Below are positions 1 through 64,000 of a DNA stretch of 64,000 bases, piece by piece. The DNA comes from Myxococcota bacterium. Lineage in GTDB: Bacteria > Myxococcota_A > Polyangia > Nannocystales > Nannocystaceae. Every line of letters begins with the position of its first letter. Within the stretch, counting starts at the first letter, position 1. Below the pieces are notes generated by a model. That model worked only from the letters and a program-made list of their open reading frames with translations, was not told the origin of the DNA and ran no database searches. The stretch spans positions 32,001 through 96,000 of the forward strand of contig JBCCHT010000040.1 in NCBI GenBank assembly GCA_039028615.1, read 5' to 3'. A program made the position numbers and the translations under genes.

Positions 1-294
1 GGCTGCCGACCCGCCCTGGTCCAGGTGCAGTGCGAGCCTCGGCTCCGTACCGAGCTGGCTGCGTTGAGCCCGGGCTCGAGTCGACTCGACGCTGATCCCC
101 AGCCCGTACGGGGACTGCGCAAGTCGTCCAGATCCGGCGAGCCCGGTTCGTCGTGGAGCTCCGGGTCGTGGGCCCCGTCACGGTGATGCTCGTTCGGCGG
201 CCGTTGGCTGCGCGTGCCTGAGGCTCGGGTTCGAGCCTGACCACCGCCCCTGCGCTCGGGTGGTCAGCGCCCCCAGGGCGGCTACCCTGGGGCC

Positions 295-1545
295 ATGCTT
301 AGTTTACGTTGCCTAGTAGCCTTGACTCCGCTGGTTGCGGTCGCGGTCATGGCTCCCCGACCGGCCGAGGCGTGCTCCCCCGATCCGTGTCAGGACTCCA
401 ACCGCTGGGTTGGCTTCGACCTGTCGGGCACGATCATCGCCCCCGATGGTGTGCTGCGGTTTTCCGCCGAGCGCCTGCCGGGGCCGGCGACGACCGAGGA
501 CGCGCTCGCGTACGTCGAGGTGACGGTCACCGATGAGATGGGCGCAACCATCGACGGCGCGCTCGAGTACCACGACGACTACCGGGCCTACGCCTGGCGG
601 CCGGCGGAGTCGCTGACCCCGAGCAGTGCCTACGGGGTGTCGATCAACGTCGACAACGATGCGCTGGCCGAGGCGCTCGACGAAAAGTGGATCGCCATGG
701 AGTCGTTCTGTGGGGAGAACTTCGCGACCGTCGGCATGATCGAGACGGCGAGCGAGCCCCTCGAGGCGCTGTCCCTGCCCGATCCTCTGTTGCATGACAC
801 CCACCACGTCGTCGAGATCGTCGATCTCGATACGCTGGCCTGCTGCAACGGGGCCTACCCCCTGCAAGAGGACCAAGGGTGTGGGTGGTACGAGGTGAGC
901 TGGGCGGACGGGCACTGCTCGTCGACGATGGCTTCGGGCACGCTCGAGGTCGAGGGGAGAATTTCCTTCGTCGAGCCCGAGGTGCTGGCCAATACGGTGG
1001 TCCGACTCGTCCAGACCGACGGTGATCGGCACAGCGCCAGCCCGGCCGGATCCCTGGCCGCATCGTTTCGGCACGACAGCCCGCTGTGTGTACAGCTCGA
1101 GGGCTACGACTTGGCCCACGGCACGACGTGGCTGAGCAAGGAGGAGTGCTTCGGGGAGGGCATCGCCGACCAGCTGGGGGTCCACGAGACCGACCCGACC
1201 GATGAGCTGTGGGACTCCTGCACCGAGCAGCCCTATACCTGCGAATCCGTCGACGGGGCGTGGGATCCGAAGCAGTGCATGCCCTTCGGCCCTCCATTCC
1301 CGGCCGGGTCCGACGAGGAGCTGCTCACCGACGACGGCACGGTGCCGGGCGAGACCGGGCTGGGTACCGGGTCGCAGGCGGATGGCAGCGGGACCGGTGT
1401 CGGGACGGGTGATGGCGGCGGAGGTGGCCAGGACGACGACGTCAGCGGCCGCGGTTGCTCGTGCCAGCAAAGCGGCCATACGGGCGGCCTCGCCGGTCTG
1501 TGGCTGCTGGTCGCCGGGGCTGCGCTTCGCCGACGTCGACGCTGA
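295..1545 (+). CDS. Secreted Cys-rich protein with Ig-like region and MYXO-CTERM sorting tail
   Basis: Signal peptide ending AEA-C; Gly/Asp/Thr linker; C-terminus RGCSCQQ...GLWLLVAGAALRRRRR. Confidence 0.8.
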   Translation: MLSLRCLVALTPLVAVAVMAPRPAEACSPDPCQDSNRWVGFDLSGTIIAPDGVLRFSAERLPGPATTEDALAYVEVTVTDEMGATIDGALEYHDDYRAYAWRPAESLTPSSAYGVSINVDNDALAEALDEKWIAMESFCGENFATVGMIETASEPLEALSLPDPLLHDTHHVVEIVDLDTLACCNGAYPLQEDQGCGWYEVSWADGHCSSTMASGTLEVEGRISFVEPEVLANTVVRLVQTDGDRHSASPAGSLAASFRHDSPLCVQLEGYDLAHGTTWLSKEECFGEGIADQLGVHETDPTDELWDSCTEQPYTCESVDGAWDPKQCMPFGPPFPAGSDEELLTDDGTVPGETGLGTGSQADGSGTGVGTGDGGGGGQDDDVSGRGCSCQQSGHTGGLAGLWLLVAGAALRRRRR

Positions 1546-1734
1546 ACGGAAGAGGGCCGCCGCCCGTGCACGGGGCACGAGCGGCGGCCAGAGGTACGAC
1601 GCGAGGGACTCGGGCCCGCGCCAGCCGTGGCCACGCTGGACCGTCGAGCCATGCACGCGTGGCTCGAGCACTACGGGGTGTCACATTGTCGATTGGTTTC
1701 GCCCGCAGGGTGAACCCGGGCGCGCGGACGAAGA

Positions 1735-2145
1735 TCAGTCGACGTGAACCGGCGCCTCGGAGGAATAGCCGTGGCGCACGCGAATGAAGGGGTCCGAGTA
1801 GATGTTCGTCGAGGCCTGGCTGGCGTGGATCCGCCACTCGACCTGGCCATCGGCGACTTGCACGTCGAGGCAGTCTTGGTCCGGTCCCCAGGTCGAGCCG
1901 CTCTTGCGCTGAAACTTGAAGGTCCAGCTCGACGACGAGTTGGAGGACACGCTCACCTGGCACTTGCCGTCTTTGTCACCGTTGTCTTCGATCTGGTCGT
2001 TGCAGCTCAGGGGGTTGACCGGGTTCATCTGCTGGGTGCAGTCGTGGTCGGTGAAGACGGTGCCGGTCGGGCTGATGCTCATGTTGTTGGACTCGACGAT
2101 GCACTTGATTTCGACGTCGCGGTTATCGATGTAGTACGTGGTCAT
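1735..2145 (-). CDS. Small hypothetical protein (136 aa), beta-rich, C-terminal DP motif
   Basis: ATG overlaps the kinase stop (ATGA, 2142-2145); AGGAAG RBS; ends IYSDPFIRV. Confidence 0.75.
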   Translation of the reverse strand: MTTYYIDNRDVEIKCIVESNNMSISPTGTVFTDHDCTQQMNPVNPLSCNDQIEDNGDKDGKCQVSVSSNSSSSWTFKFQRKSGSTWGPDQDCLDVQVADGQVEWRIHASQASTNIYSDPFIRVRHGYSSEAPVHVD

Positions 2146-5036
2146 GGGTCTGCTTCCTTTCCGGTGAGCCACCGGTTGATCGTGTTGGTGCGTTGTTGGC
2201 CGAGGGGGCCGAGGGCTTCGAAACCTTCACGAGCCTCCTTCGCCAGCGCGACGGCTCGGGTGGGGTCGGTGGTCGCTCGGGCGAGAGCCCACTGGATGCT
2301 GGCGAGGTTGTCGATGTCCCCGGGCTCGGCCTCGCGCAGCTCGAGGGCGCGTCGCAGCAACGGCCGGGCGCGCTCGGGGTGACCGAGCTCGAGCTCGGCC
2401 TCGCCCAGGCCCCGCATCGGGTACGAGAGCATCACGTCTTTGGGGCCCAAGGCGGGCTCGAGGCGGCCGAGCGCGGCGGAAAACTGGTCGTGCGCGGCCT
2501 GGAAGCGCCCCTGCCCGAGACGGCACTCACCCACGTTGCTCACCAGCAGGGCTCGCCATACGGGGTCGGCATCGGGCACTTCGTCCCAGGCGTCGATCGC
2601 CCGCAGGTAGCGACCGATGGCCAGCTCGTAGCTGCCCTGCAGCTGCGCCACGCTGCCCAAGACTCCCAAGACGTCGGCGCGTTGAGGCGCATCGATGAGC
2701 CCGGTTCGGCTGGCATCGAGGGCGGCGGAGGCCTTGGCGGCGTGGGCCCGGGCATCGTCGAGCTCCCCGGTCACCAGGGCCAGCTGGGTCAGGCCGATCT
2801 CGGCCACCACCACCATCGGGGTGGCCTCGCCCGCGGACTGCTCGTAGATCGCCAGGGCTTGCTCGTACTGGGTGCGCGCGATCTCGTCGTGGCCGAGTCG
2901 CGCGTGCAGCGTGGCGAGGTCGAGGTGCAAGTTCGCGGTGTTGACGTGCGCTCCGAGGGCTTCGTCGGCGACCTCGAGGCCGGCCTCGTAGTGCTCGATC
3001 GCTGGTCGATGCCGCCCGGACAGATCGTAGGCGGAGGCGAGATCGAGGTGGGACCGCACGAGGTCGACGTGAGAGCCCGGCGGCGCGTCTTGGTGCCAGG
3101 CCAGGACTTCGGTGAACGCATCGATGGCCAGCGGGTAGTCGCGATGCAGCAGGGCGACCTTGCCCTCGCGGCGACGCAGCTCCATGGTGCGCACCGGGTC
3201 GTTGCCGAGCCGGGCGAGCTTGGCTCGGGCTTGTCGAACCCAGGCATCGGCCGCGGTGGCGCGCTCGACCTGCGCCGCGAGGTCGGCGAGGCTCATCAGC
3301 ACGGTGAACGCGGTGTCGTCGTCGCGGCTCGACTCGGCCAGGGTCAGGGCGGCGGACAAGTCGGTGTCGGCTCGATCGAACTGCCGGGTCTGGACCCGCA
3401 GCCATCCCCGCTCCGCCAGCGCCTCGGCGTGCAGCGGCGCATGGTCGAGGGCGGCGGCTCGGCTGACGATCTGGTGGGTCTGGGTCAGCGCGGCGCGGTG
3501 TTCTCCGAGCCGCCCGCGAGCGCGCGCCGAAGCGAGCGCCCGGCGTTGCTCCGCGACGGAGCCGGCGATCTGGGCGGGAGCGGGAGGCGGGCCGTCGAGC
3601 AGCCGCTGCGTCTCGGCGCACGGGTGCAGGCTGGGCAGGCCTGCGGCGGCGACAGGGGCGTGGGCTCGCCCCGCGTCATCCGTCCGGCTCACCGCGTCCA
3701 CGAGCGCCCGAAAGTGGATCATGCGCGTGTCGAGGCACGCGGTGCGCCGCTCGTAGCCGCCCGCGCCGATGGTCCGCTGCTCGAAGTGGGCATCGCAGGC
3801 CTCGGCCCGTTGCTCGACCCAGTCGCTGGCGTAGGCATCGAGGATGGGCGCGAGCCGCTGCCATGCCCGTCCACCCGCGTCCGTCTCCGCCTGCATCGCG
3901 GTCTCGAGCTCGGCGCGCTGACGGGAGGTCCACCCGGGGGCGGAGGCGTGGGTGAGGCCCTCGCAGGGCTGCTCGGCGGGCCACAGCGCGGCCGTGAACG
4001 CGCCTACGCTCAGCAGCGCGGAGCCGGCCAGGCCCAGGTGGAGCCGGGTTCGTCTCCGCAGGCCCCGTTCGAGAGCACCCAGCAGCGCGGTCATGTCGGG
4101 GTGACGCCGCTGTGGATCGAGGGCCAGGCCGCGGCTCACCACCGCGACGAGCCACGGGGGCGGGGGGCGATGGTCTCCGCTACGACCGGGCCACGTCAGC
4201 GGCTCGCGCTGGGCGACGGTGAGGGCCTCGACGGTCTCGGCGTGAAACGGTCGCTGGCCGCAGAGCGCCTCGAAGAGCGCGACACAGAAGCTGAACTGGT
4301 CGCTGCGGGCGTCGGCGCTCTTGCGCTGCAGCTGTTCGGGCGCCATGTACAGCAGCGTGCCCATGAGGCTGCCGGCCTTGGTCAGCGGAGCGGAGCCGGC
4401 CTCGGAGTTTCCGGTCACGGAATCCGAGGGCGAAGAGGGGAGCCCCACGTCGCGCGCCAGGCCGAAGTCGAGGACCCGCACCTGACCGTCCTCTTCGACG
4501 ATGCAGTTGTGGGGCTTGAAGTCGCGGTGCACGAGGCCCTGGGCATGCGCGGCCGCGAGCCCTCGTCCCGCGTCGAGATAGTGCTGCACCACCGAGCGCC
4601 AAGGCCGAGGCTCGGCCCCCTGCCACTGGGCCAGGGTCTGGCCGCGGGCCAGCTCCATCGCGATGAAGGGGCAGCCCTCGATGATCCCCGTGTCGTAGAT
4701 CTGCACGACGTTCGGGTGGGAGAGGCGGGCGAGGGCGCGGGCCTCCCGGAGCATGCGGGCACGAGCGCGGTGACCCGGGTCGCGACGGCGTAGCAGCTTG
4801 AGCGCGACCGGCCGTCCCAGGGTCTCGTCTTGGGCCTCGAACACCATGCCCATGCCGCCGCGACCGAGGAAACCGTGGACCAGGAAGCGGCCGAGCTCAC
4901 GGTGGGGCAGCGGGGTATTGGTGAGCTCCGCCCAGGCGACATCCTTGTGCAGCGCGGCCACCACCCCGGCGCTTGCATCGTCGGAACCGTACGAACCCGG
5001 TTCTGGAGAGTCTTCGTCGGAGATGGTGTGGTTCAT
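2142..5036 (-). CDS. Membrane Ser/Thr protein kinase with C-terminal TPR repeats
   Basis: GRGGMG, VALK, HRDFKPHN, DFG and APE motifs; TM segment; TPR-like helical repeats; alternative start at 5108. Confidence 0.93.
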   Translation of the reverse strand: MNHTISDEDSPEPGSYGSDDASAGVVAALHKDVAWAELTNTPLPHRELGRFLVHGFLGRGGMGMVFEAQDETLGRPVALKLLRRRDPGHRARARMLREARALARLSHPNVVQIYDTGIIEGCPFIAMELARGQTLAQWQGAEPRPWRSVVQHYLDAGRGLAAAHAQGLVHRDFKPHNCIVEEDGQVRVLDFGLARDVGLPSSPSDSVTGNSEAGSAPLTKAGSLMGTLLYMAPEQLQRKSADARSDQFSFCVALFEALCGQRPFHAETVEALTVAQREPLTWPGRSGDHRPPPPWLVAVVSRGLALDPQRRHPDMTALLGALERGLRRRTRLHLGLAGSALLSVGAFTAALWPAEQPCEGLTHASAPGWTSRQRAELETAMQAETDAGGRAWQRLAPILDAYASDWVEQRAEACDAHFEQRTIGAGGYERRTACLDTRMIHFRALVDAVSRTDDAGRAHAPVAAAGLPSLHPCAETQRLLDGPPPAPAQIAGSVAEQRRALASARARGRLGEHRAALTQTHQIVSRAAALDHAPLHAEALAERGWLRVQTRQFDRADTDLSAALTLAESSRDDDTAFTVLMSLADLAAQVERATAADAWVRQARAKLARLGNDPVRTMELRRREGKVALLHRDYPLAIDAFTEVLAWHQDAPPGSHVDLVRSHLDLASAYDLSGRHRPAIEHYEAGLEVADEALGAHVNTANLHLDLATLHARLGHDEIARTQYEQALAIYEQSAGEATPMVVVAEIGLTQLALVTGELDDARAHAAKASAALDASRTGLIDAPQRADVLGVLGSVAQLQGSYELAIGRYLRAIDAWDEVPDADPVWRALLVSNVGECRLGQGRFQAAHDQFSAALGRLEPALGPKDVMLSYPMRGLGEAELELGHPERARPLLRRALELREAEPGDIDNLASIQWALARATTDPTRAVALAKEAREGFEALGPLGQQRTNTINRWLTGKEADP

Positions 5037-5141
5037 GCGTCGGGGAGCCCCGGTGCGCTCCTGGGCAATGCTCGACGAGGCAGTCGGTGCGCGCCTTCGG
5101 CTGATCACGTCATCGGGAAAAAATGTCGGCGGCAGTGCGGC

Positions 5142-5747
5142 CTACAGGAGGGAGCTGCGAACGCGTCGGGCCCAGCCCTCGAGGTCTTCGGGGACCGCCT
5201 CGGACTCGGTGGGGGTCGAAAGCTCCTGCAACACGCGACGCAGCTGCTCTCGGCCTCGTCGCAGGCGGCTGCGGGCGGTCCCGGCCGGAATGTCGAGCGC
5301 GGTCGCAATCTCGAACGAGCTCATCTCCTCCCAGTAGAACATCTCGAGCACGATCTGCAGCTCGAGCGGGATCCGTCGCAAGGCGGCGAGCAGCATGCGC
5401 TGGTCATCGTTGCCGCGGACCACCGTGCTGGGACCGGGAGCGAGGTCTTCGAAGGAGCACGAGTCGAGACCCTCGGCGATGCCGTGCCGATAGCGGCGAC
5501 GGTAGTGCTCGCGCAGGCGGTTGTAGGCGACGCTGAACAGGTACGATCGGAAGTTGGCGTCTTCGCGGATCCGACTCGAGCCGCGGACGCAGGCGGCAAA
5601 GACGTCTTGCACGAAGTCCTCGGGTTCCGCGTCGACCTTGTTGAGGAAGAACCGGCTCAGGGCGTCGAAGTATCGCTCGAAGAGCGCGCGCCCTGCCTTG
5701 GAGTCGCCGGCACGCCAGCTCGCCAGTAGCTCCGCGTCTCCCTGCAT
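5142..5747 (-). CDS. ECF-type RNA polymerase sigma factor
   Basis: Region 2 (EDFVQDVF, FRSYLFSVAYN) and region 4 (EIATALDIPAGTARSRLRRGR). Confidence 0.92.
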   Translation of the reverse strand: MQGDAELLASWRAGDSKAGRALFERYFDALSRFFLNKVDAEPEDFVQDVFAACVRGSSRIREDANFRSYLFSVAYNRLREHYRRRYRHGIAEGLDSCSFEDLAPGPSTVVRGNDDQRMLLAALRRIPLELQIVLEMFYWEEMSSFEIATALDIPAGTARSRLRRGREQLRRVLQELSTPTESEAVPEDLEGWARRVRSSLL

Positions 5748-5894
5748 GGGCGCCGAGCGTACTACGCAGACCTGCGGTCGCGACGGAACAATCGCGGCCC
5801 GGTTGGGGCCCGAATCGTCAGCCGAGCGATTGCGCGCGAACGGGCCCCGACGGCGAAGGCCAGGACCCGTGATGAGGATGAGCGCGGGGGAGGG

Positions 5895-6650
5895 TCAGAG
5901 CATGAGCGCCGCGAGCCCGCCGAACGCGAACGAGACCGACAGCGGGGTATACAGCTCGTCGTCGAGCTGGCCGAAGCGGGTGTCGCGTTGCTTCTTGCTG
6001 AAGCCGACATAGCGCCCGTCCCCCACGGCTCGTACGCCGAACACGAGCGTCGCGAAGATGACGAGCAGGTCGAGGCCGGGCATCGCGATGCCCAGCGCTC
6101 GCAGCGTGAACAGGGTTGCCGTGCTCAGCAGCGCCACGCCGACGCCAGCGGTGAGCCACGCGGGGGGTTGGAACACGGGCCCACCGCCGGGCTCGGTGGG
6201 GATGGCGGCCGAGAGATCGATGTGGGGTCGCGCCGCCCAGTACAGGTGAATGAGGCCGATGACCGCCAGCGTGGCGGCAGCCGAGATGCTGACGCCGAGC
6301 AGTAGACCAGGGCTCAATAGTTCACTCTGCGCCGCGGCAGCTGCGGCGGTGCCGAAGAACAGCGGCCACGCCAGGTGCCCGCGCAGGGTGAAGAAGATGA
6401 CGAGGCCCGACACGGCGGCCACGGCCGCGAGCACGACCCAGATCGACGCGCCCAGGGCGATGGCGGCGAGACCGAGCCAGGCGAGCGACGTCAGGTGCCA
6501 TGCGAAGCGAAGGATGCGCTCGGAGGCCCAGCGGGGGATGGGCAATTCCCAGTCGCGAGCGAAGAGGGGGCGGATGAGACCGAGTTCGCCGAGGACCGAG
6601 TGGGCGACGGCGAGCAGGCTGAAACCGGCTGCAGTGATGACAGGAGCCAT
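5895..6650 (-). CDS. DUF3995-like multi-pass membrane protein
   Basis: Hydrophobic; IHLYWA...RAVGDGRYVGF...LYTPL motif; divergent from TetR gene. Confidence 0.75.
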   Translation of the reverse strand: MAPVITAAGFSLLAVAHSVLGELGLIRPLFARDWELPIPRWASERILRFAWHLTSLAWLGLAAIALGASIWVVLAAVAAVSGLVIFFTLRGHLAWPLFFGTAAAAAAQSELLSPGLLLGVSISAAATLAVIGLIHLYWAARPHIDLSAAIPTEPGGGPVFQPPAWLTAGVGVALLSTATLFTLRALGIAMPGLDLLVIFATLVFGVRAVGDGRYVGFSKKQRDTRFGQLDDELYTPLSVSFAFGGLAALML

Positions 6651-6673
6651 GAAAACACGCCTTCTAGTGGGGT

Positions 6674-6724
6674 GACCATACCGGGTGGTATGGTCGGGTT
6701 GTTCGGAACATACCACCTGGTATG
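6674..6724. promoter_or_regulatory. Two TetR-type operators (CATACC-N4-GGTATG)
   Basis: GACCATACC-gggt-GGTATGGTC at 6674-6695 and CATACC-acct-GGTATG at 6709-6724, between divergent genes. Confidence 0.8.
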
Positions 6725-6746
6725 GTGGGCGCAACGAAGATCGTTC

Positions 6747-7298
6747 ATGGCTCGACTGGAACGCGACGATTGGTTGAAGGCGGCCTTTGCCGCCCTGTGC
6801 GAGTCCGGGGTGCAGCAGGTCCGCATCAACCCGCTCTGTGCTCGGCTGGGCGTGACCAAGGGCAGCTTCTATTGGCACTTCGAAAGCCGAGCCGCGTTGC
6901 TGGCCGCGATGCTCGAGGGCTGGGAGCAGCGCGGCACCGAGGCGATCATCGAGAGGGTGGACGGGGCCGACGGGGATGCGACCGATCACCTGCGGCTGTT
7001 GGTACGCACGGTCTTTGCCGAAGATCCCGAGGTCGACGGCATCGAAGCCGGGATCCGGGCCTGGGCCGCGCACGACCCCATGGCCGCGGAGGCGGTGGCC
7101 AGGGTGGATGCCCGCCGGCTCGATTATGTCCGCGACCTGCTGCGGGCCACCGGGCTCAGTCGGGCGGTCGCGGCCCATCGCAGCGCGCTGCTGTATCGCA
7201 CGCTGATCGGCGAGTTCACCTGGCGCAGCCACGGCGGCGAGGCGCTGAGCACCCGCGCGCTCGATCAGCTGTGCACGATGATCACGAGCGAGCGCTAG
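6747..7298 (+). CDS. TetR/AcrR family regulator
   Basis: N-terminal HTH LCARLGVTKGSFYWHF. Confidence 0.93.
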   Translation: MARLERDDWLKAAFAALCESGVQQVRINPLCARLGVTKGSFYWHFESRAALLAAMLEGWEQRGTEAIIERVDGADGDATDHLRLLVRTVFAEDPEVDGIEAGIRAWAAHDPMAAEAVARVDARRLDYVRDLLRATGLSRAVAAHRSALLYRTLIGEFTWRSHGGEALSTRALDQLCTMITSER

Positions 7299-8307
7299 AG
7301 CGCTGGAGGTTGAAGCCGGCGCCCATGCACTCGTCGTCGGTCTGCACGAAATCGCTGACCTGCACCACGGCGGAGCGCAGCCACTTGTTGGCGGGGTCCT
7401 CGTCGAAGCGCTCGTGCCAGGTCATCACCAGCAGCGTGTCGGGCAAGGCCACGGGCGGCTCGAGCAGCGACAGCGAGAGCATGCCGGCCAGGGTCTCGGC
7501 GAGCCCGCGCGCCAGGGTCACCGCGAGGTCGGAGGTCGCGGCCATGAACAAGCTGCTGGAAAAATGGGTGATGCGAGCGATGACGTCGCGCTCGAGGCCG
7601 CGAGCGGCGAGCGCTTCGTCGATGGGGGACTGCCCCAGGCCGCCTGGCGGGTGCAGCTGGATGTGGCGCAACGCCAGGTAGCGCTCGAGGGTGAGCCCGC
7701 CTTCGGCCTCGGCCTGGGCGACGACGGGGTGACCGTTGCGGACCACGCAGGCCCACGGCTCGCGCGCCAGCACTCGCCGACGCAGGCCCGGGAACTTGGC
7801 GCCGATGGTGGTCTCGATGTCCGGGCCGATGACCAGGTCGACCTCGCCTTCCTGCAGCGCCACCATCGTGCTCGGCCCGAGGGGGCGCCCGTGCACGCGG
7901 ATCCCCGGAGCCTCGCGCGACAGCAGCTCGAGCAGCGGAGGCAAGCCGAGCATCTCCACTGCGTCCTTGGTGGCGATGGTGAAGGTGCGCTCGGCGGTGG
8001 CGGGGTCGAAGGACAGCTCGCCGCGGATGGCCCGGGTCAGGTCGAAGAGGGCGCGATGAACGGGCCCCTGCAGGGTCTCCGCCAGCGGGCTGGTGACCAT
8101 GCCGCCACGGCCTCCTACAAGTAGGGGATCGTCGAACATCTCTCGGAGGCGGCGGAGCTGGTGGCTCATTGCCGACTGACTGAGGCCCAGCTGTTTGGCG
8201 GCTCGGGTGACGCTGCGCTCGCGTAGGAGCGTGTCCAGGCTGACCAGCAGGTTCACGTCGATCTTGGATAGATGCATCTGCTGCATGGGGTCATCCGAAG
8301 GATTCAT
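7282..8307 (-). CDS. LysR family regulator
   Basis: IDVNLL...SVTRAAKQLGLSQSAMSHQLRRLR...FDDPL; substrate domain ending DPANKWLR; start may be 8286 or 8277. Confidence 0.92.
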   Translation of the reverse strand: MNPSDDPMQQMHLSKIDVNLLVSLDTLLRERSVTRAAKQLGLSQSAMSHQLRRLREMFDDPLLVGGRGGMVTSPLAETLQGPVHRALFDLTRAIRGELSFDPATAERTFTIATKDAVEMLGLPPLLELLSREAPGIRVHGRPLGPSTMVALQEGEVDLVIGPDIETTIGAKFPGLRRRVLAREPWACVVRNGHPVVAQAEAEGGLTLERYLALRHIQLHPPGGLGQSPIDEALAARGLERDVIARITHFSSSLFMAATSDLAVTLARGLAETLAGMLSLSLLEPPVALPDTLLVMTWHERFDEDPANKWLRSAVVQVSDFVQTDDECMGAGFNLQRSSARS

Positions 8308-8447
8308 TGGAAGAATACATCCCTGGGTGCGAGCTTCCAGGCATAGAATCGACGTTCCCCGCTGCCGCCCGGCGGGGACATCGCGTTCATCGTCGCCGAT
8401 CGGCGAGCCCGACCGCGGCTCCGCGGCGTTCACCGAAGGACACGTCC

Positions 8448-9821
8448 ATGACTCATCGTCACGCCTCCGTTTTCGCGGGTCTCACCGCCCTCGCGCTGTC
8501 GTCCGCGTGTGCCGACGACGGCCAGACCCCACCCGCCGACACCGACGAGCCCGAAGCCACGGGCACCAGCACGGGCGAGGCCGCCGACCAAGTCCTCTAT
8601 CACGAGGACATCCGACCGATCCTCGCGCAGCACTGTGGCTCGTGCCACTCCGAGGGCGCGATCGGCCCGTTCACCATCCAGGACTACGAGGAAACGCGGG
8701 AGTGGGGCGGGGCCATCTTGGCCGCGATGCAGGCCCGCACGATGCCGCCCTTCGGCGTGAACAACGATGGCAGCTGCAACACCTTCACCGACGCGCGCTG
8801 GGTGAGCGACGAGGAGATCGAGGCCGTCGCCGCCTGGGTCGAAGCCGACTATCCCGAGGGAGACGCGTCGATCCCCACCCCGGACAACCCGCAGCTCGCC
8901 ACGCTGACGGGGGAGGTGACCAACCTCGGCCTGCCGCTCTACGAGCCGCAGGTCGTCCCCGAGTACGGGGGCTTCGAGGACTATCACTGCTTCGCCGTCG
9001 AGCTCGACATCGACGAGCCGCAGTTCATCACCGGGTTCGACGTCGCGCCCGGCAACGCGCAGCTGGTGCACCACGTGCTCGGCTTCCGGGTCGACCCCGA
9101 CTTCTTCGGCAACCGCGAGCAGATGGAAGCGCTCGACGCCATGAGCCCCGACGTGCCCGGCTGGGACTGCTTTGGGGCGGCGGGCGACGACGTGTTTCCG
9201 GCGGGCGTGCCCGTGACCTGGGCGCCCGGCACCGGGGCGGTCGAGTACCCCGAAGGCACGGGCATCCGCTTCGAGCCGGGCGACGTGCTGGTCGTGCAGA
9301 TGCACTACGACCTGGCCGAAGCCTCGGGCATGGACCAGTCCGAGGTGCTGCTCAAGCTGGCCCCCGAGGTCGAGCGCGAGGCCCATCAGATCCTGTGGGA
9401 CCCGTTCTTGTTCTCCGAGCAGTTCGGCAACCCGCTGCAGCTACCCCCGGGGGAGCAGGCCGCCACGTACACGTGGGACGAGCAGATGCGGGAGATGACC
9501 GCGCTCGACAACTCCGGCGCGGGCAACTACGAGGAGGTCGAGATCCTGGGCCTCATCCCGCACATGCACCAGCGGGGCACCACCATGACCATCGACTTCG
9601 AGACCGAAGCGTCGGGCATGCAGTGCGGGGCCGATGTCGATCGCTGGGACTTCAACTGGCAGATCAACTACTTCCTCGAGGAGCCCCTGCGGGTGTCGAT
9701 GACCGACCGCATGCACGTGACCTGCGAGTGGAACACCATGGGCGACACCAATCCCATCTTCCCCGGGTTCGGCTCCGACGACGAGATGTGCCTCGTCGGG
9801 GTGATGTTCGCCCCGCTGTGA
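8448..9821 (+). CDS. Lipoprotein: cytochrome c domain fused to copper type II (PHM/DBH-like) monooxygenase
   Basis: Lipobox LSSAC; CGSCH and MPP; VHHV, QMHY, PHMH and DEMC copper-ligand motifs. Confidence 0.8.
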   Translation: MTHRHASVFAGLTALALSSACADDGQTPPADTDEPEATGTSTGEAADQVLYHEDIRPILAQHCGSCHSEGAIGPFTIQDYEETREWGGAILAAMQARTMPPFGVNNDGSCNTFTDARWVSDEEIEAVAAWVEADYPEGDASIPTPDNPQLATLTGEVTNLGLPLYEPQVVPEYGGFEDYHCFAVELDIDEPQFITGFDVAPGNAQLVHHVLGFRVDPDFFGNREQMEALDAMSPDVPGWDCFGAAGDDVFPAGVPVTWAPGTGAVEYPEGTGIRFEPGDVLVVQMHYDLAEASGMDQSEVLLKLAPEVEREAHQILWDPFLFSEQFGNPLQLPPGEQAATYTWDEQMREMTALDNSGAGNYEEVEILGLIPHMHQRGTTMTIDFETEASGMQCGADVDRWDFNWQINYFLEEPLRVSMTDRMHVTCEWNTMGDTNPIFPGFGSDDEMCLVGVMFAPL

Positions 9822-9834
9822 GCGGGCGAGACCA

Positions 9835-9868
9835 ATCCCGGGGCCGCCATCGCTGCGGTCCCCGGGAT
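9835..9868. terminator. GC-rich hairpin between convergent genes
   Basis: ATCCCGGGG-CCGC pairs with GCGG-T-CCCCGGGAT. Confidence 0.5.
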
Positions 9869-9878
9869 GCGGCGCGTC

Positions 9879-11300
9879 TCAGTAGCAGATGCCGTTGAGC
9901 GGGGCCGAGACGCGGTTGCCCAGGATGCCCCCGCCGCCGCGACAGGCGGTGCAGATCTGCTGATCGAAGTGCGCGAGGAAGGGGTCGTGGGTCTGCGCCG
10001 CGCTGGCGCCCCAGAAGGTGTTCGACATGCTGCCGCCAAAGAACACCTTGCGCAGCCCGGCGTAGCCGCCGAAGCCATCTTCGACGACGAGCTCCGGGAA
10101 CGCCATGGGGGTGGCGCCGCTAATCGGGTGGCGGTTCATGATGCGGGTGGGCGACAGGCCGACCTCGCCCGTGTACTTGCTCAAGGTCACGGTACCGCCG
10201 GTCTGCTCCTGGGTCATGACGTAGACGTCGGCGTCCTCGTCCGCGTCCACGCGGATGCTGCTGACGGGCCAGCCGCCGTCCTCGAAGATGGTGGTCGGGC
10301 TGGGTCCGTCGAGGTCGGCAATGACCACGCGAGCCTCGTGGTTGCCGCCGCCCAGGTCTCGGCGAGCGACCATCGCCACGCGCAGGACCGAGACGCCGGC
10401 CGTGTTCGCGGTGTCGACCATCACCAGGTCGTCCAGGAAGTCGTCGTGGCCTTCGGCGTAGCTGTACACGGAGGCGAAGGCCCCGGTGCTCGGGTCGAAC
10501 TCCGATAGCCACAGCTGGGTGCCGGCTGCGTGCAGGCCCCAGCCCGCGGCGTAGATCGAGCCGCTACCGTCGAACGCGAGGTGGGTCGGGATGCCGGCCA
10601 TGCCCGTGGTGTAGGTGGCCGCTTGCGCGCCCGAGGCGGCGTCGAGGCGGACCACCGAAGAGCCGGTCGCCATCCAGATGTCGTCGCCGTTCGGGGCGTA
10701 CGCGCAGTCGGTCGCGAACGAGGTCCCGGGGACGGTCGTCTGCCAGTCCATCTGCAGGCTCGAGGTGGCGTCGTCGTAGGTCCAGTGCTGGGCGATCGCC
10801 AAGCCGCTGCCCTGCGTGTCGCCGCCGCAGGTGACGAAGGTCCCGTCGGCGGCGGGATTGGCCGAGACGTGGCGGGCGATCTGGTTGGACGCGGTGGGAT
10901 GACCGGGGTGACCCGAGCCGTTGGCGACGACCGAGAAGGAGTTGCTGGAGTGGTCGTAGGCGACGACCGAGACGGTCTGCCCGAGGGGCAGCGGGCCATG
11001 GTGAGCGGTGGCGAACACGAAGTCGCCCGCGCCCGGGCGGCCGATGGTGTCGAACTCGTCGACGGCACCGCCGGCCCAGCAGTGCGCGGACTGACGGTTG
11101 CCCCGCCAGCTCATCGCGGCACACTCGGCCGTGCTCGCCAAGATCGGTGGGCCTTTGCGCATCTCGACGTCGTCGTCCTCGACGATCTCGATCTCGTCGG
11201 TGACGTCGCACGCCCCGGTCATCGCCACGAGGGCAGCGACCGTGAGGGCAGGCACGAGGGCGCGGAAGCGGAGGGACGGGGGCAGGGGCTGGTGGGTCAT
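9879..11300 (-). CDS. Hypothetical lipoprotein, probable beta-propeller
   Basis: Lipobox TGAC; repeated beta-strand units (LAFDGSGSIYAAG, VDADEDADVYV). Confidence 0.7.
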   Translation of the reverse strand: MTHQPLPPSLRFRALVPALTVAALVAMTGACDVTDEIEIVEDDDVEMRKGPPILASTAECAAMSWRGNRQSAHCWAGGAVDEFDTIGRPGAGDFVFATAHHGPLPLGQTVSVVAYDHSSNSFSVVANGSGHPGHPTASNQIARHVSANPAADGTFVTCGGDTQGSGLAIAQHWTYDDATSSLQMDWQTTVPGTSFATDCAYAPNGDDIWMATGSSVVRLDAASGAQAATYTTGMAGIPTHLAFDGSGSIYAAGWGLHAAGTQLWLSEFDPSTGAFASVYSYAEGHDDFLDDLVMVDTANTAGVSVLRVAMVARRDLGGGNHEARVVIADLDGPSPTTIFEDGGWPVSSIRVDADEDADVYVMTQEQTGGTVTLSKYTGEVGLSPTRIMNRHPISGATPMAFPELVVEDGFGGYAGLRKVFFGGSMSNTFWGASAAQTHDPFLAHFDQQICTACRGGGGILGNRVSAPLNGICY

Positions 11301-11371
11301 CGCTGAGCCATCCCCACCCGCCGTCGCCGATCTGACGCCGCCGGCCGGCTTTTTTCGACGACGCCGTCTCG

Positions 11372-11538
11372 CTAGAACTCATCTCATAAACCCTCGCGCG
11401 GCGATAACGTGGCCCCCGTCGACGAGCGCCGCGTTGCCAATCCTTGAAGTACGCCCAGTACGCCGGCGAATTGGCGCCTTGCTCTCGTCGACGCTGACCA
11501 CGTTCTCACCCCACGAGGGTTTATGAGATGAGTTCTAG
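11372..11538. mobile_element. MITE (non-autonomous miniature inverted-repeat element), 167 bp
   Basis: Perfect 25-bp inverted repeats CTAGAACTCATCTCATAAACCCTCG at 11372-11396 and 11514-11538; internal complementarity; no ORF. Confidence 0.85.
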
Positions 11539-12317
11539 TCGCGGCGCGGCGGCCAGGGCAAGAACGCGCTCGTGCGCTGGGCGTACTCGCGGTAGCCGGG
11601 CTTCGACGAGCGCAGCGATCGACCCAAGATCGCGACGCCCGAGACCTTGATGATGAGCGCGGTCATCAGCAGCGCTCCGATGGCGGGGACGTAGCTGCCG
11701 GCCGCCACCGAGAGCAGGCCGTAGCCCCACCAGCAGGCACTGTCGCCGAAGTAGTTCGGGTGCCGGGTGTATCGCCAAAAGCCGGTGGTCAGCAGCTCGT
11801 CGGAGCGTGTGCGCCGGGCGAGGAAGCGGGTGAGCTGGAGGTCGCTGCCCGCCTCGAACACGAAGCCCACGAGCCACACCGCGACGGCCACCGCGTCGAG
11901 CCAGCCGAGGGGGCCACCCTGGGTCTGGGCCCCGAGCAGCGGCGCGCCGATGACCCAGGCCAAGGTGCCCTGCAGCACGAACACCTGGAAGAAGCTCACC
12001 CACCAGTATCGATGGGCACCGTAGCGGCGACGAAAGGCCTGGTAGCGCGGGTCCTCGGGCTCGCCCCAGTTGCGCCACGCCAGGTAGATCGAAAGCCGCA
12101 GTCCCCAGACGGTGACCAGCCCGACGAGCAGCAGCTTGCGGTGCGGATCGCCTCCGGGCGTGTGGAGGAAGTACCACCAGGCGAAGACCACGAAGGTCAT
12201 GCCCCACAGGGCGTCGACGATGCTGGCGTCCCGCAGGCGCACGCTCACCAGCCACGCGATGGCCAGCAGCCCGAGGATGAGCGCATAGGCTTGGAAGTAG
12301 AGGGCGACCGGGAACAT
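11535..12317 (-). CDS. DUF1295 / steroid 5-alpha-reductase-like membrane protein
   Basis: DASIVDALWG, WGLRL, EDPRY and TRHPNYFG motifs. Confidence 0.9.
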   Translation of the reverse strand: MFPVALYFQAYALILGLLAIAWLVSVRLRDASIVDALWGMTFVVFAWWYFLHTPGGDPHRKLLLVGLVTVWGLRLSIYLAWRNWGEPEDPRYQAFRRRYGAHRYWWVSFFQVFVLQGTLAWVIGAPLLGAQTQGGPLGWLDAVAVAVWLVGFVFEAGSDLQLTRFLARRTRSDELLTTGFWRYTRHPNYFGDSACWWGYGLLSVAAGSYVPAIGALLMTALIIKVSGVAILGRSLRSSKPGYREYAQRTSAFLPWPPRRD

Positions 12318-12404
12318 GGCTGCGGCCCCGAGCCTGCGGGGCGAGGGCTCGATCGTCAACGAGATCGAGGGCCAGGCCCGGTGCGAGGCCGAATTGGGCC
12401 CACC

Positions 12405-13454
12405 ATGGTTCGCTTTCGGGCGTCCGGGGCGCGAGAGCGCTATCTCCCACGTGTGCTGCGTCGCTGGGTCCGCCGCCTGACGATGATCGGGACCCACGCC
12501 GTGATCTGGGGGTCGATCGTGGGGCTCGTGCCGCTGTGGCTGCCGCTGGTGGGCCTGCACGATCTCGTGCGACGCAACCGCGGGGCAGGGCTACGCATGA
12601 TGGTCCTTTTGGGGACCTTCTCGCTCGCCGAGCTTCTCGGGGTCTTGGGAGCGGGCGTGATCTGGCTCCGCCACGCGCTCGGTCGGAGCCTCGGCTCGGA
12701 TCGATGGCTCGAGGACAACTACCGACTTCAGCAGCGGTGGACCTCGGCTCTGCTCGGCGCGGCGATTCGAGTGCTTCGGTTGTCGTTCGAGGTCGAGGGT
12801 GATGCCACGGCGGTGCCCGGCCCGGTGGTGGTGCTGATGCGTCACACGAGCATGCTGGACACGGTGCTGCCCGTGGTCTTCTTGGGCGCACGCCACCAGC
12901 TGCGCCTGCGCTACGTGCTCAAGACCGAGCTGCAGTTCGATCCCTGCCTCGACATCGTGGGCAATCGGCTGCCCAACTACTTCGTCGACCGAGCGGGGAC
13001 TACCCCGCGTGAGCTCGAGGCGCTGGGGCGGCTCGCCGATGGCCTGGGCCCGCGCGACGGGGCGCTCATCTATCCCGAGGGCACGCGCTTTTCCGTGGGC
13101 AAGCTGGCGCGGGCCAAAGAGAAGCTGGCGGCCACCAATCCCGAACTCCATGAACTCGCGGCGGGCCTGCGCCGCGTGCTTCCCCCGCGTCCGGGTGGGG
13201 CGCTGACCCTGCTCGACCGCGCGTTGCCCCAAGGGGCCGACGTCGTCGTGTTCACGCACTCGGGACTCGAGCGACTCGTGAGCTGGCGCGACATGGTCTC
13301 CGGGGAGGCGATCGGCACGACCGTGCGGGTGAAGATCTGGCGCGTGTCGGGGGCCGAGGTCCCGGCCTCGCGGGAGCAACGACTGCACTGGCTGTTCGAT
13401 CGATGGCACGAGATCGATGCCCTCGCGGTCCGCCATGAAGCCGACGAGGCCTAG
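12405..13454 (+). CDS. Lysophospholipid/glycerol-3-phosphate acyltransferase (PlsC-like)
   Basis: HTSMLD (HX4D) and IYPEGTR motifs; start uncertain. Confidence 0.85.
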   Translation: MVRFRASGARERYLPRVLRRWVRRLTMIGTHAVIWGSIVGLVPLWLPLVGLHDLVRRNRGAGLRMMVLLGTFSLAELLGVLGAGVIWLRHALGRSLGSDRWLEDNYRLQQRWTSALLGAAIRVLRLSFEVEGDATAVPGPVVVLMRHTSMLDTVLPVVFLGARHQLRLRYVLKTELQFDPCLDIVGNRLPNYFVDRAGTTPRELEALGRLADGLGPRDGALIYPEGTRFSVGKLARAKEKLAATNPELHELAAGLRRVLPPRPGGALTLLDRALPQGADVVVFTHSGLERLVSWRDMVSGEAIGTTVRVKIWRVSGAEVPASREQRLHWLFDRWHEIDALAVRHEADEA

Positions 13455-13535
13455 ACTCGGCCTGGGGATCTCACACCGGCCAGAGGCCGGGCCGCTGCCG
13501 TCGAAGGGCGTAGCGGGACCTGCTACGTTCGCGGC

Positions 13536-14561
13536 ATGCAGGCCTACGAGATCAAGGGCGGCTTCGGGCTCGACAACCTCACCAAGGTCGAGCGACCGAT
13601 GCCGGAGCCGGGTCCGGGACAGGTGCGGGTCCGCGTCACGGCGGTGTCGCTCAACTACCGCGACCTGCTGATGGTGCGGGGCCACTACAACCCGCGGCAG
13701 CCCTTGCCGCTGGTTCCCTGCTCGGATGGCGTGGGTCTGGTGGAGGCGATCGGTCCCGGCGTGCAGGGCTTGGAGATCGGCGATCGCGTGGCCGGCCTGT
13801 TCGTCCAGCGCTGGGCGGCGGGCTCTCCCACCGCCCAGGCGCAACGCTCGACGCTCGGCGGCCCCCTCGATGGCATGCTGGCGGAGCAGGTGGTGCTCGA
13901 TGCCCAGGGGGTGGTGTCCGTGCCCGAGCACCTGAGCGACGCCGAGGCGGCCACCTTGCCCTGCGCCGCGTTGACGGCCTGGAGCGCCCTGGTCACCGAG
14001 GGCGGCATACGGGCGGGCGACACCGTGCTCGTCCAAGGCACGGGCGGGGTCTCGACCTTCGCTCTCGCGTTCGCCCGCATGCACGGGGCCCGGGTCATCG
14101 CCACTACCAGCCGACCCGCCAAGGCCGAAGCGCTCCTGGCCCGCGGCGCCTGGAAAGTCATCGACTATCGAAAGGACCCCAAGTGGGGCAAGACGGCGCT
14201 GTCGCTGACCGAGGGTCGCGGGGTCGATCACGTGGTCGAGGTCGGCGGCGTGGGCACGATGGCGCAGTCGCTCCGGGCGTTGCGCCCCGGCGGCACCCTG
14301 AGCCTCATCGGCGTGCTGGCGGGGGTGCAGGCCGACCTTTCGCTCACCTCGGTGTTGATGAACCAGATCCGCGTGCAGGGCATCTTCGTCGGGCACCGCG
14401 AGGGCTTCCTCGCCATGAACCGGGCCATCCGCGAGCACGAGCTGCGGCCGCTGGTCGACAAGGTCTTCGAGTTCGACGAGGCGGTCGCTGCGTTCGAGCA
14501 CCTCGCCTCGGGCGACCATCAGGGCAAGGTCTGCATCAAGGTCGCGACCAGTCCAGCGTGA
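13536..14561 (+). CDS. NAD(P)-dependent alcohol dehydrogenase (MDR family)
   Basis: VSLNYRD, PCSDG, ATLPCAALTAW and GTGGVS motifs. Confidence 0.92.
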   Translation: MQAYEIKGGFGLDNLTKVERPMPEPGPGQVRVRVTAVSLNYRDLLMVRGHYNPRQPLPLVPCSDGVGLVEAIGPGVQGLEIGDRVAGLFVQRWAAGSPTAQAQRSTLGGPLDGMLAEQVVLDAQGVVSVPEHLSDAEAATLPCAALTAWSALVTEGGIRAGDTVLVQGTGGVSTFALAFARMHGARVIATTSRPAKAEALLARGAWKVIDYRKDPKWGKTALSLTEGRGVDHVVEVGGVGTMAQSLRALRPGGTLSLIGVLAGVQADLSLTSVLMNQIRVQGIFVGHREGFLAMNRAIREHELRPLVDKVFEFDEAVAAFEHLASGDHQGKVCIKVATSPA

Positions 14562-15744
14562 ACGAGAAGGTGGTGCCGCCCTCGGGGGCGCTGCGGGCCC
14601 AGATCTTCCCGCCGTGCGCACGGACGATGCGGCGGGCGGTGGCCAGGCCGAGGCCATCACCGGGGGCGTCGTCGTCGAGGCGCACGAAGGGCTCGAAGAT
14701 CCGCTCGGCCTTACCCGGCGGCAGCCCGACTCCGTTGTCGCGCACGTAGAAGCAGGCGGCGCCCTCGCCCTCGTTGCGTCCGACCTCGATGCGCGCGGGC
14801 GTCTCGGAGGCCGAGAACTTCCACGCGTTGCGCAGCAGGTTGTCGAGCAAGGAGTGCAACAGGGCCCGATCGCCGACGGCATGGAGGCCATCGGCGATGC
14901 TCCACTCGACCCTGCGGGCCGGGTTTTGCACCTTCAGTCGCTCGGCGATTTCCATCGCGATGGCGCTGAGGTCGACCGACTCGCGCGCGGGCTCGGCAGA
15001 CGAGAGCCGGAACAGGCCCATCATGCCCTCGACGAGCGTGTTCATGCGCATCACGCTGGCGCGGAGCTGGGTGAGGTCTTCTTTGGCCTCGTCGTCGAGC
15101 GACGCCTCGTGCTCCTTGCGGAAGATGTCGACGTAGCCGATGGCGGCGGTCAGCGGCGAGCGAAGGTCGTGGGAGACGGCGCGCCCGAAGGCCTCGAGCT
15201 CGGTGTTGGCCGCCCGCAGATCGTCGAGTCGACGGCGTCGCGCCAGCTCGGTGCCCACCCATTGGCCCATGAGCTGGAGCGCATCGACGTCGACCTCGTC
15301 GAAGTGCCGGGCCCGCGGCTCGGGCGAAGAGAAGTTGAGGGTGCCGAAGCACTCGCCATCGACCGTGATCGGCACGCCGATATAGGACTCGAGGCGAAAC
15401 GAGGTATAGGCGGGATGGGTCTCGTGGGTCTGACCCATGTTCTCGAAGGTGATGGGCCCCTCGGCGCGCAGGGTGAGGCTGCACGGGGTGACGCCCAGCT
15501 CGAACTCGTCGCCGTCGCTCAGGCTCAGGCTGGGCGGGGCGACGACGTGCACGATGGTGTAGCGCTCGCCTCGGATATTCGACAGCACGCCGATGTCCAG
15601 GTCGAAGCGCTCGCAGCCGAGCCTCAGCAGGCGTCGCAGCTGGTGGTCGAAGCCCTGCTCGTGCTCGCTGGTGATGGCGTAGAGCGTGCGGATGACCGCT
15701 TCACTCTTCCCGACTTCGGGCCGGTCGTCGGACGTACCCCCCAC
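14536..15744 (-). CDS. GAF-domain sensor histidine kinase
   Basis: GAF region (YIGVPI...GTLNF), H-box SHDLRSPL, NAWKF, DNGVG, GLGLA; start uncertain; no adjacent response regulator. Confidence 0.88.
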   Translation of the reverse strand: MGGTSDDRPEVGKSEAVIRTLYAITSEHEQGFDHQLRRLLRLGCERFDLDIGVLSNIRGERYTIVHVVAPPSLSLSDGDEFELGVTPCSLTLRAEGPITFENMGQTHETHPAYTSFRLESYIGVPITVDGECFGTLNFSSPEPRARHFDEVDVDALQLMGQWVGTELARRRRLDDLRAANTELEAFGRAVSHDLRSPLTAAIGYVDIFRKEHEASLDDEAKEDLTQLRASVMRMNTLVEGMMGLFRLSSAEPARESVDLSAIAMEIAERLKVQNPARRVEWSIADGLHAVGDRALLHSLLDNLLRNAWKFSASETPARIEVGRNEGEGAACFYVRDNGVGLPPGKAERIFEPFVRLDDDAPGDGLGLATARRIVRAHGGKIWARSAPEGGTTFSFTLDWSRP

Positions 15745-15833
15745 GGCTCGCCCAGCGTATCGGAAAGCGGTCGCGTCCGAGTCACGAGACCGCGCCTCAC
15801 CGAGGTACGCGGTTTCGTCCCCGGCAAATGCCG

Positions 15834-16073
15834 TCAACCATCTCGCGGGGCGGGGGGCGCCGCTTCGCCGTCGCCCTTCGATCCACCGCCCTGCAGCAGA
15901 TAGAGCAGCCCGCCCGCCGTGACGATGCCCAGGATCTTCCCCAGCGGGAGCACGAAGATGATGAAGGCGTTGATGGCACCGAACACGAGGCCGGCCGTGC
16001 TTCCCCACGAGCGGGCGAGCCAGAGTGCGGTGATGATCGTCAGTGCGATGGCGCCGTAGAGCACGGGCGACAC
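15834..16073 (-). CDS. Small membrane protein (79 aa)
   Basis: Two to three hydrophobic helices; GC3-rich codons. Confidence 0.6.
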   Translation of the reverse strand: MSPVLYGAIALTIITALWLARSWGSTAGLVFGAINAFIIFVLPLGKILGIVTAGGLLYLLQGGGSKGDGEAAPPAPRDG

Positions 16074-16126
16074 GGTACACCGGTCGGGGGTCGGCGCCGG
16101 TCACCGAAATGAAACGCGCGGGCTTG

Positions 16127-16390
16127 CTACCAGAGGATCTCGTCCTTCGAGGGCGCGGGGCGATCCAGCATCTCGGCCTGGCGACGCAGGTACCGTTGCA
16201 AAACGCGACGCGCCTCCCAGGCGGCCTGCCTCCGTGCCCGCCGGACCTGCACCGACGACGGCGTGCTCCGTCGGCGGCCGACGCTCCTCTTGGTGTACTC
16301 GGCGGCGTACGAGGCTCGCCGATCCACGTCGCCTTGCGCGGTGGTCGAAGAGGAACGAAGCAGCATGGGACCGTGCTGAGAGGAGTGCAT
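16127..16390 (-). CDS. Small basic (Arg-rich) hypothetical protein (87 aa)
   Basis: Purine-rich RBS AAGGAAGGAG just before the ATG; fills an otherwise empty gap. Confidence 0.45.
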   Translation of the reverse strand: MHSSQHGPMLLRSSSTTAQGDVDRRASYAAEYTKRSVGRRRSTPSSVQVRRARRQAAWEARRVLQRYLRRQAEMLDRPAPSKDEILW

Positions 16391-16525
16391 CACTCCTTCC
16401 TTTGCGCGTGGACCCGGGACATTACGGATTTCGTGCAATCGACAATTCGGCGCGGAGCACTGCAACTGCAGTGGCCACCCCTGGCTCCAACCGTTGTGCT
16501 ACGGCCCCGACGCGGTGGTTTGGAC

Positions 16526-17398
16526 TCATGCGCGGCTGCGCTGGCGATCGACTCGTCGCAGCAGCGCGGTGACCAGTGTTGCGCTGACTAACACCAACAA
16601 TGCGTAGAGCAAGGGGATGGGCAACATCCGATCGGAAGTCGCCTCGGGGAAGCTCGCGATGACTACTGCAATAGCCAGCGGGCTGTTCTGGATGCCGGTC
16701 TCGAAACTCACCGCGCGTCGCTGCTCGACGCCGAGCCCGAGCACCCGCGCGCCGAGCCACCCGAGCGTCATGCCGAGCACGCCGAGCGCAAGGGCGGCGC
16801 TCACGTGCGCGGCGGGGAGCGTGAAGAGCAGTTCACGGTTTCGGACCAAGCCCGAGACGATCAGCAATAGTAGGACTGCGATGCCCGACAACCCGCCCAT
16901 GCGCTCGAGCTTCGCGGCGCGCTCGGGGTTGCGTCGTCGCAGCCACATGCCGAGCGACAGCGGCACGAGCATCAGCGCCAGCGTGGTCGCGATGCCGCCG
17001 AAGGGGACCTCGAGCGAACCCAGCCCGAGCGACCGCGTGTACAGGTAGAGGATCGACGGCATGGCGACGACCGCCACCACCGACGAGACCACGGTCATCG
17101 TGATGCTCAGCGCGAGGTCGGCCCGCGTGTAGTAGGCGAAGAGGTTCGAGGTCGTGCCGCCCGGGGTGCAGCCGACCACGATCAAGGACAGAGCGATCAA
17201 GGGGTCGAGGCCCAGCGCGCGGCCGAGCAACCACGCGATGAAGGGCATCCATCCGAACTGCGAGGCCAGCCCGATGAGCAAGCCCTTGGGGGCGCGGGCG
17301 ACCTGCTTGAACTGCTCGACGGACAGCGCCGCTCCCATGCCGGCCATGAGCACGAGCAGGAGCACGGCGAGCGCGGCTTTTTCGATGGGACCCAGCAT
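16526..17398 (-). CDS. Bile acid:sodium symporter family transporter
   Basis: MAGMG, QFGWMP, TPGGTTSN and ETGIQN motifs. Confidence 0.92.
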   Translation of the reverse strand: MLGPIEKAALAVLLLVLMAGMGAALSVEQFKQVARAPKGLLIGLASQFGWMPFIAWLLGRALGLDPLIALSLIVVGCTPGGTTSNLFAYYTRADLALSITMTVVSSVVAVVAMPSILYLYTRSLGLGSLEVPFGGIATTLALMLVPLSLGMWLRRRNPERAAKLERMGGLSGIAVLLLLIVSGLVRNRELLFTLPAAHVSAALALGVLGMTLGWLGARVLGLGVEQRRAVSFETGIQNSPLAIAVVIASFPEATSDRMLPIPLLYALLVLVSATLVTALLRRVDRQRSRA

Positions 17399-17487
17399 GA
17401 CGAGGCTCGATCACCAGTAGCACGCCGAGCTGCCCGGGCGTGCGGGCCTCGTTGCGGGGCATACATCGAGACGGGTCGTTCGTGCGT

Positions 17488-18333
17488 ATGCTGCAGCGGA
17501 TGCTCCGCCCAAGGTTTGGTTCGTGCGTGCTGGCCATCGCGATCGCCTCGTGCGCGGGCCCGCGAGAGCAACCCGAGCAGCCGCACTCGCCGTCGTCGTT
17601 CGCGACGGCGGAGCCGGCTCCGTCGGACGAGCCCGCGGCGGTCGAGGCTGCACCGGACCCCGTGCAGCCCGATGCACGGGAGAAGGAGACTTCGCGGTCG
17701 CTGCCCTACGATGCCAAGTGGGTCGACGCCGTGCGCTCGGCGGTGGCGCTGCATGCTTCGTGGGGCCGAGTCGACGACGAGTCTCGGTGGGCGCCGTTTC
17801 TGTGCCGCATGCCACGGGCTGCACTGGCGCACCCCAGCGAGAGCGGCGATCCGAAGACCCACGGTCACAAGCTGTACACGCTGTACGCGATGGATCCGGT
17901 GGCCTACGGCGCTCGCCCCTCGGCCATGCCTCAGGAGGCCGCGGTGCTCGAAGGCATGGAGCAGGTGGTGGTCAAAGAGTCGTTCCTGCCGCTGCCGTGG
18001 GAGCAGTTTCAGGACCAAAAGGCCGCTGTGCACCCCGGAGGAGGGGTTGGCGAGCATCGCCTGCGCCCGGCCGAACGCGACGGGCAACGGTTCGTCGCGG
18101 GGGCTCGCCAGGGTCTATACGTGATGATGAAACACGAAGGGGCGCCCAAGGACACGGACGCGGGGTGGATCTACGCCACCGTCGAATCCGACATGATCAC
18201 GGTGACCGCAGTCGGGGTGATCGAGTCGTGTGCGAGCTGCCATCGCGAAGCAGGACCGGGGCGTTTGTTCGGCTTGCCGGATCCGACCGAACCGGCGAAG
18301 GCGGCGAACTCGGCACCGTCGCCGCCGCTGTGA
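17488..18333 (+). CDS. Lipoprotein with cytochrome P460-like c-type heme domain
   Basis: Lipobox IASC; VVVKES...LYVMMK...GWIY...CASCH near the C-terminus. Confidence 0.6.
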   Translation: MLQRMLRPRFGSCVLAIAIASCAGPREQPEQPHSPSSFATAEPAPSDEPAAVEAAPDPVQPDAREKETSRSLPYDAKWVDAVRSAVALHASWGRVDDESRWAPFLCRMPRAALAHPSESGDPKTHGHKLYTLYAMDPVAYGARPSAMPQEAAVLEGMEQVVVKESFLPLPWEQFQDQKAAVHPGGGVGEHRLRPAERDGQRFVAGARQGLYVMMKHEGAPKDTDAGWIYATVESDMITVTAVGVIESCASCHREAGPGRLFGLPDPTEPAKAANSAPSPPL

Positions 18334-18533
18334 AATGCAGCGAGAGATCTGGGGCCGGGACTGCAACGACTGCCGTCTTTTTCCCCAGTGAGGCCCAATA
18401 GGACAGCATCGACCGGCTCCAGGGCAGGGTTGTGGCCAGCCCCGGGCCGGGTGCGTGATTGAACTCGAATTTCCGGTGACTTGCACCGCTCGTCTGAAAC
18501 CGCGCCCATCGGCTACGATCTCCGACGCACCCG

Positions 18534-19481
<948 letters not shown>

Positions 19482-19551
19482 ATCGCCGTTTTTGGGCCGC
19501 ACACGGGATGCGGTGATCCGCCGGGGAGGGTCGTGGACCTCTCCCGATGAG

Positions 19552-20685
19552 ATGGGCGCTCTCAAGCATTCCGTAGCCAGTCCCGATCGGCAGTCGTACA
19601 TCTACGTACCGCGCTCGGTCGATCTGAACGTCGCGCGAGCGATCCGGGCGATGGTGGACCAAGGCGAGGGGCCGTCGCGGGAGCGGATCCGCAAGATCGT
19701 CGATCCGATGGGCTTCCGCAGCCTCCGGGGCGGCGCTCGGGCAGCGTTGATGGCTCCGACGTGGTTCGGGTTCACGGAGGAGGACAAACCGATGTTCGAG
19801 TTCATCGACGCCCAGTGCACGGCGGCGTTCGAACGGGCGCTGAAGCGTATCGCGTTCGAGAACGACGAGGGCCGCAACGGTCGTCGCATCCAGGGCGAGC
19901 TCGACAAGAAGGAGTCCGACTACGCGCTGAACAAGACCTCGGCCCGGGAGGCCGAGCGGGTCCGCCATCGCGAACGCCTGTGGAAGGAGTGCGGCATCTC
20001 GGGGGACCTGGAGTTCTCGCCGTGGATCGAACAGATCGATGGCTCTTTGGCCCACGACACGGAGGCGCAGGAGTACTTCGCGAAGCTCGGCGGTCGAACG
20101 ATCGACAACGTCGAGGTGTCCACGGCGAAGATGCGAAGAAAGCGGCACCAGGCCGGCTACACCCGGCAGCAGTGCCCGCTGGCGCTGGCGATTCGCGACA
20201 TCGTGCGCTGGCTGAACGGGGTCTCGGCGGAGAACGCCAAGGCCGGCTTCTTCGAGACGGTGCCCGAGCTGTTCGTGGGGGTGGACGAGATCTGGGCCGA
20301 GGGCCCCTTCGCGCTGAGCTGGGTGCGCGAGCTGGTCTTCTACGGCCACGGGCGATACGGCGAGACCGACGAGGCCGGGTTCAAGTTCGACAGCTCCATG
20401 CTGACCACCAGCGTCTTCAACGAGCCGAAGACGCAGGCCGAGCTGGCTCATGTGTCGCTGTTCATGGCCCCGGGGTCTTCGATCTTGTTGCAGGGCTGCG
20501 ACACGGGCTACGGCGCTCGCGGCAAGGAGTTCATGCACGCCTTTGCCCGCTGCATCTTCGGCAAGGACAAGTGGGGCTACATCCGAGCGAACCGCTATAT
20601 CTCGGAGGTCAACGAGAACACCCTGATCATGGGCTACAAGCCAGGCAGCCCCGTGACCTACAAGTATCCCGACGACTTCCGCTAG
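19552..20685 (+). CDS. Hypothetical protein with C-terminal DUF4347/clan-CD (caspase-like) His-Cys domain
   Basis: RELVFYGHG ... SILLQGCDTG ... GKEFMHAFA pattern. Confidence 0.6.
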   Translation: MGALKHSVASPDRQSYIYVPRSVDLNVARAIRAMVDQGEGPSRERIRKIVDPMGFRSLRGGARAALMAPTWFGFTEEDKPMFEFIDAQCTAAFERALKRIAFENDEGRNGRRIQGELDKKESDYALNKTSAREAERVRHRERLWKECGISGDLEFSPWIEQIDGSLAHDTEAQEYFAKLGGRTIDNVEVSTAKMRRKRHQAGYTRQQCPLALAIRDIVRWLNGVSAENAKAGFFETVPELFVGVDEIWAEGPFALSWVRELVFYGHGRYGETDEAGFKFDSSMLTTSVFNEPKTQAELAHVSLFMAPGSSILLQGCDTGYGARGKEFMHAFARCIFGKDKWGYIRANRYISEVNENTLIMGYKPGSPVTYKYPDDFR

Positions 20686-20697
20686 CGGCTCGTCGCG

Positions 20698-21612
20698 TCA
20701 GTACTCGCCGACGCCGTTGGGGTCCCAGTCTTTGGGGATGGGCTTGCCGTTGCCCCACGTCTTGCCCGGCTCCGTCTGCAGGCCCAGCACGGGCACCGCG
20801 TACTCGAGCACGACCTTGCGCCACAGCTCTTCGCCCGGGTCGCCGCGGCGGCTGCGGGAGGACTGGCGATGGGCATGGATGTACTTGATGGGGCAGCCTT
20901 CCTTGCGCCCCTCTTCCATCAGCAGCTTCACCGCCATGCGGGAGGCCTCGATGACCTTGTCGGTCAGCGGCGTGGGCGGGCGGCCATTGGCGGTGCGGCC
21001 CCCGGCGAGGCCGGCATAGTTGCCGTCGATCTCGAGCCCGAGCGAGCGGCGATTGAGCGAGTTGGCGTGGTAGACGTACCAGCGCAGCGGCGCGGCCAAG
21101 GAGATGAAGCCGTCGTGGAAGGCGAGCGCATGGCAGGCCACCTTGAAGGCACGGCGGGCCAAGGCCATGTCGCGATCACCCCCGGCAGCGGAGATCTGGT
21201 AGCTCTTGACCCCGAACTTCACCGCCGTCTGGTGAATGGTGATCGCGTCGATGCTCGAGGCGCGGCGCTGGACGGTCCGGCCCGCGACGGTCTTGGATTT
21301 CTTGTGCGGGCTGTCGGCCTGTTCGCGTAGATCGTAGACCTTGACGCTGCCGACTCCGGTCGTGCCGCGACTGGACGGTGTCGCTCTCGGAGCGGGCGGT
21401 GGCGTGGCGGGTCGGTCGAGGGCCGTGAGGACTTCGGCGGGCACCCGGGGGTCCCAGTCGATGTTCTGGTCCTTGGCGAAGCGCTGGAGCGCTTCCCAGC
21501 ATTCGTCGCCAAAGTGGCCATCGCTGCCGAATCGCGGCAAGTCGTAGCCGCGACTCATGAGTGCCTTTTGGACTGACTTGACCCTACTGCCCTTGTCTCC
21601 GAACCGGACCAT
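20698..21612 (-). CDS. Peptidoglycan-binding domain plus Amidase_2 N-acetylmuramoyl-L-alanine amidase
   Basis: GDKGSRVKSVQKAL...DGHFG; ITIHQT, SLGLE, HAHRQ and GDPG zinc-amidase motifs; no signal peptide. Confidence 0.88.
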   Translation of the reverse strand: MVRFGDKGSRVKSVQKALMSRGYDLPRFGSDGHFGDECWEALQRFAKDQNIDWDPRVPAEVLTALDRPATPPPAPRATPSSRGTTGVGSVKVYDLREQADSPHKKSKTVAGRTVQRRASSIDAITIHQTAVKFGVKSYQISAAGGDRDMALARRAFKVACHALAFHDGFISLAAPLRWYVYHANSLNRRSLGLEIDGNYAGLAGGRTANGRPPTPLTDKVIEASRMAVKLLMEEGRKEGCPIKYIHAHRQSSRSRRGDPGEELWRKVVLEYAVPVLGLQTEPGKTWGNGKPIPKDWDPNGVGEY

Positions 21613-21699
21613 GCTGTGACCACCCCTTTGCTGCGCCGCGAATCAATCGGCAGCTCAGCATCGCACGCGGTCCTCCCCGTGCTCAACCCGGTGGCGCGT

Positions 21700-23622
21700 T
21701 CAGTATCGAATCTCGGTGCGGAACCACAGGGCGCCAACCGGTCCGCCGGCCTCACCTTGGGCGTTGGCCATGCCGGCTCCCGGGAACAGCACCGCGCCCT
21801 GCAGACCAGCTTGGAGCCACAGGCCGTCCAACTCGAAGCGGCCGCGGAGCCCGAGGTCGAGCTCGGTCCCGTAGTACCGCCGATGTCCGTCGCCCCCGAG
21901 CGACGTGGTTGGCTGACCACCGTTGAGCTGCGCCGCGTAGGGGTCCACGATGGGGTTGGGTGCTGCGGCCACCAGCGGGCCGCCCCAGACCTCGAGCCGC
22001 TCGCGGAAGGCCCAGCGGGCCTTGGGGTGCACATAGAGCGCGTTACTGACCCCGCCACGAGTCGGGATGAACTGGGTGCCGTTGCTCGGCACGCCGGTCA
22101 GGACGGGGTCGTTGGCGAGGATCTCCGAGCGAGCGGTCCGCCAGCCCATCACCTGATTGAACATGATGAGCCCGACGGTGTGGCCCGCATCGAAGGTGAA
22201 GTTGTTGATCGAGCGGTCGTCGGGATTGCCGTCGCCACTGGCGTAGCCGGCATCGAAGCCCGCGAGCCAGTGCTGGTGATCGCCGAGATAGCCTCGCAGC
22301 ACCGCGCCGCCCTGGACCACCGCGTGGTCGCCTCGCTCGTCGCGAGCATTGTCGGTCCGGCCCACGATGAGCGCCCCCTCGAACGCGCCCATGAGCTGGA
22401 AGCCGCTGCGCACCCGGTACAGCCCCTGGCCCGTGAGGTCGAAGGCCCCGACCTCGAGGTCGTCGTCGTCGGGGTACAGGTCGTCGTCGTCGACCGTTCG
22501 CTGGCGCCGGTACACCGCGTAGCCGCCCAGCGAGTTGCCCGGGTGCCGGGAGGAGTCGTGGCGGATCACCAGCAGCGCCTGGCCGGCCAGGTCGCCCCGT
22601 GTCAGCTGCACACGTTCGTCGCGGAACACGAGGTCGCCACCCACCGCGAACACGAGGTCACGCAACCGCCCGCCGCCGGGGGCAAAGGGCTTGGTGGCGA
22701 GCAGCACCCGCTCGTAGATGTCACCCAGGCTGTCGCCGCCGAAGCGCATGTCGCCGAAGCGGTCGACGTTGTTGCCGTCGTTGGCCAGCATGCCCTGGCC
22801 CCACGTGAACGACTGCTGCCCTGCCCGAATGACGATGTAGGGGGTGGTGAAGGTCGCGTACAGCTCGCGAGGATCGAGCAGGAGCTGCTGGGTGTGCCCC
22901 GGGGGTTGGCCAGTGACGATGATCTCGTCGAGGACGGGATCGGTGCTGCCGATGGGGGCCCAGGCGCCATTGATGAAGTCGACGTTGCCGACGACCTCGA
23001 GCCAGTTGGACCACGACAGCTTCGGGTTCCACCGCAGCCGCCCGGTGGTGCGTGCCCCTTCCCGGTACACCTCGCCGGTTCGGTCGAGCGGGAAGTCGGA
23101 GGTCCAGCCGATCTGGTTACGCAGCTGCAGGCCGGGCTGGAAGCGGAGGCGGCCCTTCTCGAGCACCGCGACCTCGTCGGCGGGGTAGCCCCGGATCGCC
23201 GACAGCACCCGCGGCATGGTGCGAATCCCGGGCACGGGCTGGATGGTCATGACGCCGTCCGAAGACTCGGTCGGCTCCGCCTCGGGGGCGGGTGGCTCGA
23301 GCTCGATGCAGCGCGAGCCTTCCGGGCAGTGCTCCAGCCGAGGCGGCGAGTCCATGTCGAGCAGCGGCGGCGCGGGCCGGGGCTCGGGCTCGGGACCATC
23401 GACGGCGGTGGGACCCTCGTAGTCGCGCTGCGGCGAATCGGGCTCGCTCTCGACCGGCGGCTGGGCGGGGGCCTCGGGCTCGGCTTCGGCCACAGACGGG
23501 GCCTGAGCGTCCGTTTGCGGCCCTTCGGCTTCGGGGGCTGGCTCGGCCGCGCTCGCTGGGGGCTCGGAGTCCCCCGTCGGGGGGGCGAGCAGGGCGAGCA
23601 GCAGCAACGGCGAACCCAGCAT
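21700..23622 (-). CDS. Outer-membrane beta-barrel protein (alginate-export/porin-like)
   Basis: Signal peptide, Pro/Glu linker, GYASGD, GTELDL, terminal aromatic residue (EIRY). Confidence 0.7.
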   Translation of the reverse strand: MLGSPLLLLALLAPPTGDSEPPASAAEPAPEAEGPQTDAQAPSVAEAEPEAPAQPPVESEPDSPQRDYEGPTAVDGPEPEPRPAPPLLDMDSPPRLEHCPEGSRCIELEPPAPEAEPTESSDGVMTIQPVPGIRTMPRVLSAIRGYPADEVAVLEKGRLRFQPGLQLRNQIGWTSDFPLDRTGEVYREGARTTGRLRWNPKLSWSNWLEVVGNVDFINGAWAPIGSTDPVLDEIIVTGQPPGHTQQLLLDPRELYATFTTPYIVIRAGQQSFTWGQGMLANDGNNVDRFGDMRFGGDSLGDIYERVLLATKPFAPGGGRLRDLVFAVGGDLVFRDERVQLTRGDLAGQALLVIRHDSSRHPGNSLGGYAVYRRQRTVDDDDLYPDDDDLEVGAFDLTGQGLYRVRSGFQLMGAFEGALIVGRTDNARDERGDHAVVQGGAVLRGYLGDHQHWLAGFDAGYASGDGNPDDRSINNFTFDAGHTVGLIMFNQVMGWRTARSEILANDPVLTGVPSNGTQFIPTRGGVSNALYVHPKARWAFRERLEVWGGPLVAAAPNPIVDPYAAQLNGGQPTTSLGGDGHRRYYGTELDLGLRGRFELDGLWLQAGLQGAVLFPGAGMANAQGEAGGPVGALWFRTEIRY

Positions 23623-23651
23623 CGCCGTCACGCTAACACGGCGCCAGTGTT

Positions 23652-26129
23652 TTAGGTCGATGCGTCGGCCTCGGCTGCACTCGACGACGCGGCCCCTCGC
23701 ACGAGTCGGGACGTGCACAGCGGCAAGATCAGGTAGCACCCTGCCCCGATGAGCAGCGTTACGTTGATGCCCCATGCCATGGAGGAGGTCAGCGCGAGAC
23801 CGCTGGCCACCACGCCGCACGCCCCGTTGATGCCCCACATCCAGGGGCCCAAGGGGGGACGGTCTTCACCACCGAGGCGCTCGACCAGCTGAAGTCCGAG
23901 CGGGAAGCCCAGGCCCAAGCCGAGGGCAGGCACGGCCACGAGCCCGAGTCCCACCAGCACGCGCACCCCGGGGGCGGCGGCCTTGAAGTTGCCCATGAGC
24001 GGGTCGAGCAACGCCGCGGACAGCAGCACCAACGCGGTGGGCAGCAAGGGGTAGAGCCTAGCCACCCACGGGCGCATCAGCGGGATGCGACCGCTGAAGA
24101 GGCTGCCGATGCCAGTAAACAAGATGATCCCGCCCAGCAGCACGGCCAGGGCCAAGGTGGGGTGCCCCAGGAACACGTTGAGCCGCGACAGCAGGCCGAT
24201 CTCCACGAACATGAAGCCCAGGCCGATGAGCGCGAAGTAGGAGCTGGCTGCCGCGACGTCGAGCCCGGCGTAGGGCGACAGGTCGCGCCGCCGCGACCAC
24301 AGGGGCGCGAGCACGGCGATGAGCGTGAGCAGGGCGCTGATGGCCGTGGCGTAGACCAGGGTCTGGGTGGCGTGCAGGTTGCCCAAAAACGCGTAGTCGA
24401 GCTCGTCCACCTCTTCGGGCTGCGACAGCCAGGTGGCGGGCTTGATCATGTTGAAGAAGAACGGGCGCGCGTCGGTGGGCGGGGTGAGATCGAGGGTCTG
24501 GCTCTCGGCCCAGGCCCACATCGCCTTGCGGTCGGGTACCTCGGCCAGCTCCTTGAGCATGGGGTTGAGGGGCACCCGCTTGGGCGACAGCAACATGTTG
24601 AAGCCCCGCTTGACCGCCTCGCGCCGCATCGTCTGGATGTCGGTATTGGTGAACGGCTTGGGCGTGACCAGGATGGTCGCGATGTTGTTGTTCTGCAGCA
24701 TCATGATGTGCTGCCGTGGTTTCTCGACGCCCAGCGACCACAGGGTCTCCATGGCCAGGGCCAGCATGCGCGCGGTCTCGCCGGGCGAGTCGGGCTTGTA
24801 CCAGCGCGAGACGGTGAAGATCCCGGTGGGCGTCAGCCGTCGCAAGAAGATCTGCCAGCCCTGCACCGTGTACAGGCCGTTTTCCGACAGCGAGTATGCG
24901 CCCGCGCCCGTGGAGGCCCAGGTGTCGATGAGCGACATGGTCAGCACGTCGTAGCGCTGCTTGTCGCGAGCGAAGTACGAGCGCGCCTCGTCGTTGACCA
25001 GCTTCACCCCCGGCAGGTCGGCGATGCCCGAGAACTCGCGCATCGGCCCTTCGTGCAGGTCGACGATGAGTGCGTTGAGCTCCAGGCCGATGACGGGGGA
25101 GTGGCCGACCCGGGCGGCTTCGAGCACGTCTCGGCCTCCGCCCACGCCGATCACCGCGGCGGGGCCAGTGGGGCGCAACAGGTGCGCGAAGGAGGTCACG
25201 TCCCACGACAGGTACTCGTGGTCGGCGGCCGAGCCCGGCTGGTCGTCGGTGGGATCGCGATCGAAGCTCGCCATCACCGTGCCCGCGGCCCCGTCGATCT
25301 TCATGCCGCGCTGGGGCAGGGGCTGCAGGACCTCGAGCGGGGTCAGTCGTCCGCCTGCCCACAAAAGCGGGGGCATGGCGATGGTGTGGTCCACCGTGAC
25401 GCGCGAGTAGGTGTTCCAGCCCTTGAACAGGAACTGGGTCGCGGACTCGTCGTCGCCCTTGACCGAGCGCGCGCGCAGCATGGGGCTGTCGATGGTGGCG
25501 TTGACCAGGCCGAGGGCGAGCAGGGCCAGGCCCAGGCCGCCCGCGAGCTTGCGGTGCTTGGGGGCCTCGGCGTCGTCACGGGCGCTGGCGAAGGCGAAGC
25601 CGGCCACGGCGGCGAGGGCCGAGGCGATGAGCACCGCGCTCGGGGCATCGAGCACGTCGAGCAGGGGAATGACCAGGCCGCAGCCCGCCGCCGCCCCGAC
25701 CAGATCGACGCCGTAGACCTTGCCCGGGGGCAGGCCCGCGCGAGTGAGCACGAGGGTCAGCACCACGCCGCTGATGGTGAACGGCACGGCCAGCGCTCCG
25801 CCGTAGCCGAGCATGGACATGAAGCCCTCGGCGGAGGTGATCGGCTGCAGCGGGATCATCAGCGCGACCGCGACCGCCAGCGGTGCGGTCGCGGCCAGGG
25901 CCAGGCAGCCCTGGGTCGCGCGGCGGGGCACCTGCTCGTCGGAGAAGGTCGCCGGGCGCACGAACACGATCACCGCGCCCGCGGTCATGCCCAGCATCGC
26001 CAGCGAGATGACGAAGAAGGCGAGGTGATACCAAGCGACCACGCTGGTGATGCGGGTCAGCAGGATCTCCAGCACCAGGGTGGCCAACGCGACGAGGAAG
26101 ACACCTACATAGGTCTTGCGATGATCCAT
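23652..26129 (-). CDS. Membrane-embedded spermidine-synthase-like SAM-dependent protein
   Basis: N- and C-terminal TM bundles (YGVDLVGAAAG; WMWGING) around VIGVGGGRD...EARSY...SENGLYT. Confidence 0.8.
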   Translation of the reverse strand: MDHRKTYVGVFLVALATLVLEILLTRITSVVAWYHLAFFVISLAMLGMTAGAVIVFVRPATFSDEQVPRRATQGCLALAATAPLAVAVALMIPLQPITSAEGFMSMLGYGGALAVPFTISGVVLTLVLTRAGLPPGKVYGVDLVGAAAGCGLVIPLLDVLDAPSAVLIASALAAVAGFAFASARDDAEAPKHRKLAGGLGLALLALGLVNATIDSPMLRARSVKGDDESATQFLFKGWNTYSRVTVDHTIAMPPLLWAGGRLTPLEVLQPLPQRGMKIDGAAGTVMASFDRDPTDDQPGSAADHEYLSWDVTSFAHLLRPTGPAAVIGVGGGRDVLEAARVGHSPVIGLELNALIVDLHEGPMREFSGIADLPGVKLVNDEARSYFARDKQRYDVLTMSLIDTWASTGAGAYSLSENGLYTVQGWQIFLRRLTPTGIFTVSRWYKPDSPGETARMLALAMETLWSLGVEKPRQHIMMLQNNNIATILVTPKPFTNTDIQTMRREAVKRGFNMLLSPKRVPLNPMLKELAEVPDRKAMWAWAESQTLDLTPPTDARPFFFNMIKPATWLSQPEEVDELDYAFLGNLHATQTLVYATAISALLTLIAVLAPLWSRRRDLSPYAGLDVAAASSYFALIGLGFMFVEIGLLSRLNVFLGHPTLALAVLLGGIILFTGIGSLFSGRIPLMRPWVARLYPLLPTALVLLSAALLDPLMGNFKAAAPGVRVLVGLGLVAVPALGLGLGFPLGLQLVERLGGEDRPPLGPWMWGINGACGVVASGLALTSSMAWGINVTLLIGAGCYLILPLCTSRLVRGAASSSAAEADAST

Positions 26130-26268
26130 GGAGCGACCGGGCCGGAGGATACGGCAACGGCCCGCGCCGTGGCGAATCCGAGCCCGCGCGACAAACGCAG
26201 GCCGTGCACGGCCCGTGGCCGGGGCTCCCGGTCGATCGTTGAAAGATGTCTCGCCGCCGTGATCGACC

Positions 26269-27753
26269 TCAGTACGTGAACAGACAGCGCGTCAGTGGGA
26301 TGCCGACGTCGCGGGTCACGTACAGGTAGTAGTCCTCGCCGGGGGTCAGAGCCGCGGGGGTTCCTTCGGCGGGGAAGCGCTGGCTCATGCCGTTGGGCGC
26401 CTGTCCGTACACGATGTCGCCCGACGCGATCGGGGTGCCGGTCGACGGCACGTCGACGCGCCAGCGGGTGCCCTCAGGCAGGTCGAGGTTGGGGGGCACG
26501 GTGGGATTGGCCGCGCCGGCATCCAGCACGTAGACATAGCGGGCATCGGCGCCCTCCCACGTGATGCGACCGTTGCGATCGACGCCCTCGCCGTTTTCAC
26601 ACGCGCCGGGCTCGTACACCATCTGGTCGTAGAGCGGGCCGCCGAAGGGCGCGTTGTCGGCGAAGCTCTCCTCGGTACGGCCGCGGCGCTCGAGCTCGGC
26701 GATGAAGAAGGCCACCATGCGCTGGGGATCGGTGGTGGGGAAGCCGGAGTGGACGCGGTCGAAGCCGTTGTTGTCCTCGGGGTCGTAGGCCCCGAACGAG
26801 GTGGAGTCGATCCAGCCCGCGCCCAAGGCCAAGCCCGTGTCCTTGAACCCGTTCATGAAGTTGCCGGGCTGGTCCGTGTACCAATTCGAGGGGCCGATGG
26901 GCGTGCCCGACTCGGTGTGGCAGCAGGTGCACGCGCTCGACTCGATCTGGTTGCGGACCCAGGTCAGCTCGGCGACATAGGTCTCGTCCTCGAGGCGCTC
27001 GTCTTCTTGGTCGAAGCCTTCGGCAGGGGGAGCGGGGTAGTAGGGGCGCTGGGTTCGGACGACGTCACACGAGGCGTAGTCGACGAACTTGCGGCCTTCC
27101 TCGGTCGCGCCGGAGATCGACTGCCATGTGCAGACCTGGCCGTCGGGGCCGTTGCCCGGCCCCTCCCCCGCGATGGGGTCCTGGCACTCGAGGGTGGGCT
27201 GGATGAAGACGTTGCCGCTGGGGCCGTCGCCCGGGTCGTCCTCGCAGGCGGGCGACGGGTTCCAGTCACCGCCGCCGAAGTTCTCGCAGCCGAGCTGCTG
27301 GTCGGCGCAGGTGCCCGGGTCGTCGCCGTAGATGTAGATGCTGGTGCGCCGCCCCGCGTCGTCGGTCAGCTCGCAGTTGCCGAGCAGGCCGTCGGGAGCG
27401 CACGGCACGGCCAGCTCCAGGTCGCCGCTCCACTGGTCGCAGTCGGCGGTGACGTCGGCCTCCGTCCAGTCGTCTCCGGTGTACTCGCGACACTCGTCGC
27501 CCTGGGTGAACACGCTCGTGTAGTTGCAGCTCGCGAACACCTCGGCTTGGCCACCATCGTCGCCGCCGCTGCTGTCGTCGGCCGACGCGTCGTCGCCCGA
27601 GGTCTGCTCTTCGCTGCCGTCCGAGTCGGCCTCGGGCGTCGCCGCCGTCTCGTCGCCGCACGCCGCCAAGGTCAGCGAGGTCGCGACCAGGAGCAACGCG
27701 CGTCGGAGGGGTTCGTCGGAACGGGAGAGCAGAGGCAGATTGCGCAGTTTCAT
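26269..27753 (-). CDS. Cys-rich hypothetical lipoprotein with possible heme motif (CTCCH)
   Basis: Lipobox LAAC; acidic linker; many Cys; ACTCCH. Confidence 0.7.
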   Translation of the reverse strand: MKLRNLPLLSRSDEPLRRALLLVATSLTLAACGDETAATPEADSDGSEEQTSGDDASADDSSGGDDGGQAEVFASCNYTSVFTQGDECREYTGDDWTEADVTADCDQWSGDLELAVPCAPDGLLGNCELTDDAGRRTSIYIYGDDPGTCADQQLGCENFGGGDWNPSPACEDDPGDGPSGNVFIQPTLECQDPIAGEGPGNGPDGQVCTWQSISGATEEGRKFVDYASCDVVRTQRPYYPAPPAEGFDQEDERLEDETYVAELTWVRNQIESSACTCCHTESGTPIGPSNWYTDQPGNFMNGFKDTGLALGAGWIDSTSFGAYDPEDNNGFDRVHSGFPTTDPQRMVAFFIAELERRGRTEESFADNAPFGGPLYDQMVYEPGACENGEGVDRNGRITWEGADARYVYVLDAGAANPTVPPNLDLPEGTRWRVDVPSTGTPIASGDIVYGQAPNGMSQRFPAEGTPAALTPGEDYYLYVTRDVGIPLTRCLFTY

Positions 27754-27933
27754 GGCGAGTGAGGGGCCGGAGGACAGCTGCCCGGGTCTGTGCGTGACGT
27801 TTCCCCGACCGGCAACGAAATCACTCGGAGGTCGCCGTATTCGTAGGCTGGCGCCCATTTTCCGCGGCGCTTCGTGAAACGACGCATTCGCGCTGGCGCG
27901 ACGAACGCGAGCCAACGACCTTACAATCGCCGC

Positions 27934-29382
27934 GTGTGGAGACCTCCGCAGCGGATTCGGCACCCCCTTCCTCCTGGTGCCTGGCCCGACGCCGAACGAG
28001 CCGGTGCCTCGCGTTGGTTTTCCCCCGTGACTCTAGGTCCGCTGACCTTGGAGCAGCGCACCTGGGTGCCGGCCATGGTGCCCTGGCGCGCGACCGAGGG
28101 CGGACTGGTCACCCCCGACGTGTTGGACTGGTACGCCCGATTCGCGCGCGGTCGACCGGGCGCGATCGTGGTCGAAGCCACGGGGATCCGCGACATCCCC
28201 AGCGGGCCGCTGCTGCGGATCGGCCACGAGCGCTTCTTGCCCGGCCTGCGCGATCTGGTGCGGGTGGTGCAGGAGGCGAGCGAGGGCCACACGCGGCTGC
28301 TGATTCAGATCATCGACTTTCTACGGATCCGTCGGCGCCCCGAGCCCGAGAAGTTCCTGCGGCGTTTTCTGGCGATCACCGACCGCCATCGGGCGGCGCT
28401 GCCCAAGGCGGGCGATGACGATGCCATCCGCGACGCGCTGGTGGCCATGTCCGACGACGAGCGGGCCGAGGTCCTCGATGAGCGCGAGCTCCAGGCGCTG
28501 CGCTACGGCGCGCGCGAGCGGGTGACCGACCTGCAGCATCCGCACATCCGGGACCTCCCCGCGGTCTTGCCCGACCTGTTCGCGAAGGCGGCCGGCCGGG
28601 CCCGCGAGGCGGGCTTCGACGGGGTCGAGCTGCACTACGCCCACGCCTACACGATGGCGTCGTTCCTCTCGCGTCGAAACACGCGCGACGACGGCTACGG
28701 CGGGCCGCGAGAGCAGCGGGCCCGCCTGCCGCTGGAGGTCTACGAGCGCGTCCGGGCCGAGGTCGGCGACGACTACTGCGTGGGCTGTCGCTACTTGGGC
28801 GACGAGGCGATCGACGGCGGCACCGGGCCCGACGACGCGGCGTACTTCGGTGAGCGCTTCGCGGCGGCGGGCATGGATTTCCTGTCGCTGTCCCGCGGCG
28901 GCAAGTTCGAGGATGCGCTCCAGCCCAAGGTGGGGTGGTCGGCCTACCCGTATACCGGTCCGAGCGGCTACGAGTGCATGCCCACCGTGCATTCGGACGA
29001 GCGCGGGCCCTTCGGGCGCAACGTGTCCACGGCGACGATGATCCGCGAACGGATCCGCGCCGCGGGACACGAGACACCCGTGGTCGTGGCGGGCGGCATC
29101 TGTGCCTTCGAGCAAGCAGAGGCGCTGCTCGAGCAGGGCCAGGCCGACGTGGTGGGCGCGGCCCGGCAGACCCTGGCCGACCCCGATTGGTTCCGCAAGG
29201 TGCACCTGGGGCGCGGCGAGCAGGTGCGGCGCTGCAAGTACACCAACTACTGCGAGGCGCTCGACCAAAAGCACAAGCAGGTCACCTGCCAGCTGTGGGA
29301 TCGCGAAGCGCTGGACGAGCCCGACGTACCGCTGGCCCAAGACGGCCGACGCCGCCTGATCGCGCCGCGATGGGACGAGTGA
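27934..29382 (+). CDS. NADH:flavin oxidoreductase (Old Yellow Enzyme family) with C-terminal Cys cluster
   Basis: AGFDGVELHYAHAY, NTRDDGYGG, ARQTLADPDW and CKYTNYC...C; start supported by TACAAT-N6-GTG. Confidence 0.88.
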   Translation: MWRPPQRIRHPLPPGAWPDAERAGASRWFSPVTLGPLTLEQRTWVPAMVPWRATEGGLVTPDVLDWYARFARGRPGAIVVEATGIRDIPSGPLLRIGHERFLPGLRDLVRVVQEASEGHTRLLIQIIDFLRIRRRPEPEKFLRRFLAITDRHRAALPKAGDDDAIRDALVAMSDDERAEVLDERELQALRYGARERVTDLQHPHIRDLPAVLPDLFAKAAGRAREAGFDGVELHYAHAYTMASFLSRRNTRDDGYGGPREQRARLPLEVYERVRAEVGDDYCVGCRYLGDEAIDGGTGPDDAAYFGERFAAAGMDFLSLSRGGKFEDALQPKVGWSAYPYTGPSGYECMPTVHSDERGPFGRNVSTATMIRERIRAAGHETPVVVAGGICAFEQAEALLEQGQADVVGAARQTLADPDWFRKVHLGRGEQVRRCKYTNYCEALDQKHKQVTCQLWDREALDEPDVPLAQDGRRRLIAPRWDE

Positions 29383-29386
29383 GTCG

Positions 29387-30046
29387 GTGAGCGGGCGCGT
29401 GCTCGTCATGGGGGTCGTGGTCGGGTGCACGGTGGCGTGCGCCGGGTCGGGAGGCTCGCGAGGTAGCCGTGAACCCGCCTTCGAGGAGGGCGAGTGCCTG
29501 GCGAGCTTCGAGGTGGAGCACGAGCACTCGCCGCTGGTCGAGCAGGGCGAGCTGGGCATGCCCGCGGCCGGCTTCCAGGTTCGGTTTCCCGCGGCGGAGA
29601 TCGACGGGCAGGCGCAGCGCCCGGTCACGGCGGTGTCCCGCGCGACGCTGGAGGGGCAACCCGTGGTGTGGTTCTCGCCGCAGATCGACGCGGTGGTGCT
29701 CGACGCCCGGGCCTTTGCTCCGCTGCACGGGGTCGACCCGACGCGGAGCCCGGTGGGGCAGGCGTTTCGCGTCGGTCGGGTCACGGCGGCCGCTCGCGAA
29801 GCCTTCGGGGAGCGGGGCCTGACCGAGCTGTTGGTGCGCAGCGGGGTGATCCAGACCTACTGGTACTCGGGCGCCGCGCTGTGTCTGGCCGCCGAGGACT
29901 CCTCGACTCCAGACTATCGCGCGAAGTGGCACGGGGTTCATCGCGGTGCGCCTCGCAAGGCTGACGCGGAGCCCTTCGCCTTCGGCGTGACCATCGACGA
30001 TGCGGGCATCATTCATGTCACCCGCGGGGGCGTGCCCAACCCGTGA
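29387..30046 (+). CDS. Hypothetical lipoprotein
   Basis: Lipobox-like TVAC; stop overlaps the next start (GTGA). Confidence 0.6.
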   Translation: MSGRVLVMGVVVGCTVACAGSGGSRGSREPAFEEGECLASFEVEHEHSPLVEQGELGMPAAGFQVRFPAAEIDGQAQRPVTAVSRATLEGQPVVWFSPQIDAVVLDARAFAPLHGVDPTRSPVGQAFRVGRVTAAAREAFGERGLTELLVRSGVIQTYWYSGAALCLAAEDSSTPDYRAKWHGVHRGAPRKADAEPFAFGVTIDDAGIIHVTRGGVPNP

Positions 30047-31447
30047 AGACCGTCGAGCGAGCTGCCTACGGTGACTTCCAGACCCCGCTGAGCTTGGCGC
30101 GGCAGGTCTGTGCGCAGCTGGCCGCCGCGGGGCACGAGCCGAAGACGGTGGTCGAGCCCACCTGTGGTGTGGGGGCGTTCCTGTTGGCGGCGGCGGAGTC
30201 GTTCCCGTCTGCGCAGCGGTGGGGGCAAGACATCAACCCCGACTACGTGGCGCAGGCCCGGGCCTCGCTTTTGTCGGCGGGCCACGAGGCGACGATCGAA
30301 CGCGGCGATTTTTTCCAGACCGACTGGGCGCAACGGCTCGCGGAGTGGTCGGATCCGGTGCTGGTGCTCGGCAACCCGCCATGGGTCACCAGTGCGGACC
30401 TCGGGGGCCTCGGCGTCGACAACCTCCCGGCCAAGACCAACGCTCAGGGGCTGGCTGGGCTCGCGGCGAAGACGGGCAAGGCCAACTTCGACATCTCGGA
30501 GTGGATGCTGACGCAATGGCTCGAGCTGGGGCAGTCGCGGCCCCTCGACGTGGCGATGCTGGTGAAGACCGCGGTGGCGCGTCGCGTGCTCGAGTCGGCG
30601 CATCGCCGAGGCCTGTCCCTGCACGGGGCCACGCTGCACCGGATCGACGCGCGGGCCAGCTTCGGCGCCGCTGTCGATGCCGGGCTCTTTCGCTTCTCCA
30701 CCGCGCGGTCCGCCTCGATCGCGTGTCCGGTCTTCGCCGAGCTGGACACGACCCAGCCCGAGGCCGAGCTGGCCATCCGAGACGGACGCCTGATCGCCGA
30801 CGCTCACGCCTACGACCAGGCCCAACCCGTGCTAGGGCAGGCCGATCCTCCCTGGCGCTCGGGCATCAAGCACGATTGCTCGCGGGTCATGGAGCTGCGG
30901 CGCGAGGGCGAGGGGCTCGTCAACGGTACGGGCCAGGGAGTCGAGATCGAGGCCGAGCACTGCTTCCCGCTGCTCAAGAGCTCCGATCTCCGGGGCGAGG
31001 ACGACCCGCCCGTGCGGCGCTGGCTCGTGCTCCCCCAGCTTCGGTTCGGCGAGGACACGGCCACCCTGGCCGAGCGGGCGCCCCAGACCTGGCAGTACCT
31101 GCTCGAGCACGGCGACGCGCTCGACGGACGGCGCAGCTCCATCTATCGCAACCAGCCTCGCTTCGCGGTCTTCGGCCTCGGCCCCTACTCGTTCAAGCGC
31201 TGGAAGATCGCGATCTCCGGCCTCGTCAAGCGCTCCGCCTTCACCCTGGTCGGCCCCCGCGAGGACCAACCGGTCATGCTCGACGACACCTGCTACTTCA
31301 TCGGCTTCGACGAAGAGGCGCAGGCCCGCGACGCCCTGGCGCGGCTACGCTCGGCGCCGGCTCAGGCCGTGCTGCGAGCCCTGGTCTTCCGGGACGCCAA
31401 GCGACCGGTGACCAAGGACGTGCTCGACCGCATCGACCTGGCCAAGA

Positions 31448-31461
<14 letters not shown>
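30043..31461 (+). CDS. N6-adenine DNA methyltransferase (gamma-type motif order)
   Basis: GDFQTP (motif X), VEPTCGVGAF (motif I), GNPPW (motif IV), C-terminal TRD-like region. Confidence 0.85.
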
Positions 31462-33283
<1,822 letters not shown>

Positions 33284-33453
33284 CTCTACGAACCCCCGAC
33301 ACCAGGGGGACGTCACACGCACGAAGGGATGAAACTTTCTTTCCGTAGCGTGCGCGTTTGTTTCCCCCGTTGCGCGCTGGCCCGAATTGAAGCGACCCCG
33401 AGTCGCGGCCGTTGCGGGCGCGAACACGGGGTCGCGGGTAGGCTCGTCGAGCT

Positions 33454-35001
<1,548 letters not shown>

Positions 35002-35020
35002 CGTGTCGAAGCTCGGAGTC

Positions 35021-35956
35021 CTAGAGGAACCGATAGACCAGGTTGATCGACGTGATGGTGTCGAGGTGACGCACGCCGGGCAACGGGTCGTTGTCCATGC
35101 GGAGGTTGAACGAGGCCGACAGCGACAGCTTGCTCACCAGCAGCGTCGAGAAGGTCGACACCCAGTTGAGACGCCAGCGTTGCCCATCGAGCAGGCTCTG
35201 GAGGTACTCGAGGTCGGTCGTGAAGGTGACCGCGTCGCTGACGTTGTTGCTGTAGCCCGCGGCTACACGAGCCGCGTGGGTGATGAAGGTGCGGTCCAGC
35301 GGAATGAACTGGCCCTGCGCGTCGTAGATGGGGTTCCCGTCGGCATCGAGCTCGATGGCCGAGTCGGGGTCGCGCACGTCGAGCTGGAAGTCGTAGCCCG
35401 CTTCGACCCGGAGCTGCTCCTTGGCCGAGCTGATGATGTACAGCGCGGCACCGGGGTCGACGTTGAGCCGCAGGTCGAGGCGCTGGAAGGGATCGTGGCG
35501 CGCGGTGACCATGCCGAAGAGCGACCAGCGCTTCGACAGGAACACGTCGTAGCGGGCTCGACCCTGGAGGTTGCCCACCGTGTCGACCGGCTCGGAGTTC
35601 ACGTCCGCGGCGGCTCGGCCGTAGTTGCCGAGGAAGGTCGCGAGGAACTGGTGACGATCGCGGCGGATCTTGAAGTTGGTGCCACCGGTGACCGCGGTGC
35701 TCCGGGCGTTGCCGGTACTGACGAGCGCGCCGAAGGACAGGCCCCACTCGAGGGTGTCGCCTGCTTCTTCGTCTTGCTCGGCCACGGTGCCGAAGGAACC
35801 CTGGCCGTCGAGTTCGGTGGAGCCGGACGAAGCCGGGTCTTTGGCCGCGGTTCCGTCCTTGAGTTCGGGAGGGTCGGCAGGTCCGGCCGCAGCGGCCACG
35901 TTGGTGACGAGGGCGGCCGTGAGCCCGGCCGCGGCGATTGCTAGGCGTCCGCGCAT
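35021..35956 (-). CDS. DUF481 family outer-membrane beta-barrel
   Basis: STGNA, HDPFQRLD, DNDPLPG...DTITSINLVYRF. Confidence 0.8.
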   Translation of the reverse strand: MRGRLAIAAAGLTAALVTNVAAAAGPADPPELKDGTAAKDPASSGSTELDGQGSFGTVAEQDEEAGDTLEWGLSFGALVSTGNARSTAVTGGTNFKIRRDRHQFLATFLGNYGRAAADVNSEPVDTVGNLQGRARYDVFLSKRWSLFGMVTARHDPFQRLDLRLNVDPGAALYIISSAKEQLRVEAGYDFQLDVRDPDSAIELDADGNPIYDAQGQFIPLDRTFITHAARVAAGYSNNVSDAVTFTTDLEYLQSLLDGQRWRLNWVSTFSTLLVSKLSLSASFNLRMDNDPLPGVRHLDTITSINLVYRFL

Positions 35957-36093
35957 GAGCGGCGCCCATCCTACTGCCCTTTGTCGCCCCGGGCGCCTCT
36001 TCGCCGGCCTTTTTTGTGTTTGGGGCGAAATTCCCCGCGGAACGTGCTCCCGAAGCGGCCGGCGATGGAACCCAGGGAGATCGCGACGAACGT

Positions 36094-36609
36094 TCAGGGA
36101 GCCGCTGGCGTCACTTCTACGGCGATCACGAAGTCCTCGGCGTCCGCCTCATCACCCCGGCCCGCGACCGGGATCGTGATGGTGGCCCGACCGGGCGCCG
36201 CGGCTCGGAACTCGAAGTGCTCCCGGGATCGGCCGCCGTCGACCTCCGGCGGCGGGCCTTCGGTCGTGCGGGACACGAAGCGCACCGCAATACCGTCGAC
36301 CTTCGCTCGGCCCCAGCCATAGCGGTACTTGGGGTGGATGCCCTGCGACGACTCGGCCAGCTCGACGACGAGCTGATCGCCGGGATGAATGACCGGCGCG
36401 GGCTTCCCCCGCAGATCGGAGAGATCGATCGTCTTGCCCGTCGCCGGTACGGCGGCCTTGCCTGCGTCGTCGGCCTTGCCCTCGGCCTTGGCCGGCGTAG
36501 CTCCGTCGGCGGCTGGGGCCGGGCCTTCGTTGGGGGGAGCCGCCGGGCGATCGCCCGTGCAGCCCATCGTGACCGAGGCCAGGAGACACGGTGCCAGCAC
36601 GCGGAGCAT
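36094..36609 (-). CDS. Lipoprotein with chagasin/I42-like Ig fold
   Basis: Lipobox TMGC; PGDQLVVEL...Y.W...GG....FEFRAAAPGRATITI. Confidence 0.55.
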   Translation of the reverse strand: MLRVLAPCLLASVTMGCTGDRPAAPPNEGPAPAADGATPAKAEGKADDAGKAAVPATGKTIDLSDLRGKPAPVIHPGDQLVVELAESSQGIHPKYRYGWGRAKVDGIAVRFVSRTTEGPPPEVDGGRSREHFEFRAAAPGRATITIPVAGRGDEADAEDFVIAVEVTPAAP

Positions 36610-36625
36610 GCCGGCATGGTAGTCG

Positions 36626-39535
36626 CTATCGACGTCGGCGTCGCAGGCCGAGCAACACCAGCAGGCCGAAGGCCGCGAACCCGGATCCGGGGGCGTCGTC
36701 GGTGGCTTGGCAGGCGCAGCCGCGGGGCACGAGGCCGTCGTTGGTCAGGCCACCGCCGGCTCCTCCTCCGTCGTCGCTCCCACCATCGTCGCTGCCGCCG
36801 TCGTCGGAGCCATCGTCTCCGCCGTCGTCGCCCTCGAGCAGGCAGACCGCGCTGCAGCCGTCGCCGTCGAGGAGGTTGCCGTCGTCGCACTCCTCGGTGC
36901 CTTCGATCACCCCGTTGCCGCAGGCGTTGGCGCCGGGCCGATAGCCGACCACGCACAGCTCGTCGACCGTCCAGCCGCCCATCTCGAGGCCGCCGTCGGT
37001 GCGCACGCCGAATCCCAGCTGGACCTGGCCGCCGCTGGCGGCCGCGCTGATGTCGACGTCATGGAACACCCACTGCGAGTCGCGGTGGTGGACGTTGGCG
37101 CCCTGGTTGTCGTTGGCGCTCGCGAAGTTGCTCCACGCAATCTCTTCGTTGGCGGTGATGAAGGCCTGGTCGTAGAACCCGTCCTCGACCGTCAGCCAGC
37201 GCTGGTAGTGCAGTCGTACCGAGGCGTAGCCGGCCGGCACCGCGATGACCGGGCTGAGCACGGAGGTGTTGGAGCCGGGCGGGTAGAACCCGTCGCCGTT
37301 GAGGTCGAGGCCGAGCACGAAGGGATCGGGACCCGCGGCATCCGCCGGGTCACCCGCGAGGCCGAGCGGAACGTCGACGTCCCACGGGTTGGTGATCTCC
37401 CAGCCGTCGGCGAGGGCCTGGTCGAAGCTCGTGCAGTAGATGGGCTCGACCGGGCCGAACCAGTGCTGGAACCAGGGGTCGCCCTGGTTGGGCGGCACGA
37501 TGCGCGCGGCCCCGGTGGAGTACTCGACGAGCACTCGATAGCGCATGACTTGGCCATCGGGCAGCGGGGGCAGGACGAGCTCGTAGCCGCCACCCACCGG
37601 GGTCATCTCGGCCAGCTGGGTGCTGGAGTCGCCGTCGCGGGGGCCCCACTCGATGAACGCGACCGCCTCGAGCGGGCAGGCGTCGAAGGAGGGCAGGTTC
37701 AGGTCCACGCGCACGCCGAGGCCCCCGGGGACCTCCTGGGCGACGACCTTCTCGGCCTCGATGCCCGTGCCCGAGAACAGCCCGTGGGAGCCGAAGGCCT
37801 GGTTGATCTCGCAGCCGTCGGGCGTGCCGTTGGCGAGGTTGCCGTCGTCGTCGTTGACGAGCAGGGCGGCGCCGTACATCGAGGGCATGTCCACCGCGCG
37901 GCGGGTGCCCTCGTAGAAGATGATGTCGGTGCGGCGGATGCCCTCGGCCGGGCCGTACTTCTCCATCAGCAGCGTACGCAGGTCCCACAGCGCGCCGCCG
38001 ATGATCATGCCCGCCTGGTGGATCTCGCCGTCGTCCTCCGGCCACACGCGCTCGAAGCCCACCGGGTTCAGCTCGCGCAGGGGCTCTTCGTCGTAGAAGA
38101 AGCCGCGGCCCATGCCCGAGTCGCCCACGATCGTGGCGGCGAGGTAGTCGGAGATGCCCTCCGAAAGCGCGCCGTCGAAGGAGCCCACGCCGGGGATGAG
38201 GGACTGGCGATGCACCGAGTGCCCCGCCTCGTGATAGATGACGTCGGCCATCCGCCCCGTGTTCTCGCAGTTGTTGCTCGAACGCAGGAAGAACAGCGAG
38301 TCCCCGTCGGACATCGCGTTGCATTCGTCGTCGATGTTGACGGTGGCGGTGGTGCTGCGATTGAGCCACTCGAGGTCGGGGGCGAAGGCGCGGACGTAGC
38401 TCTTCACCGCCAGCAGGTGGGCGTAGGTGGTGGCCTGCGCGTCGCCGGCCTCCTCGTCGCCCTGGTTCCACACCGCCACGCCGCCGTCGGCCAGGAACAG
38501 CGTGTCGGTCAGCAGCGGCCCCGTCTCGTCGACGATCTCGGCGAAGGGGCCCTGCAGGCCCGGGCTGACATTGGCCGCGCTGCCGGGGAAGGTCACCGAG
38601 GAACTCAGGTCGGTGGTCTGCAGCTCGCCGTTGACCAGGACATTGGTCGAGGGCACGGGCAGGTTGACCCGCGGGAAGATCGGGCTGCGCGAGGAGGCGT
38701 TGTAGATGATCTGCCCCGACGCTTCGTGCATCGTGGACTGGCGAGCCACGGGCTCTCCGGTCTCGGCGTCGAGATAGACCCACCAGCGGCCCATGGGTGT
38801 TTCGGTACGAACCTCGGTCCGCACGACCTCGCGGTACTGCGGGCCCGAGCCGGTGCCGTCGTCCACGGGGAGGATCATCGGGGCGCTCACCGCCGTGTCG
38901 CTGCGCAGGGTGGCAGGCGAGAAGTCGCGGGCGATCCAGCTACGGGCCTGAGCGCGGACGGTGGTCTCGTCGGCGGGCGCGAGCGTGGAGCTGACGAACA
39001 CGTTGGACTTGGCCAGGCTCGTGATCATCACGAGTCGGTCGTGCTTGAACAGCAGGCCGATCTGCCCCCCCACGACCTCGCGGCCGCCGGCGTGTTGCGC
39101 GAAGCCGACGCTGCGGATCCCGGCCGACTCGTCGTTCGACACGAGCACGAAGTCGGTGTCGCTCGAGCCGGGGGCGAGCAGGGCGACGTGGCGTCGGAGG
39201 AGATCACGAGCGACCCGCTCCGCCTCGTCGGGCGAAGCGATGACGCCGGGCGTGGCGAGTCCGGCCGCGATGATCTGCCGGGGGTGTTCTTGTTGGTCGT
39301 CCCAGGTCGCCCATGCGGAGCCGAGCTCGGCGGTCAACGCATCGAAGGCGCGGGCCCGGGCGGGGTCGGCCGCGGTGGCCCGGAACTCGTGCGGCGCCGC
39401 GAGGTGCAGGACGTGGCCATTGGCCAGCTCGTGCTCTCCGACCGCGGCCTTGGTGGTGGCAGGGGAAGTGACGGCGAGCGCGGTGGCGGGCCACAGCGCG
39501 GTGAGAAGAGACAAAACGAGCGTTCGATTCACCAC
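36626..39535 (-). CDS. M36/M4-like gluzincin metalloprotease with Cys-rich repeat and MYXO-CTERM
   Basis: Signal peptide; FTP/PepSY-like pro-region (YLDAETGE); HEAGH and ALSEGISD; CDDGN repeat; RGCACQ...LLGLRRRRR. Confidence 0.88.
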   Translation of the reverse strand: MVNRTLVLSLLTALWPATALAVTSPATTKAAVGEHELANGHVLHLAAPHEFRATAADPARARAFDALTAELGSAWATWDDQQEHPRQIIAAGLATPGVIASPDEAERVARDLLRRHVALLAPGSSDTDFVLVSNDESAGIRSVGFAQHAGGREVVGGQIGLLFKHDRLVMITSLAKSNVFVSSTLAPADETTVRAQARSWIARDFSPATLRSDTAVSAPMILPVDDGTGSGPQYREVVRTEVRTETPMGRWWVYLDAETGEPVARQSTMHEASGQIIYNASSRSPIFPRVNLPVPSTNVLVNGELQTTDLSSSVTFPGSAANVSPGLQGPFAEIVDETGPLLTDTLFLADGGVAVWNQGDEEAGDAQATTYAHLLAVKSYVRAFAPDLEWLNRSTTATVNIDDECNAMSDGDSLFFLRSSNNCENTGRMADVIYHEAGHSVHRQSLIPGVGSFDGALSEGISDYLAATIVGDSGMGRGFFYDEEPLRELNPVGFERVWPEDDGEIHQAGMIIGGALWDLRTLLMEKYGPAEGIRRTDIIFYEGTRRAVDMPSMYGAALLVNDDDGNLANGTPDGCEINQAFGSHGLFSGTGIEAEKVVAQEVPGGLGVRVDLNLPSFDACPLEAVAFIEWGPRDGDSSTQLAEMTPVGGGYELVLPPLPDGQVMRYRVLVEYSTGAARIVPPNQGDPWFQHWFGPVEPIYCTSFDQALADGWEITNPWDVDVPLGLAGDPADAAGPDPFVLGLDLNGDGFYPPGSNTSVLSPVIAVPAGYASVRLHYQRWLTVEDGFYDQAFITANEEIAWSNFASANDNQGANVHHRDSQWVFHDVDISAAASGGQVQLGFGVRTDGGLEMGGWTVDELCVVGYRPGANACGNGVIEGTEECDDGNLLDGDGCSAVCLLEGDDGGDDGSDDGGSDDGGSDDGGGAGGGLTNDGLVPRGCACQATDDAPGSGFAAFGLLVLLGLRRRRR

Positions 39536-39558
39536 AAAACCTGCAAACCCCAGGCATC

Positions 39559-39587
39559 GTTGTAGAAGTGAAGTCGAGAGGGGTCAA
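39559..39587 (-). promoter_or_regulatory. sigma70-type promoter of the protease gene
   Basis: TTGACC-N17-TACAAC on the minus strand. Confidence 0.6.
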
Positions 39588-39771
39588 GGAGCGTTGCGTG
39601 CGCCGATCCGCGCATCACGATCGCACCCTCGGCCCGCATCTCGGCGGGACGATGCACTTCACGTTGTAGGCCGTCCGCAGTTGCCCGGTTACCGCTCGCC
39701 GTCGCGTCGGCGAAGTCACCGACGAAATGCCGTCGGCGAACGAATCAGGGTGAACGGACGTGGCGTGGTGA

Positions 39772-40365
39772 CTAACCGGAGATGGGCTCGCTACGCGTCG
39801 GGCACACCAGCGCGCCGCCGTCTTCGCCCGAGCCGCAGGGCTCGCCGTCGGAGAAGTCTTCGATGCTGCGGGTGTCGACGAGCGGATCGCCGGGCCACGA
39901 GGACAGAGGGTCGACACTCTCGAGCGGATCGAGGCTCGCGAGCAAGGTCCCGCCGCAGTCGGGATCGCCCGGGTCGCACTCGCTCGACCAGCGACCTTCG
40001 TCGGAGGCGGCGGAGACCATACTCGCCGCGTCGGTCGAGCGGGCGCCGGGCTCGACATCACCCTTGGGCCAGACCATCAGCGCGACCACGGCGGCCGCGG
40101 CCCAGATGCCGCCGGCCATGCCGATGCGTCGGGCCAGGCGGCGCGGGGCCGAGATGCGAACCGGCTCGGCTTCGAGTTCGATCTGCGCGGCGACCTCGTG
40201 CATGAGGTTCTGGAGCTCGGCTTCGTCGGCCAAGCGCTGGGCACACAGGGCGCACTCGAAGACATGGGCCTCGAGGGCTTCGGCCTGCTCGGGATCGAGG
40301 GTGTCGCTGACGTAGGCCGCCAGGTCCTCTTGGCGAGGGTGGTCGGCGATGGGAAGGACGTTCAT
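39772..40365 (-). CDS. Zinc-binding (zf-HC2) membrane anti-sigma factor
   Basis: HVFECALC, TM helix; ATGA overlap with the sigma gene. Confidence 0.85.
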   Translation of the reverse strand: MNVLPIADHPRQEDLAAYVSDTLDPEQAEALEAHVFECALCAQRLADEAELQNLMHEVAAQIELEAEPVRISAPRRLARRIGMAGGIWAAAAVVALMVWPKGDVEPGARSTDAASMVSAASDEGRWSSECDPGDPDCGGTLLASLDPLESVDPLSSWPGDPLVDTRSIEDFSDGEPCGSGEDGGALVCPTRSEPISG

Positions 40366-41081
40366 CGAAGTTTCCTCCGAGGCTCGGCGATGGCGGCCCG
40401 CATGCGCTTGCGGAGCTCGCAGACGATCTGGCGTACGCGCTGGACCGAGAGCCCCAGCTCTTGGGCGACCTCGGTCGGGGTCATGGCCCGCTCGCCGTAG
40501 AGCAGGGCAAAGACGCGTTGAGCGTTGGGCGAAGCCCGGTCGACGACCCCCCGCACGGTGCGGAGTTGTTGTCGGGCATTGAGCTGGCCCTCGGGGTCTA
40601 GGGTCAGGTTGGCGGCGGCCTGCTCTTGGCGGGGCCGGTCGAGTCGGGCGCGCCGTTCCTCGCGGCGCACATCGTCGCTGGCGAGGAAGCCGGCTTGGGT
40701 GATGACCAGGCCGGGCAGGCTGAGTTCTTTGATGAGGCCGGCGCGGTGACGATCGATGACCCGCAGCCAGGCGTCTTGGGCGAGCTCTTTGGCGCGCTCG
40801 AGCGGCACGCCGCGGCCGACCAAGGAGACGACGACGCGACGGCCGTGGCGGCGCATCATCTCGTCCCAGGGGACGTCGTCGACGGGTTGAGCGGGCGCGG
40901 CGTTGGCCGGCGCCTCGTGGGTGGGCACCGCCGCTTTGGACACCGTGGGCTCGGGACGGGGAGCCTCAGCCGCGGGCGCTTCGCGCTGCCGCGGCCACAC
41001 ACCCCACACGCTGCCGTCCCCGGCAGCGGCCGCCGCGGGGATGCCTGCACCCGGGGCGAAAATGGAGGGTCGGCTCACCAT
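40362..41081 (-). CDS. ECF-type sigma factor
   Basis: AKELAQDAW (region 2) and EVAQELGLSVQRVRQI (region 4); coupled to the anti-sigma gene. Confidence 0.8.
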   Translation of the reverse strand: MVSRPSIFAPGAGIPAAAAAGDGSVWGVWPRQREAPAAEAPRPEPTVSKAAVPTHEAPANAAPAQPVDDVPWDEMMRRHGRRVVVSLVGRGVPLERAKELAQDAWLRVIDRHRAGLIKELSLPGLVITQAGFLASDDVRREERRARLDRPRQEQAAANLTLDPEGQLNARQQLRTVRGVVDRASPNAQRVFALLYGERAMTPTEVAQELGLSVQRVRQIVCELRKRMRAAIAEPRRKLR

Positions 41082-41203
41082 GGATCACAACGTCGTCGAG
41101 GCTCGTAGCATATCGCGAGCGTGTTTTGCGCAACGGAAGTCTCTCGATCTATGTATGGAGAGGTGAGCAGGTGTGTGATGGCAGCGTTGGCCGGGCGCCG
41201 CCA

Positions 41204-41944
41204 CTACGAGCGCTTGCGACCGCTCGAACGCTTGCGCCCACCCGGGCGCTTGCCCTTGGGCGGGGCGTCGTCCTTGGTCAGTCGGGCGGCATAGACCGCG
41301 TGGCGCAGGCCCCCGCGACCGGGGCGAGTGCGATGCACGGAGAAGCCGGCCCGCGTGAGGCGGCGCTCGAAGCCCGCGTCGTGCTCCTCGCTCCACACCG
41401 AGAACACGCCTTGGGGTCGCAACGCGCGGGCGCTGTGCTCGATGGCGTGGCGTCCGTAGAAGGGATCGGCGTTGGCGTCGGTGCCGGAGTGCGGGCCTTC
41501 GAACAGGTCGAGCACGATCGCATCGAAGCTGCCGGGCTCGCTGCGGCGGATGAGGGCCGCGACGTCGGCCACCACGATCGTCACGCGCGGATCGGAGAGC
41601 GCCTCGCCGTTGACCGCGGCCAGCGGTCCCTCGCACCAGGTGGCGATGATGCCGTGCAGCTCGGCCACCGTGATCTGGGCGGTGGGGGGTAGCACGTCCA
41701 GCGCAGCGCGGAGGGTGCAGCCCATGCCGAGTCCGCCGATCAGCACCCGCGGCGCGGGGTGAGTGGCCAGGGGTTCGCATGCCACTTCGGCCACCGCCAG
41801 CTCCGAGCGGTTGGCGAAGCTGTTCATCAGCACGCGGCGATCGACGGTGATCAGGAACTCGCGGGCGCCCTCGCGTCCGCGGGCGGAGAGCCCGAGCTCT
41901 CCGTCGTCCGTCTGTGCCGTGTCCAGGACTTCCCAGGGCTGCAC
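41204..41944 (-). CDS. Spermidine-synthase-like SAM-dependent methyltransferase
   Basis: LMNS...SE, VLIGGLGMG and FDAIVLD motifs. Confidence 0.85.
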   Translation of the reverse strand: MQPWEVLDTAQTDDGELGLSARGREGAREFLITVDRRVLMNSFANRSELAVAEVACEPLATHPAPRVLIGGLGMGCTLRAALDVLPPTAQITVAELHGIIATWCEGPLAAVNGEALSDPRVTIVVADVAALIRRSEPGSFDAIVLDLFEGPHSGTDANADPFYGRHAIEHSARALRPQGVFSVWSEEHDAGFERRLTRAGFSVHRTRPGRGGLRHAVYAARLTKDDAPPKGKRPGGRKRSSGRKRS

Positions 41945-42195
41945 GAAAAGTCGCTCCTCGCGAGAAGCGGTGGTTTACAGCAAGTCCACGCGCGCCAGCG
42001 CGGTGGCGGTGCGCGCGACGTGCGAAACCGGTCTCTGCTCCCGTACCGGGCCTCCTGACGCCGATTTGGCGCGGTCGTGAGCTATGGCGGCGCCGGCTTC
42101 GGGCATCCTTTTTTCATCGATCACGCCCCGGTTTCGCCCCATGGGCCCATGCCTGCGCCGACCATGGGCAGGCTCGACGCTTTCGAGGATCGACC

Positions 42196-43344
42196 ATGCC
42201 TGACAAACCATCGCTCGCTCTGCTGGGATTCGTGTTCGTCGGTCTGGCCTGTGGTGACGATGGGGGCAATGCCGATGCGGCGGCCGACGGCGCGGCGACG
42301 CTCGGGGGCGAGACGGCCAGCGCGGACGAGGACAGCTCGGCCGGCTCCGACGACTCCGACGGCTCGTCGCCCATCACCGCCGTCGATGCGGCCGCGGACA
42401 TGGCCAACGGCTTCAACGTCGGCAACGCCTTCGACTTCCCCCAGCACCCGCGGACCTTTGCCTCCGCCGGGGCGATGATCGACGCCTACTACGACGAAGG
42501 CTTTCGCACCGTTCGCCTCCCCGTGAGCTGGATCGACAGCGCCTGGGCGGGCGAGCCCCCGCTGGCCGCGACCGACGGCACCGTCGACACGAGCCACCCA
42601 CGCCTGGCGGAGATCGAGTCCACCGTCGACCACGCGCTCGACAAGGGCATGTACGTGGTGCTCGACCTGCACCACGAAAACTGGCTGTACGACGAGCCCT
42701 GGAGCGACGGTCAGCTCACCCGCTTCGAGCAGCTGTGGTCGGGTGTCTGCGAGATCTTTGCCGATCGCCCCTACCAGCTGATCTTCGAGGCCATCAACGA
42801 GCCGCACGGCACCATCGAGAACGACAGCGTCGCCGTGCAGGCGCTCAACCAGACCGCCTACGACGTCATCCGCGGCTGCGGGGGCAACAACGCCGAGCGC
42901 ATCCTCGTGATCGACGGCGGTCACTGGGGCAGCCGCACCGGGCTGCCCGCGATCTGGCCCGAGGTCACCGACATCCCCGGAGGCGGCGAGGACCCCTACG
43001 TCATGGCGTCGGTGCACTACTACGAGCCGCTGGTGCTGACCCACGGCGACGATGCCTCGGGGGTCGACACCATGTGGTCCGCGGCCACCATCGCCAACCA
43101 CTTCCAGTTCGTCGAGAATTGGTCGCAGGGCCAGGTGCCGATCTTTCTGGGCGAGTTCGGCATCAACTGGGACCAGCACGCGCACGTCGTCAACGACAAC
43201 ATCCAGGGCTGGATGGGCGCGGTGGCGGACGAGTGCCGCACCCGGGGCTGGGGCTTCGCGATCTGGGACGACGGGGGTTGGTTCCGGGTGATGGATCGCC
43301 AGACGCAGCAGTTCAACGGGCTGCAAGACGCCGTCGTGCCCTGA
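42196..43344 (+). CDS. Glycoside hydrolase family 5 lipoprotein
   Basis: Lipobox GLAC; GFNVGN, VRLPV, INEP (acid/base), HYY, LGEFG (nucleophile), WDDG. Confidence 0.9.
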   Translation: MPDKPSLALLGFVFVGLACGDDGGNADAAADGAATLGGETASADEDSSAGSDDSDGSSPITAVDAAADMANGFNVGNAFDFPQHPRTFASAGAMIDAYYDEGFRTVRLPVSWIDSAWAGEPPLAATDGTVDTSHPRLAEIESTVDHALDKGMYVVLDLHHENWLYDEPWSDGQLTRFEQLWSGVCEIFADRPYQLIFEAINEPHGTIENDSVAVQALNQTAYDVIRGCGGNNAERILVIDGGHWGSRTGLPAIWPEVTDIPGGGEDPYVMASVHYYEPLVLTHGDDASGVDTMWSAATIANHFQFVENWSQGQVPIFLGEFGINWDQHAHVVNDNIQGWMGAVADECRTRGWGFAIWDDGGWFRVMDRQTQQFNGLQDAVVP

Positions 43345-43446
43345 CGCGGGCGTTCGAACAAAAGAGGACACCGAGCCTCGCATTCGCGGGCCCGGTGTCC
43401 GGGAGACACGCCCTTTCGCCTGGCGTGTCGACGAAACGTGGAGGGG

Positions 43447-44622
43447 TTAGGGAACGGGGAGGACTTCGCCGTCCTCGGCGCACAGCGAGGTCTCGAGGTG
43501 CCCGGTGACGCGCAGCCCGTCGCAGGCCGCGTTGCAAAGCTCGATGGTGGAGCGCTGGGTGTCGTCGGTGAAGTGCCAGCCCGACTCGGTGCTGCAGTCG
43601 GTGATCTGTTCGATGAGCTCGTCGTCGACGCGGACCTCGAAGGAGGCGTTGTCGGGCACGGCGACCTCGAGGGGCAGGGTGCACTCGATGCGGGCGGCGA
43701 CCTCGTCCAGCGCGGTGTACAGCGCGGTCTCGTCGTCCGCCGCGTAGTAGGGCAGCTCGCCGTCACGCGCCACGCCACCCGCCAGGGCCACGTCCTCCAG
43801 CACCTCGTGGGCGTTGGCCTGGGCGTAGTCGACATACTCGTCGCGGATGTCGATGCCGACCACGTAGGTCGGGACGCCCATGGTCTCGTACGCGGACTCG
43901 ACCACCGAGGGCAGCGACTCGTCGTACAGGAACATGCCGTTTTCGTCGGCGCAGTTGGCCAGGCCGTCGGTGACCAGGAGCACGGCGCGAGGGCTGCCGT
44001 CGGCCTGCTCACTCAGGTGGTTCAGGGCGGTGACCATGCCCGCGCGGGCCGGGGTCGCACCCTGCACCGTGGTGTCGGCGCTCGGCATGGAGGCGAGGAT
44101 GTTCGCGGCGTTGTTGGCATCGGTGCGCACGTCGGGGCCGCTGTCGACCCGGCACGCCGCCTCGAAGCCCTGGTCCCAGTGCCCCGCGTCGGCGGCGGGG
44201 AACAAGGTGGCGCCGAAATCGATGGTCGCGTCGTAGGTGGTCAGCAGGTCCGAGACGACCGAGTGCAGGCTCGACCAGCGGGTGACCTCTTCGCCGCCAT
44301 GAACCCAGCGCTCGTCGCTCATGCTCGAGGACTTGTCGAGCACGAGCATGACCTGCGGGGCATTGGCTTGGAGGTCGAAGGTCTCGCTGATGCACTCCTC
44401 GGGATCGGCACTGATGCCGTCGTCCGCGGCTCCGCCTTCGGCACCCGCACTGGCGGCTCCGCCGTCGTCGAGGCCCGCGTCTTCTCCCTCGTCGTCGAAT
44501 CCAGAAACGTCGATGCCGTCTCCGCCCGCCGAGGCGAACGGGTCATCGCCCGAGTCGCCGACACAGGCCCCGAGCAGGGCGGTGGCGATCAAGGAGACAG
44601 CGAACGGTGACTTCGCAAGCAT
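43447..44622 (-). CDS. vWA-domain lipoprotein (CglB-like architecture)
   Basis: Lipobox LGAC; MIDAS DKSSSM, TP and VTDG; C-terminal LCNAAC. Confidence 0.82.
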   Translation of the reverse strand: MLAKSPFAVSLIATALLGACVGDSGDDPFASAGGDGIDVSGFDDEGEDAGLDDGGAASAGAEGGAADDGISADPEECISETFDLQANAPQVMLVLDKSSSMSDERWVHGGEEVTRWSSLHSVVSDLLTTYDATIDFGATLFPAADAGHWDQGFEAACRVDSGPDVRTDANNAANILASMPSADTTVQGATPARAGMVTALNHLSEQADGSPRAVLLVTDGLANCADENGMFLYDESLPSVVESAYETMGVPTYVVGIDIRDEYVDYAQANAHEVLEDVALAGGVARDGELPYYAADDETALYTALDEVAARIECTLPLEVAVPDNASFEVRVDDELIEQITDCSTESGWHFTDDTQRSTIELCNAACDGLRVTGHLETSLCAEDGEVLPVP

Positions 44623-44634
44623 GCCCACTAACGG

Positions 44635-44650
44635 AGCAAGACCGGGGCCA
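44635..44650 (-). promoter_or_regulatory. sigma54 (-24/-12) promoter
   Basis: TGGC-CCCGGTC-TTGCT upstream of the vWA gene. Confidence 0.6.
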
Positions 44651-44775
44651 CCCACATGTAGGGATCAAAAACCCTGGAATCCCGGCGACTCAGGAAGAAC
44701 ACCCGAGATGTCTCACACGTGGATCCACTGGCTTGTTCAATGGGTTGGCCTGGCTACGCCATTGGCCGCTAGGAC

Positions 44776-45696
44776 TCACATGTAGGCTTTCGCAATACAT
44801 GCCGCCACCCGGGCGTTGTTGCGGACCAGGGCGATGTTGCTGGCGAGGCTCCGTTCACCGGTGAGCTCGACCACCCGCGCGAGCAAGAAAGGCGTCACGT
44901 CCTTACCGACGATGCCGCGCGCGTCCGCTTCACCGAGCGCCTGCTCGATGGCGGTGTCAATCTCGTCTTGGTCCATCGCATCTGCGGCGGGGATCGGGTT
45001 GGTCACCAGGATGCCGCCGCCCAACCCGACCTGCGGATTCCACTGCATGGCCATCATGGCCGCGACCTGCTCGGGGGTGTCGAGCCTCAGCGGGGCCAGG
45101 CAACCGCTGGTCCGCGTATAGAAGGCAGGGACCTCGTCGCAGCCGTAGCCGATCACGGGCACGCCGTGGGTCTCGAGCACTTCGAGCGTGCGGGGGATGT
45201 CGAGGATCGCTTTGCACCCGGCGCACACGACGGCCACCGGGGTGCGGGCGAGCTCGGTGAGGTCGGCGGAGACGTCCAGACTGTGTTGTCCCCCACGGTG
45301 AACACCGCCGATGCCTCCCGTGGCGAACACGGCGATGCCGGCCTTGGCCGCGCACAGCATGGTGGCGGCAACGGTCGTGCCTCCGCGCCACCCCGAAGCC
45401 AAGGCCACTGCGAGATCCCGACGGCTGAGCTTGCGGGCGTCTTCGTCCTTGGCGAGCGCTTCGAGACGGTCGTCACTCAGGCCAACCCTGATCCGTCCGT
45501 CCATGATTGCGATCGTGGCGGGGGTCGCTCCGTTTTCTCGTACGGTGGCTTCCACTTCGCGCGCCGTCTGGGCGTTGGCGGGCCACGGCATTCCGTGCGT
45601 GATGATCGTCGACTCCAGCGCAACCACGGGGCGCCCCGCTTCGATGGCGGCGGCGACCTCGGGTTCATAGACGAAGGGGTTGGTCGATGACTCCAT
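44776..45696 (-). CDS. psuG: Pseudouridine-5'-phosphate glycosidase
   Basis: VVALESTIITHGMP, TTVAATM, FATGGIGGVHRG, DVSADL and GKDVTPFLL. Confidence 0.95.
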   Translation of the reverse strand: MESSTNPFVYEPEVAAAIEAGRPVVALESTIITHGMPWPANAQTAREVEATVRENGATPATIAIMDGRIRVGLSDDRLEALAKDEDARKLSRRDLAVALASGWRGGTTVAATMLCAAKAGIAVFATGGIGGVHRGGQHSLDVSADLTELARTPVAVVCAGCKAILDIPRTLEVLETHGVPVIGYGCDEVPAFYTRTSGCLAPLRLDTPEQVAAMMAMQWNPQVGLGGGILVTNPIPAADAMDQDEIDTAIEQALGEADARGIVGKDVTPFLLARVVELTGERSLASNIALVRNNARVAACIAKAYM

Positions 45697-45748
45697 GGTC
45701 GGCCGCCGCAATGTACGATGCCCGAGCCCCGAGGGGCGAGGACTGGCC

Positions 45749-46207
45749 ATGGTCTTGAACGTTCGACAGCTCGTGACTCTTGCCGCGTGTGGAGCTCTGC
45801 TCGGCACCGCTTCTTGTGATCCTTCGCCATCGCCGACGACCGTGTCGCGGGTCGATGCGCCGCGGCCGGATGCACACGCGGCCATGGTCGTCGCGAGCAA
45901 GCGCCTGGTCATCTCGCCCACCGCCGCGCTCGTGGCCGAAGACGGCCATGGGCGCCAGGTAACGGTGTTGCCCAAGCCTCGCTCGCTCGACGTCTACGCC
46001 AGCGAGTGGCGGGGACGCGCCCTCGATCCGGTGCTGCACATCGGCGACCTGCACTTCCATCACTACGAGCACCCGGCCCGAGAAGTGATGCGCTTCACCA
46101 TCGACGACGTCGGACGGCTGAACCGGGGGGACGAGGTCTGGCTGCAATGGGGTGACGACGTGGCCTCACGGATCATCATCTCGCGCTCGCTGGAGGTGCC
46201 CCGATGA
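45749..46207 (+). CDS. Hypothetical lipoprotein
   Basis: Lipobox TASC; ATGA overlap with the next gene. Confidence 0.7.
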   Translation: MVLNVRQLVTLAACGALLGTASCDPSPSPTTVSRVDAPRPDAHAAMVVASKRLVISPTAALVAEDGHGRQVTVLPKPRSLDVYASEWRGRALDPVLHIGDLHFHHYEHPAREVMRFTIDDVGRLNRGDEVWLQWGDDVASRIIISRSLEVPR

Positions 46208-48633
46208 ACCGTCGTGTGTGGTGGCTTGGTGGGCTGGTGCTGGCGGTTGCCTGTGGCGACGACGCGACGATGGTCGACACCGACAGCAATGGCGCGAGCG
46301 GGGACTCGGGAGCGACCGCGGCCACGGCCGACGACGCGACCGCCGATGGTCCCATGCTCGACGAATCGGCGGGCGCCTGCGTCGAGGCCTTCGAGCTCGA
46401 GTGCCCGGCCGATCAGAGCGTGCAGTGCGTGGGTCCGCAGACGCCGGTCATGGTCGAGGCCCCCGAGGCACCCTGCGAAGAGTGGACCGTCAGCGGGGAG
46501 GCACCCGAGTCGCTGCCGCCGGGCGATCACGAGGTCGAGTTCGTCATGGAGCTCGACGAGATGGTCGCCACCTGCACCACGGCGATCACCGTGATCGACG
46601 AGGACCCGCCCTTCATCGACTGCCCCGAACCCGGCACCTTGGTCCTGCGCACCGAGCCGGGCCAGGAGGTCATGCCGCCCTCGCTGTCGGCCGACGACCT
46701 GTGCTGGGACGAGCTGGAGTTCACCACCGATCCGCCCGTGCTGCCGGGTGGAGTGGTCGACGTCGAGTACACCGCGACCGACGGCAGCGGAAACTCGGCC
46801 TCCTGCACCACGCAGATCGAGGTGCTCGACGCGTTCGCCGTCGAGGGCTTCCGCATCATCAGCGCCACGCTCACTCAATCGGGCGGCACCGACGTGACCC
46901 TGGCGTGGGAGCCGAACCCCGCGTCGCCCATCTCCGGCTATCGGGTAGAGATCGCCGACGGCCCCGATGGCCCCTGGACCGTGCTGGACACGGTGCCCGG
47001 CGACGAGCAGCTGTACACCCACTCGATGACCGATCCCACCGCATGGTTTCGGGTGGTCACTGAGTCCGAGCTGGGCGAGGGCGGGGCCACGGCCGGGCGC
47101 ATCGCCTACTCGGTCACCGACGAGTTCTACGACATCCGCGACGTGCCCGTGCCCGGGGTGCCCTTCGACACCACGCTCTACGGCGTGGTTCGTTATCCCA
47201 GCGCGCTCGACGAGGGCCCGTTCCCGCTCATCGTCGTGCTGCACGGCAACCACGGCAACTGTCGGGACCCCGGCGATCCCAACAGCGACTTCTGCTCCAC
47301 CAGCCAGGACCACGAGTGCTCGATTGGAGGCGCGGACACGGCTCCCAACGCCGAGGGCTACATCTACTTCCTCGACACCCTGGCGGCGCAGGGCTACGTG
47401 ACGGTCAGCATCAGCGGCAACGCCATGAACTGCCGCACCGACTACATCATCGAGCGCTCGCAGCTCATCGTGGAGCACCTGCGGCACTGGTCCGACTGGG
47501 GCGCGGGGCAGGGGGCGCTGGGCGGCGTGTTCTCGGGCGGGCTCGATCTTTCGCAGGTCGGCCTGGTGGGGCACTCGCGGGGCGGCGACGCCGTGTCCAA
47601 CGTGCCGGGGATCTTGGCCAACAGCCCCGTCCCGGGCGTCGACATCCAGTCGGTCTTTGCCATCGCGCCCACCGACTTTCACGACGTGCAGGTGCGCAAC
47701 ACCGACCTGGCCGTGCTGCTGCCCGCGTGCGACGGCGACGTCAGCAACCTGTCGGGTCATCGACACTACGATCGCTCGATCAACTTCGACGACGGCGTCG
47801 AGCAGGCCCAGGTGATGTTCATCGGGGCCAACCACAACTACTTCAATACCGAGTGGCGCCTGTCGGAGTGGGAGCTGTTCCCGGGCACGCATCCCAACTG
47901 CGAGCCGAGCTCCGCGCCGCAGCAGCGCGAGCAGACCCATATGCTCGAGGCCACGCTCGGCTCGTGGTTCGGCACCACGCTGCAGGGGGAGGCGACCGAG
48001 GCCTTCGTGATGGCCGAGGAGCCCTCGCCCAGTGCCTTCGACGCGTGGGCGCAAGCCAGCCTCGATCTACGGTGGTCCTACTCCTCGCCGGACCGGGTCA
48101 GCATCGACGACTTCACCGGACCCGAGACGCCGAACACCAACGACCTGGGCGGCACCAATACGCTGGGCAACGATTGGTTCTTGTGGGAGGTCTGCCAGGC
48201 CACCAACTGCGACACCCGCTACCCGCACCTGCGCAACTCGCTGCGGCTCCTGTGGGAAGAGGGCAACACGCCGCTGGCTCGCTTCGAGCTCGGGGGTTAC
48301 GACGCCTCCGGGGCGGGCACGCTGTCGTTCCGGGTCGTCTCGCGCTTCAGCAGCCTCAACACCGGGCTGGCGGAGCAGGACTTCTTCATTCGGGTGATCG
48401 ACACCGAGGGCGGCTCGGTGCAGCTGCCCGTGTCGGATCTCAAGGTGCTCAATCACCTCTATCCGCAGACCGACGTGCTGGAGATCCTCGAGACGGTGCG
48501 GCTGCCGATCGACACGCTGCTCGAGTACGAGCCCGCGTTGGCCGTGGATTCGCTCGAGGCGCTCGAGTTCGAGATGACCGCGCTCGATCGCTCGGGCTCG
48601 GTCATCATCACCGACCTCGAGTTTGCCCAGTAA
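46204..48633 (+). CDS. Lipoprotein with HYR and FN3 domains and an alpha/beta-hydrolase
   Basis: Lipobox AVAC; YTATDGSGNSASC (HYR); FN3-like W...Y; HGNH, GHSRGG, DGDV and GANHNYFN. Confidence 0.85.
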   Translation: MNRRVWWLGGLVLAVACGDDATMVDTDSNGASGDSGATAATADDATADGPMLDESAGACVEAFELECPADQSVQCVGPQTPVMVEAPEAPCEEWTVSGEAPESLPPGDHEVEFVMELDEMVATCTTAITVIDEDPPFIDCPEPGTLVLRTEPGQEVMPPSLSADDLCWDELEFTTDPPVLPGGVVDVEYTATDGSGNSASCTTQIEVLDAFAVEGFRIISATLTQSGGTDVTLAWEPNPASPISGYRVEIADGPDGPWTVLDTVPGDEQLYTHSMTDPTAWFRVVTESELGEGGATAGRIAYSVTDEFYDIRDVPVPGVPFDTTLYGVVRYPSALDEGPFPLIVVLHGNHGNCRDPGDPNSDFCSTSQDHECSIGGADTAPNAEGYIYFLDTLAAQGYVTVSISGNAMNCRTDYIIERSQLIVEHLRHWSDWGAGQGALGGVFSGGLDLSQVGLVGHSRGGDAVSNVPGILANSPVPGVDIQSVFAIAPTDFHDVQVRNTDLAVLLPACDGDVSNLSGHRHYDRSINFDDGVEQAQVMFIGANHNYFNTEWRLSEWELFPGTHPNCEPSSAPQQREQTHMLEATLGSWFGTTLQGEATEAFVMAEEPSPSAFDAWAQASLDLRWSYSSPDRVSIDDFTGPETPNTNDLGGTNTLGNDWFLWEVCQATNCDTRYPHLRNSLRLLWEEGNTPLARFELGGYDASGAGTLSFRVVSRFSSLNTGLAEQDFFIRVIDTEGGSVQLPVSDLKVLNHLYPQTDVLEILETVRLPIDTLLEYEPALAVDSLEALEFEMTALDRSGSVIITDLEFAQ

Positions 48634-48672
48634 TCGCGGGGCGCACGGTCGGCGGGACCGGGCGGCGCGGGT

Positions 48673-49548
48673 TCAGAAGAACACGCGCAGCCCTCCTGTG
48701 GGGCCGTGTAGCTCGACTCGGCCCACCGCGCGCGCCTCGTAGCCGCCGAACACCTCGAATCGACGCAGCATCACGCCGCCCGTCGCTCGAAACGAGTAGG
48801 TCCACGCGTCGCCCAGGGTGCCCACGTCTAGCCGGCTGCGCAGCACCAGGGGCCGCACGGGATACACCGCGAGGCGAACCGTCGCATTGCTTCCCATCGC
48901 GTCGGTGCGCTCGACGGAGGGGTGGGCCCGACCATCGATCATGAAGTTCACGCCCAGCCCCACGAGCAAGCGCACCCGAGGACGTAGCAGGGGCACCATC
49001 AGGGCGTTGGCGCTGCCGAGGGTGAGGGCATCCAGCGGGCGGATCTCGAGCATCGGGTTGAAGTCGACGGCGAGCCCGACCGCCCGCCCCACTAGCTGTA
49101 GGTCGACCCCGGAGCGGACGAGCGTCGGGCTGAACCACGCCCCATCGAGGGCCACCGAGCCCGAGAACATGCGGCTGCGCGGCGCCGACTCGCCGTCCGC
49201 CACGATGCGCATCTGGCCGCGATAGCCACGCGCGTAGGGAAAGGGAGCGTAGCGGCGCTTGGCCACCAAGTCGCCGAGCCCGACGCAATCACCCGAACAC
49301 GAGGCTCCCGTGCCGTCGTAGTCGTAGTCATCGTCGTCGTAGCCATCGTCGTCATCACCGCCGAACAACGACCACGAGGAATCGTCGGAGGAGCCGCTCG
49401 TCTCCGAGCGCATATCGTCGAGGTCGCCCGCTCGAGCCAGTGAAGGAGTGCCCGCGATCACAGCGAGCAGCGGCGAGACTTTCAACCAACGAAGCACCCC
49501 GGGGTCCGTTGCAGGAAGGGCGCCGAAGGTGCGGCGACCTCCGATCAA
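48673..49548 (-). CDS. Hypothetical outer-membrane protein
   Basis: Signal-like segment, acidic tract, amphipathic strands, terminal Phe; start uncertain. Confidence 0.6.
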   Translation of the reverse strand: MIGGRRTFGALPATDPGVLRWLKVSPLLAVIAGTPSLARAGDLDDMRSETSGSSDDSSWSLFGGDDDDGYDDDDYDYDGTGASCSGDCVGLGDLVAKRRYAPFPYARGYRGQMRIVADGESAPRSRMFSGSVALDGAWFSPTLVRSGVDLQLVGRAVGLAVDFNPMLEIRPLDALTLGSANALMVPLLRPRVRLLVGLGVNFMIDGRAHPSVERTDAMGSNATVRLAVYPVRPLVLRSRLDVGTLGDAWTYSFRATGGVMLRRFEVFGGYEARAVGRVELHGPTGGLRVFF

Positions 49549-49645
49549 GCACTTGGCGCGACGAGTGTCGTGGATTCACCACAGTGTTGCCCCAGGTCGC
49601 CGCGGTCAAACGGCAACACCGACCGACTCGGCGCTCGTCGGCAAA

Positions 49646-49689
49646 AGAGCACAAAGCATCAAAACTGGGTGGTGGCCCATGGCTACGTT
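49646..49689 (+). promoter_or_regulatory. Mar/Sox/Rob-box-like site plus -10 element
   Basis: AGAGCACAAAGCATCAAAAC resembles AYnGCACnnWnnRYYAAAY; lies 18 bp before TACGTT. Confidence 0.55.
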
Positions 49690-49695
49690 GAGGAC

Positions 49696-50058
49696 ATGAA
49701 CAACCCCCTGAAAACCACCTGGGACCGCTACGTTGCCACCTGGAAGGTCGAGTCCGTCTCGGACACGCGCGCGCTCTTCGAGGGCATCCTCGATCCCGAT
49801 TGCCGCTACACCGACCCCCTGGGAGCCACCCGTGGCTGGGACGACCTCATCAGCTACATGACCGAGTTCCACCGCCAGATGCCCGGCAGCCACTTCGTCA
49901 CCACGCGCTTTTTGTCCCACAACAACCGCAGCGTCGCCGCCTGGAACATGGTCGGCCGCGACGGCTCCGTGCTCGGCGACGGGATCAGCTACGGTGAGTA
50001 CAACGACGCCGGGCAGCTGGTCACCATGACCGGCTTCTACGAGTGGCCCAACGCCTGA
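49696..50058 (+). CDS. SnoaL/NTF2-like protein
   Basis: YVATW...YTDP...G...W...GF pattern. Confidence 0.8.
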   Translation: MNNPLKTTWDRYVATWKVESVSDTRALFEGILDPDCRYTDPLGATRGWDDLISYMTEFHRQMPGSHFVTTRFLSHNNRSVAAWNMVGRDGSVLGDGISYGEYNDAGQLVTMTGFYEWPNA

Positions 50059-50067
50059 GCCCGTCCC

Positions 50068-50946
50068 ATGGACTACGCACGCCAGATCCAGCGCGGCATC
50101 GACTACATCGAGGCCAACCTCGAGTTCGACATCGAGCTTTCGCGGGTGTCGAAGGTCGCGGGGATCAGCCATTGGCACTTTCAGCGGATCTTCAAGGCGG
50201 TCACGGGCGAGACGCTCAAGACCTACATCCGCTCGCGTCGCATGGCCAATGCCCTCGATGCCCTGCTCACCACCAAGGCCGGGATCCTCGAGATTGCATT
50301 CCGCGCTGGCTTCGAGTCCCAAGAGGCCTTTACCCGTGCGTTCAAGAAGGCGTTCGGCATCACGCCCAACGCCTACCGCAAGCTCGGCAACGACAGCCTC
50401 TTCCTCAAGAAGGTGCAGATCGACGCCGAGTACTTGCGGCACCTGAAGAGCAACGTCTCGCTGCAGCCCGACATCGACGACGCCCCGTCCATGGTGCTCG
50501 TGGGGCTGCAGACCTTCTTCTATGGCGTCGACTCCGACAAGAACAACATCGGCGAGGCGCTGCCCCCGTTGTGGGAGAGCTTCATGGCGCGCATCGGGGA
50601 GATCGACGACGTGCGGCCGGGCGTCTGCTACGGCGTGATCCAGCCCGTGGACGCTGGCTCCGCGCGGCTGTCCTATCACGCGGCCGTCGAGGTCTCGACG
50701 CTCCCGACCTTGCCCGAGGGCATGGTCAGCGTGGAGATCCCCGCGGCCACCTACGCCCACTTCACCCACCGCGGCCCGGCCGAGAACTTCGACCACACGG
50801 TGAATTACATCTACTCGACTTGGTTGCAGCAATCGGGGTTTCGGCACACCTACGGGCCCGACGTCGAGATCTACGGCCACGAGTACCACCCGACCTCGCC
50901 CGACTCGGTCATGGGCTACGCCATCCCCATCGCCAAGGGCAGCTGA
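50068..50946 (+). CDS. AraC (Rob-like) regulator with GyrI-like effector domain
   Basis: HFQRIFK, GFESQEAFTRAFKK...TP; YAHFTHRG, YIYSTWL. Confidence 0.92.
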   Translation: MDYARQIQRGIDYIEANLEFDIELSRVSKVAGISHWHFQRIFKAVTGETLKTYIRSRRMANALDALLTTKAGILEIAFRAGFESQEAFTRAFKKAFGITPNAYRKLGNDSLFLKKVQIDAEYLRHLKSNVSLQPDIDDAPSMVLVGLQTFFYGVDSDKNNIGEALPPLWESFMARIGEIDDVRPGVCYGVIQPVDAGSARLSYHAAVEVSTLPTLPEGMVSVEIPAATYAHFTHRGPAENFDHTVNYIYSTWLQQSGFRHTYGPDVEIYGHEYHPTSPDSVMGYAIPIAKGS

Positions 50947-51060
50947 GCCGATGTCCGCATGATTGACAGCGTGTCCCTCTCGCCCGTCCGTCAGAGTCCT
51001 TTTCGGCACGGGCGGCCACGCGCGGGTCCGGCAAGCGTGCGTAGGGACGTGTCTGGCGGT

Positions 51061-51076
51061 TGGCCCTGCCTTTGCA
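51061..51076 (+). promoter_or_regulatory. sigma54 (-24/-12) promoter
   Basis: TGGC-CCTGCCT-TTGCA. Confidence 0.6.
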
Positions 51077-51088
51077 CTCCCCTTGGGC

Positions 51089-51475
51089 ATGACCGTCCTC
51101 GGAACCCTCTCCGTACTCCTTTCGTCTGCCCTGTTCGCCACCCCCAAGCCCGCGGCTTCCGGCCCCAGCCCGACCGAGGTCGAAGTGGAGGTCGTCGAGA
51201 AGGGCGGCGCGACCCCGAGCCGGTTCTCCTTCGTGGTCCCCATCGACGGCTCCGTCTCCGCGTGGGTCGACCGCGGCGACAATGGCCGGCACTGCAAGGT
51301 CGGGGTCGACTCCGTCCGCGCGGGCCTTCGTCTCGACCTCCAGTGCAACGGCGCCGCGGGGCAGTCGCTGGATGTCCACGCCACGCGTAGCCTCAAGCGG
51401 GGCTCTCGCACCCGACTGGCGGCCATCCAGCGCCCGGGCGGCGCCAAGCGTCAGGTCTTCGTGACCTTGCGGTAG
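51089..51475 (+). CDS. Small secreted hypothetical protein
   Basis: Signal peptide; beta-rich with two Cys. Confidence 0.65.
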   Translation: MTVLGTLSVLLSSALFATPKPAASGPSPTEVEVEVVEKGGATPSRFSFVVPIDGSVSAWVDRGDNGRHCKVGVDSVRAGLRLDLQCNGAAGQSLDVHATRSLKRGSRTRLAAIQRPGGAKRQVFVTLR

Positions 51476-51662
51476 CCGAAGCGCACCTCGAAACCCGTGC
51501 GAGCGACCACCCGGCCCCGTCGACCGGCGCCGCGTTGTCCATGGTCGGAGGGCGCTCGGTGCAAAGGTCGAGGTTCCCTGATAGAGCGTCACGCTGCAGC
51601 GCAGGGAATCGAGGCCCGCACCCGTGACCAACCCGAGCACGACGAGTCACGCCAGACTGGCG

Positions 51663-52763
51663 ATGGCGCGCACGACAACCACCCGGATGCTCCTCGAAGG
51701 TGCCGATGGTGGTCGTCGGGAGCCATCGTTCGAGGACGGCGCGTTCGCGCTGGTCGCGGTGAGCTACGCCGACGGCTCTACGAAGCCCACCTGCGGAATC
51801 TTGTCGCGCATGAGCTCCGTCTACGATTTGCTCTCGTCCCAGCCGGGCGGAGACGTCGGGCCAGGCGACTACGGACTCACTCCCGATGACCCCTGCGCGT
51901 ATTTGATGGAGCTCGAGCGCGACAGCCTCGCGTCTTTGGGCTGTGTTCTCGGGTTCGACGCCAGCAGCTTTTTCAATGGTCGGGGGCCGACCAACCCCTA
52001 CCGCGGCATGCTCACCGCGCTCGCGACCGAGCTGCGTCACGCCTGGGTCCTCTTCGCCTGGTCCGATGAACGCTACGAGTGGGCTCTGGCGATCGTCGAC
52101 ATCACCGAGGGCCTGCCCGTCGAGCCGCGTCGCGACGACCTCCCGGTCAGCTTGGCCGAGGCCTACGAGGATGGTCGGGTTGCCGGCTTTGCCAAAGTGC
52201 TCGAGTCGGGGGAGTCCCCTGGTCCTGGAGAGCTTCACCGCGCCCTTTCTTCGCTCTCGGATGAAACCCGGGTCGAGGTCGTTGCCCTGCTCCTCGAAGC
52301 CGGGGCCGACCCCAACGCCGCGGACGTTGCGGGCGAAACGGTCTTGGCACGAGCCGCGCGGAACCCTGCCATTGGTGGGCCGCTGGTGCGCCTGCTCCTC
52401 GAGCATGGTGCCCGGCCCGACCTCGCCGCGGCGGAGGCTGCGGCCACGTTGGGGGTCGTCGGCGTGGTCACGCTTCTGCCGGTTGCCGAGCATTCCCTGC
52501 GCTACGCCGCCCGCAACAACCACGTCGATGTGGTCGAGCACCTGCTCACCCGCATCACGGACGTGGATCAGCACGACTTCACCGCGCTGCACGGAGCCGC
52601 GGTCGAGGGGCACGTCGAGGTGTGTCGTCTCCTCGTCGAGGCCGGAGCGGATCCCGGGCGGCTCACCGCCAAAGGACAAAGCGCCCTGGACCTCGCCGTG
52701 AAGCATGAACGCCTCGAGCTGGTGCAGTATCTGGAATCCGTTCGAGGTCGCCGGGGCGACTGA
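51663..52763 (+). CDS. Ankyrin-repeat protein with unknown N-terminal domain
   Basis: LLEAGADPN, TALHGAA...GHVEV...LVEAGAD, GQSALDLA; start uncertain. Confidence 0.8.
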   Translation: MARTTTTRMLLEGADGGRREPSFEDGAFALVAVSYADGSTKPTCGILSRMSSVYDLLSSQPGGDVGPGDYGLTPDDPCAYLMELERDSLASLGCVLGFDASSFFNGRGPTNPYRGMLTALATELRHAWVLFAWSDERYEWALAIVDITEGLPVEPRRDDLPVSLAEAYEDGRVAGFAKVLESGESPGPGELHRALSSLSDETRVEVVALLLEAGADPNAADVAGETVLARAARNPAIGGPLVRLLLEHGARPDLAAAEAAATLGVVGVVTLLPVAEHSLRYAARNNHVDVVEHLLTRITDVDQHDFTALHGAAVEGHVEVCRLLVEAGADPGRLTAKGQSALDLAVKHERLELVQYLESVRGRRGD

Positions 52764-52797
52764 CGGACGGCCCCAAACCCTCGAAGCCGGACGATCT

Positions 52798-54390
52798 TCA
52801 GTCCTCTGCGTTGCGAAGGTCGTCGAACGACACCCCGCACTTCTTCCGGCACGACGCAGGCGGCCGCAGCGAGAACGCGGTGGCCTTGCCCACCGCGCGG
52901 GGCCCATCGATATCCACCTTCAGCATGCGGGGCCCGTCTTTGCTGCCCCATAGCTCGACCAACATGGTCTCGGCATCTTCGCGTCGCAGCCGGGCGTACA
53001 TGCCGGTTTCCTTGCCTGAACTCATGCCCAGCAGCTCCCCTTCGGAGTCGATCGCCGCGACCCGCCACTCGCGGCCGCACTCGCCCCCCGTGCTCAGGAG
53101 CATCATCGTGCCGCCGCCCAGATCGCAGTGATGCCACTGGTCGGCGACGATCTTGGCCCGGCGCGGCAAGTGGGGCTTCAGCAGCTCGAGCTGAGCCTCG
53201 CTCGCCTTGCCGCACCCAGGGGTGTTCCCGAGGGTGGTGGTGTCGTCGCGCGACAGCGGGGTGGTGTCGAAGCCCCAGGCCTCGAGCAGCTCCTTCGGCG
53301 GCCGTCGCTCCAATCGGTTGTACGCACGCCGCTCGAAGTCGTCGCCGTCGAGCAGCACGGCCTGCATCGTGCCGTCATCGAGGCCCAGGATGCCCAGGGC
53401 CATGCCGAGGCCTTCTTTGTGGCGGAAGGCGCTGGTGCCGAAGGCCCCGAAGTCCCCCAGGGGCACGGAGATCCGGGTCTCGCGATCGTAGAGCTGGTAG
53501 GTGCCGCGGTGCTCACCGCACGAAGCCCAGCTCGTGTTCTCGATGAGCAACATGCGATCGCCCTGTTTGCCGTAGACGGCGGTGCCGGGCAGCATCCGCT
53601 GGAGGCGACCGTCGACGTCGACCTGCTCGACGAACGACGCGCGGGCGTTGTGGATCCGCGCCTTGCTCTTCCACGGCGCGCCGTCGAAGGTGATGACCCG
53701 CTTGGACAGGTCGAGGTTGAGCGGAGGCCGGGGCGCACCCGTGCGGCCGTAGACTTCGAACTCGGCCAGGTGCATGGGCCCCTCGCCGTGCATCTCGATG
53801 ATCTCGAGGCTGAAGTTGCGGCTGGGGATGGGCTCCCCGAGCAAGACGTGCCACGGGCGGTCGTCGTCCGGCACCTTCACTTCGGTCCAGCCCTCGTGGG
53901 TATGCATGCGCACGATGCTGGGGCGCGCGTGCGGACCCCCGCCCTCGGGCGCGGCCGAGTACAGCCGCAGCCCGGCCACGTCGGCGGGCTCGGGGAAGTG
54001 GATGCCGATGGCGCAGCTCTTTTCCTTGGTGGGCGTGCAGGTCCACGAGGTGCGCAGGTTGTCGTCGCGGGTCAGCCGTGGAGCGCCCTCGCCAGGATGG
54101 GACCACTCGGGGATCTCGATGGCGCCCGCCAGCGCGTGCAGCTTGGACAGCTTCTGGAGCGCGAAGCTCATGTGCTCGTTGGCCGTGCCGTAAAAGCGCA
54201 GCTTGTGCTCGGCCTTGGTCAGCGGCTCGGGCAGCAGCGGCGACTTTTCGGGCGTGCCCCCGGACTCGCCCGCCGCTTCCTCGGGCTTGGCCTTGGTCTC
54301 CGGTTTTTCCTCGCCGCCGTCGCAGCCGGGCAGCAACAGGGCGAGAGCGACAACCACACGTGGAGCGAAGTCAGACATCCGCGGATCCAT
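52798..54390 (-). CDS. Hypothetical lipoprotein with discoidin/F5-8C-like domain
   Basis: Lipobox LPGC; DDNLRTSW...LAEFEVYG. Confidence 0.7.
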   Translation of the reverse strand: MDPRMSDFAPRVVVALALLLPGCDGGEEKPETKAKPEEAAGESGGTPEKSPLLPEPLTKAEHKLRFYGTANEHMSFALQKLSKLHALAGAIEIPEWSHPGEGAPRLTRDDNLRTSWTCTPTKEKSCAIGIHFPEPADVAGLRLYSAAPEGGGPHARPSIVRMHTHEGWTEVKVPDDDRPWHVLLGEPIPSRNFSLEIIEMHGEGPMHLAEFEVYGRTGAPRPPLNLDLSKRVITFDGAPWKSKARIHNARASFVEQVDVDGRLQRMLPGTAVYGKQGDRMLLIENTSWASCGEHRGTYQLYDRETRISVPLGDFGAFGTSAFRHKEGLGMALGILGLDDGTMQAVLLDGDDFERRAYNRLERRPPKELLEAWGFDTTPLSRDDTTTLGNTPGCGKASEAQLELLKPHLPRRAKIVADQWHHCDLGGGTMMLLSTGGECGREWRVAAIDSEGELLGMSSGKETGMYARLRREDAETMLVELWGSKDGPRMLKVDIDGPRAVGKATAFSLRPPASCRKKCGVSFDDLRNAED

Positions 54391-54450
54391 GGGTAACACG
54401 AGGGGCGACGCGGCGCATCGGGCGGGGCCTGGCTGTTACGATCCGGGACC

Positions 54451-56055
54451 GTGCCCCGCCCCGACCGAGCCGTCCGCGATGCGCCCCGGCGTGGTCGTGA
54501 CGCATGGGTGGCGCTGTTGCTGCTGATCTCCCTCGGTGTGACCGCGCCCTACTTCAGTCGGCTGATGAACGCCAACGAGCGACCGCGGGTGCTCCAGGCG
54601 ATCGCGTGGGTCGATGCGGCGGAGCTCGCCGTGGACGGGCCAGCCGCGCGGGGGATCCGCCCGGGGATCGACGTGTCGCGGTCTCCGGTCGACGGTCGTC
54701 TGTATCCGAACAAGCCGCCCGGGGCGACGGTACCCGCGGTGGTGGGCTATGCCGCGCTGCGCTTGGTCGCCGCCGTGGGCGGGCCCGAGCCGAGCCTGCG
54801 GTCCACCACCATCGCGGCGCGGGTGCTGGGCGGGCTGTTGCCGACGATGGTGCTGCTGCTGTGGTTGGCTCGGCGCCTGCGTGCTCGAGGGGCCGGGCCG
54901 GCGGGGGACGCCGCGGTGCTGATCGTCGCGCTGGCGACTCCGCTCACCAGCTATGCACGCCTGCTCTTCGGTCACAGCCTCGCCGCGTGCCTGGTACTGC
55001 TCGGCGCCATGCTGGTGGTCGATGGCCTCCGCGAACCCGAGGGCGATGCTCGACGTGCGTTGCTCGGCGGGGTGCTGGCCGCCTCGGCGATCACCGTCGA
55101 GTACGCGGCCGCCTTTGCTGGCCTGCCCTTGGCGGTGCTGGTGATCGCGAAGTGGCGCGGCGGAACCCCGTGGCGCGTGGTCGCGGCGGCGGTGGTCGGC
55201 GCGTGCCTGCCCGTGTTGGCGCTCGCCGCCTACCATGCGGCGGTCTTCGGCAGCCCGTGGGCGACCGGGTATCACCACGTGGTCGATGCCGACTTCGCCC
55301 AGACCCACGCGCAGGGCCTGCTCGGTCTGGGGCTCCCCACGGGCACGTCGTTGTTCGAGCACGGGCTGTCGCCGTGGGGCGGGCTGCTGGTGTGGGCTCC
55401 GTTGGTCGCGGTGGGCTTGGGCGCGGGCCTATGGCAGTGGTCGAGCCTCGATCTCGAGGCACGCTTGGCCACCGCGATGCTGGCGATGTTCACCCTCATC
55501 GTACTCGGCCTGCAGCAGACCGGTGGCTGGCGGGTGGGCCCGCGCTATCTCGTGCTGGCGATGCCGCTCGCGGCGTATGGGCTCGTGCCCGCGCTGCGGT
55601 GGGCCCAGGAGCGGTCCGTGGTCGCGATGATCCTGCTCGGTGTGGCCATCGCGTCGACGGTGCTCAATGCCCTCGCCGCCAACCTGTTTCCGCACCTGAT
55701 CCCGCACGGCAATCCGCTCGCCGACGTCTTGCTTCCGCTCGTCGCCGAGGGCCGAGCGCCGTCGTCGTTGCTGCCCGGCGCATGGCTGACGCTGGTCACG
55801 GTGTTGCTCGTACCGGTTGCGCTCGTGACCCTCGCATTGGCGCAGTCTTTCGCAGACACGAGCGCGGACGCGACCCCCGTTCGCCCGGCGTTCGTCGTTG
55901 CCATGGGGGGGGCGATCGCGGCCGCCATCCTGGCGCTTGGTTGCACCATGCCCAGTCACCCCGAAGCCGACGGTGACCTCGCCGCCATCCACTCGATCTG
56001 GGAACCCGGCGGCGCGCGGTCACCTCGACATGTCCCGCTGACTCCACTGCCCTGA
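54451..56055 (+). CDS. Polytopic membrane protein, GT-C-like glycosyltransferase
   Basis: NANE, YPNKPPG, LFGH, VEY, FGSPWATGY and GPRYL; many TM helices. Confidence 0.65.
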   Translation: MPRPDRAVRDAPRRGRDAWVALLLLISLGVTAPYFSRLMNANERPRVLQAIAWVDAAELAVDGPAARGIRPGIDVSRSPVDGRLYPNKPPGATVPAVVGYAALRLVAAVGGPEPSLRSTTIAARVLGGLLPTMVLLLWLARRLRARGAGPAGDAAVLIVALATPLTSYARLLFGHSLAACLVLLGAMLVVDGLREPEGDARRALLGGVLAASAITVEYAAAFAGLPLAVLVIAKWRGGTPWRVVAAAVVGACLPVLALAAYHAAVFGSPWATGYHHVVDADFAQTHAQGLLGLGLPTGTSLFEHGLSPWGGLLVWAPLVAVGLGAGLWQWSSLDLEARLATAMLAMFTLIVLGLQQTGGWRVGPRYLVLAMPLAAYGLVPALRWAQERSVVAMILLGVAIASTVLNALAANLFPHLIPHGNPLADVLLPLVAEGRAPSSLLPGAWLTLVTVLLVPVALVTLALAQSFADTSADATPVRPAFVVAMGGAIAAAILALGCTMPSHPEADGDLAAIHSIWEPGGARSPRHVPLTPLP

Positions 56056-56087
56056 AAATTTCTCGGCGAGTCGTTGGAACTTTCTTC

Positions 56088-56116
56088 TTGACGATGCGTC
56101 TTGCATGACGCATAGG
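56088..56116 (+). promoter_or_regulatory. sigma70-like promoter with palindromic operator in the spacer
   Basis: TTGACG at 56088-56093; ATGCGTC-TTGCAT-GACGCAT at 56094-56113; weak -10 CATAGG at 17-bp spacing. Confidence 0.6.
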
Positions 56117-56125
56117 AAGTTCATC

Positions 56126-56254
56126 ATGACCACGAAGCGACAGATTCTCGATCGGAGCGAAGGGCTGCAGTCGCAGTGCCATCGTTTGGATTGGAATTTG
56201 CCCGTGGCCATGCTGAGCCCAGCCGCGGGCGCAACTCACCAGTTGGGTGAGTAA
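56126..56254 (+). CDS. Putative leader peptide (42-aa uORF)
   Basis: AGGAAG RBS 6 nt upstream; MTTKRQILDRSEGLQSQCHRLDWNLPVAMLSPAAGATHQLGE; atypical codon usage. Confidence 0.4.
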   Translation: MTTKRQILDRSEGLQSQCHRLDWNLPVAMLSPAAGATHQLGE

Positions 56255-56592
56255 GTTTCCAAACTTCAGAATTTGCGCGCCAGAGGGCCCTTAGCCGTTG
56301 ATTCGGCGGCCCTCTCGGTGGCCCCCGACGTTCGTCGGGCGGTGCATCGGCGCGGCGGTGGGGTCGGGATCCGAGGATAGGAGCCTGGTCCGAGCCCCCG
56401 CCGGAGCAAGCCGCATGTCGCCGGAAACGACAGCGGCCCGAGCATGACGATGGAGCTTTCGCGAAGGGCGTCCTCGACTGCATGGAGTCGAGCGGCGTCG
56501 TCGTGTTCGCCGTCTCGCGTCGGCACGCGGTGGCCCCGGCGTCGTGACCTCATGGAGAGGTTCGGCGACGCCGGGGCCGGGGCCCACTTTTC
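56234..56592 (+). ncRNA. Candidate structured RNA leader upstream of the EF-Tu paralogue
   Basis: Consecutive stems, a three-way junction (56439-56509) and a 13-bp GC stem (56532-56578) before a short U tract. Confidence 0.45.
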
Positions 56593-56620
56593 TCGAGTGT
56601 CCACAACAACGGATAGACCA

Positions 56621-57769
<1,149 letters not shown>

Positions 57770-57781
57770 AGACGACGATTT

Positions 57782-57826
57782 GGCCCGGGAGGCGGTGCCC
57801 CGAACACGGGGGCCGCTCCCGGGCCG
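57782..57826. terminator. Hairpin between convergent genes
   Basis: GGCCCGGGA...CCCCG-AACA-CGGGG...TCCCGGGCC. Confidence 0.55.
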
Positions 57827-57845
57827 ATCGGTTGGTTACGGGGCG

Positions 57846-58349
57846 CTACTTCGGCGGCCCGGCGAGCTCGGCCACGGCTTCGAGCATGGGCGGCAGCCCG
57901 GCCTCGCTGAGGCGATGATCGTCGTCGACCTCGCGCAGCTCGGCGCCGTGCTCCCGCGCGAACGCACGGCTGACGTCGATGGGGATGATGTCGTCCCGCG
58001 TGCCGTGGATGATGATCGTTCGCGTCGGTCGGCTCAGCTGCGCGACCGTCTGCGGTGGCGGCGGCAGCATGAGGGCGGGGGCGCAGAGCACCAGGCCGGG
58101 CAGCGTCATGCCGCGCTCGGACGCCATGATCGCGGCGATGAGGCCCCCGATGCCGCCGAAGCTCGAGCCCACCAATACGGGCGGCGGGTCGACTCCCTCG
58201 AGCGCTTCGAGGATGCGGGGGATGCGGGCACCCAGATCGAGGCCGCGACCGTCGGGCGCGATGACGTGGTAGCCGGCATCGATGATGGCCTGCGACTTGC
58301 GACCGATGGGGTCGCTCTCGAGTCCGTGGGCAAAGACGATGGTGGTCAT
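57846..58349 (-). CDS. Small alpha/beta-hydrolase (YqiA-like)
   Basis: FAHGLES, GSSFGG, HGTRDD and DDDHRL; ATGA overlap with the upstream gene. Confidence 0.85.
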   Translation of the reverse strand: MTTIVFAHGLESDPIGRKSQAIIDAGYHVIAPDGRGLDLGARIPRILEALEGVDPPPVLVGSSFGGIGGLIAAIMASERGMTLPGLVLCAPALMLPPPPQTVAQLSRPTRTIIIHGTRDDIIPIDVSRAFAREHGAELREVDDDHRLSEAGLPPMLEAVAELAGPPK

Positions 58350-60010
58350 TGCAAGGCGTCCGGGGGCGCGATGGCGGCCAGCGCCATCAGGGCGTGAATG
58401 TTGTCGGGGTCTTCGTCGACCATGCGACGAAGCTCGGCAAAGGCCGCGTCCCCCTGACCGCGGGCGGCGGCGCGCTGCAGGCTGCCCACGAGGTCGTGCG
58501 CGGCGAGCCAGCGGTAGCCGTGGCGCTCGGCGAGCGCGGCGTTCGGCCCCTGCGCACGCACGTAGATCAGCGCGCGACGGCTGGCGTGCACGAGGGTCCA
58601 GGCGGGGTCGAGGTCGAAGTGCAGCCGCGACTTGTCCATCGGTACGTTGTCGACGAACACCCACTCGAGCTCGCGCTCCTGCACCTCTTTTGCGAAGCTG
58701 CCGTGCTCGTGCAGCACGCGGCTGTAGTGCTCGACGAAGGAGGCGGGGTAGACCAGATCGGTGCGCCCGTCGATGTACACGCGATGCCGCGGCCACAGGT
58801 GGAAGATGATGAAGCCGCCGAGGCCGAACTCGTTGAACAGCGCCCCCTGGGGATGCAGCTCCTCCGGTAGCGCATTGATGAAGGCCAGCCCGCGCTCGGG
58901 ATAGTGCGCAGGGGTCAGCGCCGAGCCGGGCAGCTCCACCGGGCGCGCGAGGGTCGATGCCAGCAGCACGCCCGCGGACGACACCGCGATGAGCCCCCGC
59001 AACCGACCGGTCCACGCCTTCGAGGCGGCGGCGAGACCACTGGCGGCGGGCCCGGCCCCCAAAAGCGCGAGCACGGGCAGGTGCCGCATGGAGCTGCTGC
59101 CCAGGGTCAACGCCATCGCGGCGAGCATGAGGTCCCATGGCGACCAGGGGCGGAGCTTCCACTGCCCGAGCGCGGTGCCGAGGACGGTGGCGCCGATGGT
59201 GATGAAGCTGGCCGGGGTCAGGATCGCGATGAGTTCACGGGACACGGGCGCCCACTCGGTGATGAGCGGGCTGTGTTGACCGGTCAGCGCGATGGTGGTG
59301 GTGATGATGGTGATCCCGTAGGGCGTGACCAGGCAGCCGAGGCTCGACCCGAGCGCGACCAGGGCCGCGCGTCGCCAGTTGCGATCGCGACCGAGCCGGA
59401 CCTCGACGACGGTCGTCACCGCGTAGGCCCACAGCACGACCGGCACCAACAACACGCCGCGGTGCAGGTTGGCGTTGAGGATGGTCAGCGGCACCACCCA
59501 CCACAGGCCTCGCAGGCCGCGACGGTCTCGCTCCACCAGCAGCAAGGCGAGCACCAGGATGACCAGCGAGATCGAGGCCGCGCGCTCGGTGAACCGAAAC
59601 GCCACCGCATCGAGCACGGCGGCGAGGATGAGCACGGCCAGGCTGGTGGGGACCTTCCGCTCGTGGTGGATCCATCGCCACAGCAGCCACGCCAAGGCAC
59701 CGAAGAGCAGGACCTTGAAGCCGATGATCACGGGCGCACCCCCGAGCTGCCACAGCCCATGAAAGAGGATGGCCGCGCCCGCATCCTTCCAGGGCCAGGG
59801 GTTGCCGGCTTGGGTATGCGAGAACACCTCGACGCTGGTGTCCGGCTCGCCCGCGAGCAGCAGCTCGCCCAGCTTCATGTGCCACCACAGATCGAGGTCG
59901 AGCAGCGGCCGCGCTCCGTGCATGACCACCGCGCCCGCCACCAGCGCCAAAACCGCGAACGCGAGCACCCGCGGCAGCGGAGCGGTCGGGCTCTGTCCGG
60001 GTTCGGCCAC
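58346..60010 (-). CDS. Polytopic membrane protein, GT-C-like
   Basis: DLWWHMKLG, ANLH, TPYG, ITEW, GGFIIF and YIDGRTD. Confidence 0.7.
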   Translation of the reverse strand: MAEPGQSPTAPLPRVLAFAVLALVAGAVVMHGARPLLDLDLWWHMKLGELLLAGEPDTSVEVFSHTQAGNPWPWKDAGAAILFHGLWQLGGAPVIIGFKVLLFGALAWLLWRWIHHERKVPTSLAVLILAAVLDAVAFRFTERAASISLVILVLALLLVERDRRGLRGLWWVVPLTILNANLHRGVLLVPVVLWAYAVTTVVEVRLGRDRNWRRAALVALGSSLGCLVTPYGITIITTTIALTGQHSPLITEWAPVSRELIAILTPASFITIGATVLGTALGQWKLRPWSPWDLMLAAMALTLGSSSMRHLPVLALLGAGPAASGLAAASKAWTGRLRGLIAVSSAGVLLASTLARPVELPGSALTPAHYPERGLAFINALPEELHPQGALFNEFGLGGFIIFHLWPRHRVYIDGRTDLVYPASFVEHYSRVLHEHGSFAKEVQERELEWVFVDNVPMDKSRLHFDLDPAWTLVHASRRALIYVRAQGPNAALAERHGYRWLAAHDLVGSLQRAAARGQGDAAFAELRRMVDEDPDNIHALMALAAIAPPDALQ

Positions 60011-60062
60011 GCAGGGCAAGGCTACGGGGAAACTGGGCCTGATTGGGGCTTGACGCTCTTGA

Positions 60063-60104
60063 ACTACGGCTGTAGTACTACACAGGTAGTACTACAGCCG
60101 TAGT
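60063..60104. promoter_or_regulatory. Triple BlaI/MecI/CopY-type operator
   Basis: Three abutting ACTAC-N4-GTAGT units forming a 42-bp palindrome with 19-bp arms; TTGACG at 60050. Confidence 0.85.
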
Positions 60105-60122
60105 GCATCATCCCTCCTCCTC

Positions 60123-60533
60123 ATGGCGCCGTCACCCCAGCTCAGCGACCAACAGCTCGCCTTCATGCGGGTGCTGTGGGACCAAGGAGAGGCCACTGCC
60201 CAACAGATGCAGGCGGCCTTGGCCGAGCAGGGAGTGACGTTGGCCCCCACCACGGTGGCGACCGTGCTCGGCCGCCTCGAGCGGCGCGGGCTGGTGGGGC
60301 ATCGCAGTCGCGGGCGGCAGTACGTGTATCGAGCTCGCGCCGACGAGCAGGAGATCCGCCGCACCATGCTGGCGCGTCTCACCGATTTTTTCTTTGGCGG
60401 GGACCCACAGGCGTTGGTTTCCCACCTCACCGCGGGCCACGGCTTGGGCCAAAAAGACCTGGATGAAGTTCGGCGGTTGATTGCCGAACGCGAACCGAAA
60501 AACCGGGAATCGAACGACGACGGCGATAGTTGA
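60123..60533 (+). CDS. BlaI/MecI/CopY family repressor
   Basis: MRVLW, LAPTTVATVLGRL, GRQYVY and FFGG. Confidence 0.93.
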   Translation: MAPSPQLSDQQLAFMRVLWDQGEATAQQMQAALAEQGVTLAPTTVATVLGRLERRGLVGHRSRGRQYVYRARADEQEIRRTMLARLTDFFFGGDPQALVSHLTAGHGLGQKDLDEVRRLIAEREPKNRESNDDGDS

Positions 60534-60570
60534 GGTCGCCGCCTCAAACCAACCTCGGAAGCAGGACCTC

Positions 60571-62280
60571 ATGGAGTGGCTGTTGACCTATGCGGTGCAT
60601 AGCACCGCACTGATCGCATTGGTGTGGTTGCTGACCACCATCATCCCCAAGATTTCTCTCGGCACCAAAGAAGCCCTATGGAAGGTAGCGCTGCTGGGTC
60701 CGCTGATGACGGCCACCGTGCACCAGGTGGCGGGCGTGCCTTCGGTGTTCGGCTCGTTGCCCGTGCCGTCGGCGTTGCGCACCGCGGTGGCCGAGAGCAC
60801 GCCGCCGCAGCCGTCTGCGCCCGTGGTGCTCGCGTCCAATGGCGGCGCGGTGCAGATCGCCACGACCGCCGCCGACGGTGGGCCTTCGGTGGAGCGACGC
60901 GTCGTTCGCCATCGGGCGGGTGACCTCGAGATCACCACCATTCGCCAGCGACAGGCGCCCACCATGGCGGCGGCTCCGGCCGTGGCCGCGCCCACCGAGC
61001 CCTCGCCGTGGCCGATGGTGCTGCTCGGGCTGTGGGGCGTCGGGGCGGTGCTGGGCCTGGCTCGACTCGGTTGGTCGGCGCGACGGCTCTCCAAGCAGCT
61101 CGCCGGTCGACGCGACGTCATCGAAGACCCCGTGCTCGAGGGCTACCTCGATCTGTGCTCCAAGGCGGGGCTCAAGAAGCGCCCGCGGCTGACCGCGTCC
61201 GCTCACCTGCGCTCGCCCATCGCCCTGGGGCGCCGCGAGATCTGCGTGCCCGAGCGCGCGGTCGACAGCCTCAGCGCACCGCAGCAGCAGGGCATGCTGG
61301 CCCACGAGCTCGCGCACCTCGTTCGCCACGATCCGGTCTGGAACGTGGCGACCGCGGTGTTCGAGGCGGTGTTCTTCTTCCAGCCCCTCAACTACCTGGC
61401 GCGGCGCAAGATCCAAGAGGTCGCCGAGTTCCAGTGTGACGACTGGGCCGCGCGTCAGACCGGCACCGGGGTGCACCTGGCCAAGTGCCTGGCCGAGGTC
61501 GCGGGTTGGGTCGAAGATGGCCCGCCCATGACCGCCGCCGCCACCTCCATGGCGGGCAGCGGCTCGCCCATCGTTCGCCGCATCACTCGCTTGCTGCACG
61601 AGCGACGCCGCGGCGGCCGAGTCCACCCGGTGGGTCGCGTGGCGCTCACCATCGGCACCCTGGGAGCGGTCATCGCGTTGGTGCCGGGGGTGTCGCAGGC
61701 CGAGCACGACGGCGCCGCTCCGCCGCCGCGCCGCATCACCGTCGCGAGCCTCGATGGCTCACCGCGCGGCGTGGTCTTCGAGGATCGCTCCGATGCCGCC
61801 CACGACCGCTCCGTCATCCGGGTGATGGCCGGCGACGAGATGGTGGAGATCAACGTGCAGGCGCCCAACGAGGTCCCGCTTCCGCCGCCTGCGCCCGAGC
61901 CTCCGCGCGGCGATCGCATGGAGATTCGGATCCACGGTCATGTCGGCCCGTGGGGCCCCTGGGGCTTCGACGACTCTTGGCTCGGCATGCTCGGTCTCGG
62001 CTCGGGGGGCTTCGAGATCCACCTGCGCGACGACGACGATTCGATCTCGTTCTTCGGTCACGGGGGTCACGAGCACCATCGCGCCCGGGCGCAGGCGCGG
62101 GCCAAGGAACGCGCACGTGCGCGGCTGGAGCGACATCGCGAGCGACTGGAGCGGCACGCCGAGCGACTGGAGCGGCGGGCGGAGCGAATCGAGCGAGACC
62201 TCGAAGAGGCCGTGCGTGAGGCGGTGACCGGAGCATCGTGGTCCGGCGAGCCCACCCGCATCGAGGTGGTCGAGCTGTAG
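60571..62280 (+). CDS. Peptidase M56 (BlaR1-like) membrane protein without penicillin-binding domain
   Basis: LAHELAHL..HD, FFFQPL, EFQCDDWA and IVRRI; C-terminal heptad repeats. Confidence 0.9.
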   Translation: MEWLLTYAVHSTALIALVWLLTTIIPKISLGTKEALWKVALLGPLMTATVHQVAGVPSVFGSLPVPSALRTAVAESTPPQPSAPVVLASNGGAVQIATTAADGGPSVERRVVRHRAGDLEITTIRQRQAPTMAAAPAVAAPTEPSPWPMVLLGLWGVGAVLGLARLGWSARRLSKQLAGRRDVIEDPVLEGYLDLCSKAGLKKRPRLTASAHLRSPIALGRREICVPERAVDSLSAPQQQGMLAHELAHLVRHDPVWNVATAVFEAVFFFQPLNYLARRKIQEVAEFQCDDWAARQTGTGVHLAKCLAEVAGWVEDGPPMTAAATSMAGSGSPIVRRITRLLHERRRGGRVHPVGRVALTIGTLGAVIALVPGVSQAEHDGAAPPPRRITVASLDGSPRGVVFEDRSDAAHDRSVIRVMAGDEMVEINVQAPNEVPLPPPAPEPPRGDRMEIRIHGHVGPWGPWGFDDSWLGMLGLGSGGFEIHLRDDDDSISFFGHGGHEHHRARAQARAKERARARLERHRERLERHAERLERRAERIERDLEEAVREAVTGASWSGEPTRIEVVEL

Positions 62281-62323
62281 GCGCCCACTGGGTCGCGATT
62301 GCTGCGACTTGGGCCACCGAACG

Positions 62324-62355
62324 ACGAAGGGCTGCACTGCAGCCCTTCGTTTTGT
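62324..62355 (+). terminator. Rho-independent terminator
   Basis: ACGAAGGGCTGC-ACT-GCAGCCCTTCGT followed by TTTGT. Confidence 0.8.
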
Positions 62356-62401
62356 GATGTTCGCCGCCGAAAACAGGTTTCTGGGCCGGTATACTCGGGC
62401 C

Positions 62402-63877
62402 GTGACGATTGGACGATGGCGGTGGCAAGGGGCGGTGGCGCTCGCCGTGGGCTTGGCCGCGTGCGTCGACGGCAGCCCTCCGATCGAAGGCGATGGCGAC
62501 GGCACGTCGGGCGGGAGCTCCACGACGGGGCCGGTGGTCGGCGATGTGACCGGCCCGCCGATGGAAGGCAGCACGGGCGGCCTGACCACCGATTCGCCGC
62601 AACCGGGGACCACCACCGTCGTCGACGACTCCAGCGGGCCGGGCTCCACGGGAAGCACGGGCGAGCCGGGCTGCGAGGACTGCCCCGAGGCGCAGCTCGA
62701 TGTCGTCTTCGTGGTCGACAACTCGGTGAGCATGGGCGCGCCGCAGCATCGCTTGGCGACCGCCGCGGAAGCACTGATGGAGCAGTTCGCCCTGCTCGAG
62801 GCCGATCGAGGCATCGAGCTCGACCTGCACCTGATGGTCACCACCACCGATTTCGGCAACCCGCTGTGCACGCCGTTCCAACCCGCGGGCTATAGCCCCT
62901 CGATGGGCGCGCCGATCGATACGCCCTGCGTCGATCGACTCGACGATTTCGAGTCGTTGAACGGGTTGTTGGTGACGCCGGAGATCTGCACCGACGTGTG
63001 CGGCGATTCCATCGCCCCCAGCGATCCCTTCGTGGCCGTGCGCGGAGGCGAGGACAACGTGCCGGACGGGACCGCGCTGGACGCCCTGCAGTGCCTGCTG
63101 CCGCAGGGGCTCATCGGCTGTGGCTTCGAATCGCCGCTGGAGACCATGCTGCAGGCGCTCAACCCGGGGGCGGGGTGGAACCAGCCCGGCAATCCGTTCC
63201 TGCGCGACGACGCGGCGTTGGCCCTGGTGCTGCTCACCGACGAGATGGACTGCAGCGCCCAGGACTACTCGATCTTCGACAACCCCGAGCTCATGAATGC
63301 CAACCCCAACACGGGGTCGCCCCAGGCCTCGTCCGCGATCTGTTGGAACGCGGGGGTCAGCTGCGACGGCCCGGACGGCATGGGGATCTACAGCGACTGC
63401 ATGCCGACCGTGGGCTCGGGCCTGCACGCCACGGCGCGCTATCGGCAGTACCTGATCGACGAGCTGGTCGGTAACCAGGGCAAAGAGGTCATGATGCTGG
63501 CGCTGACCGGGGTGCCGCAGGTGGTCGAGCACTCGACCGAGCCACCCTTCGAACCGGTGGCCGGTGGCATCGACGACCTGGTCGTGCGGGACTGGATCGA
63601 CTTCCCGTACCCGGCCGGCGACATCATCCCCAGCGAGTGGGCTCTAGGGATCGACGCCGCGGAGAAGACCTTCCAGCTCGGTATCGGCCCCGCCTGCACC
63701 ACCGCCGACTCGGAGGGCACCTTCACGCAGGCCGTGCCCGCGCCGCGGATCCAAGAGGTATGCCAGGCGCTCGACGAGCAGGAGGGCGCGGCCCATTGTT
63801 GCATCGAGTCCGTTTGCGACGATGACTACTCGCCCGCGATGAACTGCTTGCGGGGCATGCTGGAAACGTCGCTCTGA
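62402..63877 (+). CDS. Myxobacterial vWA-like Cys-rich lipoprotein
   Basis: Lipobox LAAC; DVVFVVDNSVSM, GCGFESPLE and FLRDDA...LTDEMDCS. Confidence 0.8.
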   Translation: MTIGRWRWQGAVALAVGLAACVDGSPPIEGDGDGTSGGSSTTGPVVGDVTGPPMEGSTGGLTTDSPQPGTTTVVDDSSGPGSTGSTGEPGCEDCPEAQLDVVFVVDNSVSMGAPQHRLATAAEALMEQFALLEADRGIELDLHLMVTTTDFGNPLCTPFQPAGYSPSMGAPIDTPCVDRLDDFESLNGLLVTPEICTDVCGDSIAPSDPFVAVRGGEDNVPDGTALDALQCLLPQGLIGCGFESPLETMLQALNPGAGWNQPGNPFLRDDAALALVLLTDEMDCSAQDYSIFDNPELMNANPNTGSPQASSAICWNAGVSCDGPDGMGIYSDCMPTVGSGLHATARYRQYLIDELVGNQGKEVMMLALTGVPQVVEHSTEPPFEPVAGGIDDLVVRDWIDFPYPAGDIIPSEWALGIDAAEKTFQLGIGPACTTADSEGTFTQAVPAPRIQEVCQALDEQEGAAHCCIESVCDDDYSPAMNCLRGMLETSL

Positions 63878-63932
63878 GCCGGAAGAGGATGCCCGAGGGC
63901 TGAGGCCGTGGCTGCGGGGGTACGATGGCCCC

Positions 63933-64000
63933 GTGGACCTTCGCGCCGCTCCGGGCACGGCTTTGCTGATCGATGCGGCGGGGACTCTGCTGAGCCCGTC
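63933..64000 (+). CDS. HAD-family hydrolase, 5' fragment running off the window
   Basis: MDLRAAPGTALLIDAAGTLL (HAD motif I); TACGAT-N6-GTG. Confidence 0.6.
   Translation, partial: MDLRAAPGTALLIDAAGTLLSP

Follow-up and report, generated by a model that had tools for sequence, protein, structure and literature searches.

The window, which is the whole 64,000-nt stretch of DNA analyzed here, carries a second, divergent tuf gene at 56621-57769 on the + strand, the strand on which all features of its leader also lie. The encoded EF-Tu (382 aa) has intact GTPase motifs and is 54–58% identical to the housekeeping copy. It falls in a separate clade (39 of 125 tree rows, SH-aLRT 100) that was found in 38 of the 73 genomes of the myxobacterial family Nannocystaceae making up our family set. 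Substitutions occur at E. coli positions 216, 218, 259, 262, 333 and 334, which are linked to drug sites. An N-terminal extension of the protein from an ATG at 56444 is unsupported; homologues start at the same Met. The gene is followed by a hairpin (57782-57825), after which tRNA-Pro genes occur in four of six homologues but not in the window, where ARAGORN found no tRNA. Further along, at 60123-62280, the window encodes a BlaI-type repressor and an M56 peptidase (BlaR1-like) as a pair. Upstream of tuf lie a predicted promoter, a short leader ORF (uORF) and a series of hairpins.

Anatomy of the leader

The sigma-70-like promoter (TTGACG-N17-CATAGG, 56088-56116) has a start predicted from sequence at ~56122-56124. 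A strict consensus promoter scan did not call this site. In 12 of the 13 homologous leaders described below, TTGAC is found at the same spacing, and a small ATG-nnn-CAT palindrome across the −10 region holds a fixed position in 10 of these 12 promoters. No second TTGAC lies between the promoter-like site and tuf in the six tuf-bearing homologues. The window also has nested inverted repeats over the promoter (56077-56122), one at 56094-56113 and one pairing 56077-56085 with 56114-56122; homologues share only the ATG-nnn-CAT core. A promoter matrix was rejected as a means of defining a regulon: it returns general sigma-70-like sites. Its best match (G000 C50:12822, − strand, locus L164) combines a uORF of 19 codons with structured non-coding DNA that extends over several hundred bases; no tRNA was called there. 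At another locus, L163 (G000 C28:15500-18000), a promoter and a 20-codon uORF stand before an RbfA-like gene and rtcB.

The uORF has 42 codons (56126-56254). Its ATG lies 8–10 nt past the −10-like hexamer in all 12 leaders with a promoter, and the uORF is therefore predicted to be nearly leaderless. The window's uORF has no Pro enrichment (2 of 41 codons), and both of its Pro codons are among the last 16 before the hairpin H1. Because codons 2–28 show no protein-level selection (identity 0.705/0.732/0.790 by codon position; 43 synonymous versus 159 non-synonymous single changes), their conservation may be due to RNA structure alone. The first 28 codons are predicted to form a long hairpin, P0 (56130-56207), in an RNAalifold consensus of nine leaders, in which 17 of the 39 predicted pairs of P0 plus H1 are changed on both sides.

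H1 (56234-56252) is a 7-bp hairpin with the loop AGUUG that abuts the uORF stop codon, making it a candidate for a ribosome-toggled element. Every cell of its alignment is paired (56/56) and four of its seven pairs covary. None of 500 shuffles scored as high, a count that is not a probability because the sequences are kin; controls slid along the alignment were at most 50% paired. The uORF stops at H1 in 13 of 13 leaders, at +18 (six leaders), −2 (six) or −9 (one) from the first base of H1, and in L003, the only frameshifted tuf leader, a new TAA sits at the 5′ base of H1 (−2). H1 on the stop codon is the covarying core of the module. Short alternative pairings of the H1 loop, inspected by eye, do not keep a conserved register. 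No U-tract follows H1, with at most three T in the next 8 nt in 13/13 leaders.

Beyond the stop codon lies an A/C-rich, weakly paired linker (56253-56281, 59% identity) that contains GAAUU (56269-56273), a motif that we take to resemble an RNase E site. Eight of 13 leaders have GAATT no more than 60 nt from H1; the other five lack it. In one relative, L166, about four head-to-tail copies of a 13-nt unit replace the linker just after H1. Two hairpins follow at 56282-56345, P2 (56282-56315) and P3 (56324-56339), in both consensus and single folds. Both recur at equivalent positions in the tuf/Pro-type homologues, where their sequences differ; some pairs are altered on both sides and several are broken, which suggests conservation less strongly than for H1, P0 or the last hairpin. 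Next comes a hairpin-rich spacer (56346-56531) with AUGGA motifs at 56450 and 56482 that is not conserved (26–34% identity to six homologues). The leader closes with a long hairpin (56532-56578) that is conserved in 7/7 tuf/Pro-type leaders, with 97% of cells paired, 3 of 15 pairs covarying and arms that are 90–92% identical. No conserved U-tract follows it; the next 8 nt contain at most one T in 7/7 of these leaders. This last hairpin is a candidate non-canonical stop or processing site. The six Arg/Leu-type leaders have no copy of it by pattern search. Two other origins for this region were considered and rejected. First, the last hairpin is not a REP-like repeat: its pattern has 26 strand-matches (13 places) in the genome, of which the others look like chance GC-rich sequence, and the only meaningful blastn match is the copy on contig C43. 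Second, the region is not a degenerate tRNA, since no cloverleaf forms, though relatives have a tRNA-Tyr here.

Folding of the region upstream of tuf

A sequence-only reading of this DNA had described 56234-56620 as one large structured non-coding leader, almost fully covered by stems and of no recognized RNA class. The stems that it named are all in the sequence: 56282-56289/56308-56315 (8/8 pairs), 56410-56414/56433-56437 (5/5), 56439-56452/56496-56509 (14/14, two of them G-U) and 56532-56544/56566-56578 (13/13, then GGGGCC and TTTT). The region folds better than its shuffles (387 nt, −207.4 kcal/mol, z −5.03; 0/100 shuffles equal), and Rfam returned nothing at gathering score for the window, only seven sub-threshold matches (E 1.6–9.6). 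Folding energy does not choose the strand because both strands have z near −5 (minus strand, −5.15). The + strand that the reading favored is supported instead by G-U pairs kept on that strand in H1 and the last hairpin, and by the conserved promoter-like site upstream. A 300-nt piece has z −4.44. Among controls from the same genome, four of 45 approximately called intergenic sequences scored as low, and none of 30 coding ones did. Thus, folding of the region exceeds chance, yet it is not unique within the genome.

Comparison with homologous upstream regions separates the conserved parts from the rest. There is covariation in H1, in the uORF hairpin and in the last hairpin, which lends weight to the earlier suggestion of an attenuator; the middle (56346-56531) is not conserved. 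The stems at 56351-56403, 56410-56437 and 56439-56509 all fall in this spacer, and most of the stems first noted are private to this genome. The UUUU proposed to follow the last stem is present, and among homologues it is likewise private to the window's genome. The limits given for the region need correction: the first 21 bases (56234-56254) lie inside the short ORF, and the element starts ~150 nt further upstream. Both the uORF and H1 at its stop codon went unnoticed in that reading, and they are the best conserved functional parts. The region is a real and partly conserved structure that forms the 3′ part of a ~500-nt leader, and not a free-standing RNA tied to EF-Tu.

Homologous leaders precede tuf and tRNA genes

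Five further tuf leaders have the same layout; they come from three genomes of the genus and from two of nine metagenome pattern matches. The H1 pattern occurs six times in 5 of the 73 family genomes, twice before tRNA-Arg/Leu clusters, one of which is in the window's own genome. A search with a covariance model returned 19 matches at E ≤0.05, namely the seven training members, four new strong matches, all four of which precede Arg/Leu tRNA clusters, and eight weak matches (E 0.002–0.04), of which the one inspected (L203) has neither a tRNA nor a uORF. In total, there are 13 homologous leaders: six before tuf (four with tRNA-Pro behind), one before tRNA-Pro only and six before Arg/Leu tRNAs. 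The Pro-only case is informative. In G002, a 95% complete genome in which this tuf was not found, the whole leader including the last hairpin (L166) stands directly before four tRNA-Pro genes. The leader of the spare EF-Tu is the same module as the leaders of the Pro and Arg/Leu tRNAs. The leader, tuf and tRNA-Pro probably formed an ancestral unit; the window's copy has lost the tRNA-Pro genes and retains two Pro codons.

More distant leaders within the tuf clade (L012, L014, L015, L034, L043) have a uORF and a hairpin with a U-rich tail, and in other genera the same tuf is preceded by unrelated leaders. A search of named genomes at the protein level returned mostly housekeeping EF-Tu; of 80 loci, three belong to the clade, and one of these duplicates L009. 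Several further arrangements were seen. A tRNA-Tyr(GUA) gene lies between the uORF and tuf in L005, L010, L111-L113, L116, L118, L120 and L123, and in two close homologues without tRNA-Tyr (L114, L115), the Tyr codons have been lost. L006-L009, L113-L117, L121 and L123 in other genera have another conserved small hairpin motif in the 60 nt just upstream of tuf, in which GGCUGAC precedes a stem whose loop region carries GGAAAGAC. A second leader family stands before spare tRNA blocks at G000 C23:7427, C27:159051, C27:172632 and C43:30078; its uORFs end in Cys-stop inside a shared 13-nt motif, and likewise in four of five genus relatives. One spare cluster includes a tRNA-Arg with the rare anticodon GCG (L144:1878-1953).

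Codon matching between leader ORFs and tRNAs

If the uORF reports on decoding, its codons should relate to the genes behind it. Over the last 16 codons before H1, the six Arg/Leu units have 8–11 Arg plus Leu codons and 0 Pro codons, the five tRNA-Pro units have 2–5 Pro codons, and the two units without a tRNA, the window's among them, have 2 Pro codons. A wider comparison gives the same picture. In the window's genome, a promoter and uORF were found by a fixed rule in 7 of 60 tRNA units (7 of the 13 multi-gene ones). With that rule, which was set after the clusters of this genome had been seen, the uORF-tRNA match is 0.371 versus 0.150, the true assignment comes out on top among 5040 permutations, and each of the seven uORFs ranks first for its own tRNA set. 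In relatives, which are kin and not independent, a leader was called in 8 of 26 units, with a match of 0.370 versus 0.186, 3 of 40320 permutations as good and one mis-pick; this sample consists of 27 loci picked by hand from the 150 listed of 301 tRNA matches, plus others. The mis-picked unit is L147, and L166 and L176 were missed by the rule. A Gly, Gly, Ala, Trp cluster (L168), absent from the set of the window's own genome, is also matched.

The tuf leaders of other genera show a similar relationship. A leader was called at 38 of 42 tuf loci, several of these calls being visibly wrong picks. The Tyr fraction is 0.081 in leaders with tRNA-Tyr (n = 7) versus 0.008 in those without (n = 31), and two tRNA-Tyr loci that the rule missed have ORFs that are Tyr-rich by eye. 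For Pro, the fractions are 0.093 (n = 4) versus 0.045 (n = 34). Across the leader family, then, uORFs are enriched in codons related to their output; the enrichment is weak in the window's copy, which has two Pro codons and no tRNA-Pro.

A proposed route from ribosome position to output

What does the leader act on? Its output must act on RNA and not on a ribosome-binding site, because tRNA genes alone lie behind 7 of the 13 leaders. Equilibrium folds with a ribosome footprint gave no competing fold. They toggle H1 only, with P2, the last hairpin and the region of the tuf Shine-Dalgarno (SD) sequence constant under every footprint; the unpaired probability of the SD shifts by at most 0.11 in six leaders. 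With the footprint at the stop codon, H1 is lost in 13/13 leaders (0.00–0.05), largely by construction because the footprint covers H1. With a stall 18 nt upstream, H1 is kept (0.52–0.99).

Transcription termination of a familiar kind is no easier to invoke. A scan for intrinsic terminators (hairpin plus U-tract) found none in the leader. Among gene-end stems in the same genome, 108 of 557 have at least four T in the next 8 nt, versus 3 of 113 in a coding control, counts in which G-T pairs taken into stems may hide some T. No rho gene exceeded the TIGR00767 cut-off in any of the 73 family genomes (best score 73 bits versus 509; 8 of 14 control genomes reached it), which rules out a Rho-dependent model, and PF07497 was below its cut-off in the window's genome. 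The family looks like a GC-rich, large-genome lineage without Rho whose gene-end hairpins are mostly U-poor. A Rho-less myxobacterium is already on record in Haliangium ochraceum, according to PMC11347177.

Because the Rho, U-tract and SD routes all fail and footprints toggle H1 only, we favor sensing of ribosome position at the RNA level: the leader would let transcription enter the spare EF-Tu gene only when ribosomes slow. We put the probability of this reading at roughly 0.55. It builds on observations of the anatomy, the covariation, the placement of the stop codons, the codon matching and the lack of a rho match, and it takes the uORF to be translated. Transcription would start just before the uORF. 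A freely running ribosome would reach the stop codon and melt H1. In that case, the transcript would stop within the hairpin-rich spacer, the long last hairpin being the most likely site. Stalling at least five codons upstream would leave H1 folded, resulting in read-through. The sensed codons would likely be Pro in the ancestral unit (leader, tuf, tRNA-Pro) and Arg and Leu in the sister leaders, while the window's copy would likely answer slow elongation more generally. Both the direction in which control runs and the way in which the transcript is ended are inferred. The geometry also fits the opposite logic, with H1 as a stop or pause signal that is melted by a fast ribosome, and the last hairpin is only a tentative choice for the site of termination.

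Control could instead lie at the promoter. A short-lived repressor might occupy the ATG-nnn-CAT palindrome at the −10 region, in the manner of TrcR at the cyanobacterial trn operon, leaving the hairpins as a passive spacer or processing scaffold. The palindrome in 10 of 12 promoters, the downstream hairpins that stay static in all folds and the precedent of TrcR (PMC10272220) speak for such a repressor, but it leaves unexplained both the codon matching and the uORF stops at H1 in three registers, and we consider it improbable. To a similarly low degree, the same ribosome sensor may work through RNA decay or processing, with the position of the ribosome exposing or hiding an RNase E site in the linker. 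The genome has an RNase E/G gene and one NusG, there is no rho match, GAATT follows H1 in 8 of 13 leaders, and the linker becomes more single-stranded with a ribosome at the stop codon in footprint folds of the seven tuf/Pro-type leaders. However, five leaders lack GAATT, and RNase J was not found with the query used. Cutting of a leader normally aids tRNA maturation and does not silence it, which also counts against this route.

A third possibility, and an unlikely one, is that the hairpins regulate translation of this tuf copy as a lineage-specific layer atop the leader, with CsrA, for instance, bound at GGA loops and around the SD. The genome has a csrA gene (G000 C44:13342-13491), followed by an ORF that we take to resemble fliW. 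The region has four ANGGA motifs, and five of nine GGA are mostly unpaired, one of them over the tuf SD. However, four ANGGA motifs are reached in 214 of 5000 shuffles, homologues have 0–2 ANGGA and 0–1 unpaired GGA, and such a layer is inapplicable to units with tRNA genes only. Least likely of all, and very improbable, is the original proposal of a separate ~370-nt structured ncRNA that partners and co-evolves with the specialized EF-Tu: the z of about −5 and the conserved, covarying ends of the region agree with it, but its middle (185 nt, 26–34% identical) is not conserved and varies from 218 to 288 nt in length, the leader also stands before tRNA genes without tuf, being whole in the 95% complete G002 where this tuf was not found, and the same tuf has unrelated leaders in other genera.

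Relation to known systems

There are likenesses between RNA-level sensing of ribosome position and several known systems, which are compared here as the cited papers describe them. First, the leader-peptide attenuators hisL and trpL (PMC12360218; bioRxiv 10.1101/834739) also have a short uORF with many codons whose decoding reflects the level of charged tRNA, and RNA hairpins coupled to ribosome position. Here, in contrast, the output is spare tRNA genes plus a spare EF-Tu, and neither a U-tract terminator nor a competing antiterminator was found in the leader. Second, in the Rho-dependent uORF attenuators tnaC, mgtL and corL and in Salmonella tufB autoregulation (PMC12360218), the stop codon adjoins an A/C-rich linker, and tufB also ties elongation speed to EF-Tu supply. 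The leader differs in that no rho passes the cut-off in 73/73 family genomes and the linker is only 20–30 nt. Third, the mycobacterial leaderless poly-Cys sORF attenuators of the “ribulon,” including the Ms5788A type (bioRxiv 10.1101/834739), and E. coli toiL (PMC12121999) share a leaderless or short-leader uORF that is itself folded, and the co-regulation of several loci by ribosome pausing. Those systems hide an SD. In the present leaders, tRNAs make up 7 of the 13 outputs, and the folds show no change in access to the SD. Thus, the leader works like a leader-peptide attenuator, yet it fails the tests for a terminator (classical attenuators), for rho (tnaC, tufB) and for SD masking (toiL, Ms5788A).

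The outputs, too, have precedents. The cyanobacterial trn operon, controlled by the ribbon-helix-helix repressor TrcR (PMC10272220, PMC8421152), provides a spare tRNA set for translation stress, together with rtcB and other translation-repair genes. It is one long array under a repressor, whereas here small blocks each stand behind their own codon-matched uORF; the consulted portion of PMC8421152 has no occurrence of “leader,” “attenuat” or “uORF.” Streptomyces tuf3 and actEF-Tu2 (PMC4342817, PMC7157823, PMC12309360) are likewise second, divergent translation factors kept for stress, with the difference that tuf3 is activated by WblC. Two actinobacterial second copies (L207, L208), taken as tuf3-like by position and divergence, have other substitutions and branch apart from the clade in the best tree, though an AU test does not reject a single clade (p 0.223). 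By eye, a short ORF and a hairpin also stand in front of these two actinobacterial tuf genes. In Listeria rli80-hflXr (PMC6310831), a stress translation factor, hflXr, is under a uORF attenuator. Reserve tRNAs and a reserve EF-Tu that serve in translation stress are already known, under the protein regulators TrcR and WblC. In the open-access literature, no paper was found that describes tRNA genes controlled by a leader peptide or uORF, or that deals with this EF-Tu clade.

Functional implications

What might such a leader mean for the family? A bolder view, which we hold only tentatively, is that a Rho-less lineage runs its spare tRNA blocks and its second EF-Tu through codon-matched uORFs. 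H1 would then serve as effector in a third kind of attenuation, one independent of Rho, of a U-tract terminator and of SD masking, and the leader would be a portable module that is retuned, to Pro or to Arg/Leu, by rewriting the last 16 codons. If sensing of ribosome position at the RNA level is correct, the speed of decoding at exactly the codons read by the spare tRNAs would feed back directly on the supply of those tRNAs and of the spare EF-Tu. The leader would also offer a small, experimentally tractable way into conditional transcript ending in a GC-rich bacterium that lacks Rho, through a covarying hairpin of 19 nt that exists in natural versions tuned to different amino acids.
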